A stretch of 64,000 nucleotides of DNA from Bacilli bacterium (GTDB lineage Bacteria > Bacillota_I > Bacilli_A > RFN20 > CAG-826), in contig JALCSW010000004.1 of assembly GCA_022653695.1 (NCBI GenBank), positions 15,578 to 79,577 on the forward strand, read 5' to 3'. Below are positions 1 through 64,000 of this stretch, piece after piece. Below the pieces are notes generated by a model. That model saw only the letters and a list, made by a program, of their open reading frames with translations. It made no database searches and was not told where the DNA came from. Position 1 is the stretch's first letter, and each line of letters opens with the position of its first letter. The position numbers and the translations under genes were made by a program.

Positions 1-918
1 CTGCTCGACGGTGAAATTCTCGGTCGTGCCCTTGTACAGGTTGCCAAGGAAGGGGAAGCCGTAGACATCCATGTCGAGGCCGCTCGCGATGACGTCTTTG
101 CAGTAAGCCTCCATGAGGTTGCTGACCGCGTCGGCGTGTTTGCTGTTCTCGGTCAGCTTGATGTAGTCGACCTTGCGCGCGTAACTGTTGCCAATCGCGA
201 GGTAGTTCTCGCTATAGAGGTATTGGGCGACAAGCTCCGTCCGGTAAACATCCGGAAGAATCTGATCCTTGATGTAGTTTTCGTAGGTTTTGAAGAGGTC
301 GTTGAAATAGACCCCGTCGATGGGATCGACAGATCCGCTTGTGTGGTTGCTGAGGCGGATGTCGCCGACGACTTGCTTCACTTTGAAGTCGCCTTCGTCG
401 ATGCTGCCGAGTTTGTAGAAAGCCTTGACCTGGGTATCGTAGAATTTCTTTTCAAAGAAAACGCTGCGAATTTGGTAAGAGGTGTTTTTGACGTAAGTGA
501 GGAAAGTCGCCTCGACTTTGTCGACGACGGCGTAGTAGAAAGCCATGACCTTCTTCACGTTGCCTTCGTAGATGGCGTATTTGTCGGCATAGGCCTGAAG
601 ATCGGCCGCGTTGCCTTTTGTTACGACATCGTAAAGGTTGCCCTCCCCATAAAACGAGCCATAGATCGACTGGCTGTAAATGAGAAGGATGTTGTTGAGT
701 ACTTTAGCGCTGTTGGTGTCACCCTCGCTGACGATGGCATCGTAGATTTTGCTCATCGTGTTGTTGGTGATCTCATCAGGGGCGGAAATGATTTGCTCAT
801 CGTAGAAATCCGAGGTTGGGCGGGCGACGACGTCGTCGCAACCAGCCAACATCGCTCCGGCGCAAAGGAGCGCCAGGACGCTGGTGATGGTTTTCTTTTT
901 GAAATTAGCCTTTGACAT
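1..918 (-). CDS. Large lipoprotein of unknown function (3' end runs off the window)
   Basis: Not in the ORF track. Manual translation from ATG 918 gives MSKANFKKKTITSVLALLCAGAMLAGC-DDVV..., a signal peptide with lipobox LAGC, open to position 1. Overlaps the stop of the upstream gene by 14 bp. Confidence 0.85.
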   Translation of the reverse strand, partial: MSKANFKKKTITSVLALLCAGAMLAGCDDVVARPTSDFYDEQIISAPDEITNNTMSKIYDAIVSEGDTNSAKVLNNILLIYSQSIYGSFYGEGNLYDVVTKGNAADLQAYADKYAIYEGNVKKVMAFYYAVVDKVEATFLTYVKNTSYQIRSVFFEKKFYDTQVKAFYKLGSIDEGDFKVKQVVGDIRLSNHTSGSVDPIDGVYFNDLFKTYENYIKDQILPDVYRTELVAQYLYSENYLAIGNSYARKVDYIKLTENSKHADAVSNLMEAYCKDVIASGLDMDVYGFPFLGNLYKGTTENFTVEQ

Positions 919-2995
919 AATAGCAAGCTCCTCCCTGTTGCCACTCGGACGAAGAATGGTTTTGGTAACCTATGGCGCAGACCTCGCTGATAAGGCGTCC
1001 GTTGCCGTTGGCGTCGCGAAGATCGCGGGCCTCGTTTTGGGCCTGAAGCATTTCGGCATAGGATTTCCAGCCGTTTGACCAAGTGGTGAAGTTGTCGTCT
1101 TTGGTGCTCTGTCTCTTCTGCTTGCAATAGTTCAGGATGGTCGCTTCGAAATCGGAATCCTGGAAAGTCAGGCTGCCGACTCCGTCAAGGCCGCCGATGA
1201 GCTTCTCAAAGAGATAAGTGCTGAGCGCGCCGTTGTAGGATTTGACCCCGCTCACGATGTCGCCGGAGCGATCGTTGTAGTCCGTGGTGGTGTTGCGGTT
1301 GTAGTTGACGTAGGTCGTAAGGGCTTCGCCGGTAGAAGTCGTCGGATATCCGGAAAGTCCTGGGATTTTCGTGGTGTAGTACTGACTGAGGGTCGCGGTG
1401 CCGTCGACGGCGCTGTCGTTCTCATTCACCTTTTTGGCGGCGCTGTCGAACGTCGTGTCGTATTGGCTCAGCGCGTCGCGTTGGATGACCATGAAGTGGA
1501 CGCCTTGGTAACTGGAGGTTCCAGCACGGGCGACCAAAACGATTTGGCCCTCGCTGTCGGTGAGGACATTATGGGCGAAGCCGGGAAGGACGTCGGTCGT
1601 GTTGACTTGGAAGCCCGGAAGGGCCTCGTAAGCGGCCGAAGGGGTCCCGTCGAAGGTTTCCCCAGTGTAGGTATCGTTATTGGTAAGGTTATAAGGAATG
1701 TCGTTCGGCGTGACGACGCAAACGTTGCGCTTGTTGAAATATTTGTTGAAGATGATGTTGCGCGGGTAGAAAGCGCTGTTGCCTTCGTAAACCGGCAAAT
1801 TGGCGCTGTCGGTTTCGATCGTGGCGGCCTTCATAAGGGCGACCGCGGCGCCGAAGGGGATTTGGCCGATGCCGGTGGTGGAGCCATCGTCATAGGTTTC
1901 GCCGTACACCTTCGCGCTTGAGACAAGCGACCCGTCTTCGAGGGTTTGGGTCGAATCGACGTCGGCTAAGGAAGTGGCTGACTCTTTAAGACCCGGGGCC
2001 ACGCGGTAGACGTTTTTCGCCCCATAAGCGGTGGTCTGCTCCCTTTTGTTGAAAAGGGACTCGTAGGCGTAAATGCCTAATTTGAATTCGGGAACGAGGT
2101 CGTTCGACATGACTTTCGTCATCAGGCTGGTTTCCCCATAAGCTTCGGCGCTGCTGGCGTCTTCGCTGAGGGCATAAGCCAAATTGCCGAAGTTCGGGCG
2201 GGTGTCGTCGCTATAGGGCGTCAAGGTTCCGTCGCTGGCCAAACTGGCCCCGGCAAGACGAGCCACGACGGTGGCGAGTTTGGTCGCCTGGTGGGTGGTA
2301 TCGGTCCCCGAAGTCTTGTCCTCGGTAAGCGTGCCTTGGGTGTATTCCTTGTCGCTGGCGGCGACTTTCACCAAAATATGCCGGATGACATAAGGCATTT
2401 GCTCTTTGATCCAGCCGGCGTTTCCGATGCCATAGGTGTCATCGTTTTTCGGCATGAACAGCTTATCGTTGTCGTCGGTGCTGAGCCCGCCGTTAGCGGC
2501 GGTCGCCCCATCTTTCATGGCATCGATGTAGTTGCTGTAGAAGTTGGATTCGAATTTGCTTTTCTCTTCGGTATAAAGGTAGTATTCGAAAAGTTCGTCG
2601 ACGTTCTTGACGCTGTGCTTGGATAGGATCTTTTCGAATTCCTCTTGGAAGGAAGTTTTATTGGTCTTGGCGTTGTCGGTCGCGGTCGCTTTGTCGGTTT
2701 CGACGTCCTTGCGAGCGGCTTTCTTAAGGGACTCAAGCGTGGTCGCGTCGCCTTTATCGTAATAATGTCTGATCAGGACTTCGTAGACTTTGTCGAACTC
2801 TGTTGACAGCGACGAACCGGTAGTTTGGTAACTGTCATATAGATCAGTGGCGTTGTAACCAACGACGTTCCCGGCGGCATCCGTGTACGTGAAGATGTTG
2901 CCGTTATTGTCTGTCGCAGGCGTGTTGCAGGCCGATAAGCCTACCGCTGCAGTGAGCAGCGCCATCAATCCGAGCGCACAGTTTGATTTTTTCAT
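905..2995 (-). CDS. PrsA-like parvulin (PpiC-type) foldase lipoprotein with large insertions
   Basis: AAGGAGG RBS before ATG 2995; lipobox LSAC; parvulin-like motifs VIRHILVK, FGNLAYALSEDASSAEAYG, LVPEF and YQGVHFMVI. Confidence 0.7.
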   Translation of the reverse strand: MKKSNCALGLMALLTAAVGLSACNTPATDNNGNIFTYTDAAGNVVGYNATDLYDSYQTTGSSLSTEFDKVYEVLIRHYYDKGDATTLESLKKAARKDVETDKATATDNAKTNKTSFQEEFEKILSKHSVKNVDELFEYYLYTEEKSKFESNFYSNYIDAMKDGATAANGGLSTDDNDKLFMPKNDDTYGIGNAGWIKEQMPYVIRHILVKVAASDKEYTQGTLTEDKTSGTDTTHQATKLATVVARLAGASLASDGTLTPYSDDTRPNFGNLAYALSEDASSAEAYGETSLMTKVMSNDLVPEFKLGIYAYESLFNKREQTTAYGAKNVYRVAPGLKESATSLADVDSTQTLEDGSLVSSAKVYGETYDDGSTTGIGQIPFGAAVALMKAATIETDSANLPVYEGNSAFYPRNIIFNKYFNKRNVCVVTPNDIPYNLTNNDTYTGETFDGTPSAAYEALPGFQVNTTDVLPGFAHNVLTDSEGQIVLVARAGTSSYQGVHFMVIQRDALSQYDTTFDSAAKKVNENDSAVDGTATLSQYYTTKIPGLSGYPTTSTGEALTTYVNYNRNTTTDYNDRSGDIVSGVKSYNGALSTYLFEKLIGGLDGVGSLTFQDSDFEATILNYCKQKRQSTKDDNFTTWSNGWKSYAEMLQAQNEARDLRDANGNGRLISEVCAIGYQNHSSSEWQQGGACYYVKG

Positions 2996-3181
2996 GTGTG
3001 GACTCGTTCCTCCTTGCTCAAAATGGTGCGAGTTAAGTGTATTCTCTAAAGAGAATTGGTGCAACAACTTCTTAAGGCGCGCGCCCACACGCTAAAAGTA
3101 GGTAGTCTATCGATGGTCCATCGTATTGTTTGCGGTCATAACAAACGGGTACTAAAATAAGCGTGCTTTCAGGAGTTAACG

Positions 3182-4015
3182 ATGTCACAACTTGTCATAA
3201 AAAATCTCGAAGTGGCCGTCAAAGGCCAACCCATCCTCAAAGGGGTGAACCTTACGGTCAACGAGGGCGAAACGGTAGCTTTGTTAGGACCCAACGGACA
3301 TGGGAAGAGCACGTTATTGGCCGCCATCATGGGCAACCCGGCCTACAGCGTCACCGGCGGTTCCGTCGAGTTTGACGGGAAGGACATCCTAAAAACGAGT
3401 CCCGACCTTCGCAGCAAGGCCGGTTTGTTCTTGGCCATGCAGTACCCCAGCGAAATCCCCGGCCTCAATAGCGCCGATTTCCTTAAGGCGGCCATGAACG
3501 CCCATCGGGAGAAGCCCATGTCGCTTTTCGAGTTCTATAATTCGCTTCAAAACGCCTATAAGGATATGGGGATCCCCTTCGAGATGAGCAAACGTAATCT
3601 CAATGAGGGTTTTTCGGGTGGGGAGAAGAAACGGAATGAGATGCTTCAGATGCGTCTATTGTCCCCAAGGATCGCCATGCTCGATGAAATCGATTCGGGC
3701 CTTGACGTCGACGCCATGCAAATCGTCGCGAAAGCCATCGAGAAGGAGCAGCGGAGAGGGGCCGGATTCCTGGTCGTCAGCCACTACGCCCGCCTATACG
3801 GGATCATCAAACCGACGAGGGCGGCCGTCCTCGTCAATGGCCGCGTCGCCGTCGAAGGCGGACCGGATATCATCGCCAAGATCGACACCCAAGGATACGA
3901 ATGGATCAAAGAGGAATTGGGGATCGAAATCGAGAAAGAGGAAGGGAAACCGATGAACACCGTGTCCATCGGGGTTTGCGCCACAAAGGCCAGGTTTAAC
4001 GATGACAAGAAGTGA
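3182..4015 (+). CDS. sufC: Fe-S cluster assembly ATPase SufC
   Basis: GPNGHGKST, QYPSEIPG, NEGFSGGEKKRNE, LDEIDSGLDVDA. Confidence 0.97.
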   Translation: MSQLVIKNLEVAVKGQPILKGVNLTVNEGETVALLGPNGHGKSTLLAAIMGNPAYSVTGGSVEFDGKDILKTSPDLRSKAGLFLAMQYPSEIPGLNSADFLKAAMNAHREKPMSLFEFYNSLQNAYKDMGIPFEMSKRNLNEGFSGGEKKRNEMLQMRLLSPRIAMLDEIDSGLDVDAMQIVAKAIEKEQRRGAGFLVVSHYARLYGIIKPTRAAVLVNGRVAVEGGPDIIAKIDTQGYEWIKEELGIEIEKEEGKPMNTVSIGVCATKARFNDDKK

Positions 4016-4706
4016 AGCGGAAAGAAGAATCGTTTTCGTTGACGATCTTCCTTCGAAATTCTCCATAACGGTGGAGGAGTGCCAAACCCTTCATCTGAAC
4101 ATCGCCTCATTTCAGGGATTCGCCGATTCGACGATCGACGTCATCGTTAAGGATAACGGGACGATCGATGGGGCTTTTGCGGATTTTTCGCAAGGAAACG
4201 GCAAGTTCGTTTTGAATGTTCGTTTGCTCGGGGAGGGCTCGAAATGCCGTTGGCACTTGGCATGCCTCGACGGCGGCCTCTCCCAAAAGGACTTCGAGAC
4301 ATCCGTCTATCATGAGGCGCCTCATACCGGGGCCCTCATGAGCAACTACGGCATCGCCCGCGACGCCGGCAGGCTTGTTTTCGCCGGCACGAGCGAAATC
4401 CGGAAAGGCTCGGCGAAGGTGAAGACGCGTCAGGAATCCAAGATCATCGTTTTCGATCAAGGAGCCATCGGAAGGGCCAGCCCAATCCTCCGCATCGGCG
4501 ACAACGACGTCGAGGCGAGCCACGCCGCAGTCGTCGGGCGGCTCAATTCCGCCCACCTCTTCTATCTTGAGAGCCGGGGCATCAGCGAAGAGGAAGCCAA
4601 GCGGCTCATCACCCTCGGTTATCTGCGGCCCATCGAGGCTTCGTTCGTTGACGAAAGTTTGGTGGCGAAAATCGAATCCGCTATCGAGGGAGGGATTCAA
4701 AAATGA
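4002..4706 (+). CDS. sufD: Fe-S cluster assembly protein SufD (short form)
   Basis: DVEASHAAVVG, LFYLESRGI; lies between sufC and sufS. Confidence 0.9.
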   Translation: MTRSEAERRIVFVDDLPSKFSITVEECQTLHLNIASFQGFADSTIDVIVKDNGTIDGAFADFSQGNGKFVLNVRLLGEGSKCRWHLACLDGGLSQKDFETSVYHEAPHTGALMSNYGIARDAGRLVFAGTSEIRKGSAKVKTRQESKIIVFDQGAIGRASPILRIGDNDVEASHAAVVGRLNSAHLFYLESRGISEEEAKRLITLGYLRPIEASFVDESLVAKIESAIEGGIQK

Positions 4707-5935
4707 TCGATCCGTATGAGATTCGCAAAGATTTCCCGATGTTCCGAAACGGCATCAAGATGCAAGGCAAACCCCTTGTGTGGCTCGATAACGCCTCCAC
4801 GACTTTCAAGCCCGATTGCGTTTTGGACGCGGTCAGCGCCTACTATCGGTCCGAGACCTCGAACAGCCATCGGGGCGACTACGATCTTTGCTATCAGATC
4901 GATGAGCGGATCTTGGCCTCTCGGCAATCGGTGGCCAAACTAATCGATTGCAAGCCTCAGGAAGTGGTTTTCACTTCCGGGACGACTGCCTCGATCAATC
5001 TCGTCGCTTTCGGCTGGGGGGTTAAGTACCTTAAGAAAGGCGATGAGATTCTCTTGACGCAAGCGGAGCACGCGTCGAATGTTTTGCCTTGGTACAAGGT
5101 CAGCGAGATGACGGGGGCGGCCATAAAATTCATTCCGCTTGACAAAGACGGGCGCCTCACCGTGGACAATTTGAGGAAGGTCATAACGGATCGCACGAAA
5201 ATCGTCGCCATCGCCCACGTGACGAACGTGTTAGGCTACATCGCTCCGGCGAAGGAACTCGCCAAAGTCGCGCACGCCCATGGGGCCCTTTTGGTTCTCG
5301 ACGGCGCCCAAAGCGTGCCGCATCTGCCTACCGACGTTCAGGACCTCGATTGCGATTTCCTTTCTTTCAGCGGGCACAAACTGTGCGGTCCGACAGGGAT
5401 CGGCGTTCTCTATGGCAAATTCGATTTGCTCAAAAAAATGGATCCGTTCATGACGGGTGGTGGAATGAACGCCAAGTTCGACATGTGCGGCGACGTCGCC
5501 TATTTGGAGCCGCCGGTCAAATTTGAGGCCGGAACCCAAAACATCGAAGGCATCCTTGGCTTGAAGGCGGCCGTCGATTACATAATGAAAATCGGCCTCA
5601 AGAACATCAACGAATACGAGGAAGAGCTCAAACGATACGCGGTCTCGGAGCTCGGGAAAACCGGGAATGCGATCATTTACAATGCCAAATCGGAAGCCGG
5701 CATCGTCACTTTCAATATCAAAGACGTCTTCGCTCAAGACGCCGCCACGTTCCTCAATAGCCGCGGCATCGCCTGCCGGAGCGGCCAGCATTGCGCGAAA
5801 ATCCTGATCGACTACCTGAAAGTGGTCGCCACGGTCCGCGCCAGTTTCTATTTCTACACCACCAAGGAGGACGTTGACGCCTTGGTTGACGCCGTTAAGC
5901 ACGGAAAGGAGTTTCTCGATGCCTACTTCAATTGA
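4703..5935 (+). CDS. sufS: Cysteine desulfurase SufS
   Basis: LDNASTT, DGAQSVPH, FSGHK (PLP lysine), RSGQHCA. Confidence 0.97.
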   Translation: MIDPYEIRKDFPMFRNGIKMQGKPLVWLDNASTTFKPDCVLDAVSAYYRSETSNSHRGDYDLCYQIDERILASRQSVAKLIDCKPQEVVFTSGTTASINLVAFGWGVKYLKKGDEILLTQAEHASNVLPWYKVSEMTGAAIKFIPLDKDGRLTVDNLRKVITDRTKIVAIAHVTNVLGYIAPAKELAKVAHAHGALLVLDGAQSVPHLPTDVQDLDCDFLSFSGHKLCGPTGIGVLYGKFDLLKKMDPFMTGGGMNAKFDMCGDVAYLEPPVKFEAGTQNIEGILGLKAAVDYIMKIGLKNINEYEEELKRYAVSELGKTGNAIIYNAKSEAGIVTFNIKDVFAQDAATFLNSRGIACRSGQHCAKILIDYLKVVATVRASFYFYTTKEDVDALVDAVKHGKEFLDAYFN

Positions 5936-6362
5936 AGTCACTCCCCAGATGATGAGGGAAATCATCATGGATCATTATCAGAATCCGCGCCATAAGAGCA
6001 AGCCGACGGAAAGCGGCTATCTTTCGCTTCACGCCTCCAGCACGAACTGCATCGACGATTTCGATGTGTATCTTTTGGCTAAGGATGGCAAGATCGCCGA
6101 CGCCCGTTGGGAGGGCGTCGCATGCACGATCTCGTCCGCCTCGACGGACATTCTTTGCGACCGCGTCATCGGGATGACGTTCAAAGAGGCCCGGTACGTG
6201 ATCGAGCAGTATCTCAACATGATCGGGGAAAAAGAATATGACGCTTCCGTGCTTGACGAGGCCATCGTCTTCCTCAACACCGGGAAGCAAGCCGCCCGCA
6301 TCCATTGCGCGACCATGGGCTGGACCGCTTTGAAAGAGCTGTTGGAGAAAGAGGAGAAGTAG
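5919..6362 (+). CDS. sufU: SUF system sulfurtransferase SufU
   Basis: [14 protein letters not shown]-x-[16 protein letters not shown]; ATG 5919 follows AAGGA. Confidence 0.92.
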
Positions 6363-6363
6363 G

Positions 6364-7761
6364 ATGGCGGACACGAAGTTCCTCGACGATTCCTACAAGT
6401 ATGGCTTCAAAACCGACGCCAAGGTCCTTTTCACGACGGGCAAAGGCCTCAATGAGGGCGTCGTCAGGGCCATCAGCAAGCATAAGCGCGAGCCGGAATG
6501 GATGCTCGAATACCGCTTGCGGGCCCTCAAGGCCTTTGAAGCGATGCCCCTTCCCAAATTCGGTCCGGATCTTAAGTTCCTCGATTTCCCCTCTTACACC
6601 TACTACACGGGCGTGGCCAAAAAAGAAGGCACCGATTGGGACGAAGTCCCTTCGGCCGTCAAAAAGACCTTCGATCGCTTGGGCATCCCCGAAGCGGAGC
6701 AGAAGTACCTTTCGGGCGTCACCACCCAATACGAAAGCGAAGTCGTTTATCACAACATGTTGGAAGAGGTCCAGAAGAAAGGCGTCATTTTCCTTTCCAC
6801 GGACATGGCCCTTCAGACCTGCCCGGACCTCATGAAAAAATATTTCGGCACCGTAGTGCCGTTCGCCGACAACAAATTCGCGGCCTTAAACGGCGCGGTT
6901 TGGAGCGGCGGCAGTTTCATCTATGTCCCCAAAGGCGTCCATCTCGACAAGCCGTTGCAGTCGTATTTTCGCATCAACAACGAAAAAACCGGGCAATTCG
7001 AGCGAACGCTCATCATCGTCGATGAGGGCGCCGACATCAATTACGTCGAAGGTTGCACGGCCCCCATTTACAGCAAGGAATCGCTGCACGCGGCGGTGGT
7101 TGAGATCGTCGTTCTAAAAAATGCCCGCTGCCGTTACACGACGGTCCAAAACTGGAGCAACAACATCGTTAATTTGGTCACTCAAAGGGCTTTGGTGGAA
7201 GAAAACGGGCTCATGGAATGGGTCGATGGGAACATCGGCTCCATGCGCAACATGAAGTATCCGGCCTGCATCCTTAAGGGCGAAGGCGCCCGCGGATCGG
7301 CGATTTCGATCGCCGTCGGCGGCCACAACCAGTTTCAGGATAACGGCGCCCGGATGATCCACATCGGGAAGAACACCTCCTCGACCATCATCTCGAAATC
7401 CATTTGCAAGAACGGCGGGACCGCGAATTATCGCGGCACCGTCAGGATGGAACCGACGGCCGAGAACGGCCATTCCCACGTCGAGTGCGACACCTTGATC
7501 CTCGATGGGAAGAGCTACAGCGACACCATTCCGACGAACGAGATCAAGAACCCCACCTCCTACATCGAACATGAGGCGACCGTCAGCAAAATAAACGAAG
7601 AGGAGCTCTTCTATCTCATGAGCCGCGGCATTTCCGAAGCCGATGCGACGCAGATGATCATCATGGGTTTCATCGAGCCTTTCTCACGCGAACTTCCGAT
7701 GGAATACGCGGTCGAACTGAACCAATTGATCAAACTTGACATGAGCGATTCGATCGGCTGA
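6364..7761 (+). CDS. sufB: Fe-S cluster assembly protein SufB
   Basis: [36 protein letters not shown]. Confidence 0.97.
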
Positions 7762-7777
7762 AGAATTTAACGGAACC

Positions 7778-9649
7778 ATGGATTACGATGTCATTGTCGT
7801 CGGTGGTGGGCACGCGGGGGTGGAGGCTGCGTGCGCCGCGGCCCATATGGGCATGCGGACGCTTTTGTGCACCCTTGACGTCAAGATGATGGCCAACATG
7901 CCTTGCAACCCCCATATCGGCGGTTCGGCGAAAGGCATCGTGGTTCGCGAAATCGACGCTTTGGGCGGAATGATGGGCGTCGCGGCCGACCACCGTCCTT
8001 TGCAAATCAAGTTTTTGAACACGGCCAAAGGGCCGGGCGTCCAATGCCTTCGGGCTCAGGAGGACAAAATCGGCTACCCGGCGTATATGCAGTCGCTGGT
8101 TCTCGCGACCCCCAATCTCACGGTCAAGGAATGCGAAGTCAAATCGTTGCTCTATGGCGACGGGAAAGTCTTTGGCGTCGTTACGGGGGATGGCGAAAGG
8201 ATATCCGCAAAGGCCGTCGTCATCACGACGGGGACTTATATGGAGAGCACCATCATTTCCGGGGAGGATGTCCATCCGGGGGGACCGGATGGGGAAGCTT
8301 CCTCCCGGGGGTTAAGCAAATGCCTTCAGGAAATGGGGCTTGACGTTTTCCGCCTTAAGACCGGAACCCCGCCCCGTCTTAAGAAAAGCACGATCGATTT
8401 CTCCAAAATGCAGGTTCAGCTTGGGCAAGACGGCGAATTGGCTTTCTCTTTCCTGACGAAGGAATTCACGCCCCTTTCGCGGCAATTGCCCTGCTATCTT
8501 TTCTACACTTCGCCCGAAACCTTAAGGATAATCCGCGACAATTTGGACAAATCCGCCGTGTTCAATGGCCTCATCAAAGGGGTGGGGCCCCGTTATTGCC
8601 CCTCCATCGAGAGCAAAGTCGTCCGTTTCGCGGACAAACCCCGCCATCAGCTTTTCCTGGAACCGGAGACCGAATTCGGCGAATCCGTTTATCTTCAGGG
8701 CTTTTCGATGGGTTTCCCGCACGCGATCCAAGAAAGGCTCGTCCATTCGTTGCCGGGCCTTGAGCGCGCCGAGATCCTCAAGTGGTCCTACCAAATCGAG
8801 TACGACGCGATTCGCCCTTTGCAGTTCAAGCCGACTTTGGAAACCAAAAAGTACGAAGGGCTTTATGGCGCCGGCCAGATATGTGGGACGTCCGGCTACG
8901 AAGAGGCCGCCGGCCTTGGCCTATTGGCCGGAATCAACGCTTCTTTGAAGATCCAAGGCAAGGAGCCGCTCATTTTGCGGCGGGACGAGAGCTATATTGG
9001 CGTCATGATCGACGATCTCGTCACCAAAGGGACCGACGAGCCTTACCGCCTTATGTCGAGCCGCGCCGAATACCGTTTGCTTTTGCGTCACGACAACGCC
9101 GATCTTCGCCTTACGCCGCACGGGCGCCGAATCGGCCTCATCGGCGAAGGCCGGTATCAGGCCTTTCTAAGCAAATACAAAAGAATCGACGAGGCCATCC
9201 ACATTATGGGGAAAACGAACGTCCAAGACAAAAAGGGCTGCGCCAAGTATCTTTTGGACCATGGGTTCACCGACACGGCGTGTGGGCATAAAGGGCTCGA
9301 GCTTCTGCGTCGCCCAGGGCTGACTTACCGCGGCATTTCCCCTTTGATGCCCGAACTGAAAGGGTTTTCCTTTGACGAGGGGGAAACGTTGGCCCTTGAG
9401 ACGAAAGTAAAGTACGAAGGCTATATCGGCAAGGAGCTTAAGGATGCCGCGAACGCCCAAAAACTCGAAAAGATCAAGCTTCCGGGCGGAGTGGATTACG
9501 AGAAAATCGACGGTTTGGCCCTTGAGGCTCGCCAGAAACTTAACGCCGTTCAGCCTCTCACGATCGGCCAAGCCAGCCGAATCAGCGGAGTCAACCCCGC
9601 CGACATTTCGATTCTGATCCTTTCGCTAAAAAAGAAAGGGCTCATATGA
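7778..9649 (+). CDS. mnmG: tRNA uridine-5-carboxymethylaminomethyl synthesis enzyme MnmG (GidA)
   Basis: GGGHAGVEAA, CNPHIGG, RLKTGTPPR, GPRYCPSIE, SRAEYRLLLRHDNAD. Confidence 0.98.
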   Translation: MDYDVIVVGGGHAGVEAACAAAHMGMRTLLCTLDVKMMANMPCNPHIGGSAKGIVVREIDALGGMMGVAADHRPLQIKFLNTAKGPGVQCLRAQEDKIGYPAYMQSLVLATPNLTVKECEVKSLLYGDGKVFGVVTGDGERISAKAVVITTGTYMESTIISGEDVHPGGPDGEASSRGLSKCLQEMGLDVFRLKTGTPPRLKKSTIDFSKMQVQLGQDGELAFSFLTKEFTPLSRQLPCYLFYTSPETLRIIRDNLDKSAVFNGLIKGVGPRYCPSIESKVVRFADKPRHQLFLEPETEFGESVYLQGFSMGFPHAIQERLVHSLPGLERAEILKWSYQIEYDAIRPLQFKPTLETKKYEGLYGAGQICGTSGYEEAAGLGLLAGINASLKIQGKEPLILRRDESYIGVMIDDLVTKGTDEPYRLMSSRAEYRLLLRHDNADLRLTPHGRRIGLIGEGRYQAFLSKYKRIDEAIHIMGKTNVQDKKGCAKYLLDHGFTDTACGHKGLELLRRPGLTYRGISPLMPELKGFSFDEGETLALETKVKYEGYIGKELKDAANAQKLEKIKLPGGVDYEKIDGLALEARQKLNAVQPLTIGQASRISGVNPADISILILSLKKKGLI

Positions 9650-10344
9650 CTTACGAGGAATTGGTTTCCAGCCTCGGCCCCTCGGTCGCCCTTTCCGCGG
9701 AAGCGGTTTCCAAACTTCGCCGTTTCGCCGCCCTCCTCAGCGAATGGAACGAAAAGATGAACCTGACCGCCATAACCAAGGAAAGCGAAGTGGTGGAGAA
9801 GCATTTCTATGATTGCCTTCTGCCCTGCAAATATCTGTCTTTGAAGGGGAAAAAGGTCGCCGACTTGGGAACGGGGGCGGGTTTTCCCGGCTTGGTTTGG
9901 GCCATCGTCAACCCCGAAGCCTCTTTCACCCTCATCGAGGCCACGGGAAAGAAGTGCTCCTTCCTTGAGGCCGCGGTCGAGGCCTGCGGGCTTGCTAACG
10001 TGAGGATCGTCCATAAGCGTTGCGAGGAGATGAAGGAGCGTGAGGCCTTTGATGTCGTGGTCGCGAGGGCGGTCGCCCCGATGGGAACGCTTCTTGAAAT
10101 TTCCCTCCCGCTTGTCAAGGTCGGTGGGGTTTTCTTGGCGATGAAAGGGTCTGGCGGCCAAGAAGAATTTAATAAAACCGGCAAAGAAATAGAAAAGCTT
10201 GGGGCGGTTCTCAAAACCATGAAATCCGAATCGCTCCCCAACGGCATGGGCATTCGCCGAAATTTCATTTTCCTCAAAGAAAGGCCCACGCCCAGAAAAT
10301 ATCCCCGCCCTTGGGCCACGATAATCAAAAAACCTTTGGTGTGA
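9646..10344 (+). CDS. rsmG: 16S rRNA m7G527 methyltransferase RsmG (GidB)
   Basis: WNEKMNLTAI, DLGTGAGFPG, ARAVA, KYPR. Confidence 0.96.
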   Translation: MTYEELVSSLGPSVALSAEAVSKLRRFAALLSEWNEKMNLTAITKESEVVEKHFYDCLLPCKYLSLKGKKVADLGTGAGFPGLVWAIVNPEASFTLIEATGKKCSFLEAAVEACGLANVRIVHKRCEEMKEREAFDVVVARAVAPMGTLLEISLPLVKVGGVFLAMKGSGGQEEFNKTGKEIEKLGAVLKTMKSESLPNGMGIRRNFIFLKERPTPRKYPRPWATIIKKPLV

Positions 10345-10382
10345 AACTTTTAAAAAATGTTTCACGCGAGTAAACTTAAGCC

Positions 10383-11162
10383 ATGACTCAAATTATTTCC
10401 ATCGCCAATCAGAAAGGCGGGGTCGGGAAGACGACGACCGCGATCAACCTTTCGGCCGCCTTAGCCAAACAACGCCAAAAAGTGCTTTTGATCGATTTCG
10501 ACTCGCAAGGGAACGCGGGGCGGGGCCTCGGGGTCGACATCACTCTTCTCGAAAGGACCGTTTTCGACGCCCTCATCGGAAGGGTTGACGTCAATAAGTG
10601 CATTTTGCCATCGCCCCAAGAGGGGCTTTTCCTTTTGCCCAGCAACCTTAAACTCGCTTCCTTAGACGCTTTTTTTCAGGCCACCCCGAACCCCGAACCG
10701 TTTCGTCTTTTGGAGAAGGCGATCAAGGATCTGAAGGCGGAGTATGATTACATCATCATCGATTGCCCGCCTTCGCTTGGTCTTCTTTCCCTCAATGCCC
10801 TGACCGCTTCCGACGGGGTCATCATCCCCGTTCAGTGCGAGTATTTCGCGATGGAAGCTCTTGCCGCGATTCTTTCGACCATCACCAAAGTTCAGCACGA
10901 CTACAACCCAAGGCTTCGCATCGAGGGTTTCTTGCTTACGATGTATGACCCCCGGATTAGTTTGGCGACGGAGGTAGCCACCCAAGTCCGAGGCCTCTTC
11001 AAGGAAAACACTTTCATAATCGCCATTCCGCGCAACATCTCCTTGCCGGAAAGCTGCGCCAAAGGGTTGCCCGTCGGCAGTTGGCGGCCTTCCTCCCAAG
11101 GCGCGTTGGCTTACGCCGCCCTCGCCCGTGAGGTTTTGGACCATGACCAGGAAAAGCGGTAA
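10383..11162 (+). CDS. parA: ParA/Soj chromosome partitioning ATPase
   Basis: NQKGGVGKTTT, IDCPPSLG, IPVQCEYFA. Confidence 0.96.
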   Translation: MTQIISIANQKGGVGKTTTAINLSAALAKQRQKVLLIDFDSQGNAGRGLGVDITLLERTVFDALIGRVDVNKCILPSPQEGLFLLPSNLKLASLDAFFQATPNPEPFRLLEKAIKDLKAEYDYIIIDCPPSLGLLSLNALTASDGVIIPVQCEYFAMEALAAILSTITKVQHDYNPRLRIEGFLLTMYDPRISLATEVATQVRGLFKENTFIIAIPRNISLPESCAKGLPVGSWRPSSQGALAYAALAREVLDHDQEKR

Positions 11163-11988
11163 GCGTTTCGTTAAGGACAGCCTTTCCGATTTGGTTCGGA
11201 AGTTTTCCAAAAACGACGTTATCGCCGAAATCGAAAAGGAATACCAATCCCAAACCGGGCGCATTTTGCCTTTGTCCGTGATCGATGACAACGCCTTCGT
11301 CAAACGAGTCCGGCTGCCCGAAGAGGCGATATCCCAAGTTTCCAAGTCCATCGCCGAGAAAGGCCTTTGGAATCCTTTGGTCGTCCGGCCTTCGGGCGGC
11401 CATTATGAATTGATCCTTGGTCGAAAGAGGTTCTACGGAGCCAAAAGATCGGGGGTCGCGAGCGTCAATTGCGTCGTCGTTGACGTGGGGGACGAAGAAA
11501 CTTTGCTCATGCTTTTGGCGGACACCCGCGACCAAAGGAACGGCAACGTCGTTGAGATGGCTTTGGTTTATCAGGCCTTGATTCAGAAGTTCGATTATTC
11601 CCCCCAGACGTTGGCCAACTTATCCCATCAGTCGCGGAGCCAGGTGGCCAACACGATGCGTATTCTGAAACTCCCCGACCACATCATAACCGACCTTTGC
11701 TTAGGAAAATTGTCATATGGGCACGCGAAGGCCATCGCCTCTCTTTCCGACGAGGAGATCGAAGGCATATGCAAACTTATCCATCGGGAGAAACTCTCGG
11801 TCCGGGATACGGAGATTTTGGCCAAGCAATACTCCACGATCCCCCAAATCCAGGAATCGGAAGCCGACGACCTCAAAAGGGCGCTTGGGGCGACCGCGGT
11901 CGTCAGCCGGAGGACGTCGATTTCCATCTCTTTCGCGAGCCCGGAAAGGAAAAACGCGTTCGTCAAATCGCTTCTGAAAAAGAAATAA
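11143..11988 (+). CDS. parB: ParB/Spo0J family protein (divergent CTP motifs)
   Basis: SIAEKGLWNPLVVR, YELILGRKRF, HTH SRSQVANTMRIL, LSYGHAKA; follows parA. Confidence 0.88.
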   Translation: MTRKSGKRFVKDSLSDLVRKFSKNDVIAEIEKEYQSQTGRILPLSVIDDNAFVKRVRLPEEAISQVSKSIAEKGLWNPLVVRPSGGHYELILGRKRFYGAKRSGVASVNCVVVDVGDEETLLMLLADTRDQRNGNVVEMALVYQALIQKFDYSPQTLANLSHQSRSQVANTMRILKLPDHIITDLCLGKLSYGHAKAIASLSDEEIEGICKLIHREKLSVRDTEILAKQYSTIPQIQESEADDLKRALGATAVVSRRTSISISFASPERKNAFVKSLLKKK

Positions 11989-12003
11989 GGCGTAGACGGA
12001 GGC

Positions 12004-12031
12004 TTGCGATTCGTTTATACGCGACTATAAT
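12004..12031 (+). promoter_or_regulatory. SigA promoter of the FMN riboswitch/ribU transcript
   Basis: TTGCGA-16 nt-TATAAT directly before the aptamer. Confidence 0.7.
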
Positions 12032-12035
12032 GAAT

Positions 12036-12155
12036 CTAACTTCAGGGCGACGATAATTACGTCGACTGGCGGTAAAGCCCGCGAGCGTGGCAGAGGCCAA
12101 GCATGATCCGGTGTGACTCCGGAGCCAACGGTATAGTCCGGATATCAGAAGCAAC
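12036..12155 (+). ncRNA. FMN riboswitch (RFN element)
   Basis: CTTCAGGGC...GACTGGCGGTAAAGCCCGCGAGC...GATCCGGTGTGACTCCGGAGCCAACGGTATAGTCCGGAT...AGAAG matches the RFN consensus; upstream of a RibU-type S component. Confidence 0.93.
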
Positions 12156-12167
12156 TGAGATCGTTTT

Positions 12168-12196
12168 GCCCCCGAAGCGCGTTTGGGGGATTTTTT
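12168..12196 (+). terminator. Riboswitch expression-platform terminator, also covering the ribU RBS region
   Basis: CCCCCGAA-GCGCG-TTTGGGGG stem then A+TTTTTT, immediately before ATG 12197. Confidence 0.75.
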
Positions 12197-12907
12197 ATGG
12201 GCGGTGAAGTCAGGAACTGGATTGCGTTGGCGTTCTTTTTCCTCATTTGCGTCTTGACGGTCAAAGTCTACTCTTTGCAATCGAAGGCCAAGAGTTACGA
12301 TCGCGTGCGTTTTATGACGAGGGTCGCGATTTTCGGGGCGATTTCCTCGATTCTCTACGTGGTCGACATTTTTCAGATCCATTTGCCGTTTCTGCCGAGT
12401 TTCCTAGCCTTGCATTTCGATGAGATCCCCGCCTTTATCGCCGGTTTCGCCTATGGCCCTTGGGCCGGATTCGCGGTCATCGCCATCAAGACGGTCATCA
12501 AAATGCCGTTCACGAGGACCCTTTTGGTCGGCGAGTTGTCGGATTTGGTTTTCTCGACGGTCTTCGTGGTCCCGGCCGCCCTCATCTACAAAAAAAGGCG
12601 CGATCTCAAAGGGGTGGCTCTCGGTTTTGCCGTTTCCTCCGTCCTTCAGCTTATCGTGTCGGCGGTGATGAACGTGTACGCGATGCTCCCCTTTTACATC
12701 TACGTCATGGGTTTCACCAAAGAGGGGTTGCTCGCCCTTTGCCAGCTCGCCAACCCCGCCATCACGGATTTGGGCTGGACTTACGCCGCCTTCGCCGTGG
12801 TGCCGCTGAACCTCATTAAAGACGCGGCGGTCATCGTTATGACGTTTATCGTCTATCGCAGCATCCATAAGCTCCTTCATTTCGACCATCCGCCGAAGCG
12901 GGCATAA
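12197..12907 (+). CDS. ribU: ECF transporter S component, riboflavin (RibU)
   Basis: PFLPSFLALHFDEIPAFIAGFAYGPWAG, PLNLIK; hydrophobic; under an FMN riboswitch. Confidence 0.88.
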   Translation: MGGEVRNWIALAFFFLICVLTVKVYSLQSKAKSYDRVRFMTRVAIFGAISSILYVVDIFQIHLPFLPSFLALHFDEIPAFIAGFAYGPWAGFAVIAIKTVIKMPFTRTLLVGELSDLVFSTVFVVPAALIYKKRRDLKGVALGFAVSSVLQLIVSAVMNVYAMLPFYIYVMGFTKEGLLALCQLANPAITDLGWTYAAFAVVPLNLIKDAAVIVMTFIVYRSIHKLLHFDHPPKRA

Positions 12908-12937
12908 AAAAAGCAAGCCTTGAGGGCTCGCTTTTTT
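12906..12937. terminator. Bidirectional intrinsic terminator
   Basis: A-run, GCAAGCC/GGCTCGC stem, T-run between convergent ribU and ferredoxin. Confidence 0.75.
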
Positions 12938-12950
12938 ATTTTTGTCGTTT

Positions 12951-13139
12951 CTACTCAACGATGATGGCGCCGGCGGGGCAATTCGCGACGGCCTCGTCGA
13001 TCGCGGCATCGTCGGTCGCCGGGCCCGCTGTAGCCTGGGCCTTGCCGTCATCCCCGAACTCAAAGACGGCCGGGACGGTTCCGACGCAAAGTCCGCAACC
13101 GATGCAAAGATCTTTATTCACTGTAACTTTTTTAGCCAT
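12951..13139 (-). CDS. Single-cluster ferredoxin
   Basis: CIGCGLC...CPAGAI; GGGAGG RBS. Confidence 0.93.
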   Translation of the reverse strand: MAKKVTVNKDLCIGCGLCVGTVPAVFEFGDDGKAQATAGPATDDAAIDEAVANCPAGAIIVE

Positions 13140-13256
13140 TGATATGTCCTCCCATATGGCACAAGTGGATTATAGGGTTAAATAAGCGGGACTTCAATGT
13201 GACTTTTTCAAATCCCGTTTCGTTCCTACCCTTATTGAGGGTAGAATAACTCCGGT

Positions 13257-13571
13257 ATGAAAACGCGCATGGGGAAATGGTCGTCTTATCGGGATAGAAT
13301 TGCCGCCATGCCTAGCGGCAAGTTCCCCGTTTCCAAACGGGCGGGGACCCCGATGGGGCTAAGCGAACGCTCTTTCGTGGGGTCTCTTTCAAAAAGCAAA
13401 AACGCGATCCGGCCCAATTCGGCGGTCGCGGCCCTTCCGAGAAAAAAATCGACCCCTTATTCCGTCTACGCCAAACGTAAGAGGGGGTGGCTGATCGCCA
13501 AGTTCGCGTTGCTGGCCTTGGTGGCGATCGGTTTCATCATTCTATGGTTTTATTGGGTCCGGAAGGCTTAA
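13257..13571 (+). CDS. Hypothetical basic protein with C-terminal transmembrane anchor
   Basis: Lys/Arg-rich; C-terminal WLIAKFALLALVAIGFIILWFYW; 4 bp before cmk. Confidence 0.7.
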   Translation: MKTRMGKWSSYRDRIAAMPSGKFPVSKRAGTPMGLSERSFVGSLSKSKNAIRPNSAVAALPRKKSTPYSVYAKRKRGWLIAKFALLALVAIGFIILWFYWVRKA

Positions 13572-13575
13572 AATA

Positions 13576-14265
13576 ATGGGCATGGGAAAAGTTGTTTCAG
13601 TCGCCATCGACGGCCCGGCCGCCGCTGGCAAAAGCACCGTCGCGAAGAAGGTCGCCTCTATTTTGGGTTTCACTTACATCGACACCGGCGCCATGTATCG
13701 CGCCGTCACGTGGGCCGTCATCAAAAAAGGCCTCGATCCGAAGGACGAAGACCAATCGGTTGCCCTGCTGCCGGGGATGGAAATCGAGCTTTTGCCCGAT
13801 GGCCGCGTGATTTGCAACCAAGAGGATGTCACCAAAGTCATCAGGGAGCCCCTTGTTTCGGGAAACGTTAGCTATATCGCGGCCATGAAGCCCATTCGGC
13901 TGGCTCTCGTCGACATGCAGCGGGCGATGGCCCAAAAAAAATCCGTCGTCATGGACGGCCGCGACATCGGAACCTACGTTTTGCCGGACGCCGACGTGAA
14001 GATCTACCAAATCGCCTCCGTTGAGACGAGGGCGGTCCGCCGTTACGACGAGAACGTTCTCAAAGGCATCAACACCACGCTTAAGGAAGTGGAGGAGGAC
14101 GTGCGCAAACGCGACTACATCGACTCGCACCGCGAGTTCGCCCCTTTGAAGCCCGCCGTCGACAGCGTTTTGATCGATACCTCTTTCATGACGGTCGATC
14201 AGGCCGTCGACGCCGTTTTGAAAGTGATTTCCGCCAAGACCGGAATCGAAGTCCCATGTCACTAG
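13576..14265 (+). CDS. cmk: Cytidylate kinase
   Basis: AIDGPAAAGKST, DTGAMYRA, MDGRDIGT. Confidence 0.97.
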   Translation: MGMGKVVSVAIDGPAAAGKSTVAKKVASILGFTYIDTGAMYRAVTWAVIKKGLDPKDEDQSVALLPGMEIELLPDGRVICNQEDVTKVIREPLVSGNVSYIAAMKPIRLALVDMQRAMAQKKSVVMDGRDIGTYVLPDADVKIYQIASVETRAVRRYDENVLKGINTTLKEVEEDVRKRDYIDSHREFAPLKPAVDSVLIDTSFMTVDQAVDAVLKVISAKTGIEVPCH

Positions 14266-15563
14266 GAACGTTGGCTATCGTCGGGGCTCCTTCGGTTGGG
14301 AAATCCACCATCTTTAACCGTATCGTCGGCGAACGTCGCTCCATCGTCGAGCAGACGCGCGGCATCACGCGGGACCGCCTTTACGCGAAAGCCGTTTGGC
14401 TCACGAAGACCTTCACCGTCATTGACACCGGCGGCATTCAGATCAAAAACGTGCCCTTTCAGGAAGAAATCCGCTCCCAGGTTGAGATAGCGATCCAGCA
14501 GGCGGACGCCATCCTTTTCTTGGTCGATGGCAAGATCGGCCTCACGGGCGACGACAGATTCATCGCCAAACTTCTTTACAAATGTCGAAAACCCGTCATT
14601 TTGGGCGTCAATAAAATCGACAACATCAACGAAATCGGAAACAAAGCGGATTTCTACGCGCTTGGCTTTGGCGATCCAATAGCCCTTTCGGGCGCCCACG
14701 GCATCGGAATCGGGGACGCTTTGGATCTCATCATCAAAAAACTGCCGGAAAAAGAAACCCCGGATTACGGCGACGCGATTGCCTTCTCGCTCATCGGGCG
14801 TCCCAACGTCGGAAAAAGCTCGCTCGCCAATCGCCTCATTGGGGAAAAGCGCACCATCGTGAGCGATATCGCCGGGACCACGCGCGACTCCGTCGATTCG
14901 CCCTTCGAAAGGAACGGCCACCGCTACGTCGTTATCGACACGGCCGGTCTCCTCAAGCGTGGCAAAATATACGAAGCGGTGGATAAATATGCCTCCATCA
15001 GGGCCCTCTCCGCCATCGACCGCTCCGAGGTCGCGGTTCTCGTCATCGACGCGAACGCGGGGATTCTGGAGCAGGACAAGCACGTTGTCGGCTATGCCGT
15101 CGATGCCAAGAAAGCCATCGTCATCGTGGTCAACAAATGGGATTTGGCCAAAAAAGGCCCAGACGCCCAAAAGGAATTCACCGAACGGATCCGGTCCGGA
15201 TTCAAATTCCTGGATTACGCCAGCGTCGTTTTCTGCTCGGCCCTCACGGGCTCTGGCCTCGACAAAATCCTTGAGGCGATCGCCATGGCTTACGACGGTT
15301 ACAACCGCCGCATCGGAACCTCGGTCCTCAATCGCCTCATCATGGACGCTCAGACTTTCAACCCCACCCCGGAATTCAACCATGGGCGCCTTAAGATCAT
15401 CTACGCGAATCAAGTCGCGGTATGTCCCCCGACTTTCGTTCTTTTCTGCAACGACCCTTCTTTCGCTCATTTCAGCTACACCCGCTACCTGGAGAACAAA
15501 CTGCGCGGGGCTTACGACTTCTCAGGCAGCCCGATCAACCTCATTTACCGTCAACGCAAATAG
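14256..15563 (+). CDS. der: Ribosome biogenesis GTPase Der (EngA)
   Basis: Two G domains (GAPSVGKS/DTGG/NKID; GRPNVGKS/DTAG/NKWD) plus KH-like C-terminus. Confidence 0.97.
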   Translation: MSLGTLAIVGAPSVGKSTIFNRIVGERRSIVEQTRGITRDRLYAKAVWLTKTFTVIDTGGIQIKNVPFQEEIRSQVEIAIQQADAILFLVDGKIGLTGDDRFIAKLLYKCRKPVILGVNKIDNINEIGNKADFYALGFGDPIALSGAHGIGIGDALDLIIKKLPEKETPDYGDAIAFSLIGRPNVGKSSLANRLIGEKRTIVSDIAGTTRDSVDSPFERNGHRYVVIDTAGLLKRGKIYEAVDKYASIRALSAIDRSEVAVLVIDANAGILEQDKHVVGYAVDAKKAIVIVVNKWDLAKKGPDAQKEFTERIRSGFKFLDYASVVFCSALTGSGLDKILEAIAMAYDGYNRRIGTSVLNRLIMDAQTFNPTPEFNHGRLKIIYANQVAVCPPTFVLFCNDPSFAHFSYTRYLENKLRGAYDFSGSPINLIYRQRK

Positions 15564-15815
15564 GGGGTTCCTCCGTATTTTTGGATTTCCGCCCCCGCGC
15601 TCGCCTTTCTCTCTTCGGCGGGCCCTCGCTTGGGATTTTTAGCCCCTTCAAACCGTGACTGTTTTTACAATTTAAAAAAACATTCGATGGTTTGTGATAA
15701 AATTTTATTTGTTTAGTTGGCATCGAACTTTTTTGGAACTTGTTAGCCCAATCCTCACTTAATCGCTTTAGTCGATTTCGAATGATTTGGAAGGGCTTAC
15801 AAAAACTAAAAAAAG

Positions 15816-15844
15816 TTGCAAAAGCCTAGGTGCGGTGCTACTTT
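15816..15844 (+). promoter_or_regulatory. SigA promoter of hup
   Basis: TTGCAA-17 nt-TACTTT with extended TG; AGGAGG RBS downstream. Confidence 0.6.
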
Positions 15845-15878
15845 GTAGGTAACCGATTTAGCATAGGAGGAATTATCC

Positions 15879-16151
15879 ATGAACAAAGCTGAATTAGTCG
15901 TCGAAGTCGCTGAGAAGGCTGAGCTCTCGAAAAGAGATGCCGAAGCCGCGATCGATGCCGTTCTTGAAGTGATCGAAGCCGCCCTCATCAAGGGTGAGAT
16001 TGTCAAACTCTCGGGCTTTGGAATTTTCGCCAAGAAACATCGTGCCGCCCGTGATGGAACCAATCCGGCCACCCAGCAGAAGATCAAGATCCCTGCCAGC
16101 GCCTCCGTTTCCTTCAAAGTCAGCAAGGCCCTAAAAGACAAGCTTAACTAA
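15879..16151 (+). CDS. hup: DNA-binding protein HU
   Basis: MNKAELV...LSGFGIF...ARDGTNPAT...FKVSKALKD. Confidence 0.96.
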   Translation: MNKAELVVEVAEKAELSKRDAEAAIDAVLEVIEAALIKGEIVKLSGFGIFAKKHRAARDGTNPATQQKIKIPASASVSFKVSKALKDKLN

Positions 16152-16170
16152 GCCCGGTTCTTAAAAGCCA

Positions 16171-16199
16171 AAAAGAGCCTCGCTTCGGCGGGGCTTTTC
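16171..16199 (+). terminator. Intrinsic terminator after hup
   Basis: AGAGCCTCGC-TTCG-GCGGGGCTTTT. Confidence 0.8.
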
Positions 16200-16221
16200 T
16201 TATGCTAAGATAAGGAAGGTT

Positions 16222-16839
16222 ATGATCGATCCCTTTTTTGACGAACTGAAGAAGACGTATAAGGCGAACGGCTATCGCCTCTATATCGTCGGCGGCTCCG
16301 TTCGCGATTCCCTGTTGGGTCGCCCTTTCTCCGACCATGATTTCGTCACCGACGCCACTCCCGATCAGGAGCGTCTTTTTTTGCCCGACGCCTCTTTCGT
16401 TTTCGCCCGTTTTGGCTCCGTTCGCCTCAAGAGGGAAGGCCAGGAGATCGACGTCACGACGTTAAGGGAGGAAGGGGGCTATGGCGATTTCAGGCATCCG
16501 TCCAAGATCGTTTTCGTGAAGGAACCCTCCCTTGACTACAAACGCCGCGATTTCACCATCAACGCCCTTTACTTGGACGAAAATTACCACTTGCTTGATT
16601 TTTGCCATGGGGAAGACGATCTGAAGGCTCGTCTCATCCGTTTTATCGGCGACCCCTTCCTCCGCGTTCATGAGGACCCCCTTCGCATCCTTCGCGCGGA
16701 GCGTTTCATGAAGGCCCTCGGTTTCTCCCTTGAGGCGGAAACGGCGCGGGCCATCGAGGAAAACCGATTTCTTTTGCGAAAGCTAAACCCCGAGAAGGTC
16801 AAAGAGGAGGAGCGGAAGCTCCTTTCTAGTGTAAAATAG
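16222..16839 (+). CDS. cca: Class II tRNA nucleotidyltransferase (CCA-adding family), short
   Basis: VGGSVRDSLLG, DHD, RRDFTINA, EDPLRILRA. Confidence 0.88.
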   Translation: MIDPFFDELKKTYKANGYRLYIVGGSVRDSLLGRPFSDHDFVTDATPDQERLFLPDASFVFARFGSVRLKREGQEIDVTTLREEGGYGDFRHPSKIVFVKEPSLDYKRRDFTINALYLDENYHLLDFCHGEDDLKARLIRFIGDPFLRVHEDPLRILRAERFMKALGFSLEAETARAIEENRFLLRKLNPEKVKEEERKLLSSVK

Positions 16840-16843
16840 CCCT

Positions 16844-17512
16844 ATGACCAAAAGCGCATTGATGTCGGCGGTGGATTTCCGTTACGTCCTCATCGACTCT
16901 TATAAACGGATGGGCCTAAACGAAGACGAACTCGCGGTCATTCTTTCGATCGACCACCTTCTTGAGCAGGGAAACACGTTCGTGACCGCCGATAGCCTTT
17001 CGATGAAAATGACGTTCAAACCTGAGAAAATCGACAAACTGATGGTTTCCCTCGTTAACAAAGGATATTTGCTCTACGACGCTTCTTCCGGCAAGATGCG
17101 AACCTCTTTGGATGCCCTCAAAGAAAAGGTTTACCAAACGTTCCAAAAGAGCTTGGAACGCAATCAGGCCAATCTCATGAGCCAGGAGCGGAACGATCGG
17201 ATTTCGAAGCTGGTCGCCTTCTTCGAAAGCAAACTTAACCGCACCCTTTCCCCCCTTGAGAACCAGACGATCGGCGAATGGCTCGACAGCGGTTATCAGG
17301 ACGAGGAAATCGAGAACGCCCTTTTGGATTCCTTGGCCCAAAACAAAAAGAACCTTCGTTTCGTCGACAAGTGCCTTCGGGCCAAACGGGTTGCTTCCGA
17401 CGTGGCGAAAGAAGGGGCCTCCGGAGTCACCGCAACCTGGGACAAAGACATCGAAAAGACCTTGGATCTGGCCAAGAAAATGTGGGGTGCCGACAGCGGT
17501 GGCTCCAAGTGA
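16844..17512 (+). CDS. dnaD: DnaD family replication protein
   Basis: N-terminal winged helix; FESKLNRTLSPLE...W; FVDKCL variant of YxxxIL; dnaD-nth order as in Bacillus. Confidence 0.85.
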   Translation: MTKSALMSAVDFRYVLIDSYKRMGLNEDELAVILSIDHLLEQGNTFVTADSLSMKMTFKPEKIDKLMVSLVNKGYLLYDASSGKMRTSLDALKEKVYQTFQKSLERNQANLMSQERNDRISKLVAFFESKLNRTLSPLENQTIGEWLDSGYQDEEIENALLDSLAQNKKNLRFVDKCLRAKRVASDVAKEGASGVTATWDKDIEKTLDLAKKMWGADSGGSK

Positions 17513-18143
17513 GGTCGTCCTATCGTATCTAAAGAGCCGGTTCCCTGAGGCCAAATGCGCCTTGGTTTTCCATAACGATTTCGAGTGCCTGTGCGCTATC
17601 GTCATGAGCGCTCAGACGACCGATCGGGCGGTCAATCGGGTCACGCCGCGGCTCTTTTCGGACTTCCCGACGCCCGCGGCGCTCTCGTCAGCCCCTTTGG
17701 AAAAGGTCGAAAGCGACATCCGCTCTTTGGGCCTTTATCGCTCCAAAGCCAAAAACCTCATCGCCCTCAGCAAAGCGATCCAAGGGTCTTTTGGGGGGAG
17801 AATTCCTCAGGATCGCTCTCTTTTGATGGGCCTTCCGGGAGTGGGCAAAAAGACGGCGGGCGTTTATTTGATTGAGACGAAAGGCATTCCCGCCATCCCC
17901 GTCGACACGCACGTCTCCCGCGTCGCTTCGCGTCTTGGCTATGTCAAAAAGGGGACCGATCCCGGCCGCATCGAGGAAAAGCTTGAAAGGGTGTTTCCGC
18001 AAGGCGAATGGATTTATCTCCACCACGCGTTCGTCGAGTTCGGCCGCGCCGTTTGCCATGCCCAGAACCCCGCCTGCCGCGAATGCGGGCTTGTGGGCGT
18101 TTGCCCTTATTTCAAGAAAAACCTTTCGACCAAAGGCAAGTAA
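17499..18143 (+). CDS. nth: Endonuclease III
   Basis: SAQTTD, HhH LPGVGKKTA, VDTHV, C-x6-C-x2-C-x5-C; start (GTG 17499) estimated. Confidence 0.93.
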   Translation: MAPSEVVLSYLKSRFPEAKCALVFHNDFECLCAIVMSAQTTDRAVNRVTPRLFSDFPTPAALSSAPLEKVESDIRSLGLYRSKAKNLIALSKAIQGSFGGRIPQDRSLLMGLPGVGKKTAGVYLIETKGIPAIPVDTHVSRVASRLGYVKKGTDPGRIEEKLERVFPQGEWIYLHHAFVEFGRAVCHAQNPACRECGLVGVCPYFKKNLSTKGK

Positions 18144-18688
18144 TCGTAACGGGGCCGATACCCTTCTTTGACGAGATGGCCGTTCTTTTGGCAATCGCGG
18201 TACGGGATCGATTTGCGGGGTTTGCATTCATAGAAATCGCAGACATAGGAGGCGTCGAGGACGTAGGTTTCCCCATGGGCGTACCAGTTGATGATGAAGA
18301 AAGCGATGCCCCCGTTTTTTTGGACGTTTCGGAGATGCCGCACTTGCTGAGGGGCGATGTTGCCTAACGGAAAGGAGGTCTTGCTCCGGGTGGATTTGGC
18401 CTCGAAGTCAAGGTAATGGCCCTTATAGACGCCGTTATAGTCGGTCGTGCTTTGGGCTTCGAAGTAGGCTTGGGTGATTTTGGCCCCATGCGCGTAATCG
18501 ACTTTCACGATGTTGATCGGGGTGGGGCGCTTATAGATGAGCGCCAACCCTTTTTCCAGGTAATATCCATTCGTGTCGTTGATGTCTTTTTCGAATCCCA
18601 TCCCGCGGTTGGCCGCGCTCGGGATTTTCCTTTTCGCGCGCTTTTCCGCGGGCACGAATTTCCGCCCATCGGGATAGCAAGGGGTCAT
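18107..18688 (-). CDS. recU: Holliday junction resolvase RecU
   Basis: NRGMGFE, KRPTPI, STTDYNGVYKG, DFEAK. Confidence 0.96.
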   Translation of the reverse strand: MTPCYPDGRKFVPAEKRAKRKIPSAANRGMGFEKDINDTNGYYLEKGLALIYKRPTPINIVKVDYAHGAKITQAYFEAQSTTDYNGVYKGHYLDFEAKSTRSKTSFPLGNIAPQQVRHLRNVQKNGGIAFFIINWYAHGETYVLDASYVCDFYECKPRKSIPYRDCQKNGHLVKEGYRPRYDYLPLVERFFLK

Positions 18689-19464
18689 TGCAGGGAATCC
18701 TTGATGGCGTTTTCCCAGATTATGGGGGTCACGGTGTCGCCGTCGCTAAGTTTTCTTAAGACCGTGGCGATCGGCTTTGGCAGATGGCGGGTCAAGCACA
18801 GGGTCTTCTTGTATTCCCGCTGGACGACGTCGGGACGATCGAGGAAAGCCTCATAGAGATCCATCAGGTTAAGGGCGTCCACCTTGGCGTCATGGGCCTT
18901 CCCTTCGAAAGGAACGCCGAAGACCTTCAGATAGTTCGTCAGGGAATAGGGGTTGTTGTTGTCGTCGCGGACGTAAGTGGCGAGGAAGGCCGAGAAATCG
19001 AGGTAGTTCTTATGGATGTGGCGGGCGAATTCCTTGCTCGCGTCGCCCGAGCAATAGACGCTGGCCTCGATGATTTTGAGATCGAAATTGCCGAAAGTGA
19101 CGAAAACGCAATTCTTGACGTTCTTTTTGAGGTATTTTTGGAAAAGCGTCATCGCCGCGGGGAAGCTGATCCCCTTCGTTTCCAGGGTCTTTTCGGTGAT
19201 ACCGGTCATTTTCTCGACGATGCGTCCGATTGGATGGGTGGCCTTCACATAGGCGGAGAACCCCTTGTCGCGTTTCCTGAGGCGGAGATCGTCATCGAGG
19301 AAAGCCGTGTAGGCCCCGATTTCGATCATCTCGTGGCTCAGTTGGGTGCCCTCGAGGTCCACGAAAACGAGGACGCGTTTGTCTTTGATCGCTTTCCGCA
19401 GGGCTTTCATCGAGGCAATTTTACCACCTTCGTCCGTTTTGGCGGAAATGAGTTCCTCCTCCAT
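18685..19464 (-). CDS. DEDDh 3'-5' exonuclease (KapD/ERI-1-like)
   Basis: VDLEGT, IEIGA, MTGIT, GNFD, HDAKVDA. Confidence 0.85.
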   Translation of the reverse strand: MEEELISAKTDEGGKIASMKALRKAIKDKRVLVFVDLEGTQLSHEMIEIGAYTAFLDDDLRLRKRDKGFSAYVKATHPIGRIVEKMTGITEKTLETKGISFPAAMTLFQKYLKKNVKNCVFVTFGNFDLKIIEASVYCSGDASKEFARHIHKNYLDFSAFLATYVRDDNNNPYSLTNYLKVFGVPFEGKAHDAKVDALNLMDLYEAFLDRPDVVQREYKKTLCLTRHLPKPIATVLRKLSDGDTVTPIIWENAIKDSLQ

Positions 19465-19508
19465 TGAAGAAAACCCCTATCTTCGATATAATCGAAGTCG
19501 ACCGTCAT

Positions 19509-19928
19509 ATGAACGACAAAATCGAATTAAGCGTCAAGAAGATCCTCGATAAGAAATTCACGCCCGACGTGAAGGGTTACAACCCTGAGCAAGTCGACGC
19601 GTTCTTGGATCAGATCATCAAGGATTACCTCGCTTTCTCCGAGATCGAAAAGGAAATGACGGCCCACATTGATTCGCTTCAAGCCTCCCTCGCCCCCCTC
19701 AAGGAGAGCGAGGAGAAAGCCATGGCCGACGCCAAAGGCTTATGGGAGAAGAACAAACAGCTGGAAATCGACAACGCCTCCATGAGGAGCCGCCTTCAGG
19801 GAATCAGGCCCGGAGACCGACCAACCGCGGAGAACATGCAGTACATCCAGCGGATTCGCGTCCTTGAGGATTTCCTCAACAGCGAAGGTTACGATCCCAA
19901 CAATCTGAAGCGAAAGATCAGGAATTGA
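19509..19928 (+). CDS. gpsB: DivIVA/GpsB domain protein
   Basis: ILDKKF...KGYNPEQVDAFLDQIIKDY; recU-gpsB-rnpB neighbourhood as in Bacilli. Confidence 0.8.
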   Translation: MNDKIELSVKKILDKKFTPDVKGYNPEQVDAFLDQIIKDYLAFSEIEKEMTAHIDSLQASLAPLKESEEKAMADAKGLWEKNKQLEIDNASMRSRLQGIRPGDRPTAENMQYIQRIRVLEDFLNSEGYDPNNLKRKIRN

Positions 19929-20257
19929 TTCCGGTCCAGGCGACCGCTGCCCGCAAGGGTAGAGGAAAGTCCATGCTCGCACGGTCTGTGACGGCCGTAG
20001 TGATTGCGCCAAGCGAAAAGATAAGCTTGGGTACGCGGGAGCGCGTAACGGCGGATGAAGGTCCCTCGCGGATCGGAGTCCCTAAGGTGCCACAGAGACG
20101 AGCTTGCCAGCGATGGCAAGGTGAAACGCGGTAAACCCCACAAGCGAGAAACCCAAATTTGGTAGGGGAAGAGAGGAAGCCCAACCGAAGGCAACCTCTC
20201 CAGCGAAAGCTGAGATTAATCGTCGCCCTCGACAGAACATGGCTTATCGGACCGGAA
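19929..20257 (+). ncRNA. rnpB: RNase P RNA, bacterial type B
   Basis: P1 TTCCGGTCC/GGACCGGAA; GAGGAAAGTCCATGCTCGC, GTGCCACAG, GGTAAACCCC, GAAACCCAAATTTGGTAGGGGAA, ACAGAACATGGCTTA. Confidence 0.96.
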
Positions 20258-20273
20258 ACTCATTCAAATCGTT

Positions 20274-20897
20274 ATGAACATCCCAACCAAGATAACCGTT
20301 TCGCGAATCGTTCTCATCGGCGTTATGCTGCTGGGGCTTTTCGTGATTTCCTTCATTCCGGACTTCCCGGCCGCTTTCCTTCCCGGGACCCAAATAAGCC
20401 TCGTCTACTTCGTTTGCTTTTGGATTTTCGCCGTGGCCGCCGTGACCGACAAAATCGATGGGACGCTGGCCCGCAAATGGCATCAGGTCACCGATTTGGG
20501 GAAGTTCCTCGATCCGGTCGCGGACAAGCTCCTCGTCGATTCGTCCCTCATCGTTCTCACGGTTCCCGCCCTTTTTGCTCCCGACAACATCCTTGTCCCC
20601 GTTTATTGCACCGTTATCATGATCGTCCGCGATCTGGTGGTCGACAGCCTCCGTTTCATCGCGGCGGGCAAAGGGAAGGTGCTATCCGCCAATGTCTTTG
20701 GCAAGGTTAAGACCGTGTGTCAGATGGTCGCCATCCCGCTTTTCTTCCTCAACGATTGGCCTTTCTCCTACTTTGACGCTTCTTGGGGCCTTGGCCGCCT
20801 GTCGTATGTCTTTATGTTCGTCGCTACGCTCGCTTCGCTTATCAGCGGCGTCGTTTATCTCGTTCAGAACCGCGATGTTTTCAAGGAGGCCGAATAA
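20274..20897 (+). CDS. pgsA: CDP-diacylglycerol--glycerol-3-phosphate 3-phosphatidyltransferase
   Basis: TDKIDGTLARK...GKFLDPVADKLL, GKVKTVCQM. Confidence 0.95.
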   Translation: MNIPTKITVSRIVLIGVMLLGLFVISFIPDFPAAFLPGTQISLVYFVCFWIFAVAAVTDKIDGTLARKWHQVTDLGKFLDPVADKLLVDSSLIVLTVPALFAPDNILVPVYCTVIMIVRDLVVDSLRFIAAGKGKVLSANVFGKVKTVCQMVAIPLFFLNDWPFSYFDASWGLGRLSYVFMFVATLASLISGVVYLVQNRDVFKEAE

Positions 20898-21367
20898 TGG
20901 ACAGTCCCGCTAAGCGCGTTATCAAGAAGATGGCAGCGAAAGGTTTGACCCTCGGTTCCGTCGAGAGCCTGACCGGTGGCCTTTTCGCCTCGGCGATTTG
21001 CGAAGTCCCGGGAGCCAGCAAAGTTTTCAAAGGCGCTCTCGTCACCTATGACAATAGCGAAAAAGTCCATTTGGCGGACGTGCTCGAGGAAAGCATAGAG
21101 AACTATGGGGTGGTCTCGGAGCAAGTGGCTGAGGAAATGGCCCTTGGGGGCGTGCGCAACCTCTTCGTCGACGTGTGCGTGTCCTTCACCGGCAACGCCG
21201 GACCGACCGCCGAAGTTGGCTCGGCCAAGGTCGGGGACGTCTATATGGCCATCGCCTTTGGCGGCGACCGCGTTTATCGTTACGCCCTTCATTTTAGGGG
21301 CCCGCGCAACCTCATTCGCCAGCAATGCGTCGACAAAGCGCTCGAGGAACTTGACGCGCTTTTGTAG
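20897..21367 (+). CDS. cinA: CinA C-terminal domain / NMN deamidase (PncC-like)
   Basis: ESLTGG, PGASKVF, GVVSEQVAEEMA, TGNAGP; AAGGAGG RBS; pgsA-cinA-recA order. Confidence 0.9.
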   Translation: MDSPAKRVIKKMAAKGLTLGSVESLTGGLFASAICEVPGASKVFKGALVTYDNSEKVHLADVLEESIENYGVVSEQVAEEMALGGVRNLFVDVCVSFTGNAGPTAEVGSAKVGDVYMAIAFGGDRVYRYALHFRGPRNLIRQQCVDKALEELDALL

Positions 21368-21420
21368 TTTGTTTCGGTACGAATTGGCCAAACGCCACTA
21401 ATTTATAGAGGAGGCACATT

Positions 21421-22470
21421 ATGGCTGCTGATACAACAAAGAGAGACGAAGCGCTCGAAGATGCCCTCAAAGCCATCGAGAAGACGTATGGCAAGGGTAG
21501 CGTGATGCGTTTGGGCGACCATGCCCGCGTCGACGTGGACGTCATTCCAAGCGGATCGCTTCTATTGGACCACGCCCTTGGGGTGGGAGGCTATCCGAAG
21601 GGCCGCATCGTGGAAATCTACGGCCCTGAAAGCTCCGGCAAGACGACCTTGGCGCTTCATGCCGTCGCCGAATGCCAAAAGAAAGGCGGCCGCGCCGCCT
21701 ATGTCGACGCCGAGCACGCCATCGATCCGGATTACGCCGCTAATCTCGGCGTGAACATCGACGAGCTCATCCTTTCGCAACCCGACAGCGGCGAACAGGC
21801 TCTCGAAATCGTCGAGATGCTCGCCCAAAGCGGGGCCATTGACATCATCGTCGTCGACTCGGTGGCGGCCCTTGTCCCCCAAGCCGAACTCGATGGGGTC
21901 ATGGGCGACAATCAAGTTGGCTTACAGGCCCGCCTGATGTCGAAGGCCATGCGCAAACTCGCGGCCATCCTCGACAAAACCGGATGTTTGGTCGTCTTCA
22001 TCAACCAGCTCCGCGAGAAAGTCGGCATCGTTTACGGGAACCCCGAGGTCACTACCGGGGGCCGGGCTTTGAAGTTCTATGCCACGATCCGGTTGGATCT
22101 GCGCCGCGCCGAGGCGATCAAAAACGGCAGCGACATAATCGGCAACAGCGTCAAAATCAAGGTCGTGAAGAACAAGGTCGCGCCCCCCTTCAAGACCGCC
22201 GTAGTGGACGTCATATATGGCAAAGGCATCTCCAAAGAAGGCGAGATCCTCGATCTCGGCGTGGAATACGGCTTCATTCAGAAAACCGGGAACTGGTATG
22301 AGATCAGCGGCGAAAAGATCGGCAACGGCCGCGAGGCCACGAAGGAATACTTGCGGAACCACTCCGATGTCGAAGGCGACATCGAGGGGAAGGTTCGCGA
22401 AAAACTCAAAGGCGATCCGGAGGAAGCCAAAAAGAGCGACGGGAAGAAGGGCGAGCCGACCAAAAAATAG
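21421..22470 (+). CDS. recA: Recombinase RecA
   Basis: [38 protein letters not shown]. Confidence 0.99.
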
Positions 22471-22498
22471 CTTTGGCGAAGACCGTTCTGACGAACGC

Positions 22499-22530
22499 AA
22501 ACCACGATTGGACGATCGTGGTTTTTTCTT
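22499..22530 (+). terminator. Intrinsic terminator after recA
   Basis: AAACCACGAT...ATCGTGGTTTTTT. Confidence 0.8.
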
Positions 22531-22601
22531 TGCCCTCAGCCGTTTTATCCAAAAAACACCAGTCATGGGGCCTTAATCGTTTCACGTTCGTTTTTTATTC
22601 G

Positions 22602-22630
22602 TAGCGCTTTTTCTTCGACCTTGCTAGAAT
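22602..22630 (+). promoter_or_regulatory. Probable promoter of the rny operon
   Basis: TAGCGC-17 nt-TAGAAT with extended TG. Confidence 0.55.
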
Positions 22631-22636
22631 TAAGCC

Positions 22637-22755
22637 GTACCTTCAGGTACTTACCACCCATAGATTTGCATTGGGTCCTCGTAATTGGCCGCAAGGCTTG
22701 CCATAAAAATACGAAGTCAATAATTTTCAGTCTATTGGGCGTAATGTACTTTTTT
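22637..22755 (+). ncRNA. Candidate structured leader RNA upstream of rny
   Basis: ~107-nt imperfect rod (manual pairing) capped by a GCAA tetraloop and followed by a U-run. Confidence 0.55.
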
Positions 22756-22781
22756 GGTTCTTTAAAAGGAGTGCATCCAAA

Positions 22782-24368
22782 ATGCCTATCAACAATGTCG
22801 TGGCCCTCTCCACCGAGGGCTGGATCGGGATCGCCGTCGGGGCGTTGGCTCTTGGGGTCATCGCGACGATCGTCGTTTTCAAGCTGATCCCTTCTTTCAA
22901 GAGGAGCAGCGCGAACAAGCAGGCCAAACAGATCCTGCGCGATGCCGAAATCAAAGCCGAGCGCATCGCCAAGAACGCGGAGATCGACGCCAAGCAGGCG
23001 GCCTTCGAATCCAAGCAGAACGCCCAAAACGAAATCCGTCAGATGAAATCCGAAATCCAGGGCGAGCAAGCCAAGCTCGATTTGCGGGAGCAGACCATCG
23101 ACGCCCGCGACAACGCCCTTCTTCAGAAGGAAAACGCGCTTGACGCGAAAAACGACGATCTGAAGAACCAAATGGCTTCCTGCGATAAGAAGCAGGCCGA
23201 ACTCGATTCCAAGATCGATGGCATCATCGTCGAACTTGAGAAGGTGAGCGGCATGTCCGTGAAGGAAGCCCACGCCGAGATCATGGCCCGCGTCGAAAGC
23301 AAGATGTCCGCCGAAATCGCCGCTTACATCAAAAACCAAGAGGACGAAGCCGAGGAGACCGCCCAGGCGAAGGCCACCGATCTGCTCGGTTTGGCCTGCG
23401 ATCGTTACGCCCAAGAAGTCACGACTGAGCGCAACGTCGCCGTCATCGCCCTTCCGACCGACGAACTCAAGGGCCGCATCATCGGGCGCGAAGGCCGCAA
23501 CATCCGCGTTCTCGAGCAAACCCTCGGCGTCGATCTCGTCATCGACGACACGCCGGAAGTCATCACCATCAGCTGCTTCGATCCGATCCGGCGCGAAATC
23601 GCCCGCCGCACCATGGAGTATTTGGTCAAAGACGGCCGCATTCAGCCGGGCCGCATCGAGGAAATCGCCGCCAAATTCAAACGCGACGTGCAAACCGAGA
23701 CCCAAAAAGTCGGCGAAGACGCCGCCTTCAAACTCGGCCTGCCGAAAATCAGCAAGGAGCTTTGCGGTTGCCTTGGCCGCCTGAAGTACCGCACTTCCTA
23801 TGGGCAGAACGCCCTTCAGCATTCGATGGAAGTCGCCAGCCTCACCGGCATGATGGCGGCCGAGCTGGGCCTTGACCAGAATCTGGCCAAGCGCGCCGGG
23901 CTTCTTCACGACATCGGAAAGGCCGTGGACTTTGAGCAGGAAGGCTCCCACGTTCAGCTCGGCGCCGATCTCGCCCGGAAATACGGCGAACCCGACGTCG
24001 TCATCAACTCGATCGAATCGCATCACGGCGACGTGCCGGCGAAATACGTCATCGCCCATCTCGTCGCGGCGGCCGACACCCTGAGCGCCGCCCGCCCGGG
24101 CGCCCGCAGCGAGACGATGGAAAACTACGTCAAGCGCATCACCCAGCTCGAAGACATCGCGAAGACGTTCGACGGGGTCCAGCAGGCTTATGCCATGCAG
24201 GCCGGCCGCGAGATCCGCGTCATGGTGATCCCTGAGCGCGTCAGCGACGACCAGGCCGTTCAGATGGCCCTCAAGATGCGCGAGAAGATCGAAAGCGAAA
24301 TGACTTATCCGGGCCAAATCAAGGTTTCGGTCATCCGCGAATACCGCGCGGTCGAAACGGCGAAATAG
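22782..24368 (+). CDS. rny: Ribonuclease Y
   Basis: N-terminal TM, coiled coil, KH (KGRIIGREGRNIR), HD (GLLHDIGK), SAARPGAR. Confidence 0.98.
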   Translation: MPINNVVALSTEGWIGIAVGALALGVIATIVVFKLIPSFKRSSANKQAKQILRDAEIKAERIAKNAEIDAKQAAFESKQNAQNEIRQMKSEIQGEQAKLDLREQTIDARDNALLQKENALDAKNDDLKNQMASCDKKQAELDSKIDGIIVELEKVSGMSVKEAHAEIMARVESKMSAEIAAYIKNQEDEAEETAQAKATDLLGLACDRYAQEVTTERNVAVIALPTDELKGRIIGREGRNIRVLEQTLGVDLVIDDTPEVITISCFDPIRREIARRTMEYLVKDGRIQPGRIEEIAAKFKRDVQTETQKVGEDAAFKLGLPKISKELCGCLGRLKYRTSYGQNALQHSMEVASLTGMMAAELGLDQNLAKRAGLLHDIGKAVDFEQEGSHVQLGADLARKYGEPDVVINSIESHHGDVPAKYVIAHLVAAADTLSAARPGARSETMENYVKRITQLEDIAKTFDGVQQAYAMQAGREIRVMVIPERVSDDQAVQMALKMREKIESEMTYPGQIKVSVIREYRAVETAK

Positions 24369-24379
24369 CGTCTTTGCCT

Positions 24380-25165
24380 ATGCGGATTCTCTTCTATGGG
24401 GATATCGTCGGCAAGATCGGCAGGGAGGCCATCAAGGCCTCTTTGCCGTCTTTGGTCCGGTCGAAGGGGATCGATTTCGTGATCGCCAACGGCGAGAACG
24501 CGACGCATGGGAAAGGGCTCAACGAAAGCCACTACCACCAACTCGTTTCCTATGGGGTCGATTGTTTAACGCTAGGCAACCACTGGCATTCCAAACCGGT
24601 CATCGACGAATACATCGACGAGGCCGAGCATCTCGTCAGGCCGCTTAACCTGATCGATTGCCACCATGGCCTTGGAAGCGCCTCCTACGACGTGGATGGG
24701 GTCGAAATCAGGGTCACGAACGTGATGGGGCAGGCTTTCATGAAAGAAACCGTGGGCTCGCCCAACGAAGCGATGGAGAAACTGCTGTCCGAAATCGACC
24801 CGTGCGTCCATATCGTCGATTTCCATGCCGACAGCACGAGCGAAAAAGAAGTGTTCGCCTATCTTCTCTCGGGCCGCGTCAGCGCGGTCGTCGGGACCCA
24901 CACCCACGTTCAAACCAACGACGCTAGGATCCTCGAAGGCGGGACGGCCTACATCAGCGACGTCGGCATGTGCGGGGCCGCCGATGGGGTCATCGGCTTC
25001 GAGAAGCATTCCGTCATCAACAAAGTCGTCTATGGCCAAAAAGGCATTTTCGAAATCGACGACGACGCGCAGCCAATGGTGAACGCCGTCGTCATCGACG
25101 TCGATGAGTCGACCTATCGGGCCACTTCGATCCGAACCCTCAATCTATTGGAGAATAAGCGATGA
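24380..25165 (+). CDS. ymdB: YmdB-family metallophosphoesterase
   Basis: GDIVG, ANGEN, TLGNH, DFHA, GTHTHVQTND. Confidence 0.93.
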   Translation: MRILFYGDIVGKIGREAIKASLPSLVRSKGIDFVIANGENATHGKGLNESHYHQLVSYGVDCLTLGNHWHSKPVIDEYIDEAEHLVRPLNLIDCHHGLGSASYDVDGVEIRVTNVMGQAFMKETVGSPNEAMEKLLSEIDPCVHIVDFHADSTSEKEVFAYLLSGRVSAVVGTHTHVQTNDARILEGGTAYISDVGMCGAADGVIGFEKHSVINKVVYGQKGIFEIDDDAQPMVNAVVIDVDESTYRATSIRTLNLLENKR

Positions 25166-26904
25166 GTAAGTGCGTGTACCGTTCCCTGCCCGACATGAGC
25201 AAGGCCCGCAACCGGGTCGATGGGCCTTTATTTTTCGAGGGCGAAAAAAAGATCCCCGCCGAAATCGGCGCGTACGCGAAAGGCCGCCGCTTCTTCATCC
25301 GCACTTACGGCTGCCAAGCCAACATCCGCGACGAAGAAATCATGGCGGGATACCTTGCCTCAGCCGGTTTCTCGAGAACCGAAAACGAGTCCGAGGCCGA
25401 TTTGGCGATCATCAACACCTGCGCCGTCCGGGAGAACGCGGAGGACAAGGTTTACGGCCAAATCGGGGTTTTCAAAGCCAACGCCGACAGGAACCCTTCC
25501 TTCATCCTCGCCGTTTGCGGTTGCATGATGCAGGAGGAGGGCGTGGCGGAGAAACTCACGAAAACGTACCCTTACCTTTCCCTCGTTTTCGGGACCCACA
25601 ACGTGAGCGATATCCTTTCGCTTCTAAACGAGGTCATCGTTTCGCGGAAACGGCTCGTCGACGTGAAAAGCTTCCCCGGGGCAATAATCGAGGGGATGCC
25701 CTCCGTCCGCCTCGATGGCTACAAGGCGTTCGTGAACATTTCTTACGGATGCGACAAATTCTGCACCTATTGCATCGTCCCTTATACGCGAGGCCGGGAA
25801 CGGAGCCGCCGCCCCGAAGCCATCCTCAAGGAATGCGAGGATTTGGCCGAGCGCGGTTTCAAGCAGGTCACCCTTTTGGGTCAAAACGTCAATTCGTACG
25901 GCCTTGATTTTAAGGATGGGACCACTTTCGCTTCCTTGCTTGACCAAGTGGCCGGCCTCGACATTCCGCACGTCCGTTTCCTCACCTCTTACCCGAGCCA
26001 GTTCACCGATGCGATGATCGACGTCATGGCCCGTCACCCCAACATCGACAAATGGCTTCACCTTCCGGTTCAGTCCGGCAGCGACAGCTGTCTGAAACGC
26101 ATGGGCCGCCGCTACACGAGGGAAGGATACCTTGACTTAGTGAGGCGCATCAGGGCGAAGATCCCCTCCATCGCCCTCACGACCGACCTCATCGTCGGCT
26201 TCCCCAACGAAACCGCCGCCGAATTCGAGGACACGCTGAGTTTATGCCGTGAGGTTTCCTACTCCTCCGCTTTCATGTTCATCTATTCGCCGCGCCGAGG
26301 GACCCCGGCCGCCGCCATCAAGGACGGCGTGGGCTCCGAGGAGAAGCACGCGAGGTTCCTCCGCCTTTCTAGAGTCATCGAGGAGACCACGTCGAAGCAC
26401 TCCCTCTCCATGGTTGGTGGAACCTATTCCGTCTTGGTCGACGGCCCCAGCAAAAAGGACCCATCGGTCCTTTCGGGTTACGCCCCCAATGGCAAATTGG
26501 TCAACTTCAAAGGGCCGCTTTACCTTAAAGGCGCCGAGGTTCCGGTCAAAATCAAGGAATCCCACACCTATAGCCTCATCGGGGAAATGGTCGGCGAGGC
26601 GATCGTCCACAAAGCCGAGGACGTCGCTTATTTGCTGAGGCGCGATCCTCTAGCGAAGGAATATCTCCGTCTTGACGAAGCGGTCCGAGGTGATCCGGAA
26701 ATCAAAAAGCTCGGCGAGGACCTCGTCTCCGCCAAGAAGGCCATGGCCTTATCGATGGGGCGGAGCGAGGAATACGAGGCCGCGAAAAAGACGTATGAAG
26801 GGTTGCTTAGAAAAATCAAGAACCATCCGCTTTTGGCCAATCGCGCCGCTTTGCAAGGGGCGGTGGAGGATATCCTCCTGCAGGTGAGGGACAGCCTGAA
26901 ATGA
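25162..26904 (+). CDS. miaB: tRNA methylthiotransferase MiaB fused to a C-terminal RicA/YmcA-like domain
   Basis: TYGCQAN, NTCAVRENAE, CGC, CDKFCTYC, TRAM domain, then ~100 extra helical residues. Confidence 0.93.
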   Translation: MSKCVYRSLPDMSKARNRVDGPLFFEGEKKIPAEIGAYAKGRRFFIRTYGCQANIRDEEIMAGYLASAGFSRTENESEADLAIINTCAVRENAEDKVYGQIGVFKANADRNPSFILAVCGCMMQEEGVAEKLTKTYPYLSLVFGTHNVSDILSLLNEVIVSRKRLVDVKSFPGAIIEGMPSVRLDGYKAFVNISYGCDKFCTYCIVPYTRGRERSRRPEAILKECEDLAERGFKQVTLLGQNVNSYGLDFKDGTTFASLLDQVAGLDIPHVRFLTSYPSQFTDAMIDVMARHPNIDKWLHLPVQSGSDSCLKRMGRRYTREGYLDLVRRIRAKIPSIALTTDLIVGFPNETAAEFEDTLSLCREVSYSSAFMFIYSPRRGTPAAAIKDGVGSEEKHARFLRLSRVIEETTSKHSLSMVGGTYSVLVDGPSKKDPSVLSGYAPNGKLVNFKGPLYLKGAEVPVKIKESHTYSLIGEMVGEAIVHKAEDVAYLLRRDPLAKEYLRLDEAVRGDPEIKKLGEDLVSAKKAMALSMGRSEEYEAAKKTYEGLLRKIKNHPLLANRAALQGAVEDILLQVRDSLK

Positions 26905-27776
26905 CGATCGTTCTGACGGGGCCGACGGGAAGCGGCAAAAGCGAATTGGCCGTTCGCCTCGCCAAGGCCATCGACGGGGAGATCGTCAACGCCGACGCCT
27001 TTCAGGTTTACGAAGGAATCCGCATAGCGACCGCCGCCCCCTCGGAAGAGCTTAGAGCCCAGGTTCCGCACCATCTCTACGGTTTCGTGCCGCTTGAGGA
27101 AAATTACGACATCGCCCGTTACCAAAAGGACTGCCGCAAAGCGATAAAGGGGATTTTGTCCCGCGGAAAGACGCCGATTCTCGTCGGCGGGAGCGGACTC
27201 TATATCCGCTCCGCTCTCTTCGACTATGATTTCTCGGTGGACGCCTCAAAGGCGGATTTGGCCCCTTTCGAATCGCTTTCCGCCGAGGAACTGCACGCCA
27301 AATTGGCCGAGCTTGACCCAACTGAGGCTTCGAAAATACCCTACCAAAACACTCGGCGGACCCTTCGGGCGATCGCCATTTGCCTCGCCGCCGGGGAGAG
27401 CAAGACCGCCCTCATCGCCCGGCAAAGCCATGCCCCGGTTTTCGAGGCGATGTTCTTCGCTTTATTCAAGGAACGCGACGAATTGTACCCTCTGGTGGAA
27501 AAAAGGGTTGAGGAAATGTTCGCCGCGGGCCTTGCGGAGGAGACGATTCCGCTTGTGAGGAAGTACGGCCGCTCCCCCCACGCCTTCAAAGCGATCGGGG
27601 TCAAGGAGTTTTTCCCCTATATCGACGGCAAAGCCACGTTGGAGGAAGTCAAGGCCTCCATCAAACGGAACACCCGCCACTACGTCAAGGAGCAGGAGAC
27701 TTGGTTTCGGCATCAATTCGATCTGACATACGTTTCCTCGTTAAGGGAGATAATGGATAAGTATGGGCATCGATGA
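26901..27776 (+). CDS. miaA: tRNA dimethylallyltransferase
   Basis: GPTGSGKS, NADAFQVY, VGGSGLY, AIGVKE, QETWF. Confidence 0.95.
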   Translation: MTIVLTGPTGSGKSELAVRLAKAIDGEIVNADAFQVYEGIRIATAAPSEELRAQVPHHLYGFVPLEENYDIARYQKDCRKAIKGILSRGKTPILVGGSGLYIRSALFDYDFSVDASKADLAPFESLSAEELHAKLAELDPTEASKIPYQNTRRTLRAIAICLAAGESKTALIARQSHAPVFEAMFFALFKERDELYPLVEKRVEEMFAAGLAEETIPLVRKYGRSPHAFKAIGVKEFFPYIDGKATLEEVKASIKRNTRHYVKEQETWFRHQFDLTYVSSLREIMDKYGHR

Positions 27777-28446
27777 GCGAACCGCTTTGCTTTTGGGTCC
27801 CGAGGGGGTCAAGAGGCTCCGTCAAGCCACGGTGGCGGTTTTTGGTTTGGGCGGGGTCGGGGGGACCGCGTTCGAGGCCCTTTCCCGCGCCGGGGTCGGG
27901 ACGCTTTACGCAATCGATTGCGACCTCGTCGACGAAACCAACCTCAATCGGCAGATCCTTTTTTCGAGGCAAGACGTCGGATGCGGCAAGGCCGAAGCCG
28001 CCCAAAGGCGCGCCCTTTCGATCCGCGAAGACGTCAAAGTCATTCCCGAATCCTATGCCGTGTCCGCCGATTCCTTGCTCAGCCACGATTACTCCTCCTG
28101 CGATTATCTGCTTGACTGCCTGGACGACATCGGCGCGAAAACGGCCCTGATCGAATACGCGAAATCCCATGCCATCCCCCTGATCGTTTCCCTAGGGATG
28201 GGGAACCGCATCGACGCCACGAAAGTCATCGTCACCAGCCTCGAGAAAACCCAAGGCGATCCGTTGGCCAAGAAGCTTCGGAAGGCCCTGAGGGACAAAA
28301 AAATCGATTTGTCGACCGTCCTCGTCGTTTTTTCGACGGAGGCGCCCATTAATAAAGGCCCCAAGCCGTCTTCGCTCATGATGGTCCCTTCGAGCGCCGG
28401 CCTCGCCATGGCGAGTCGCGTCATAGATTTCCTAGAAAAGCGCTGA
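27763..28446 (+). CDS. tcdA: ThiF-family tRNA threonylcarbamoyladenosine dehydratase (TcdA-like)
   Basis: GLGGVG, TNLNRQ, DPLAKKLRK, VVFSTE. Confidence 0.85.
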   Translation: MGIDERTALLLGPEGVKRLRQATVAVFGLGGVGGTAFEALSRAGVGTLYAIDCDLVDETNLNRQILFSRQDVGCGKAEAAQRRALSIREDVKVIPESYAVSADSLLSHDYSSCDYLLDCLDDIGAKTALIEYAKSHAIPLIVSLGMGNRIDATKVIVTSLEKTQGDPLAKKLRKALRDKKIDLSTVLVVFSTEAPINKGPKPSSLMMVPSSAGLAMASRVIDFLEKR

Positions 28447-28504
28447 GGCGCGTAATATCCTATCTAGTATATTTTAGGAACGAAAAATCCGGAGGAGTCA
28501 TTTG

Positions 28505-30121
28505 ATGTCACTTTTAAAAATCGGCGAGATCGCCCGCGAGGCGGGAATCCCTGGCGAATATGTGGAGCCATACGGCTTCTACAAGGCCAAGATCGACACG
28601 AAAATCAACGAAAAGCTCAAAAACAGAAACGACGGGAAGCTCGTTTTGGTGACCGCCATCACGCCGACGAAGGCGGGCGAAGGGAAAACCACGACATCCA
28701 TCGCCTTGGCCGAGGGTTTTGGGAAGATCGGCCAAAAAGCGCTCCTATGCCTTCGCGAGCCGGCCCTCGGCCCGGTCTTTGGCATCAAGGGCGGCGCCAC
28801 GGGGGGCGGGCTGGCCTCCGTGGCCCCATCCGAGGACATCAATCTGCATTTCACGGGCGACATGCATGCGCTCACGAGCAGCATCAACCTCGTTTCGGCC
28901 GTCATCGACAACTCGATCTACCAAGGGAATCCCCTTCGCATCGATCCCGACCGCATCGTTTGGAAACGGGCGATGGACATGAACGACCGGGCCCTTCGCG
29001 AGATCACGGTCGCCCAGGGCGCCAAGAATGGGCTCGCGCGCCAGGACGGTTTCATCATCACCGTCGCGAGCGAGATGATGGCCATCATGTGCCTGGCCCG
29101 GGACAACGAGGATTTCCTCGCGCGCCTTGAGAAGATCATCGTGGCTTATGACCTCGACGGGAAGCCGCTCACCATCAAGGACCTTCGTCTCACCCATGCG
29201 ATCATGAAACTCATGAAGGAGGCCCTTAAGCCGAACCTCGTCCAAACGTTGGAGAACAATCCCGTCCTTATCCATGGCGGGCCCTTCGCCAACATCGCCC
29301 ACGGGTGCAACAGCCTAATCGCGACCAAGATGGCTCTTAAGCTCGCCCCGATCGTCGTCACGGAAGCGGGCTTCGCCGCCGATCTCGGCGCCGAGAAGTT
29401 CCTTGACATCGCTTGCCGCGAAGGGGCGATGCACTGCGATTTGGCCGTTGTGGTCGCCACCGTCCGCGCCCTGAAGATGCACGGGGGGGTGCCCTTCGAG
29501 GATCTTGCTAGCGAGAACCTCGACGCCCTCGCCAAAGGCATGCCGAACCTTGAGACGCATCTTGAGAACGTCAAGAAATACGGCGTTCCGGTCATCGTCG
29601 CCATCAACCATTTCGCGAGCGACAGCGAAAAGGAAATCGCCTACATCGAGAAATGGTGCGACGAGCGCCACTACGAATACTCGTTCCTCGACGGTTTCGC
29701 CAAAGGCGGGGAAGGGGCGGAGGATTTGGCCAGGAAGGTTCAGTTCATGCTGGCCAACGTCCAAAGCGATTATCACCCGATTTACGACCTCAAAGCGCCT
29801 CTGAAGCGGAAAATCGAGACCATTTGCAAAGAGATTTACCGCGCGGGCGATGTCGTTTATGAGCCCAAAGCGGATGAGCAGTTGGCCCTTTACGAGAAGA
29901 TGGGGTTCGGCGACGCCTACGTTTGCATGGCCAAGACCCCGCAATCGCTGACCGACAACCCGAAGGTTTTGGGCGCCCCGCGCGGATTCACCGTCACCAT
30001 CCGCGAGGCCAACCTTTCGGCCGGGGCGAATTTCGTGGTCCCTCTTACCGGCGCCATCATGACCATGCCTGGCCTTCCGAAGCTTCCTTCGGCCGTGAAA
30101 ATGGAGGATGAGCCATGGTAG
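28505..30121 (+). CDS. fhs: Formate--tetrahydrofolate ligase
   Basis: TPTKAGEGKTT, GIKGGATGGG, HGGPFANIAHG, MTMPGLP. Confidence 0.97.
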   Translation: MSLLKIGEIAREAGIPGEYVEPYGFYKAKIDTKINEKLKNRNDGKLVLVTAITPTKAGEGKTTTSIALAEGFGKIGQKALLCLREPALGPVFGIKGGATGGGLASVAPSEDINLHFTGDMHALTSSINLVSAVIDNSIYQGNPLRIDPDRIVWKRAMDMNDRALREITVAQGAKNGLARQDGFIITVASEMMAIMCLARDNEDFLARLEKIIVAYDLDGKPLTIKDLRLTHAIMKLMKEALKPNLVQTLENNPVLIHGGPFANIAHGCNSLIATKMALKLAPIVVTEAGFAADLGAEKFLDIACREGAMHCDLAVVVATVRALKMHGGVPFEDLASENLDALAKGMPNLETHLENVKKYGVPVIVAINHFASDSEKEIAYIEKWCDERHYEYSFLDGFAKGGEGAEDLARKVQFMLANVQSDYHPIYDLKAPLKRKIETICKEIYRAGDVVYEPKADEQLALYEKMGFGDAYVCMAKTPQSLTDNPKVLGAPRGFTVTIREANLSAGANFVVPLTGAIMTMPGLPKLPSAVKMEDEPW

Positions 30122-30348
30122 GGGCCGCCCCCGTTTACACGCTCTTCGATGAGGTGGAGATGAAGCGGCCCCATCCCTGCTCGAGCCGTTCCAAGCGGTT
30201 TCAGATCGTGCGGCTTGGGGCGGATATCAAGATCCGCTGCCTTGGCTGCGGGAATGTCTTGATGATCGACCGCGACGCCTTCAACCACAAATTGAAGCGG
30301 ATCGTGGCCCATCACGAAGGACCCCTGCGGGTTTTGGGTCCGAAATGA
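30115..30348 (+). CDS. DUF951 family protein
   Basis: MKRPHPC...RLGADIKIRCLGCG. Confidence 0.85.
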   Translation: MVGAAPVYTLFDEVEMKRPHPCSSRSKRFQIVRLGADIKIRCLGCGNVLMIDRDAFNHKLKRIVAHHEGPLRVLGPK

Positions 30349-30384
30349 AACGAAGGCCCTATCCATTAGTGGAAGGGCCTTTTC

Positions 30385-32460
30385 TTGTTCATCGCTAAAA
30401 ACATCGGAAAAAAATACGTTTCGGCGGCCGGAGAGAAGTGGGCTCTGCGGCATGTCGGTTTCGTTTTGCCCGATCGCGGCCTCGTCGCCATCCGCGGCGA
30501 GAGCGGATCCGGCAAAAGCACCCTCCTCAATATCCTGGCTTCTTTGGAACGGCCGAGCGAAGGGTCCGTTTTCTTTAACGGGATCGACCTTGGGCGAATG
30601 GGCGAAAGGAATTCGGCGGATCTGCGCAACGAAAGGTTCGGCTTCCTTTTCCAGCATTTCAACCTTTTGGAAGGGCAAACCGCCCTCTATAACGTGATGC
30701 TGCCCCTTCTTATCCGGGGCGCGAGGGGCGGCGAGGCGAAAAAGAAGGCCGATGCCCTTTTCTCCCGCTTCAGGATGGAGGCTTTGGCGCTTAAAAAGGC
30801 GGGGGTCCTCTCCGGGGGCGAGAAACAGAGGGTGGCCCTTTTGCGTTCCCTCATCGGCGAGCCACTCGCGCTCTTCGCCGACGAGCCGACCGGGGCCCTA
30901 GATAAAAAGAACGAGTCGTTGGTCATGGAGGCCTTATCGAAAATCGGACGCTCCCGCCTCGTTGTCCTCGTGAGCCACAACGAGCGTTTGATCGCCCGTT
31001 ACGGGGATCGTGTCTTGACTTTGGCCGATGGGGTCCTCAAGGCGGATACGGGATCGGCCTTCCTTGCCAAAACCCCTCAGGCGCCCTTAAAGGCGAAACG
31101 AAGCCGTTCGGGCCGATGGAAGAAGGCGCTTTTAAAGGCCGATTTTGAGAAAAACGCCGGCAAAAACCTCCTGTCTTTCGTCTCCGAAACCATTGGTTTC
31201 ATTTCTGTTCTCCTATCCCTTTCCTTCGTCTATGGCAGTCAAAACTCGCTAAAAAAAGAAAAGCGGAAAAGCCTTCTTTATTACCAATGCTCCCTTAGCG
31301 AAAAATACGCTTACGCCATACCGGGCTCCCCCCTTAAGCTCACCAAGAGCGAACGTCCGGACCGCGAAAAGGCAAACGATGTCTTCGCGGAGGTCCCTTC
31401 CGTCTCTATCGAGAACGACTACTCGTTTTTCCTTCCCCCGTATTCTTCCTTTTGCGTTGACGGGGAGACCCACGATCCCGCCTCGATAAACCCCGTTTTC
31501 GACATCACCCTCGACGAACTGGGACGCGAAATGGTCGTCGATGGCCGCCCTTCGCCAAGCAACGATTTCTCAACCTGTCTGGTCAATAAGGAATTGGCCG
31601 ATCTATTCTCCTTTTCCATCGTCGGGAGGACGATCACCCTTGCCCATGAGGTTTCCGTGGTGGCCTATGGGGTTAGTGAGGATCTCACGTTCTCCTATTC
31701 GTTTCTAGTGGCGGGGGTGGTCAAGGAATTCTCGTTTCTCAACGCCCCTCGGATTTATTATTCGTATCCGGCGGCCCGTTCTTTTTTCCGCCGTTTCCCT
31801 CTTCCGGAAATCAGTGCGGCTTCGGGGCGGGAGCTCAGCGTCGACGATCTCGTCGGCGAGGCTCTCGGCGACGAGGCCTACGCCAACTATTCGTTTCTGT
31901 GCTTCGCCCATAGCGACGCGGACGCCGACGGCCTTCGCCGCGTTCAGGATCGGCTTGAGGCTGAGGGGTCCTCCTGCCAGATCGCGAACGCGGTTTACGA
32001 AGTCGAGAAAGGTTTCTCCTCCTTAAGATCCGCCATCGACGATTCGATGATTCCGTTTTTGCTCATCGAAGGGCTGGCCGTGGTCTTTATCATCGGGGCG
32101 ATCGCCTATTCGACCGTCATTATGAGCCGGAAAGAATCGGCGATCCTCCGTTCGCTAGGGGCCCATTCGAGCGAAGTGGCCTCGATTTACGATTTCGAAT
32201 GTCTGTTCGTGAGTGTAGGCGCCTCCGTCTTCGCCTTGGCTTTTTTGCCCGTTCTGGAACGGATCCTCAATCCGTTTTTGGAGGCCAAAACGGGCATGGA
32301 GAACCTTCTCTCATTATCTTACGGCGTCGTTTTCGGAATTCCGTTTCTCGTTGTTTTTGCGCTAATTATCCTGGCCGTGGCGTTGACGTTTCTGGGGGTT
32401 GGATTTCCCCTTTTGGCAGCCAAGCGGATGCCAATCGCGGAAAGCCTGAGAGACGAGTGA
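30385..32460 (+). CDS. MacB-like ABC transporter, ATPase-permease fusion
   Basis: GESGSGKST, LSGGEKQR, DEPTGALD; C-terminal FtsX-like TM region (RKESAILRSLG); TTG start uncertain. Confidence 0.85.
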   Translation: MFIAKNIGKKYVSAAGEKWALRHVGFVLPDRGLVAIRGESGSGKSTLLNILASLERPSEGSVFFNGIDLGRMGERNSADLRNERFGFLFQHFNLLEGQTALYNVMLPLLIRGARGGEAKKKADALFSRFRMEALALKKAGVLSGGEKQRVALLRSLIGEPLALFADEPTGALDKKNESLVMEALSKIGRSRLVVLVSHNERLIARYGDRVLTLADGVLKADTGSAFLAKTPQAPLKAKRSRSGRWKKALLKADFEKNAGKNLLSFVSETIGFISVLLSLSFVYGSQNSLKKEKRKSLLYYQCSLSEKYAYAIPGSPLKLTKSERPDREKANDVFAEVPSVSIENDYSFFLPPYSSFCVDGETHDPASINPVFDITLDELGREMVVDGRPSPSNDFSTCLVNKELADLFSFSIVGRTITLAHEVSVVAYGVSEDLTFSYSFLVAGVVKEFSFLNAPRIYYSYPAARSFFRRFPLPEISAASGRELSVDDLVGEALGDEAYANYSFLCFAHSDADADGLRRVQDRLEAEGSSCQIANAVYEVEKGFSSLRSAIDDSMIPFLLIEGLAVVFIIGAIAYSTVIMSRKESAILRSLGAHSSEVASIYDFECLFVSVGASVFALAFLPVLERILNPFLEAKTGMENLLSLSYGVVFGIPFLVVFALIILAVALTFLGVGFPLLAAKRMPIAESLRDE

Positions 32461-35243
32461 TCGCGGTTTCGCTAGGGAACCTCTCCAAGCGGTACGGGAA
32501 GCGGATCCTATATGAAAAGGCGAATTGCGCCTTTCCTTCGAAAGGCCTTGTCGCCATCGTCGGCGATTCCGGAAGCGGCAAGAGCACGCTTCTTGACATC
32601 ATCGCCGGAATCGATGTCGATTATGAAGGAAGAGTCATGGTCCTTGGCCACTCGCTTAAGGAAATGAGCGAGGAAGAGCGGCGCGCCTTTCGGTTGAGGC
32701 GCATCGGTTACATAAGGCAGAACTATGATTTGCTCGAACTCGAGAACGGCCTTGAAAACGTCTTGCTGCCTTTGGAGGCCATCAGCGAGGACCGGCCGGA
32801 TTTCCTGAAGCGGAAGGCCGGTTGCCTTCTCGATTCGCTTGATATCGGCGGGAAGGCCCTTCAAAAAGCCAACACCCTCTCCGGGGGAGAGAAGCAACGC
32901 GTGGCCGTCGCCAGATCCTTGATCAATGAGGCGGAGATCCTTTTGTGCGACGAACCGACGGGCGCCCTCGACGGGGCTAGCGCCGAAAAGATTTTCGCTT
33001 TGCTCTCTTCCCTCGCCCAAAAGCGGCTCGTCATTTTGGTGAGCCATGAGGAAAAGAGGATCGCCCACTACGCGGAGTGGATCCTGCGCTTAGATTCCGG
33101 AGGCCTCTTCGAGGAAAGCAAGGGGAGGGCGCCCCTTAAGGAAGAGGACTTCGCCATTCCCCGAAACGCGAATCTGAGGGAAGAGGCCTCAGTTCCCGTT
33201 TGGACATGGATTAGGCATGGGTTTCGCCTCAACAAAGCGAAGAGGCGGCGGACGGCGATAAGCCGCCTCGTCATTTCCTTTTCCCTTTTGTCGTTGGGCT
33301 TGTCGCTTTTCGTTTCCCGTGATTTAGGCGCGGAAATTTCGCGGGTGTTTTCGTCTTTGGTCGGCAGCGGATCGATGGTTATGGAATCGTCCAAAGGCTC
33401 TTCTGGCCCCTTTTCGGCGACCCCGGCTGAGGAAGCGCAGGTTCAGGCGATCGCAAAGAGGCACCCAACGTATGCGGATGGGTACGGGGTGGCCTATCTA
33501 GCGGATTTCGAAGACTTCTTCCCCGACCTCCACGAGGCCTTCATCCCCATCCGAGGGCATAAATTTCTTATCCAGGATATGGGGATTCGCACCGCGGTCG
33601 ATTATTTGTGGCTGGAGGATTCGGATAGCGCCTTCTTTCCGGAGCGGCCCGCTTTCATGGAAGAGGACGAAATCGCGCTAGGGCTGCCCTATGACACGAT
33701 GGCGGCCCTTTGTCTCAGGCTCAGCATTCTCCGTAGTTACGAATCGTTAGGAACATACCTCGCGAATCACGACGTTCCGCTCGTCTATGCGTTGGAGAAC
33801 GATTCATGGGGCTATCGCGATGAGCAGATTCTCCTCGTGCGGGCGGTCACGTCTTCGCCCCGCCCGCGCATTTATCAGACGGGGCACCTCTGGAACGCTT
33901 ACCTTTTGGAGACGAAGATGAGGTTTCCCTCTTCTTCGGTCGTCGACGATTCGGCGCCGTGGGTTTTGCGCAAGGTCTTTTACGTTCACCGGAAAGGGTC
34001 CCCTTTGGCTTTCCGCGATTTCCTTCGTTCGCGCGAAGACCTTTCCGGCTACGTTTTCGACGTCGCCCGGCGAGAGTATGCGCCGAGTCTGTTTCCGGGC
34101 GCGGCCGCGACGGACCTGAAACGCTATTACGTTTTTCTGACCGACCGGGATTCCTTGGCCTCTTCGACGGTGAAAGAGGTGGCCGCCTCCGGTTATTTCC
34201 GCGGCTTCGTCTATGGGGCCTCCGGCTCGTATTTGGCGTTCCCGGAATCCCTCATGGTGGGGTTTGCGCACCCCTTTTACGTTTCCTCCTCGAAAGAGGC
34301 CATCGATCAAGTGGTCGATTCGCGAAGCGAGCAAAGCGTCGAAGAGAGCGCGTTGGACGTCGAGATGCCCGCCGAAACGGTTATGGGCTCATATCTTAAG
34401 CCGGCCTCGACATGCCTGACGATCGCCTCCGGGTCGCCCCTTCTCTCGGGTCGGAGCCCGACATCCCTATTGGAAGTCACGCTCAGCGAAAAGCTGGATG
34501 AGCGTCTTGGCCATCCCGATTCCGTTTTCGTGGCTGGGGAAATCGCCTCGTCGGCCACATCGGCGAGAGTGAGCCGAACTTACGGCACCGCGGAATTGAA
34601 GGTCGTGGGGATTTCCAGCGATGGCGTGGAGCGGCTCGGCGTGGTCGATTCGTGGGCTTTGGATTTCTTTTCGGACGTTCTTGGAATGTCTTCTTTTTCC
34701 TTGCTTCCGAGGCAGGCGATCTTCTACGAAAAAAGCGGCGTCGACGCTTCCGATGCCCTCGAGGAGCTTGGGGAAAGACACCCCGATTGCCTTTTCAGCG
34801 ACCCTTCCTCTCGTGTGAGCCAATCCGTTTCGGCGGCCGTTTCCTACGTCGACTTGGCCCTTTATGGGGGAATGGGGGTTTGTCTAACCCTTTCCTTCCT
34901 CCTTCTTTTGGTCGTGACCATTCTCACGGTCGCCGAGAACCGGAGGGAAGGGCGCATCTTTTTTCAACTGGGGCTCTCGAAAAAGGATGCCGCGAACGCT
35001 TTTGGGGCCACCGTTTTGCTGCATCTAGCCTCCTCTTCCCTGATTGCGGCGGGGCTTTTGGTTCTCCTGGAATTCGGCGTGGACCGACTCATCAAAAGCA
35101 GCTTCTCGGTCACCGATCCCTTCGTTTTCGACTTTTGGCCCCTTGGGGCGGTTTTTCTTTCGGCCGCCCTCTCCCTCACGCTTCTGCAGACGGCCATCGG
35201 TCTCTTCGTTTTCCGCCACGATTTCCGTCGCGACGGCCGCTAG
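32457..35243 (+). CDS. MacB-like ABC transporter, ATPase-permease fusion with long extracytoplasmic region
   Basis: GDSGSGKST, LSGGEKQR, DEPTGALD; GTG overlaps the upstream TGA; three C-terminal TM segments. Confidence 0.85.
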   Translation: MIAVSLGNLSKRYGKRILYEKANCAFPSKGLVAIVGDSGSGKSTLLDIIAGIDVDYEGRVMVLGHSLKEMSEEERRAFRLRRIGYIRQNYDLLELENGLENVLLPLEAISEDRPDFLKRKAGCLLDSLDIGGKALQKANTLSGGEKQRVAVARSLINEAEILLCDEPTGALDGASAEKIFALLSSLAQKRLVILVSHEEKRIAHYAEWILRLDSGGLFEESKGRAPLKEEDFAIPRNANLREEASVPVWTWIRHGFRLNKAKRRRTAISRLVISFSLLSLGLSLFVSRDLGAEISRVFSSLVGSGSMVMESSKGSSGPFSATPAEEAQVQAIAKRHPTYADGYGVAYLADFEDFFPDLHEAFIPIRGHKFLIQDMGIRTAVDYLWLEDSDSAFFPERPAFMEEDEIALGLPYDTMAALCLRLSILRSYESLGTYLANHDVPLVYALENDSWGYRDEQILLVRAVTSSPRPRIYQTGHLWNAYLLETKMRFPSSSVVDDSAPWVLRKVFYVHRKGSPLAFRDFLRSREDLSGYVFDVARREYAPSLFPGAAATDLKRYYVFLTDRDSLASSTVKEVAASGYFRGFVYGASGSYLAFPESLMVGFAHPFYVSSSKEAIDQVVDSRSEQSVEESALDVEMPAETVMGSYLKPASTCLTIASGSPLLSGRSPTSLLEVTLSEKLDERLGHPDSVFVAGEIASSATSARVSRTYGTAELKVVGISSDGVERLGVVDSWALDFFSDVLGMSSFSLLPRQAIFYEKSGVDASDALEELGERHPDCLFSDPSSRVSQSVSAAVSYVDLALYGGMGVCLTLSFLLLLVVTILTVAENRREGRIFFQLGLSKKDAANAFGATVLLHLASSSLIAAGLLVLLEFGVDRLIKSSFSVTDPFVFDFWPLGAVFLSAALSLTLLQTAIGLFVFRHDFRRDGR

Positions 35244-35379
35244 ATTTCTTTTTATTTCTTTTCCTAATGGTTTTCCTTCTCTTTTTTCGCATTTTTTGTT
35301 AACGCATTCCGTCTATAGGTGCTATCATAACGCTCAGTTGGTTAAATAAAATTAACGAACTAGGAAGGTTAGGAGTCTC

Positions 35380-35580
35380 ATGAAGGGAACAGTTAAAATG
35401 TTCAACAAGGAGAAGGGCTACGGCTTCATTCACGGTGAAGATAACGTTGACTACTTCTTCCATTACAGTGCCTTGATCATGGATAGCTACAAGACCGCCG
35501 AGCCGGGCGAGCATGTAGAATTCGACATTCAGCAATCTGAACGTGGTCCGCGCGCTTCGAACATCAAGAAAATCGACTAA
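35380..35580 (+). CDS. Cold-shock protein
   Basis: GTVKMFNKEKGYGFI, FFHYSA. Confidence 0.96.
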   Translation: MKGTVKMFNKEKGYGFIHGEDNVDYFFHYSALIMDSYKTAEPGEHVEFDIQQSERGPRASNIKKID

Positions 35581-35604
35581 CTTAACTAGTTAAGAAGTCG
35601 CTTC

Positions 35605-35632
35605 AAGCCCCGCCGTTGCAGCGGGGCTTTTC
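35605..35632 (+). terminator. Intrinsic terminator after csp
   Basis: AAGCCCCGC...GCGGGGCTTTT. Confidence 0.8.
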
Positions 35633-35688
35633 TTGTCTTTCATTGATGGGGGCGTAGAGATATAATCTCTAAGCGAGAAGGAAGCGGA

Positions 35689-36804
35689 ATGTCACTTAAG
35701 GCCGGTATCGTCGGGTTGCCTAATGTTGGGAAGAGCACCCTTTTCAACGCGATCACGAATTCCCACGCCTTGGCGGAGAATTACCCTTTCGCCACCATCA
35801 ACCCCAACACCGGCGTCGTCATGGTGCCCGATGAGAGGCTCGATTATCTGGCTGACATGTTCCATCCGCTCCGCAAAATCAACGCGACCTTCGATTTCTA
35901 CGATATCGCCGGCCTCGTCAAAGGCGCGAGCAAAGGCGAGGGGTTGGGCAATCAGTTCTTGGCCGCCATCCGCGAATGCGACGCGATCGTCGAGGTCGTC
36001 CGCTGCTTCGACAACTCCCAGGTCCTTCGCTACAACGAAGAGCCCGTCGATCCGAAAGCCGACATCGACGTCATCAACCTCGAACTTTCGATGTCCGACC
36101 TCGATTCCGTCAACAACCGGATCGGAAAGCAGGACATCCGCTCCCGCGTGGCCCATGACAAAACCGCTCAGTACGAAATGCCGATTCTTTCCGCCCTCAA
36201 GGGCGTTCTTGAGCAGGGGATTCCGGCCCGTCTCGTCAAGGGGCTTACCCAGGAGCAGATGGACTACGCCAAAAAGAACTTCTTTTTGCTGACCACGAAA
36301 CCCATTCTCTATGTCGCCAACGTGGCCGACAGCGACTATGCCGATCTTGCCGGTTGCGCGTATTACCAGACCGTGAAGTCCATCGCCGAGAGCGAGGGCG
36401 CCCAGTGCATCCCGCTTAGCTGCGAGATCGAATGCGAGATTTCCCAAATGCCTTCCCAGAGCGACCGCAAGGAGTTTCTCGAGAGCATTGGCTGCAAGGA
36501 AAGCGGCCTTGACAAACTGGTCAAGGCTTCTTACAAACTGCTCAATCTCTCGACTTTCCTCACCTGCGGGAAAGACGAATGCCGGGCATGGACGTTCCGC
36601 AACGGCATGACCGCCCCGGAATGCGCCGGTATCATCCATAGCGATTTCCAGCGTGGCTTCATCAAGGCCGAAGTCTACGATTTCAAGGATTTGGAGGCCC
36701 TCGGAAGCGAGGCCGCCGTCAAGGAAGCGGGCAAGCTCCGCAGCGAAGGAAAGGACTATTTGATGAGGGACGGCGACGTCGTCTTCTTCAAATTCAACGT
36801 ATGA
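35689..36804 (+). CDS. ychF: Redox-regulated ATPase YchF
   Basis: GIVGLPNVGKST, DIAGLVKGASKGEGLGN, HSDFQRGFIKAE. Confidence 0.97.
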   Translation: MSLKAGIVGLPNVGKSTLFNAITNSHALAENYPFATINPNTGVVMVPDERLDYLADMFHPLRKINATFDFYDIAGLVKGASKGEGLGNQFLAAIRECDAIVEVVRCFDNSQVLRYNEEPVDPKADIDVINLELSMSDLDSVNNRIGKQDIRSRVAHDKTAQYEMPILSALKGVLEQGIPARLVKGLTQEQMDYAKKNFFLLTTKPILYVANVADSDYADLAGCAYYQTVKSIAESEGAQCIPLSCEIECEISQMPSQSDRKEFLESIGCKESGLDKLVKASYKLLNLSTFLTCGKDECRAWTFRNGMTAPECAGIIHSDFQRGFIKAEVYDFKDLEALGSEAAVKEAGKLRSEGKDYLMRDGDVVFFKFNV

Positions 36805-37286
36805 GCGATTACCGGATAGGATACGGCGAGGATATCCATCGCCTCATCGAGGGCGACCATCTTCTTTTGGCTGGCATCAGGATTCCCTTTGGCAAAACCG
36901 CTTTGGCCCATAGCGACGGCGACGTGGTTTACCACGCCGTGGCCGATGCTTTGCTCGGCTCTTTGGCCCTTGGCGACATCGGCGAGCTTTTTCCTCCTTC
37001 GGACGGGAAAACAACCGGCCTCGACAGCGCCCTCATCGTCAAAAAGGCGGTGGATCTCGTTGGCGAAAACGGTTACCGGGTCGCGAACGTCGACGTCGCG
37101 ATTCAGCTTGAGAAGCCGAATTTGGCCTTTTATAAGGCCGCGATGAGGGGCAATCTTTCAAGCCTCCTTGGCGTTCCTCTCGGCGCGGTTTCGGTCAAAG
37201 CCGGGACCAACGAAGGACTCGATGCGATTGGAAAAGGCGAGGCCGCGAAAGCCGTGGCCGTCGTTTTGGTGGAGAAAGCGCAATGA
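36801..37286 (+). CDS. ispF: 2-C-methyl-D-erythritol 2,4-cyclodiphosphate synthase
   Basis: RIGYGEDIH, HSDGDVVYHA, GDIGELFP. Confidence 0.94.
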   Translation: MSDYRIGYGEDIHRLIEGDHLLLAGIRIPFGKTALAHSDGDVVYHAVADALLGSLALGDIGELFPPSDGKTTGLDSALIVKKAVDLVGENGYRVANVDVAIQLEKPNLAFYKAAMRGNLSSLLGVPLGAVSVKAGTNEGLDAIGKGEAAKAVAVVLVEKAQ

Positions 37287-38911
37287 CAAACGAGGAACGA
37301 TTGAGGGAAGCCATTCTCGAGGCTGGCGGCAAGGCCGGTTTGGCTTTGGATGCGAAAGACGTCGTCATCGAGAACACCAAAGACCCATCGCATGGGGACT
37401 ATGCAACGAACGTCGCGCTCCGAAGCGCGCGCAGACTTGGCTTGAAGCCCCTCGATTTGGCGAAGACCCTCAAAGATGCCATCGCTTCCCCCATCATCGA
37501 GAAAAGCGAAGTGGCCGGCCCCGGTTTCATCAACTTTTTCCTTAAGAGCGTTTCTTTGGGTAGCGTCGTTTCTACGGTCATAAAAGAAGGCCGGGATTTT
37601 GGCCGCGGAGACGCCAAAAACAAAAAAATCGACGTCGAATTCGTTTCCGCCAACCCGACGGGGGACCTTCATTTGGGCCATACCAGAGGCGCGGCTCTTG
37701 GCGACGCCATCTGCAATTTGTACGCTTTCGCCGGATATGAGGTGACCCGCGAGTATTACGTCAATGACTGCGGAAACCAGGTTCAGCATCTGGGCAACTC
37801 CATCCGGGCCCGCTACCACGAGCTCTTTGGCGAGCCCTTATCGCTAGGGGACGACGATTACCACGGCCTCGACCTCATCGACATCGCGAAGTCCATCAAA
37901 GGGAAATACGGTGACAAATATCTCGTCGACGACGATGAGTCAAAGGGTTTTTTCATTCGTTTCGGCATCGACAGCGAACTCGCCAAAATCAAGAAGGACA
38001 TGGCGGACTTCAACGTCCGCTTCGACAGGTTCTCCTATGAATCGGATATCCGCAAAGGCACCACGATTGAGGACACGATCGCCGAGCTTGACAAGAAAGG
38101 TTACGTTTACAAAAAGGATGGGGCGACCTATCTGCGGACGACTTCTTTCCTTGACGACAAGGACCGACCGATCATCAAAGCCGATGGCTGCTACACGTAT
38201 TTCATGCCGGACATCTGCTACCATTACGACAAGATGAAACGCGGCTTCGATTTGGCCGTCGACCTTTTGGGGGCCGATCACCATGGCTATATCAACCGCA
38301 TGAAAAGCGCCCTCATGATGGAAGGCTATAAGAAGGATGCCCTCGAAATCGAGATTTACCAAATCGTTCGCGTCTATAAGGGCGGCGAAGAGGTCAAGAT
38401 GTCGAAGCGGACCGGCAAGGCCATCACCCATCGCGAGCTTGTCGAGGAAGTGGGGGCCGACGCCGTCCGTTACTTCTTCGTTGAGCGAAGCGGCAACACG
38501 CACCTTGATTTCAACCTTGACTTGGCTCTCTCGAAGTCAAAAGAGAATCCGGTCTATTACGCCCAGTACGCCCATGCCCGGTGCCATTCCCTTCTTCAGA
38601 TGGGGAAGAATTTCCCCATCGACGAAAGCGGTGCCCTCCTCAAGGGCGAAGGCGAGGCCCAAATTCTCAAACACTTGAGCGATTTTCCTAGTATGATAGA
38701 GGCTGCGGCTCTTGCCCGGGCCCCCTATAAAGTGGCCGGCTATATCCATGAGTTAGCCCAATCCGTGCACGAGTACTACGCTTCTACCAAAATCATCGAC
38801 GTCGCCGATCCGAAAGCGACCAGCGCCCGCCTCGGCCTCGTGAAGGCCACGATGATCGTTCTTGAGAACGCTCTCGCCATCATCGGCGTCAGCGCTCCGG
38901 ACAAAATGTGA
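37283..38911 (+). CDS. argS: Arginine--tRNA ligase
   Basis: EFVSANPTGDLHLGH, GADHHGY, KMSKR, YAQYAHAR. Confidence 0.97.
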   Translation: MTNEERLREAILEAGGKAGLALDAKDVVIENTKDPSHGDYATNVALRSARRLGLKPLDLAKTLKDAIASPIIEKSEVAGPGFINFFLKSVSLGSVVSTVIKEGRDFGRGDAKNKKIDVEFVSANPTGDLHLGHTRGAALGDAICNLYAFAGYEVTREYYVNDCGNQVQHLGNSIRARYHELFGEPLSLGDDDYHGLDLIDIAKSIKGKYGDKYLVDDDESKGFFIRFGIDSELAKIKKDMADFNVRFDRFSYESDIRKGTTIEDTIAELDKKGYVYKKDGATYLRTTSFLDDKDRPIIKADGCYTYFMPDICYHYDKMKRGFDLAVDLLGADHHGYINRMKSALMMEGYKKDALEIEIYQIVRVYKGGEEVKMSKRTGKAITHRELVEEVGADAVRYFFVERSGNTHLDFNLDLALSKSKENPVYYAQYAHARCHSLLQMGKNFPIDESGALLKGEGEAQILKHLSDFPSMIEAAALARAPYKVAGYIHELAQSVHEYYASTKIIDVADPKATSARLGLVKATMIVLENALAIIGVSAPDKM

Positions 38912-38925
38912 AAAGGAGAAAAACC

Positions 38926-39348
38926 ATGTTGAACACCAAGAGTCTGCTTGACGTCGCCTACGAGGAAATCAGCAAAGCGAAGGGCCCCGTTTCTTTTAAG
39001 GATCTCTACGAAACCATCGCCAAAGACCTTGAGATGAGCGATGAGGAAAAGAAAGAGCATGTCGGTCGTTTCTACACCGATATCAGCCTTGATGGGCATT
39101 TTGTGGCCCTTCCCGACGGAATGTGGGATTTACGGGCCAACCATACTTACGAGAAAGTCCACATCGACGTCAACGACGTCTATAGCGACGTCGAGACGAG
39201 CGATGATGACGCGGATGACCAGGCCGACGAAAAGGAATACAACGCCGCCGTCGAAGGCAAAGTGGTTTCAGACGATGAGGCGGAAGAATCCGAAGAGTCC
39301 AAGCCGGAAGTTATCAGCCCAGAGGATCTTGGCATCAAGAACGACTGA
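38926..39348 (+). CDS. rpoE: RNA polymerase delta subunit
   Basis: FYTDISLDGHF...WDLR followed by an acidic tail; argS-rpoE order. Confidence 0.9.
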   Translation: MLNTKSLLDVAYEEISKAKGPVSFKDLYETIAKDLEMSDEEKKEHVGRFYTDISLDGHFVALPDGMWDLRANHTYEKVHIDVNDVYSDVETSDDDADDQADEKEYNAAVEGKVVSDDEAEESEESKPEVISPEDLGIKND

Positions 39349-39372
39349 GCTTCCTTCGTTTGGGGGAATATG

Positions 39373-39405
39373 AAAAAGCGCGGGAAGCGAAATCCCGCGC
39401 TTTTT
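39373..39405. terminator. Bidirectional terminator
   Basis: AAAAAGCGCGGGA...TCCCGCGCTTTTT. Confidence 0.85.
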
Positions 39406-40093
39406 ATTCGCGGTCATCTTTTTGGAACAGGAAAAGGCGGTCGAAGGGGCCTTTCGGAAGCCTTTGAAACTCGGCGCGCTTCCTGAAGATGAGACCCTTG
39501 AAAGCCTCGATCCAGTCTTTGTCCGGACGGTTGTTGCTTCGGAAAACCCCGCCGATATGGATTTCGCCTTTTCCGTTGGTCGCGCCTCCGATTCGTTTGC
39601 GGATCCCTTCGTCGATAAGGAAATTGACTTTGAGGATCAAATGGCCGCCCTTCTCAAGGAGGCGCTCGATTTCTATGGCGTATTCCAAAGCGTTCTTAAA
39701 CGGGATGACGTCGAGGAAGTTGCTGCAAATGAAGAGACCGACGCTTTCGGAGGGCAAAGAACGCAGAGCCTCGATTCGGCCGACCTTGAAGGAAACGTTC
39801 TTCAGCCCGCTTTTTTTGGCGGAGCCTTCGGCGAAGGCGACCGCGTTCCCCGAAGCGTCAAAGCCTAGGCAAACCGAAGCGGGGCAGATGAGGGCCGCAT
39901 CGAGCAGAACCGAGCCTTCCCCGCATCCAAAGTCCACGATCTTTTGGGCTGAGGGGCCGTATTCCCCGATCCAGCTTTCAAGGGGCTCGCCCATCTTCAC
40001 GTCTTCGTGAGTCAACTTCATCGGCGCGACGCCTTTGAAAGCGTTATCCCAGAATTCCTCGATTTTTTGGCTTTCGTTCATAGTTCTTTCCAT
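39404..40093 (-). CDS. Class I SAM-dependent methyltransferase
   Basis: IVDFGCGEG, GFDAS, LLEKGGHLI. Confidence 0.85.
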   Translation of the reverse strand: MERTMNESQKIEEFWDNAFKGVAPMKLTHEDVKMGEPLESWIGEYGPSAQKIVDFGCGEGSVLLDAALICPASVCLGFDASGNAVAFAEGSAKKSGLKNVSFKVGRIEALRSLPSESVGLFICSNFLDVIPFKNALEYAIEIERLLEKGGHLILKVNFLIDEGIRKRIGGATNGKGEIHIGGVFRSNNRPDKDWIEAFKGLIFRKRAEFQRLPKGPFDRLFLFQKDDRE

Positions 40094-40106
40094 CCGATTA
40101 TAAAGG

Positions 40107-40145
40107 AAAAAAAAGAAAAAGGCCCAAGTTTCTCGCTTGGGCCTT
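40107..40145 (-). terminator. Intrinsic terminator after the PAI-like gene
   Basis: AAGGCCCAAG/CTTGGGCCTT stem with a long T-run on the minus strand. Confidence 0.8.
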
Positions 40146-40161
40146 CATAAGGCTAAAACGC

Positions 40162-41553
40162 TTAGAAGAAGCGCCCGATGAGGTCACGCGAGGCCTCGCA
40201 GGTTTCTTCCATGTCGCCGAAGGCCATGACTTCGCCGGCATAGTAGGTGTTGTCCTTGCCTTGCATGGCATCTACTTTGTCATACCAGCCGGCGGCGTAA
40301 TCGGCGGGGCTGAGGTGGGGGCAGTAGTAGCTTTCCTCCTCGAGCTCGACTTTGGAAACCGGGCAACCGCAGATGGCCATGTCATCAAGCGTGGTCTTGC
40401 GGGCGTAATCATAGCTCACGTCCTTGTCGCCCTGGTGGTTGCGAAGGGTGTAGGTGATGATGAGCTGGTCTTTGACGTCGCACCAGCGGTGGTAATAAAC
40501 CATCATGTGGCCGCGGCGCGACGGAACCATGTTATCGAAGAAGTAAGCCGATATTTGCGGGCATTTTCCCTTCTCGACCCAGTTGGCCATCGAGATGTAT
40601 TTCTCGTGGATGATCTTCCCAAAGAGGTCTTTCTCCTCCTTGCGGGCATCCGCGATTTTGGCGAACCAGTCGAGCGGAATGGTGACGATGAGTTTGTCGA
40701 AGACTTCCTCTTTTCCGTTGACCGTGACGGTGACTTTGCCACCTTTGCGGACGACTTTAGTCACTTCGCTGTTGAGGTTGGCCTTATGAAGAAGGTGGTT
40801 GTTGACCCCCTCCCAAATGGCCTGAGTGCCATCCTTCCACGTCCAAAGCCTCATGTTGACGAACTCGAGCGTGGTGGCCACGTCGAGGTATTTCATGACG
40901 TAAGCGGCGGGAACTTCGTCAAAGAAGCCATAGCCGAAACTGGTGAACGGGGCGATCCAGATCCTCATGACCGGTTCGATTTTGTTCAATTTGCAGAATT
41001 CGGTGAACGGAAGGGCCAGATCCTTGAGGTTCGGGTTCGTGCCTTCCACGTGTTGCATGTGGTTCTCAGACAGTTTTGACAGGCCTTCGTATTTGCCGTC
41101 CGCGACCCCGCGGTGGCCGTTCACGTCGTAGCCGGCGTATTTGGTCTCCATGAGCTTCGCCAGTCTCTTGACGGATTTCTTGAGTTTAAGAAGGCCGAAA
41201 AGCTTTTTGAAGGAGAAGTCCTTTTTCGGATCGAAAGGGAAGACTTCCTTTCCTTCGTTGTTTTTGTAGATGCGGGCCATTTCCGGTCCGTCGTGGGTCG
41301 TTCCGCCGAAAATCTCGGCTTCGTTGACGGCCCAGTAGGTTTTGGCGCCCATGATCGCGCCCATCTCGATGGTACGCTTGTTCTTTTCGTCGCCATCGAC
41401 CGGGAATTTCGGCGACCAGCATTTGCCGCCGACGCGATTGTCCTTTTCGTAGATGACGTAGTTTTTGTATCCCTTTTTCTCGAGATACATAGCGGCCGTG
41501 ACGCCAGCCGGGCCACCGCCGATGATGCAGATTCTCTCGTCTAGTTTTGCCAT
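40162..41553 (-). CDS. FAD-dependent polyunsaturated fatty acid (linoleate) isomerase, PAI-like
   Basis: Colinear with C. acnes PAI as recalled: IIGGGPAG, VGGKCWSP, EMGAIMG, PFTSFGYG, VPAAYVMKYLD, LWTWKDGTQA, GHMMVYYHRW, AGWYDKV, MQG, YAGE. Confidence 0.85.
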   Translation of the reverse strand: MAKLDERICIIGGGPAGVTAAMYLEKKGYKNYVIYEKDNRVGGKCWSPKFPVDGDEKNKRTIEMGAIMGAKTYWAVNEAEIFGGTTHDGPEMARIYKNNEGKEVFPFDPKKDFSFKKLFGLLKLKKSVKRLAKLMETKYAGYDVNGHRGVADGKYEGLSKLSENHMQHVEGTNPNLKDLALPFTEFCKLNKIEPVMRIWIAPFTSFGYGFFDEVPAAYVMKYLDVATTLEFVNMRLWTWKDGTQAIWEGVNNHLLHKANLNSEVTKVVRKGGKVTVTVNGKEEVFDKLIVTIPLDWFAKIADARKEEKDLFGKIIHEKYISMANWVEKGKCPQISAYFFDNMVPSRRGHMMVYYHRWCDVKDQLIITYTLRNHQGDKDVSYDYARKTTLDDMAICGCPVSKVELEEESYYCPHLSPADYAAGWYDKVDAMQGKDNTYYAGEVMAFGDMEETCEASRDLIGRFF

Positions 41554-41894
41554 AGTTGCAAGATCTCCTTTCGATAAAGATAAACTGATTGGCTTTTTTC
41601 ATTATATGCTTCTCGTCATTAGACGAGGAAGTTTTTGGGACATTTGTTTATTTTCACGCTTTTTTCATCTTGTTTCAGCGGCATAATCGCGCGACGGGTT
41701 TCGCCGAAAGCGGTCTGTCTCGCCTCGTCGGCGCCCCTTTTGTTGATGCTCTGATTTTTCGGGCGCAATCCTCAGCGGATCTTCACTTTAATAAGGGATT
41801 TCCTCTTTGATAGGGGGTTAGGTTTTTGGATAATTGTGATGATTTTCCGTTTCGCGAGGTCTATGATGTAACGATTTCCTGAGGGAGGGAGAAT

Positions 41895-42674
41895 ATGTAC
41901 GAGAAAGAACTAGCCGCGATGATCAAGGCCGCCTTCGACGCGGAAAAAGTCATCATGGGCGTTTACGCCAAGCCGTTCGCCGTTGAGATCAAAAGCGACG
42001 ATTCCCCCGTCACCGACGCCGACAAGGGAGCCGATTCCCTGATCCGCCGGGAGTTAAGGAAGGCCTTCCCCCAGTATGCGTTTCTGACCGAGGAGAGCAA
42101 AGACGACAAAACCCGTCTCGCTAATGATTGCGTGTTCATCGTCGATCCCGTCGACGGAACGAAGGAATTCGTTTCGCGTAACGGCGAATTCTGCACCAAC
42201 ATCGCGTTGTCTTTTAAGCACGAGGCGGTAGTGGGCGTCATCAACATCCCGGTCAGGCATGCCCTTTATTTCGCCGTCAAAGGCCAAGGCGCCTTCCGTC
42301 TTGAGGACGGCAAGGAACCGGTTCGCATCCACGTTTCCTCGAAGGATGGCAATCTGACCGCCCTGCGCAGCATCTCCTTTTTCACCGAGGCGGAAGAGGC
42401 CCTCATCCGTAAGCATAAGGATAGAATCACCCACGTCGAGAAACTCGGCGCGGCCCTTAAATTTTGCGCGATCGCCGAAGGGAAGGCCGAGGTTTCCTAT
42501 CGCATGAGCCCCTCCACCAAGGAATGGGACATCGCCGCCGGAACCATCATTCTGAAGGAGGCGGGCGGAGTGATCGAGAAACCGGACGGCACCGAATACG
42601 CCTTCAACCGCGACGACGTCTATAACCGCGATGGCTATATGCTCGCGAACAAGCGCTCTAATCTGCTCTTCTGA
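41895..42674 (+). CDS. cysQ: 3'(2'),5'-bisphosphate nucleotidase CysQ (inositol monophosphatase family)
   Basis: KSDDSPVTDAD, VDPVDGTKEF, EWDIAAG. Confidence 0.9.
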   Translation: MYEKELAAMIKAAFDAEKVIMGVYAKPFAVEIKSDDSPVTDADKGADSLIRRELRKAFPQYAFLTEESKDDKTRLANDCVFIVDPVDGTKEFVSRNGEFCTNIALSFKHEAVVGVINIPVRHALYFAVKGQGAFRLEDGKEPVRIHVSSKDGNLTALRSISFFTEAEEALIRKHKDRITHVEKLGAALKFCAIAEGKAEVSYRMSPSTKEWDIAAGTIILKEAGGVIEKPDGTEYAFNRDDVYNRDGYMLANKRSNLLF

Positions 42675-42750
42675 TCACAGAAGGGGATACAAGTGTAGCT
42701 TTGCCCCCTTTTCGGTTATAATCCTTTGGGTAAAAGGAAGGCGAGGGCGC

Positions 42751-42996
42751 ATGCATTTCAAGAAATCGATCGACGGACTTCCGCATATCGTCAAAATCGT
42801 TTTGGCGATCGTTCCGTTCCTTGACCTCGTCTTCGTCGTCGCCCGCCTCGTCTATGACGTGGAAAACAAAAAGGCAATACCCCTTATTTTGGACATTCTC
42901 TGCTTTTTCGGCCTTGGGGTTCTCACTTGGATCATGGACATCGTCGACACCATCTTCGCGAATCGGATCTTCCTTTGGGAGGACTGGATCGCCTGA
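42751..42996 (+). CDS. Small membrane protein
   Basis: 81 aa with hydrophobic segments; purine-rich RBS. Confidence 0.65.
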   Translation: MHFKKSIDGLPHIVKIVLAIVPFLDLVFVVARLVYDVENKKAIPLILDILCFFGLGVLTWIMDIVDTIFANRIFLWEDWIA

Positions 42997-43062
42997 TTCG
43001 CCCCAAATAAAAAAACGCCGCCTATTTAGGCGACGCTTATGTTGAAAAACCGTCCCGTTTTT

Positions 43063-43380
43063 TTATTTCTTTTCTTCGTTGACATTCTCTTTGGCGGCTT
43101 TTTGCCTTTCGCGCTCCGTGTAAGCGTCGAGGATGTCCTGAGGGACCTCGCCCGAAGCGTCGACGCGGATGATGCCGGGGACCTCTTCCATCAGGATGAT
43201 CTCAACGCCGGCGGTGATGTCGTTATCCATGTAGATGCAGCCTTCGCAGGCCCCCATCATCCGGAGATAAACGACGCCGTCCTTGAAGCCGATATAGACG
43301 ACGTCGCCCCCGTCCCGTTGCAGGAAAGGGCGGACTTTGTCGAGGACGCGTTCGATTTGCTGGTCTTTGGTTTCGGTCAT
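43063..43380 (-). CDS. NifU/NfuA C-terminal domain Fe-S carrier
   Basis: VRPFLQRDGGDV, GACEGC. Confidence 0.92.
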   Translation of the reverse strand: MTETKDQQIERVLDKVRPFLQRDGGDVVYIGFKDGVVYLRMMGACEGCIYMDNDITAGVEIILMEEVPGIIRVDASGEVPQDILDAYTERERQKAAKENVNEEKK

Positions 43381-43540
43381 GGTTGCCTAGTTATTCTAGG
43401 TTCGGGCGCGCCCGTTGACAAGCGAAGCGATCCTCAAATCGGGGAAAAGCGCCATCTCGTTCCACGAAAACGCCCGATCGCGATCGAATTTCCGTTTTTT
43501 CGTGACTTCATCCGCGTTCCCCATATAATAATGGCGCTCC

Positions 43541-43933
43541 ATGGCTAAAGACGCTTTCCCGAAGCTGGGATTGGCCCAGCGCAAGACCCTCAGTGCCGTT
43601 TCCCTTCTTGAGGAAAAAGGCTTTTTCGGTTCTTCGGAGGGGCTCAGCAAGATCTTCGTCGGCCTTGCCGACATGGAGAGCCGTCCCTTTAAGGATCTTG
43701 CCTGCTATGGATATTGGCCCTCTTTAAGCAAGAAAAAGATTAAGGGGCGCCTTACTCAGCTCGTGCGGAAAGGATGCCTCAGAAACGTTTGGGTGGCGTC
43801 GGAGAACGATTATTTCCTCCGCCTCACCGAAATGGGTCGGGCTCTCGCCGCCACGGTGAGGCTGAGGAAGAAGCCGTTGCCTCAGGCTTCGGCCCGCACC
43901 ATCATTCATTTGGAAAAGGAGAAAAAAGAATGA
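43541..43933 (+). CDS. Stand-alone winged-helix protein resembling the RecQ RQC domain
   Basis: YG...LSKKKI...LTQLVRKGCL...LRLTEMG pattern; TGA overlaps the peptidase ATG. Confidence 0.55.
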   Translation: MAKDAFPKLGLAQRKTLSAVSLLEEKGFFGSSEGLSKIFVGLADMESRPFKDLACYGYWPSLSKKKIKGRLTQLVRKGCLRNVWVASENDYFLRLTEMGRALAATVRLRKKPLPQASARTIIHLEKEKKE

Positions 43934-45642
43934 AAAAAGAATTGGCGAATTTCGAGGACTGGCCCTATAAGGTCCCCTCTATCAAAGGCTCGATCAGGAA
44001 GATCGGCGTTTTGCGCGCGGAGTTCAACGCCGCGAAAACGCCGCAGGAGGCCTTCTCGGCCTTCAAGAAAATGGAGCGTTTCGGGGATAAAATGGCTGAC
44101 GATTGCACCCATGTTCAGGTGCTCTATTCCCTCGACACCACGAACAAGGCCTACGAAAAGGGCATGAACGTCCTTAACGAGGGGCTTCCGTTATTGAACG
44201 CTGCCTCGGTCGAGTTCACGAAGGATGTGCTGAAGAGCCCCTTCCGCGCGTATTTGGAGAAAAAACTGGGCACGTTCATCTTCACGATGTACGAATACCA
44301 GCTCAAAGGCTTCGACGAGAAAATCATCCCCGAGATGACCGAGGAAAACAAACTCACCATGCAGTACGGGGCGGCCATCGCCTCCTGCAAAGTGGAGTTT
44401 CGGGGCAAGACCTATAACCTGCCCCAAATGGGCAAGTTCATGCAGGACAGCGACCGAGCCACCCGCAAGGAGGCCTCGAAAGCCTACTATTCCTACCTCT
44501 TGACCCGCAAGGACGAACTGGAGGGGATATTCGCCAAACTCGTCAAGATTCGCGATTCCATGGCGAAGAAACTCGGTTATGAATCCTATACCGATTTGGC
44601 GTACATCCACATGAACCGCTTCGACTACACGCCGGAGATGGTGAAGGGCTATCGTGATCAGATCGCGGAAGTGGTGACCCCTTTAGCCAACAAACTTATG
44701 CGCGAGCAAGCCAAACGGACGGGAATTCGCACCCCTAAGATCTATGACTTGTCCTTCGCTTTCAAAAGCGGCAACCCGATCCCCCTCGGCTCGACCGAGG
44801 AAAAAGTGGCCCACGCCAAAAAGATGTACAAGGAACTCAGCCCCGACACCGATTATTTCTTCAATTTCATGGCTGACCATCACCTCTTCTTTTTGGAGGC
44901 CAAGCCTGGCAAGCAAAGCGGGGGCTATATGACTTACTTCCCGGTCCATAAGTGCCCGATCATCTTCTCGAACTTCAACGGAACCTCGGGCGACGTGGAC
45001 GTTTTGACCCACGAATTCGGCCACTGCTTCCAAGCCTACATGGCCCGGAACATCAAAATCCCCGAGTACCGTTCCCCGACGATGGAAAGCTGCGAGATCG
45101 ATTCGATGTCGATGGAGTTCTTCGCCGAGCCGTGGATGAACCTTTTCTTCGATGAGCCCGACAAATACCGCTACAAGCATCTCGCCGAATCGATCGAGTT
45201 CCTGCCATACGGGGCCACGGTCGACGAGTTCCAGCATTGGGTTTATGCCCATCCGGAGGCCACGAACGTCGAACGGGATGAGGAATGGGCCGCCCTCGAG
45301 AGCAAATACACGCCTTACAAGGCGAAAGCCAAGGAAGGCTGCCCCGAGGCTCAGGCGGTCCCGCGGTGGATCACCCAAGGCCACATCTTTGAGAGCCCGT
45401 TCTATTACATCGACTACACTTTGGCTCAGGTTTTGGCTTTTGAGTTCTTCAATTTGGACCGCAAGGACCATGAGAGGGCCTGGAAACGCTACCTCAAGCT
45501 TTGCAAGATGGGTGGCAAGTACCCCTTCATCACGCTGATAAAGAAAGACGGCCTCAAGAACCCCTTTGAACCAGGGGTTCTTGCGAAGACCATCCGACCG
45601 CTGAGGAAAGTCTTGGCAGACTATCACGCCGAGCGGTTTTAG
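43930..45642 (+). CDS. M3 family oligoendopeptidase (PepF-like)
   Basis: GKQSGGYMT, THEFGHCFQ, EIDSMSMEF, PFYYIDY. Confidence 0.93.
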   Translation: MKKELANFEDWPYKVPSIKGSIRKIGVLRAEFNAAKTPQEAFSAFKKMERFGDKMADDCTHVQVLYSLDTTNKAYEKGMNVLNEGLPLLNAASVEFTKDVLKSPFRAYLEKKLGTFIFTMYEYQLKGFDEKIIPEMTEENKLTMQYGAAIASCKVEFRGKTYNLPQMGKFMQDSDRATRKEASKAYYSYLLTRKDELEGIFAKLVKIRDSMAKKLGYESYTDLAYIHMNRFDYTPEMVKGYRDQIAEVVTPLANKLMREQAKRTGIRTPKIYDLSFAFKSGNPIPLGSTEEKVAHAKKMYKELSPDTDYFFNFMADHHLFFLEAKPGKQSGGYMTYFPVHKCPIIFSNFNGTSGDVDVLTHEFGHCFQAYMARNIKIPEYRSPTMESCEIDSMSMEFFAEPWMNLFFDEPDKYRYKHLAESIEFLPYGATVDEFQHWVYAHPEATNVERDEEWAALESKYTPYKAKAKEGCPEAQAVPRWITQGHIFESPFYYIDYTLAQVLAFEFFNLDRKDHERAWKRYLKLCKMGGKYPFITLIKKDGLKNPFEPGVLAKTIRPLRKVLADYHAERF

Positions 45643-45828
45643 TCAGCTGGCTAGGGAGCGCCCGGTTGGCCCGCTACCCCAATATCGGGGGAACTCGGCG
45701 CTTCCTAACAGGGCACAATAACCCTTTTCGAGGAGGCAAAAAAGCGAAATTACCTCAAGGTAATATGTAATCGCTTTTTCCTTACCGTTTGGTAAAGGGC
45801 GACACACCCCGCCTTTCGCCTTCAGGAT

Positions 45829-45866
45829 AAAAAAAGCCCACGGACGATTGCCGTGGGCTTTGTTTT
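45829..45866. terminator. Bidirectional terminator
   Basis: AAAAAAAGCCCACGG...CCGTGGGCTTTGTTTT. Confidence 0.8.
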
Positions 45867-45875
45867 CGAAGGCCC

Positions 45876-46763
45876 TTATTTGACGGAGGCTTCGTAGATG
45901 GACTTGATCGAGGCGCCGAGTTTCTCGGTGAACTCCTCGTCGCTCATCTGGGCGGTGAGCCCTTCGGAGAGGGCGCGGCTGAACGAGGCGATCATCCCGT
46001 GGTTGCGGGCGAGGATCTCATTGGCTTCCTTTTGAGAGTAGCCGCCGCTCAGGGCGACGACGCGGACGCAGCAGGGGAGGTCGTTGAGTTCGTCGTAGAA
46101 GCCGTCGACGGTCGGAAGGGAAAGCTTGAACATGACTTTCTGCTCCGGGGCGAGTCTCTTCGCGTGGGCGATGAGCTCTTTCTTGAGGATGGCTTCGGCT
46201 TCTTTTTTGTCGGCGATCGTGATGGTGACCTCCGGCTCGATGATCGGAACCATGTGGTGCGCGATGACCTTCATGGCCACCTCAAACTGCTGATCGACGA
46301 CTTTGTGGATGCCTTCTTCGGCCGCTTTGTTGATGACCGAGCGCTCCTTGGTGCCGAAAATCCCGAAAGTCTCGCCCCTGCTAAGCAGGGTGTCGAGGGT
46401 TGGCATCGGTTTCATGAGGCGGACGCCGCCTTCTTCCTCGGCGAGGCCGTTATCGATTTTCAAGAACGGGACGACGCTTTTCTTCTCCCACAGGTATTGG
46501 GCTGAGGGGATCCCCTCGATCTTGCGTTCCATCGTCGCCTTGAAGAGGATGGCGCCGAGGATGCGGTCGCCGTTGAATTCCTTGTTGGTGACGATGCGGG
46601 TCCTCATCTGATGGACGAGGTCGAACATCTCTTCCTCGTTGCTCCAGGCGTCTTCCTTGATGCCGTAAAGGGCGAGGGCTTTCGGGGTGCTGCCGCCGGA
46701 CTGGTCGAGGGCGGCGATGAAGCCCTTGCCGGAATGCATCTTTTCTAATTGTTTGGCTGACAT
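45876..46763 (-). CDS. Fructose-bisphosphate aldolase class I (Staphylococcus type)
   Basis: GFIAALDQSGGSTPKAL, FGTKERSVI, PIIEPEV, ALSGGY, ASFSRAL. Confidence 0.95.
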   Translation of the reverse strand: MSAKQLEKMHSGKGFIAALDQSGGSTPKALALYGIKEDAWSNEEEMFDLVHQMRTRIVTNKEFNGDRILGAILFKATMERKIEGIPSAQYLWEKKSVVPFLKIDNGLAEEEGGVRLMKPMPTLDTLLSRGETFGIFGTKERSVINKAAEEGIHKVVDQQFEVAMKVIAHHMVPIIEPEVTITIADKKEAEAILKKELIAHAKRLAPEQKVMFKLSLPTVDGFYDELNDLPCCVRVVALSGGYSQKEANEILARNHGMIASFSRALSEGLTAQMSDEEFTEKLGASIKSIYEASVK

Positions 46764-46840
46764 ATTGAAATTGATCTATTTCCTTTCGGTGATATTCTAT
46801 CGCATCTTCCTTCCTCTTACATAGTAAGAGATTTCGGGGC

Positions 46841-48328
46841 TCACTCCCCGAACTTCGCGGTGAGGTAACGGATATAGGGCTCCGATGTCAGCGGGGAGCC
46901 CGTCACCTTCCTGGTCCAATCCCCCGGTTCCATCCAGTCGTAGCGGAAATCGTTGTCCGCGAACCATTTGAGGATCGCCGCGAAATCGCCTTTCCGCAGG
47001 CGTTCCCTGAAACCGATGTCCCTCTCCATCCTTTCCTCGATCATGGCGCCGTAGATGTTGCCCAAGGCGTAAGAGGGGAAGTATCCCCATAAGGCTTCCG
47101 ACCAATGAGTGTCCTGCATGCAGCCGTCTTTGTCGTCAGGAACCTCGACGCCGAGGTATTCGCGGTATTTCCTTTTCCAGATGGCGGGTACGTCCCCGCC
47201 TTCGATTTTCCCGTTGATGAGGTCGCGCTCGATCTCGTAACGGATGATGATGTGGAGGCAATAGGAAAGCTCGTCGGCCTCGCAACGGATGAGCCACGGC
47301 TCGATTTTGTTGAGGAGCCGGTAGAAGGTGAGGTCGTCGATCCCCGCGATTTCGGGGTCGAGGGTCTCCGCGGCCGCCTTTTTTAAGAAGGGCGCGAATT
47401 CCTCGCTCCGCCCGACGATGTTCTCATAGAAACGGCTGTGGGTTTCGCAGATGGCCGCGGTGGCCGCCGATTCGACGTAATTGCCGTACATCTCCCGCGG
47501 CTTGTTCTGGAATTCCAGGCAGTGGCCCCCTTCGTGCAGGCACGTGAAGACGTTGCTCCGCCAATCCTCGACGAGGAATTTGGTGGTCAGGCGGGCGTCG
47601 TGGCGGAAATCGTCGTTGCTGAAAGGATGGGCGCTTTCCATGAGGCAGCCCCCTTGGAGGTCGTAACCGATAATGGAGAGCATGCGGTAAGATAGTTCCT
47701 TTTGCTTGGAGACGGGGTAAGCCTTGATCGGGGGCAAGGCATAGGTTTTCTGTTTCCTTTTGGCTATGGCGAGCAATTCGACCAGCCGCTTTTTGAGCGG
47801 GAGGAAAATCGCGTCAAGGTACTCTTCGGTCTCGCCCGGCTCATAATTGTCAAGGCAGGCGTCGTAGCGGGTCTTCATGCCCGGCTTGCGTTCCAAATCC
47901 GCCACATGGCGCGACAGATCGATCAGTTTCTGCCAATAAGGGAGCCAACTCCCGAAATCGTCGGCGGGGCGATATTTCCGCCACATCTCGTTGGACAAAC
48001 TGATGGCTGATTGGTATTTCGCGTAATCCTCGAGCGGCATTTTCCCAAGGAGCTCGACTTCGTTGAAAAGCATGCGGAAAAGGCGTTTTTCCATGGGGGA
48101 GGCGCTAGGATCGCTTAGCCCTTCCTTGACAAGCCGGGCGTATTCCTCGTTTTGGCATATCTCCGCCATCTGGCCGGAATAGTAGTCGAGGAGACTAGCT
48201 TCATCGCCGAGGCCTTTCTCGGGGCAAAGCGTCGCGATGTCATAGTAAAGAATGGCGTTCGTGTGCTTGAGGCGCCGTTCCTTTTCTAGATAAGGCAGAA
48301 GTTTCTTGAAGGCTGAGCAATGGTTCAT
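46841..48328 (-). CDS. Carboxypeptidase M32 family
   Basis: HPF, HEGGH, HSRFYEN, IRCEADE, GCMQDTHW, GYFPSYALG. Confidence 0.93.
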   Translation of the reverse strand: MNHCSAFKKLLPYLEKERRLKHTNAILYYDIATLCPEKGLGDEASLLDYYSGQMAEICQNEEYARLVKEGLSDPSASPMEKRLFRMLFNEVELLGKMPLEDYAKYQSAISLSNEMWRKYRPADDFGSWLPYWQKLIDLSRHVADLERKPGMKTRYDACLDNYEPGETEEYLDAIFLPLKKRLVELLAIAKRKQKTYALPPIKAYPVSKQKELSYRMLSIIGYDLQGGCLMESAHPFSNDDFRHDARLTTKFLVEDWRSNVFTCLHEGGHCLEFQNKPREMYGNYVESAATAAICETHSRFYENIVGRSEEFAPFLKKAAAETLDPEIAGIDDLTFYRLLNKIEPWLIRCEADELSYCLHIIIRYEIERDLINGKIEGGDVPAIWKRKYREYLGVEVPDDKDGCMQDTHWSEALWGYFPSYALGNIYGAMIEERMERDIGFRERLRKGDFAAILKWFADNDFRYDWMEPGDWTRKVTGSPLTSEPYIRYLTAKFGE

Positions 48329-48458
48329 GTTAACGATCCTTTCATCTCGATTATGATGCCATAATCGCGGGAAAGATAAAGCGGAGAGCGGTTCCGCGCT
48401 CCCATTTTGGTTAGACAAACGGGGGGAAAGCATTAGAATTAATCTTATATATCATCAG

Positions 48459-49172
48459 ATGGAACCTCTCGCCGGGCTTGCAAAACATCTCGTTTCCTCG
48501 CTCCAAGGCGCCGCGTTTTTCCCTTTTAACAAATGGAGGGCGGTTCGCCTAGCGGACAACTCTCCTCTCCTTATGCCCGAGGACACGGCTTTCGTCCTGG
48601 GCCAAGAGCCCTCTTTCGGGGTCTCCGCCTTCTACGCCTGCCGGGAGACGATTCTGCCGGAAGGGGTGTATCTGCTCGGGGACGACTTGACTTCTCTTGG
48701 GCCGCAGACTTCCTTCGCCCGCATCGTTTTCGTGAAACTCAGGAATTTTTTCTCTTACGCCAAACCGGCGGCCTTCGAAAGGATAAAAGCCATAAAAAAC
48801 ATGGAAAGCGGCCTCATGATGGAGGGGATCATGGTGAATGAGTCGAAATCCGAGAAACAGGAAACCATCGCGTTTAGGCGCGGCCCCGCCTTCGCCCGTC
48901 TCAGTTTTGAGGCCATCGGCGACGATTACATAAATCTCTTCAAGACCAATTCCGACGTCGATAAGGCGACGGTGGTTTTCGTGACGTCGCCGGCTTTCGA
49001 CTACGCCGAAGCCAAGCGGCAGGCCATCTTGGCGGACAAAACGCTGGACGCCATGGCCTTCCTTGGCGGGAAAAAGGATGCCGATTGCGGGTCTTGCCCC
49101 CAAAAGGCCCTTTGCGAGGCCGTTCCCGGTTTGCGGGAAACCCATTTGTCGCGCCTCAAGAAAGGCATCTGA
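48459..49172 (+). CDS. Small protein resembling CO dehydrogenase/acetyl-CoA synthase beta-like (CdhC-fragment) family
   Basis: DTAFVLG, VYLLGDDL, FARIVFV, VVFVT and terminal DCGSC-x4-C...GLRETH, as recalled from short CODH-annotated proteins of gut Firmicutes. Confidence 0.55.
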   Translation: MEPLAGLAKHLVSSLQGAAFFPFNKWRAVRLADNSPLLMPEDTAFVLGQEPSFGVSAFYACRETILPEGVYLLGDDLTSLGPQTSFARIVFVKLRNFFSYAKPAAFERIKAIKNMESGLMMEGIMVNESKSEKQETIAFRRGPAFARLSFEAIGDDYINLFKTNSDVDKATVVFVTSPAFDYAEAKRQAILADKTLDAMAFLGGKKDADCGSCPQKALCEAVPGLRETHLSRLKKGI

Positions 49173-49261
49173 CCCCGAAGTTGTTTTTGGCGGCGTTTTT
49201 TTCGTTGAAGATAAGACTGCGCCGAACCTATACTTTCTCATCGGATAGCGGGAGGTTGCCT

Positions 49262-50371
49262 ATGGGAAAAAAGGAAAACCGGAAATCCGCCGGAAACGAA
49301 CCGGTCGCGACGAAAACGAAAGAGGGGGGATCCCTTAAAGATAAGCTCATCGCGGCCCGCGGTTTCCTCGCCACGACGACAAACGGCATGGCGATCGGCT
49401 TGTTCGGCACCCTCATCATCGGCACCATCATCGCCCTTTTCGCCAAAATCCCGGGATGCGAATCGATCGACGAGGTCGCGAAGCTCATCAAAGGCCTGAT
49501 GGGCGCCGGAATCGGCTTGGGCGTCGCTTTGTCCCTCAAGCTTTCCGGCGTCGAAATGGTTTCCGTCATGGCCGCGGGGGCCTTGGGCAACCTCGCTTTC
49601 GATTGGTTCGATCACGGCATCGTCGTGGTCACGGACCCCCTTTGCTGCTACGTTTCCTCGCTTATCGCCTACGCGGCCCTTAAGGGGTTTCATCGCCGTC
49701 GGACCCCGGTCGATTTGATTCTGATCCCTCTTTTGGCCCTCCTCTTCTCCGTGGCCTTCACCTATTTGCTCTCCTTTTGGGTCCATTACCTCACCGTGGG
49801 CATCGGTTTGCTCATCGAACTCAGTTTCGAGGTCATCCCGTTTATTATGTGCGTTATCGTGTCGGCTTTGGTCGGCATGGCCCTTACCGCCCCGATCAGT
49901 TCGGTCGCCATTTGCGTCGCGATCAACATCGGCTCGGTTCCTTTGGCCGCGGGGGCGGCCCTCATCGGTTGCTGCACCCAAATGGTCGGTTTCGCGGTTC
50001 ATACGGCTCATGACAACAAGTGGGGCAGCGTCCTCGCCGTCGGGATCGGGACCTCGATGCTGCAATTCAAGAACATCGTCAGGAAACCGATCATATGGCT
50101 TCCCACCATCATCGCCTCCGCCGTTTTGGGGCCGTTCGCCCTCCTCTTCGGGTTCGCGAGCGATTCCGTGGGGGCGGGCATGGGGACTTCGGGCCTCGTC
50201 GGCCTCATCAACACTTTCGACGTCATGGGCTACGACCCGGCCGCGATCGGCGAGATCCTCGCCGTCTGCGTGGCCGCTCCGATTCTCCTGACGTGGCTCC
50301 TCGATCTCCTGTTCCGGAAAATCGGATGGATAAAGAAAGGCGACTTCGCCTTGAGTTCCGAGCTGAAATGA
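49262..50371 (+). CDS. PTS_EIIC_2-family membrane protein
   Basis: NGMAIGLFGTLIIG, PISSVAI, GIGTSMLQFKNI, AGMGTSGLVG; GGAGG RBS. Confidence 0.88.
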   Translation: MGKKENRKSAGNEPVATKTKEGGSLKDKLIAARGFLATTTNGMAIGLFGTLIIGTIIALFAKIPGCESIDEVAKLIKGLMGAGIGLGVALSLKLSGVEMVSVMAAGALGNLAFDWFDHGIVVVTDPLCCYVSSLIAYAALKGFHRRRTPVDLILIPLLALLFSVAFTYLLSFWVHYLTVGIGLLIELSFEVIPFIMCVIVSALVGMALTAPISSVAICVAINIGSVPLAAGAALIGCCTQMVGFAVHTAHDNKWGSVLAVGIGTSMLQFKNIVRKPIIWLPTIIASAVLGPFALLFGFASDSVGAGMGTSGLVGLINTFDVMGYDPAAIGEILAVCVAAPILLTWLLDLLFRKIGWIKKGDFALSSELK

Positions 50372-50408
50372 AAAAGAAAACGCAAGGCGGCGAACCTTGC
50401 GTTTTCTT
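50371..50408. terminator. Bidirectional terminator
   Basis: AAGAAAACGCAAGG...CCTTGCGTTTTCTT. Confidence 0.8.
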
Positions 50409-50413
50409 ATCCT

Positions 50414-50974
50414 TTATGCCGTGATGCCCAAGGCCGGGAGGACTTTCTCGTAAAGTTCGACCAGTTTGCCGGCTATGGTCGAAGAGGCCACGTAATCGTT
50501 GGCGGTCGTGAGCCAATTGGGGGAGTTGGTCCCAAGCCAACCCGTGAGGGCCACCAGAAGGAACGAAACGGCGATGACGAGGATCGCCCAATCGGCCGCG
50601 CCGAGGAAAAGCCCCAGGACGCGGGTGAGAACCTTGGCTTTTTCGAGCGCTTTGATAAGCGGGTTGACGATAAGGGAAAGAAGACCGAAGATGAGGCCGA
50701 AAGCGACGATGCCGACGATGATCGTGGCGATCCAGTTCACCAGCGTGGGGTTGCCCAGCACCGATATGACGTTTTGGTACCAGTCCAAGGGGGTCAAATA
50801 GGGAAGGACGATGTTGGCGACGAATATCGACAAGAAAGCGCTGACGACGTAAAGGACGATTTTGGCGCCGATTTTGGTCGCGCCGAAAATCAGGCCGAAA
50901 AGAAGGAAGAGGACGAGGACGCCCAGGACGCCCCAGTCGCTGCCGTTGAAAGATGTGCTTGCCAGTTGAATCAT
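50414..50974 (-). CDS. CvpA-family membrane protein
   Basis: Four TM segments, TRVLGLFLGAA, C-terminal SSTIA. Confidence 0.65.
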   Translation of the reverse strand: MIQLASTSFNGSDWGVLGVLVLFLLFGLIFGATKIGAKIVLYVVSAFLSIFVANIVLPYLTPLDWYQNVISVLGNPTLVNWIATIIVGIVAFGLIFGLLSLIVNPLIKALEKAKVLTRVLGLFLGAADWAILVIAVSFLLVALTGWLGTNSPNWLTTANDYVASSTIAGKLVELYEKVLPALGITA

Positions 50975-51128
50975 ATGATGACCTCGAGTTTATTATGCCA
51001 AAATCGCTCCGATTTGAAATAAAAAAGTCTCATTTGTGACATTTTGCGGCAAGAAACGCCGCTTTCGGGGTCATAACGCCGGCTTCGCGGAATCCGCGGG
51101 CGCCTTTTGGCTCTCCGTCAGGGAGAGC

Positions 51129-52877
51129 TCAGTAGCGTCTTTTGCCGCCTTTATGAAAACCGCCGAAACCCCCGTCGGATTTGTGCCGTCGGGCGTCTGA
51201 ATGGCCCGTTTTCGGCTTGTTTGGCTTTGGTTTTTTCGGATTTTGCTGATCCCTGTCCGTTTTCTCGACGTGCATCAGCTTCGCCCCGTAATGGGTTCCC
51301 TCGATTTTGTCGATGACGGATCTAGAAAGGTCCTTTGGAAGTTCGAAAAAGGAGAACGTGCCCCGGACGTAGACGTCGGCGAAATCGTCTTCCTCCACGT
51401 CTTTGGCGTATTTCATGACGAAGCGTTTGATGCTCTCGTCGTTAGCCCCGTCCTCATAGCCGACGTTGATGAAGAAGCGTTGGTTGTCGGGATCGGTCAC
51501 GAACCTTTTCCTCTCCTTGTTGCGCTCGATCGCCGACGCATGCTTTTCTGAGCGTCGGTAGGGGGGTGGGCATCGGTCTTCGGAAGGCTTTTGGCCGACA
51601 TTCATTTTGTCTTGCAAAAGGATGGCCGCCAAATCGAGCGGGAGAACGGTCTTGCCCTCCTTTTTCGAAAGGGTCTCGCAAGCTTCCTCGATCGCCTTTT
51701 TCTCTTCGGCCAAATCGTCCTTAAGCCGTTCGTCCAAGGATTCCAGATAGTTCTTCATGGCGGTTCCTCCGTTGAGTTTGTATTCGTTCATGGCGCAGTG
51801 GGTCATCGCCTCGTATTCCCTTATCATCTTCCTTTGGCTTTGGTTGATGAAGGTGTAGGAGGCCCCGGACTTGTCCACGCGCCCCGTCCTTCCGATGCGG
51901 TGGAGATAGAATTCGTCCTCCTCGGGGATATCGTAATTGACCACGAGGTCCACGTCGCTGACGTCGATCCCCCGCGCGGCGATGTCGGTCGCCACCATGA
52001 CGTCGCTTTCGTAATTCCGGAAGCTTCTCATGGCGCGGTCGCGTTTGTTTTGGCTCATGTTGCCTTGAAGCGAGGTGATCGCATGCGAAGTCCTCTTAGC
52101 GAGAATTTTCTCGATTTGCATGACTTTGTGTTTCGTTCGGCAGAACACGAAGGCCCTCGAGAACGACAGCGAGTTGATAAGCGTGACGATGGCTTCCTTT
52201 TTTCCCTCTTCCTGGACAAGGACGTATTTTTGGGCGATTTGGTTGTCTTGGGTCGGGGTCCGCTTGATCGACACTTCCTTGACCCCGTTTCTGAGGTAAC
52301 GTCCGGCGATCTTGCGTATTTCCGGGGAAACGGTCGCGGAAAAGAGGGCGGTTTGGTGAGGTGAAGTCACTTTCTCGATGATGCGGTTCACATCCTTGAT
52401 AAAGCCCATCTCCAGCATTTCGTCGCACTCGTCGAGGACGAGGTAATGGACGTTCGAGAAATTGAGCGCTCCGCGCTCGATGAGGTCGTTGAGGCGCCCG
52501 GGGGTGCCGACGACGATCTGGGGCTTCGCGCGCAGGCGAGACAACTGGGTGGCGACGCTTTGGCCTCCGTAGATGGCGACGCATTTCGCCGTCGTGTATT
52601 TGGCGTATTTGGCGATTTCCGAGATGACTTGGATCGCGAGTTCGCGGGTGGGGCAGACGACGAGGCCTTCGACGAGGTCCTTTGAGCGGAGGGAAGCGAG
52701 CATCGGAAGGGAGTAGGCCGCGGTCTTGCCGGTTCCGGTCGGGGCTTCGGCAAGGACGTCTTGGCCCGACAAAAGCGCGGGAAGGGCCTCTTCCTGGACG
52801 GCGGTGAATTCGTCATAGCCCATTTTCAGGAGGGCTTTCGTCAGTTGTTCGGGAAGGGGCAGGTCTGTTATTTTCAT
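51129..52877 (-). CDS. DEAD-box RNA helicase with C-terminal DbpA-type RNA-binding domain
   Basis: APTGTGKT, PTRELA, TPGR, DECD, SAT, ARGID, HRIGRTGR; C-terminal RFFINVG...FSFFE. Confidence 0.93.
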   Translation of the reverse strand: MKITDLPLPEQLTKALLKMGYDEFTAVQEEALPALLSGQDVLAEAPTGTGKTAAYSLPMLASLRSKDLVEGLVVCPTRELAIQVISEIAKYAKYTTAKCVAIYGGQSVATQLSRLRAKPQIVVGTPGRLNDLIERGALNFSNVHYLVLDECDEMLEMGFIKDVNRIIEKVTSPHQTALFSATVSPEIRKIAGRYLRNGVKEVSIKRTPTQDNQIAQKYVLVQEEGKKEAIVTLINSLSFSRAFVFCRTKHKVMQIEKILAKRTSHAITSLQGNMSQNKRDRAMRSFRNYESDVMVATDIAARGIDVSDVDLVVNYDIPEEDEFYLHRIGRTGRVDKSGASYTFINQSQRKMIREYEAMTHCAMNEYKLNGGTAMKNYLESLDERLKDDLAEEKKAIEEACETLSKKEGKTVLPLDLAAILLQDKMNVGQKPSEDRCPPPYRRSEKHASAIERNKERKRFVTDPDNQRFFINVGYEDGANDESIKRFVMKYAKDVEEDDFADVYVRGTFSFFELPKDLSRSVIDKIEGTHYGAKLMHVEKTDRDQQNPKKPKPNKPKTGHSDARRHKSDGGFGGFHKGGKRRY

Positions 52878-52966
52878 TTTCGGGGCAACGAAGCATAGCA
52901 CGAATGCCGTCGAGAAGCGAAGCAAATCGCGCCCGTTAGACGATTTCGGGTTCGCTCCATGGCAAT

Positions 52967-52999
52967 TAAAAGGCCCTCGCCGTTGAGACGAGGGCCCTT
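52967..52999 (-). terminator. Intrinsic terminator after the micro-ORF
   Basis: GGCCCTCG...CGAGGGCC-TTTTAA on the minus strand. Confidence 0.75.
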
Positions 53000-53051
53000 C
53001 TTTCCTTCGTAGGCGCTGAATCCCTGTTGCGGGACCGGAAAGCGGGCTTTG

Positions 53052-53129
53052 TTACTTGCCTTGCGTGTTTCCGTTGGCCGGGGCGGTCGGCTTTTGAGCC
53101 GGGGCTTGGGTCTTTTTGTTTTTGTGCAT
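53052..53129 (-). CDS. Putative 25-aa small protein MHKNKKTQAPAQKPTAPANGNTQGK
   Basis: GGAGG RBS 6 nt before ATG; TTGCGG-16-TATATT promoter upstream; terminator downstream. Confidence 0.6.
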   Translation of the reverse strand: MHKNKKTQAPAQKPTAPANGNTQGK

Positions 53130-53310
53130 CGGATGCCTCCGCGTCTTTTTTGGACGCACGGACAATATAGTTCCTTTTTGGCTTTCCGCAATAGCGGAAA
53201 AGAGGGATGTCTCTCTTTTCTAAGAGAATAAAGAGAAACCCCTCGCGCGGATGCTTTATAATGGACGGGTCCCTAGGGAAGGGGCTGCGCCATAAGATCG
53301 GGGAACGGGC

Positions 53311-54102
53311 ATGGAAAAGGTCATCGTCATCAATCGGAAAAGGAACATTCGCGACATCGGCTACCTCGTGGGCGCGGATGGCCGCCACATCAAGAAAGGC
53401 TGCCTCGTGAGAGGCGGGCAACTCAACGACATCGCGCCTCGGGACAAGCGGGTTCTGGAGTCGTTCAGTTTCGACGACGTTTTCGATTTCCGCGACCCGC
53501 AGGAAATGAAAAGCCACCCCGACCAGACGCTCGCATCCGCGACCTACCACAAAATGAGCCCCCTTTCCCTCGAAAGGCCCGCCTCGACTTCATCGAAGCA
53601 GGCTTCCAACGAGGACAATCTCCTTTGCATGCTCACGGGCAACGTCGACGGGTCAAAGTACATGAAACGTTTCTATCGGGCCTTGATCGAGAAAGAATCC
53701 GCCCGCCTCGCCTACCGGGGCTTTTTCCGCATCATCATGGAGAAGCCCGCCTCAAAAGCCTATTGGCATTGCTCGCAGGGCAAAGACCGCGCCGGACTCG
53801 CCGCCTTCTTCCTCGAATACGCCCTCGGGGTGCCTATGAAGGACTGCCTCTTCGACTACCTTTATTCTTCCGTCGCGATGAATATCCGGAAGAGAGAGCT
53901 GGAGCCATACGCTTTTCTGAAGGCCCCTTTCGGCAAAAAGAAGGAGGCCGTCGGCATCGTTGAGGACCTTTTCTCGGTCCGGGAAGACTACATCGGCGAA
54001 GCCCTGAAGGCAATCGACGAATCCTTCGGCGGCCTTGACGCCTATTTGGAAAACGAGCTCAAGGTCGACGTCGGGAAGCTAAGAAAAAGCTACTTGGTGT
54101 GA
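53311..54102 (+). CDS. Tyrosine/lipid phosphatase (Y_phosphatase3 family)
   Basis: NIRDIG, DFR, HCSQGKDRAG (CX5R), DYLYS. Confidence 0.9.
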   Translation: MEKVIVINRKRNIRDIGYLVGADGRHIKKGCLVRGGQLNDIAPRDKRVLESFSFDDVFDFRDPQEMKSHPDQTLASATYHKMSPLSLERPASTSSKQASNEDNLLCMLTGNVDGSKYMKRFYRALIEKESARLAYRGFFRIIMEKPASKAYWHCSQGKDRAGLAAFFLEYALGVPMKDCLFDYLYSSVAMNIRKRELEPYAFLKAPFGKKKEAVGIVEDLFSVREDYIGEALKAIDESFGGLDAYLENELKVDVGKLRKSYLV

Positions 54103-54125
54103 CCAAATAGCTTTGTCGCCCCCGC

Positions 54126-54812
54126 TCAGCGTTTTTCGTCGTGGCAATGGCACGTCGGCTCGCACACGCACTCCAACTCGTTTTTCAGGAGCTTGGCGAC
54201 GGCTTCCTCGGCCGACCCCTCGACTCCGGCCATGCAGGTTATCCCGCTTTTTTTTAAGAGCCGGATGGCCCCGCCGCCGATCCCTCCGCAGATGAGGGTG
54301 TCAACGCCCTTATCGCGCAGCCATTGGATCAGCTCGTGGTGGCTGACGCCGTTCGTCGGCTCGACGCTTGAGGAGACGACCGCGCCTTCCTTGACTTCGT
54401 AGAGTTTGAAGGAGGAGGTCTGCCCGAAATGCTGGAAGACCTTCCCGTCGTCGAAACTGACTGCTACTTTCATATTGTTTGACTTTCCTTTCCTGAGGTC
54501 GCGGATTCCGGCTTTCGCGATTCCGTCCCCGACGGAGTAGCACCCTCCCGCGATGGAAAGCCTTTTGCCATGGACGAGAAAGTCGGCGATTTTCCTTCGG
54601 GCTGAGTGGTAAATGGCGGTGACGGTGGTTCGGGAGACCCCCATCCGGAAGGCGGTTTCCTCTTGCGAGAAGCCCTTTCCGTCCAAAAGGAGGATCGTCT
54701 CGTACTCGTCGACGCTCATCTCGACGCAAGAGGCGCCGCAGCGCCCTTTTGAGCCAAAACAGCGGAAGCGGGGCTCCTCGATCACGAATCGGTTTTTCTT
54801 TGGCCTCGACAT
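54126..54812 (-). CDS. DUF134 DNA-binding domain fused to NifB/NifX-family domain
   Basis: MSRP, DEYE...SQEETAFRMGVSRTTV...ARRKIA; VFQHFGQ, LICGGIGGGA, C-terminal CHCH. Confidence 0.88.
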   Translation of the reverse strand: MSRPKKNRFVIEEPRFRCFGSKGRCGASCVEMSVDEYETILLLDGKGFSQEETAFRMGVSRTTVTAIYHSARRKIADFLVHGKRLSIAGGCYSVGDGIAKAGIRDLRKGKSNNMKVAVSFDDGKVFQHFGQTSSFKLYEVKEGAVVSSSVEPTNGVSHHELIQWLRDKGVDTLICGGIGGGAIRLLKKSGITCMAGVEGSAEEAVAKLLKNELECVCEPTCHCHDEKR

Positions 54813-54832
54813 GGAATTATCTTAGTATATTT

Positions 54833-54846
54833 TTGACATATGTCAA
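54833..54846. promoter_or_regulatory. Perfect palindrome TTGACATATGTCAA (candidate operator / back-to-back -35 boxes)
   Basis: 14-bp perfect inverted repeat in the 77-bp divergent intergenic region. Confidence 0.7.
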
Positions 54847-54889
54847 TAAATGATTTAATCTATCGGTGAAAGCGACGGAGGTCATTTTC

Positions 54890-57340
54890 ATGAGGAAAAT
54901 CATTATCATCGGCGGGGTCGCCGGCGGGGCGACGGCGGCGACCAGGTTGCGGCGGCTCTCCGAAAGGGACCGCATCATCGTCTTGGAGCGGAGCGGCTAC
55001 GTGTCCTTCGCCAACTGCGGGCTTCCCTATTATTTAGGCGGGGTTATAAAGGATCGGGCGCGCCTTCTTCAGGAGACGCCCGAATCGCTTCGCGCCAAAT
55101 TCAATCTTGACGTCAGGATCCATTCGGAGGCGACTTCTATCGATCCACTTGGAAAATCGGTGCGCGTGAAGAACCTTTCGACCGGGGAAGAATACGACGA
55201 AAGCTATGACAAACTGATCGTCTCGACCGGGGCCTCGCCCCGCAAAATCCCTTTCGAGGGCCTGAAGGAAGCCGATAACGTTTTCTATTTGCGGAACATG
55301 GAGGACGTCGACGCCATAGGCTCCGCCCTCGAAAAAGGGGCGAAGACGGCCTTGGTCGTCGGGGGCGGCTTCATCGGCGTGGAGATCGCCGAGAACTTCA
55401 TCGAAAAAGGCCTTTCCGTCACCCTCGTCGAAGGCAAAAGCCAGATCCTTCCGCCCTTCGATCCGGAGATGGCCCGCTTCTTGGAGAACGAGCTCGTCTC
55501 CCATGGGGTGAAGCTAAAGACGGGCGTCTCCCTTTCGAAATTCGAGGACAAGGGGCACACCGCCGTTTTGGGCGACGGCGAGAGGATAGGGGCCGACATC
55601 GTCGTTCTTTCCATCGGCGTCGCCCCGGAGAGCCGTTTGGGCAAAGAGGCGGGGATGAAACTCACGCCCGATGGGTACATCGTCACGAACGAAAGGATGG
55701 AGACGTTCGATTCGAAGAGCGGGAAGCCCAACCCCGACGTCTATGCCATCGGCGACGTGGCCGCGGTGAGGGACCCCATCGACGGGAGCCTCACGCACAT
55801 CGCTTTGGCCGGCCCGGCTAACAGACAGGCGCGACTGGTGGCCGACGTCATCAACGGCCTTCCTTATACCTATAAGGGGGCCATCGGGACCTCCGTCCTC
55901 AAGGTTTTCGACCAGACCGGGGCCTCCACGGGCTACAGCGAAGCCCTGTGCGAAAAGAAAGGCCTGCCCCATCAGTCCGTCATGATCGAGCGGAACCAGC
56001 ACGCCGGGTATTACCCCGGGGCCTCCCTGCTCACCCTCAAAGTCGTCTTCAACCCTGACGACGGGCTCATCTTGGGCGCCCAGGCGGTCGGCCACGACGG
56101 CGTCGACAAACGGATCGACGTCATCGCCACCTCCATCCACGCCGGGCTCAAAGTCCGGGATCTGGCCGATTTGGAGCTATCCTACGCCCCGCCTTACGGG
56201 ATGGCCAAGGATATCGTGAACATCGCCGGTTACGTGGCCTCCAACCTCATGGAGAAGAAGTTCGGCCAAATCCCCCTCTCGGCGGTGGACGAAGAAAAAG
56301 AAGGGGCGCTCCTCGTCGACGCCAGGACCCCGATGGAGTATTCCCTCGAGCATCTTGACGGGGCGGTGAGCCTCCCCTTCGCCTCTTTGCGGGGCAACCT
56401 CGCCAAACTGCCAAAGGACAAGAAGGCGAAAATCGTCGTTTACTGCAACGTCGGGCTGACCGCTTACCAATGGATCAGGATCGCCCTCAACCATGGCTAC
56501 ACGAACGTCTATAACGTCGAAGGCGGGATGCGGCTTTACAAAGCGCTTCATTTCGCCAAGCCGGAAGAAACCGGCGAAAAGGGGGAAAAACCCATGGCGG
56601 AACGAAAAAGCGACAACCTCATCGAAATCGACGCGACGGGGCTGCAATGCCCCGGCCCCATCGTGGAGGCTTCGAAAGCTTCCGAGAAACTCTCACCCGG
56701 GCAAAGGATGAGGATCGTCGCCTCCGACTGCGGGTTCTCCTCCGACATCGGCCTTTGGGCCCAAACCACCGGGAACAAGGTCCTTTCCAACGAAAACAAA
56801 GACGGGAAGGTCGTGGCGGTGGTGGAAAAGGGTCCGGGCCTCGTCGCGGCCGCTCCGGGCGTTCCCAACAACGGGGGAACCACCATCGTCCTCTTCAGCG
56901 GGGACATGGACAAGGCTTTGGCCGCCATGATCATCGCCCAAGGGACGCGGGCCCTCGGCAAGCCGGCCACGGTGTTCTGCACTTTCTGGGGCCTGAACCT
57001 CCTGCGCAAACCCAAAGCCCCTCGCGTAAAGAAACCGTTCATTGAGCGGATGTTCGGGCGGATGATGCCCAAAGGCGCCCGGAAATTCAAGCTTTCGAAG
57101 ATGAACATGGGCGGAATGGGCTCGAAGATGATGCGCGGGGTCATGAAGGACAAAAACGTCCCGGCCCTTGAGGAACAACTCGTCAGCGCCCAGAAGGCCG
57201 GGGTCCGCTTCCTCGCCTGCACGATGTCGATGGATATAATGGGAATCAAGAAAGAGGAGCTGATCGAGGGCGTCGATTACGTTGGGGTGGCCACTTATCT
57301 GGCAGAGTGTCAAAACGCCGCCACGACGCTCTTCATCTGA
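54890..57340 (+). CDS. CoA-disulfide/persulfide reductase fused to rhodanese, TusA and DsrE/DrsE domains
   Basis: GGVAGG, SFANCGLPY, GGGFIG, YAPPY; rhodanese YCNVG; TusA CPGP; DsrE FCTFWGL and ACTMSMD. Confidence 0.92.
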   Translation: MRKIIIIGGVAGGATAATRLRRLSERDRIIVLERSGYVSFANCGLPYYLGGVIKDRARLLQETPESLRAKFNLDVRIHSEATSIDPLGKSVRVKNLSTGEEYDESYDKLIVSTGASPRKIPFEGLKEADNVFYLRNMEDVDAIGSALEKGAKTALVVGGGFIGVEIAENFIEKGLSVTLVEGKSQILPPFDPEMARFLENELVSHGVKLKTGVSLSKFEDKGHTAVLGDGERIGADIVVLSIGVAPESRLGKEAGMKLTPDGYIVTNERMETFDSKSGKPNPDVYAIGDVAAVRDPIDGSLTHIALAGPANRQARLVADVINGLPYTYKGAIGTSVLKVFDQTGASTGYSEALCEKKGLPHQSVMIERNQHAGYYPGASLLTLKVVFNPDDGLILGAQAVGHDGVDKRIDVIATSIHAGLKVRDLADLELSYAPPYGMAKDIVNIAGYVASNLMEKKFGQIPLSAVDEEKEGALLVDARTPMEYSLEHLDGAVSLPFASLRGNLAKLPKDKKAKIVVYCNVGLTAYQWIRIALNHGYTNVYNVEGGMRLYKALHFAKPEETGEKGEKPMAERKSDNLIEIDATGLQCPGPIVEASKASEKLSPGQRMRIVASDCGFSSDIGLWAQTTGNKVLSNENKDGKVVAVVEKGPGLVAAAPGVPNNGGTTIVLFSGDMDKALAAMIIAQGTRALGKPATVFCTFWGLNLLRKPKAPRVKKPFIERMFGRMMPKGARKFKLSKMNMGGMGSKMMRGVMKDKNVPALEEQLVSAQKAGVRFLACTMSMDIMGIKKEELIEGVDYVGVATYLAECQNAATTLFI

Positions 57341-57415
57341 GCCTTTTCGCGACGTCAAACTGGCTTCCTTTTCCGATTTTGGTATAATGGGGGCAAATAA
57401 AAGGATAGGCCGCAA

Positions 57416-57901
57416 ATGGGCATCTATGGCATTTCAGTCGAGACCGACCACGACGAAAAGATTTCGCTGTCCCTTTATTCCGGCAAGGTCCTTTTGATCG
57501 TCAATTCGGCGACCAAGTGCGTTTTCACCCCGCAGTACAAAGGCCTGCAGGCGCTCTATGAGCGTTTCCGCGGCTCGGGTTTCGAGATTCTGGATTTCCC
57601 CTGCTCCCAGTTCCTCAATCAGGCCCCCGGGACCGTTCAGGAAATCAACGAATTCTGCGACGAGCATTACAAAACGAGTTTCCCGCGCTTTGAGAAAATC
57701 GACGTCAACGGGCCCGACGAGTCGCTTCTTTTCACGTATCTCAAGAAGGCAAGGCATGGCTTTTTCGGCTCGCGGATAAAATGGAACTTCACGAAATTCC
57801 TGATCGACCGCAAAGGGAAAGTCCGCAAACGCTATTCCCCGTCCGTCAAGCCGGAGCGGATCGCCAAAGACATCGAGAAGCTCCTCAAGGAGGCCCGTTA
57901 G
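57416..57901 (+). CDS. Glutathione peroxidase family protein (Cys type)
   Basis: NSATKCVFTPQY, FPCSQF, KWNFTKFL. Confidence 0.93.
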   Translation: MGIYGISVETDHDEKISLSLYSGKVLLIVNSATKCVFTPQYKGLQALYERFRGSGFEILDFPCSQFLNQAPGTVQEINEFCDEHYKTSFPRFEKIDVNGPDESLLFTYLKKARHGFFGSRIKWNFTKFLIDRKGKVRKRYSPSVKPERIAKDIEKLLKEAR

Positions 57902-58941
57902 TGTTCTTGGCATGGAAGGAAATGGCCCGGAACAAGGGGCGGTTCGCGCTCGTGGTCATCGTCATGGTCCTCATCAGTTATCTCGTCTATTTCCTGATGG
58001 GCCTCGCCTATGGCCTCGCCTCAAGCTACACCAACGGCATCTCCAAATGGAACGCCGACGACATCGTTCTCACGAGCGACTCCAACGACAACGCGATGAT
58101 GTCTTTTCTCCCCGACTCCGCCTTTGAGGAGACCCAGGCCGAAGAGAAAGCCCGTTTTGGCCTTCTTCCGGCCGTCGCCAAGCAAAGCGAAGCGAGCAAG
58201 GCGGACGTCTATCTGCTCGGTCAGGAAAGCGGCACTTTCCTGTGGGAGGGGATCGGGTCTCCTTCTTTGGGTCAGTGGGAGGTCGTCGCCGATTCCTCGC
58301 TCTCCAAAGAGGGCTATGAGGTCGGCTCCTCCGTGTCCTTGGTCGGCTTTCAGGAGACGCTTACCATCAAAGCCTTCGCCGAGAAAGCCACTTACCAGAC
58401 CCTGCCGCTTTTATATATGGATCTATCCTTGTGGCGGCAGATCCGCTTCGCCGACGCGGGGTCCGCCTTCTCCTCCGGCATAGCCACCAAAGGCCCTTCC
58501 TTATCCGTCCCCTCGTCCTTGAAGACGTATTCGGTGGACGAATACTACAATTCCCTTCCCGGCTATGGGGCCCAGGTCGCCACTTTCTCGCTCATGATTT
58601 CCTTCCTGATCGCCATCGCCTCTTTCATCCTCGGGGTTTTCATGTACGTCCTCACGCTGCAGAAGACGAGTTTGTTCGGCGTGCTGAAGGCCCAGGGCGT
58701 CTCCAGCGGTTACCTGGCCCGCTCCGTCCTTTCGCAAACCCTTCTTCTGATCGTCCCCGGCTGCCTTCTTGGCTTTGGGCTCACCGCCCTTTCCGTCGCT
58801 TTCTTGGGCGACAAACTCCCCTTCGCCTACAACCTTTGGTTCAACTTGGCGATCGGCGGGGCCTTCGTTCTTTTCTCGCTCGTGGGGGCCCTCTTCTCAG
58901 TCAAGGCGGTCCTGAGGATCGACCCGGTCAAGGCCATATAG
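57901..58941 (+). CDS. ABC permease, HrtB/FtsX-like
   Basis: FLAWKEMARNKGRF...GLAYGLA, TLQK...GVLKAQG, IDPVKAI; GTG start. Confidence 0.85.
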   Translation: MFLAWKEMARNKGRFALVVIVMVLISYLVYFLMGLAYGLASSYTNGISKWNADDIVLTSDSNDNAMMSFLPDSAFEETQAEEKARFGLLPAVAKQSEASKADVYLLGQESGTFLWEGIGSPSLGQWEVVADSSLSKEGYEVGSSVSLVGFQETLTIKAFAEKATYQTLPLLYMDLSLWRQIRFADAGSAFSSGIATKGPSLSVPSSLKTYSVDEYYNSLPGYGAQVATFSLMISFLIAIASFILGVFMYVLTLQKTSLFGVLKAQGVSSGYLARSVLSQTLLLIVPGCLLGFGLTALSVAFLGDKLPFAYNLWFNLAIGGAFVLFSLVGALFSVKAVLRIDPVKAI

Positions 58942-58948
58942 GAGCGTT

Positions 58949-59632
58949 ATGGAACCCCTTATCGAAGCCAAAAGAATCACGAAGGACTTCCTTCAGAAAG
59001 AAGAGGTCGTCCATGCCCTCGCGGAGACTTCTTTCGTCGGCTTTCCGGGCGAGTTCGTCGCCGTCATCGGCCCTTCCGGAAGCGGAAAATCGACTTTTCT
59101 CACGATTCTCGGGGGCCTTCAGAAACCGACGACCGGGGAAATTCTCCTCGAAGGGGCCCCTTATAGCCGGCTCGAGGCGAAGAGCCGTTCCCGGATCCGC
59201 TTCGAGAAAATCGGCTTTATCCTCCAAAGTTCGAGCCTCGTCCCTTTCCTCACCGTCGCCGAGCAGCTCCGCCTATACGATCGCCTCAGGAGGCGCCCTC
59301 ACGACGAAGCGCGGATCGCTGAGCTTTCCAAGCGGCTGGGAGTCGGGAAACTGCTCGGCAAACTCCCGAATCAGCTCTCCGGGGGCGAGAGGCAACGGGC
59401 CGCGATCATGAAGGCCCTTTACCCCGATCCCTCGCTCATTTTGGCCGACGAGCCGACCGCTTCGCTTGACCGCCTGAAGAGCCAGGAAGTCATGGAACTG
59501 CTCCGCGCCGAGACCAAACGCGAGAACAAACTGACCATCATGGTGACCCACGATGAGCGCTTTCTCGACATGTGCGACCGGGTTTGCGAAATCGAGGACG
59601 GGGTCCTTTCGGAGAGCAGGCCCCAAAGTTAG
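58949..59632 (+). CDS. ABC ATPase, HrtA-like
   Basis: GPSGSGKST, LSGGERQR, ADEPTASLD, VTHD. Confidence 0.9.
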   Translation: MEPLIEAKRITKDFLQKEEVVHALAETSFVGFPGEFVAVIGPSGSGKSTFLTILGGLQKPTTGEILLEGAPYSRLEAKSRSRIRFEKIGFILQSSSLVPFLTVAEQLRLYDRLRRRPHDEARIAELSKRLGVGKLLGKLPNQLSGGERQRAAIMKALYPDPSLILADEPTASLDRLKSQEVMELLRAETKRENKLTIMVTHDERFLDMCDRVCEIEDGVLSESRPQS

Positions 59633-59666
59633 GTCGAATGCCCCCTCGGCCGCGGCGTTTTGAGGG

Positions 59667-59703
59667 AAAAAAAGAAAGCCCCGTTTCAAACGGGGCCGTT
59701 TTT
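59667..59703. terminator. Probable bidirectional terminator
   Basis: GCCCCGTTT/AAACGGGGC stem flanked by A- and T-runs between convergent genes. Confidence 0.7.
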
Positions 59704-59707
59704 GGGC

Positions 59708-60052
59708 CTAAACCACTTTAATGTCGCGGATGCTGACGTCGCTGCCGGTTATGAGGTATGTGTCGTCGCCCCCGCAGTAGGGGCATTTGCGGCCGTATTC
59801 GACCGTGCCGTAGGTCTTCTTGCACTTCTGACAGTACGAGATTCCCTTGACGATTACCGTGGTGAGTTCGCACTCCTTCATGTGATCGGTCTTTTTGATG
59901 GCCCAGTCGTAGCATTCCTTGAAGTAGGAGGGGATCACGCTGGAGACCTCGCCGATTTCGATGGTGAGGCCAACGACTTTCTTCGCGTGGTTCTTCTTTG
60001 CTAGCGCCTCGACTTGATCGATGACGTAGAAGACGATGCCAAGCTCATGCAT
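59708..60052 (-). CDS. hypA: HypA/HybF family nickel metallochaperone
   Basis: MHELGI, IGEVSSV, CQKC...CPYCG; overlaps the upstream gene by 8 bp. Confidence 0.9.
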   Translation of the reverse strand: MHELGIVFYVIDQVEALAKKNHAKKVVGLTIEIGEVSSVIPSYFKECYDWAIKKTDHMKECELTTVIVKGISYCQKCKKTYGTVEYGRKCPYCGGDDTYLITGSDVSIRDIKVV

Positions 60053-62954
60053 GCTTGACGCCGTTATCGACCGCGTTGCCGGTGTAGGGCTTCTCTTTCG
60101 CGTCGGCTTTGTGGGCTTTCCCATAATCCCGGCGTTTCTTGCGAAGCTCCTTGGCCTCTTTGCTGCCCGAGTGGGCCAAGATGCGGAAGCTTCTCTTGAT
60201 GGCGTAGGGGAGCATCCCCTTGACCTTGTCCTCCCCTTTCCGCATGTCGGTGTTCTCCGGCGTGTCGCGGACGAGATGGATGGCGTCGAACTGGCAGCGG
60301 GTCGTGCAGATCCCGCAGCCGATGCACTTATGGGGGTCGACGACCGAGGCGCCGCAACCAAGGCAGCGGCCGGTCTCTTTCTTGACTTGCTCTTCCGTCA
60401 GGTCCTTGCGGACGTCGCGGAACGTTTTGGCTTCCTCGATCGCCTTGTCGACGGGGGCTTCCTGACGTCCGATGTCGTCGTAGGAAGGATAGGAGATGTC
60501 GTCTTTGTCGAGCGGGGTGAAGACATGGCGGCTGAGGCCGACGGTGGCTTCGGCGCCCGGACGGACGTGGCGGGCCAAACTGTCCGCGACGAAGTGCCCG
60601 GCCGCGATGGCGTCTATCACGAACTTCGGGCCCGTGAAGACGTCGCCGCCGACGAAGATGTCGGGGTCGGCCGTCTGATAGGTGAGTTTGTCGGCGATCG
60701 GGTAATTGCCATGCCAGAACGTCACTTTGCTCCCGTCAAGGAGATGGCCCCATTCGATGGCTTGGCCGATCGCGAAGACGATCTGGTCGCACTTGACGGT
60801 CTTGGTGACCGCCTCGTCGTAAAGCGGGGAGAACCTCTTCGTGGCCGGGTCGATGGTGCGCGTGCATTTCTTGAGGACGATGCCCGTGACCTTGCCCTCT
60901 CCGTCCACGAGGACTTCTTTGGGCCCCCATTGGTTGGAGATGGTGATGCCTTCGGCGAGGGTTTCGGCGACCTCATCCCCGCTGGCGGGCATGGTTTCGG
61001 CGCTCTCGAGACAGTACATGCCGACGTTTTTCCCGCCGAGCCTCTTGGCGGTCTTGGCGCAGTCGACCGCGACGTTGCCGCCGCCGATGACGACCACGTC
61101 GCCGGTGAATTTCTCATTTTGATGTTCGTAGGAATGCAGCAGGTAGTCGACCGCGATGGCGGTGTTTTTGGCGTTGTCGTTCGGGACGTTGGGCCGGCGG
61201 CCCCCTTGGCATCCGATCGCGAGGTAAAAGGCCTTGTAGCCTTTTTTCTTAAGCTGGGGGATCGTCACGTCCTTTCCGACCTCGACCCCGCACTGGATGT
61301 CGACGCCCAAGGACTTGATGATGTCGATCTCGGCTTCGAGGACGTCCTTTTCGAGCTTGAAACTCGGAATGCCGTACATCATCATGCCGCCCGGTTTCGC
61401 GTTCTTTTCGAAGACGGTCGGCTTGAAGCCCTGAAGGGCCAAGTAGTAGGCGGCGGAAAGCCCAGCCGGGCCGGCGCCGACGATGGCGATTTTCTCTTTG
61501 AAGCCGCCCACGAGGGAGGGGATGGCCTTCTTCGGGACGAAACGGGTCTTGGAGTTGAGGTCGAAATCCGCGACGAACCTCTTGACCCCGTCGATGTTAA
61601 CGGCGTGGTCGATGGTCCCCCGGGTGCAGGCCTCTTCGCAACGCTTGTTGCAGACGCGGCCGCAGACGGCTGGGAACGGATTCTCTTTCTTGATCAAAGC
61701 GAGGGCTTCCTGATATTTGCCCTGATGGGCGAGCTTAAGGTAGCCTTGGACCGGGACGTGGGCCGGGCAGGCCGCCTTGCAAGGGGCGCTCCCGGACTCA
61801 TAAGTGTCGCTCAGGCGCATGGTGTCGCGGTAATTCTCGTCCCAGGCGTATTTGCCCCATTTGTTGTTGTCGGGGAGCGGGGCCTGGGGGTATTCGACCG
61901 GCTTTCCGTCTTTGTGGCAGAGCTTTTGGCCGAGCTTGACGGCCCCGGCCGGGCACGATTCGACGCATAAGCCGCAAGCCACGCAGTTTTCCGGCGTGAC
62001 TTTGGCGGTGTAGGCGGATTTGCTGAGATTCGGGGTGTTGAAGAGCATGGACGTCCTGAGGGCGTTGCAGATCTTCACGTCGCAGTTGCAGATATCGAAG
62101 ATGTGCTCCGATCCGTCGATGTTGGTGATCTGGTGGACGAAGCCGTTGTCCTCGGCTTTCTGGATTATGTCGAGGGCCTTTTTCGGCGTGATGTAGTGGG
62201 CGCGGCCCGTTTCGACCGCGTAGTCGGCCATGTCGCCCATCTGAATGCACCAATCGTGCGGGTCGTCGATGCAGCCCTCATCCATTTTCTGCTTCGAATA
62301 GCGGCAGCTGCAAAGGCCGGCCGCGATGTGGCCCTTATATTTCTTCATCCAGTAGGAGATGTGCTCCAAGTCGACGGATTTCTGCTCCATCGGGATCGCT
62401 TTCTCGACCGGGATGACGTGCATGCCGATGCCGTCCCCTCCCGGGGGGACCATCTGCGTGATGCCGGCAAGCGGCATGAAGGTCATCCGCTCAAAGAAGG
62501 GGGCGACCACCGGGTTCTTGTCGATGCGCTCCGTGGTGGAGTTGAAGAGCTCGGCCGAACCGGGGACGAAGAAAGGAATGCGATAGCGTTTGATCTTCGG
62601 AAGATCGTCGAGCGGGGCGTCATGGCTGTAGCGATCGCCATAGTCGAATTCGATGATGCCGATCACCGCCATTTGCTCATACAGGTCATGCAAGGCCTTG
62701 GCATCGTAATCCGGGTTCAGCTTGATAAGCTGATCCAAAGTGTACCATTTGCGGAGTTTCATTTTGTTCAAAACGACCGCCATCTCATGGGTCAGGGTTT
62801 CCCGAAGGCCCCAGTATTCGGGATCCGTGCTCTTGAGGCCCAAAAGGTGATGCGGGACGATGTCCGTGATCTTCTTGCCCAGCTTAAGAATCTCTTTGTC
62901 GGGGTTCTTTTCCCCGTAGTACTTCGAGACGTACTTCTTGTTGATTTCTGACAT
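60045..62954 (-). CDS. Large Fe-S flavoprotein (Cys-rich N-terminal domain, ferredoxin, GltD-like NAD(P)H/FAD module, ferredoxin)
   Basis: CSCR, CNC; CVACGLCVESCP; APCKAACP...CGRVC...CEEAC; GAGPAG; GGGNVA; CLGCG; CIGCGICTTRC. Confidence 0.88.
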   Translation of the reverse strand: MSEINKKYVSKYYGEKNPDKEILKLGKKITDIVPHHLLGLKSTDPEYWGLRETLTHEMAVVLNKMKLRKWYTLDQLIKLNPDYDAKALHDLYEQMAVIGIIEFDYGDRYSHDAPLDDLPKIKRYRIPFFVPGSAELFNSTTERIDKNPVVAPFFERMTFMPLAGITQMVPPGGDGIGMHVIPVEKAIPMEQKSVDLEHISYWMKKYKGHIAAGLCSCRYSKQKMDEGCIDDPHDWCIQMGDMADYAVETGRAHYITPKKALDIIQKAEDNGFVHQITNIDGSEHIFDICNCDVKICNALRTSMLFNTPNLSKSAYTAKVTPENCVACGLCVESCPAGAVKLGQKLCHKDGKPVEYPQAPLPDNNKWGKYAWDENYRDTMRLSDTYESGSAPCKAACPAHVPVQGYLKLAHQGKYQEALALIKKENPFPAVCGRVCNKRCEEACTRGTIDHAVNIDGVKRFVADFDLNSKTRFVPKKAIPSLVGGFKEKIAIVGAGPAGLSAAYYLALQGFKPTVFEKNAKPGGMMMYGIPSFKLEKDVLEAEIDIIKSLGVDIQCGVEVGKDVTIPQLKKKGYKAFYLAIGCQGGRRPNVPNDNAKNTAIAVDYLLHSYEHQNEKFTGDVVVIGGGNVAVDCAKTAKRLGGKNVGMYCLESAETMPASGDEVAETLAEGITISNQWGPKEVLVDGEGKVTGIVLKKCTRTIDPATKRFSPLYDEAVTKTVKCDQIVFAIGQAIEWGHLLDGSKVTFWHGNYPIADKLTYQTADPDIFVGGDVFTGPKFVIDAIAAGHFVADSLARHVRPGAEATVGLSRHVFTPLDKDDISYPSYDDIGRQEAPVDKAIEEAKTFRDVRKDLTEEQVKKETGRCLGCGASVVDPHKCIGCGICTTRCQFDAIHLVRDTPENTDMRKGEDKVKGMLPYAIKRSFRILAHSGSKEAKELRKKRRDYGKAHKADAKEKPYTGNAVDNGVKHA

Positions 62955-63150
62955 TTCGCGTTCTCCTGTCCCGTTAGGTCCGAAAAAGCGTTTTTCCGTT
63001 TGTCTTTTCGCCCTTAACGTTCTTATTTTCGTCCAATGCGCGAGCAAGAAGCAAGGTATTTCCGAAGCGATCTTTTTCTATAAAAAGAAAAAGTCTCGAA
63101 AGTGAAGGCCGATTAATCCATACTGGAACATGACAAAGAGGTATCTGAAA

Positions 63151-64000
63151 ATGGAAAAGAAAGCTGTTCGCGTTCAAGATGACTTGTACCACGCGGTGAA
63201 TGATGAGTGGCTGGCCACGGCCAAAATCCCCGACGATCTGCCATGCTGCGGCGGATTCAGCGATTTGGCCATCGGCGTCGAAAAGACCATGATGGATGAC
63301 TTCAAAGCCATGGCGGAAGGCGGGAAAGCCATTCCCGACGCTTACATGGAAAAGGCCGTCGCCCTCTTTAAGAAAGGCCGCGACGTCGCTAGGCGGAACG
63401 CCGAAGGCATCAAGCCGCTCCTTCCGGAGTTGGCGAAGATCGACGCCCTTCGCGACATCGCCGACATGAACGCCAAACTGCCCGCCCTCGTCATCGATGA
63501 CAATCCGCTCCCCTTCCAGCTTGGCGTCGACACCAACATGAAGGACACGCTTCATCACGCGTGCATCCTCGTCGGACCCCGCGCCTTGTTGCCGGACACC
63601 ACCTATTACGGCGCCCCGCAGCTGAAGGCCCAAAAAGACGCCCTCATAGGCGTGCTCACCGCGGAATTCATGAAGTTGCTCTCGTTCACCCCCCTTCCCC
63701 TCGAGAAGCACAAGCAATACGTCGACGACGCTTTCGCGTTCGACGCCATCGTGGCCACTTTGGTCAAGAGCCAACAGGAGTGGAGCGAATACACGAAATG
63801 CTATAACCCGATGAAGAGCGAGGAAGCCATCGCGGCCCTTAAGCCGCTTGATTTTGGCAACCTTCTGAGCAACGTCTTCGGGAAAATACCGGACGAGGTC
63901 ATCGTCTACGAGCCACGCTTCCTCAAAGGCTTTTCGACCCTTTTCAACGAGAAGAACTTCCCGATGTACAAGCATTGGGCTTATCTCAAGGCCCTCATGA
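63151..64000 (+). CDS. M13 family metallopeptidase (PepO-like), 3' end off window
   Basis: Not in the ORF track. Manual translation gives MEKKAVRVQDDLYHAVNDEWLATAKIPDD...GGFSDL...GIKPL...LPDTTYY; open to the window end. Confidence 0.88.
   Translation, partial: MEKKAVRVQDDLYHAVNDEWLATAKIPDDLPCCGGFSDLAIGVEKTMMDDFKAMAEGGKAIPDAYMEKAVALFKKGRDVARRNAEGIKPLLPELAKIDALRDIADMNAKLPALVIDDNPLPFQLGVDTNMKDTLHHACILVGPRALLPDTTYYGAPQLKAQKDALIGVLTAEFMKLLSFTPLPLEKHKQYVDDAFAFDAIVATLVKSQQEWSEYTKCYNPMKSEEAIAALKPLDFGNLLSNVFGKIPDEVIVYEPRFLKGFSTLFNEKNFPMYKHWAYLKALM

Follow-up and report, generated by a model that had tools for sequence, protein, structure and literature searches.

The window, the whole stretch of 64,000 nucleotides analyzed here, encodes an FAD flavoprotein of 463 residues (40162..41553, minus strand, an intact ORF of 463 codons) that is a full-length homologue of the PUFA isomerase (PAI) of Cutibacterium acnes. 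Judged by its sequence, the protein falls into a large clade that is sister to PAI and uncharacterised, designated here as the long form. It is probably a PAI-type isomerase, soluble and cytoplasmic, that uses FAD to isomerise the double bonds of free C18 polyunsaturated fatty acids. The regiospecificity of PAI, the formation of t10,c12-CLA from linoleate, may also apply to this protein, as a serious possibility that falls short of being probable. The assignment as an isomerase is based on the full-length homology, the predicted fold, the retained gate residues, the sister position to PAI and the lack of an obligatory redox partner at the locus. PAI itself is soluble and converts free linoleate to t10,c12-CLA (PMC2885616), and its FAD works through an ionic mechanism in which no net redox change takes place (PMC13076199). 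A 2025 review counts just three linoleate isomerases that have been purified (PMC12254105), and no activity assay of any long-form member was found in the literature searched.

Homology search with phmmer against the PDB sequences revealed a sole strong match, the P. acnes isomerase entry 2b9w_A (424 aa), with the e-value 4.8e-114. The match consists of two colinear stretches, residues 4-148 of the window protein against 5-134 of 2b9w_A, and 177-463 against 139-423. The similarity was predicted to extend beyond the FAD fold, and this was borne out: all three domains are aligned to PAI, and the best-scoring stretch is the non-FAD, substrate-domain part at residues 177-463 (304 bits). The second-best PDB sequence shows an e-value of 5e-06 and covers the N-terminal FAD motif only. 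A Cutibacterium PAI orthologue was taken from the locus L086:6541-7815:-, where it was found by a short degenerate motif scan. This orthologue aligns with residues 1-423 of the 2b9w chain with no indels, and the PAI numbering is thus directly applicable to it. BLASTP between the window protein and the orthologue gave 204 identical residues out of 460 (44%; residues 5-463 against 6-423, e-value 2e-127), and 203 of the 422 positions aligned with PAI by MAFFT are identical.

The AlphaFold2 model, built from an alignment of 48 sequences, has a pLDDT of 95.1 and a pTM of 0.92. The best Foldseek match of the model is 2b9w, with a PAI-normalised TM-score (TMt) of 0.96, an rmsd of 2.6 Å and 43% identity. 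The full-length homology to PAI claimed in the original prediction, here 44% identity from end to end together with the matching predicted fold, is therefore confirmed. Besides full-length colinearity and the predicted fold, the protein resembles PAI (PDB 2b9w/2b9x/2b9y/2ba9/2bab/2bac) in its GxGxxG motif, in the residues at the Arg88 and Phe193 positions, in the lack of a signal peptide, and in its sister position on the tree. In contrast to PAI, which comes from a skin actinobacterium, the window protein is 39 residues longer and comes from a Bacilli bacterium of digesters and landfills that is probably unable to make fatty acids.

Public annotations are less informative. Pfam detects only generic families, Amino_oxidase PF01593 (e-value 2.6e-14) and NAD_binding_8, and no NCBIfam model exceeds its cut-off for the 463-aa protein. 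Accordingly, the homologues are called merely "FAD-dependent oxidoreductase" or "protoporphyrinogen oxidase" in public databases. Taken at face value, these names and the Amino_oxidase match would place the protein among the amine oxidases or among other, unrelated flavin oxidoreductases. The flavin amine oxidase/CrtI superfamily (CpaO 9kp8, LkcE 6f32, MAO, PPOX) indeed shares the FAD-binding domain and the two- or three-domain architecture with the window protein. However, its members act on other substrates with other chemistry, and the solved amine oxidases and PPOX show only 12-16% identity to the protein and TM-scores of 0.54-0.72 to its model, against 43% and 0.96 for PAI. Even the second Foldseek match, CpaO 9kp8, shows 15% identity and a TM-score of 0.77. 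As no NCBIfam model reaches its cut-off either, such an enzyme is very improbable.

The residues expected from PAI are found in the window protein. The PAI motifs listed in the original prediction are all present and aligned in colinear order: EMGAIMG, TKYAGYDVNGH, PFTSFGYGFFDEVPAAYVMKYLD, LWTWKDGTQA, GHMMVYYHRW and GWYDKVDAMQGKDNTYYAGEVMAFG. The N-terminal FAD motif IIGGGPAG and the downstream E36 are also present. The GGGPAG codons for G12-G17 (41503..41520, minus strand) constitute the dinucleotide-binding GxGxxG motif, which is indicated by invariant glycines as well as by the Pfam matches. G12, G14, G17 and E36 are invariant; the three glycines are kept in 75/75 clade rows and in 14/14 rows from the wider family. 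These conservation counts are based on the 75 clade rows and 14 wider-family rows after P0122, P0123, P0126, P0127, P0129 and P0137 were left out.

Arg88 and Phe193 of PAI reportedly constitute a substrate-channel gate that selects free fatty acids (Liavonchanka et al. 2006/2009). Both appeared conserved in the original prediction, and alignment to 2b9w_A and the Cutibacterium orthologue places them at R94 in the motif DGPEMAR (codon 41272..41274, minus strand), which corresponds to the presumed carboxylate gate Arg88, and at F231 in the motif TTLEF (codon 40861..40863, minus strand), which corresponds to its presumed partner Phe193. Arg occupies the former column in all 75 clade rows and in 7/14 wider-family rows, and Phe the latter in all 75 clade rows and in 5/14 wider-family rows. 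A "unique gating mechanism" in the hydrophobic channel of PAI has been described (PMC2885616). Altogether, 113 residues of PAI recur in the clade with a conservation of at least 95%, and 50 of them are present in no more than half of the 14 wider-family rows.

The long form is distinguished from PAI by an insertion after the NGH motif. The insertion was estimated at about 25 residues in the original prediction; by alignment it is 24 residues, with 30 residues between the columns of PAI H133 and D140, against 6 in PAI. It lies in the segment of residues 148-177 (41023..41112, minus strand), which is recognized as clade-specific from both the alignment and the AlphaFold2 model. In 75/75 clade rows the segment after NGH has a length of 28-39 residues, and in 14/14 wider-family rows a length of 5. 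The flanks are conserved as GHRGVA.G.Y.G and G.NPNLKDL. In the AlphaFold2 model the insertion is an ordered beta-hairpin with strands at residues 154-159 and 168-172 (pLDDT about 92-95), and PAI lacks this conserved hairpin. Smaller insertions relative to PAI are seen at residues 52-58 and around residues 107-122. Another difference is at the column of PAI H172, which is F in the window protein and Y or F across the clade. Counted together, the 56% of residues that differ from PAI, the substitution of H172 by F and the hairpin absent from PAI weigh against a strictly PAI-type enzyme.

The conserved hairpin and the 56% divergence leave room for another regiospecificity or another substrate. The protein could thus be an isomerase with the fold and chemistry of PAI whose outcome is different: another CLA isomer (c9,t11 or trans,trans), another substrate (C18:3, C20/C22 PUFA or hydroxy fatty acids), or esterified lipids. 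The hairpin and the substitutions in the channel would shift the position of the substrate. The ordered 24-residue insertion, found in every clade row but neither in PAI nor in any of the 14 wider-family rows, is consistent with such a change, as are the replacement of H172 by F or Y and the identity of only 44% to PAI; from 18:3n-3, even PAI forms different products (PMC7339423). On the other hand, the gate residues, which presumably set how far the carboxylate lies from the flavin, do not vary within the clade, the 113 clade-conserved positions are common to PAI, and the predicted backbone superposes on PAI (TMt 0.96). A different outcome is therefore considered unlikely, and the PAI-type isomerase is preferred.

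By analogy to PAI, a PAI-type reaction of the window protein would start with Arg94 and Phe231 holding the fatty acid by its free carboxylate at the mouth of the hydrophobic channel, so that the cis,cis-pentadiene would be positioned over the flavin. The FAD would accept a hydride transiently and then give it back, so that a conjugated diene would be formed while the overall redox state stays the same. With linoleate as the substrate, the most plausible product would be trans-10,cis-12 CLA.

The organization of the gene is compatible with a stand-alone enzyme. The ribosome-binding site and the terminator noted in the original prediction were both recognized, on the minus strand. The ribosome-binding site is GAAAGGAGA (41564..41572), and its GGAG is separated from the ATG codon by 11 nt. 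Downstream, 15 nt past the stop codon, is an intrinsic-terminator-like hairpin (40146-40118; 11-bp stem, 7-nt loop) followed by a T-run, together spanning 40108..40146. The next gene on the same strand (39404-40093) lies past this terminator and encodes a 229-aa protein with a SAM-methyltransferase fold, for which no NCBIfam match was found. It was considered as a partner and rejected, because of the terminator between the two genes and because it does not recur beside the relatives. The upstream neighbor is divergent and belongs to the inositol-monophosphatase family (41895-42674). The other neighboring ORFs look like housekeeping genes, as judged by their sequences. With its own ribosome-binding site and terminator, a divergent gene upstream and the methyltransferase beyond the terminator, the PAI-like gene looks monocistronic at this locus. 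The presence of its own signals and the lack of an adjacent redox partner fit a reaction without net redox change.

The surroundings of the relatives are different. Gene neighborhoods were compared at 76 loci, comprising 74 relatives, the window and the Cutibacterium locus; of 80 loci fetched, L007, L009, L043, L051, L067 and L076 dropped out at ORF picking. A GltD-like Fe-S flavoprotein of about 944 aa is encoded downstream at 28/76 loci, at times with HypA and HypB. A divergent AMP-dependent ligase is found at 17/76 loci and an acyl-ACP thioesterase at 13/76. At 12/76 loci the gene is followed by a CrtI-like flavoprotein and then an FNR-like 2Fe-2S reductase, and this set is restricted to a subclade whose members share about 55-58% identity with the window protein. 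No neighbor of these kinds, namely the Fe-S flavoprotein, the AMP-dependent ligase, the thioesterase, the CrtI-like protein and the FNR-like protein, is present at the window locus. A biohydrogenation module of PAI-like, CrtI-like, FNR-like, AMP-ligase and acyl-ACP thioesterase genes was accordingly rejected for the window locus. Elsewhere in the host genome, two homologues of the Fe-S flavoprotein are encoded, one in the window at 60045-63047 (52% identity) and one on contig 1 (49%). Contig 1 also carries an unlinked operon that codes for a CrtI-like flavoprotein (29% identity), for an FNR-like reductase (37%) and for a CDP-alcohol phosphatidyltransferase; a GntR/FCD regulator is oriented divergently to it.

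Because the gene lies beside electron-transfer proteins in many relatives, there are hints that the clade may take part in a reductive pathway or may serve some redox function. The window protein could then be a net redox enzyme of lipid metabolism, such as a diene or enoate reductase, a desaturase or a fatty-acid oxidase with partners of the Fe-S or FNR type, and a component of biohydrogenation rather than a stand-alone isomerase. The Fe-S flavoprotein at 28 loci, the CrtI-like and FNR-like pair at 12, and the homologues of all these proteins encoded by the host are in line with this possibility. The window gene is, however, monocistronic, with a terminator and housekeeping neighbors, and the sole characterised relative is a non-redox isomerase (PMC13076199). 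Even in the multi-gene modules, the neighboring flavoproteins are better suited to reductase roles and the PAI-like protein to the isomerase step. A net redox function is thus quite unlikely, and isomerization remains the preferred function.

The lipid metabolism of the host was deduced from its genome, which comprises 4 contigs with a total of 1.29 Mb, at a completeness of 79%. The ketoacyl synthase domain PF00109 was not found in this 79% complete genome. The domain was also found in 0/41 genomes of the genus, including 0/24 of high quality, and the same search was positive in 14/14 reference genomes that served as the control. It is most likely, from these gene contents, that the lineage cannot elongate fatty acids. 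The host genome encodes four DegV/FakB-type fatty-acid-binding proteins, PlsY, and an MCRA/oleate-hydratase gene (705 bits). The oleate hydratase would be a second flavoenzyme of the host acting on free unsaturated fatty acids. With no condensing enzyme found, and with four FakB/DegV proteins, PlsY and the oleate hydratase, the host is probably a fatty-acid scavenger that lives on imported free fatty acids. The sequencing runs containing host DNA come from bioreactor sludge, landfill and wastewater, and no RNA dataset was found among the 18 such runs.

This scavenging background suggests a physiological role, and from it we infer what the enzyme would do in the host. Its substrate would be imported free PUFA, because the host is a probable scavenger, and the purpose would be either detoxification or conditioning of the fatty acids before they enter membrane lipids. 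A broader proposal, possible but doubtful, is that the long-form clade comprises the missing isomerases of the trans-10 pathway, moves horizontally between anaerobes of the gut, the rumen and digesters, and serves lipid conditioning, not detoxification, in hosts lacking fatty-acid synthesis. Scavenged cis-PUFA would be converted to conjugated, partly trans acyl chains, which FakB and PlsY would then pass to the membrane. Under the same proposal, the hairpin might be a docking or lid element that governs the choice of substrate or partner.

The PAI-like long form is not rare. A word-indexed protein search revealed at least 1000 proteins at e-values of 0.001 or lower, remote FAD-fold relatives included, and the best 120 of these are 462-493 aa in length with 61-100% identity to the window protein. 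An exhaustive search of representatives at 50% identity gave 126 clusters at e-values of 1e-30 or lower. Among contigs from one genome per species, 214 stretches encode a relative. Among the matches listed from these 214, 35/80 loci carry the isolate names RUG, hRUG, RGIG, RUI or ruminal_MAG. Several of the rumen-series isolate names give a ruminant gut site outright. Cultured carriers are also found among the loci listed: Erysipelotrichaceae NK3D112, Porcincola, Lactimicrobium massiliense and Curtanaerobium respiraculi.

Phylogenetic relationships were analyzed with quick IQ-TREE trees (LG+G4) of 96 and 119 rows, rooted on representatives of the wider family. The second tree was built without the long branches P0126, P0127, P0129 and P0137, the fragments L115/L116 and the second G017 copy. 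Cutibacterium PAI branches as the sister group (SH-aLRT 99) of one long-form clade (98-99) that unites all these proteins. The nearest phylogenetic affinity of this clade is therefore to PAI, and not to other families with the amine-oxidase fold. The window protein and its 98%-identical twin are basal in a subclade of 52 rows (99), which holds most of the copies from rumen Erysipelotrichaceae and Lachnospiraceae. The twin belongs to a "Bacilli bacterium", in agreement with the predicted assignment of the host genome to Bacilli. Host taxa are interleaved on the tree, with Bacillota families, Bacteroidaceae, Sphaerochaetaceae and Eggerthellaceae all represented.

Within the genus of the host, a copy is found in 30/77 other genomes, or in 18/50 when only high-quality genomes are counted (none below 90% completeness). 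These copies share 53% to 98% identity with the window protein; two of them lie in a single genome, and in another genome the copy is interrupted by a stop codon. Outside the family but within the order, 24 genomes were searched and no copy was found. The copies of the genus occupy at least 3 strongly separated positions on the tree, with at least 5 label changes. A tree constrained to monophyly of these copies, a group named after the tree had been seen, is worse by 739 log-likelihood units (p-AU 5e-43). The phylogeny proposed earlier as a check for horizontal transfer thus supports it, since the copies are polyphyletic within a single genus. The simplest reading is that the gene was transferred horizontally more than once, in whichever direction, or that old paralogs have been lost in many lineages.

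The distribution has a bearing on ruminal lipid metabolism. Diet-induced milk-fat depression is triggered by trans-10,cis-12 CLA, whose makers in the rumen are described as still unsettled (PMC7339423). In the same source, C. acnes is the sole trans-10 former and the proven producer of t10,c12-CLA among 28 strains, and it is judged too rare to explain the effect and improbable as the principal agent in vivo; in the text of this source that is available, no cultured long-form carrier was found among the 28 strains tested. In 2007, the best match to PAI outside P. acnes was 26% identical (PMC2885616). In 2023, rumen metagenomes were compared with PAI (BLASTP, ADE00997, at least 40% identity), and 7 MAGs with PAI genes were reported, one of which was correlated with milk t10,c12-CLA (PMC10019597). 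By the same criterion of at least 40% identity, those genes belong to the same family as the window gene, and their hosts, which are Lachnospiraceae, Oscillospiraceae and unclassified MAGs, match the taxa of the relatives found here. As far as its available text goes, that study gives only abundance and correlation data, without sequence anatomy, insertion, phylogeny or the lipid background of the hosts.

The original prediction described the lineage as an unrecognised producer of t10,c12-CLA. This was overstated, since the PAI genes of the 7 rumen MAGs were already published (PMC10019597) and the family is large (214 species genomes). The suggested link to milk-fat depression is indirect for a host of bioreactors, landfills and wastewater, and any relevance to the rumen lies with the related copies in rumen MAGs. 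As the candidate idea is in print and the host is not from the rumen, the finding is useful but unsurprising. A large sister clade of PAI in rumen and gut genomes nevertheless represents concrete candidate genes, with cultured carriers included. The window locus adds the sequence anatomy of the clade, with its hairpin and its retained gate residues, the evidence for horizontal spread, and the context of a fatty-acid-scavenging host.

A candidate promoter TATAAT (41606-41601) lies upstream of the ribosome-binding site of the PAI-like gene, just 3' of the palindrome CTCGTC-TAAT-GACGAG (41627-41612); the two elements together span 41601..41627 on the minus strand. The palindrome occurs as a single copy in the 1.29-Mb genome and is shared only with the 98%-identical relative. 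Its one genomic copy and its retention in that relative only give no evidence of a shared operator or regulon. The GC content of the PAI-like gene is 0.544, which is close to the 0.556 of the window.

The ketoacyl-ACP synthase family PF00109 was not detected in the 41 genomes searched from the genus of the window (the host genome G000 and 40 more), including each of the 24 high-quality ones, while the same search recovered it from 14 of 14 reference genomes used as a positive control. The gene content of the host genome includes four DegV/FakB genes, PlsY and an MCRA/oleate hydratase. Overall, the genus looks unable to synthesize its own fatty acids.

The PAI-like gene is interrupted in one genome of the same genus (L116, G005:C8:94483-98199). 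A TAA stop lies within this copy, which is divided between two frames and is likely to be a pseudogene. The idea that the PAI-like gene is dispensable agrees with this interrupted copy.

A perfect palindrome, CTCGTC-TAAT-GACGAG (window 41612-41627), is located in front of the PAI-like gene, and a TATAAT box follows 5 nt downstream. The palindrome occurs once in the 1.29-Mb genome, and among the relatives it is retained only in the one that is 98% identical. It may be a dedicated operator. Two small ORFs on the forward strand near the gene, encoding 121 aa (42631-42996) and 130 aa (43541-43933), showed no Pfam matches.

The window also encodes a 1000-aa Fe-S flavoprotein (60045-63047, reverse strand), which shows 52% identity to the Fe-S flavoprotein encoded downstream of PAI-like genes in 28 of the 76 loci compared (74 loci of relatives, the window and a Cutibacterium locus). 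Its C-terminal half is GltD-like, with 4Fe-4S domains and Pyr_redox_2, while the N-terminal ~350 aa have no family match and the protein reached no NCBIfam cut-off. Another copy is carried by contig 1 of the host genome. In several relatives (L014, L021, L022, L024, L037, L042, L047 and others), the PAI-like gene, together with that of the Fe-S flavoprotein, adjoins HypA and HypB-like nickel-insertion genes (neighbour clusters 2 and 4).

Contig 1 of the host genome also contains an operon (L087, G000:C1:162000-180000, positions 6537-10884 of this stretch) that encodes a CrtI-like FAD oxidoreductase of 519 aa, then an FNR-like FAD/NAD/2Fe-2S reductase of 399 aa, and also a CDP-alcohol phosphatidyltransferase; a GntR/FCD regulator gene is divergent from it. 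The order of flavoprotein and reductase matches that of the module beside PAI-like genes in 12 of the 76 loci, but the identity between the proteins is just 29-37%.
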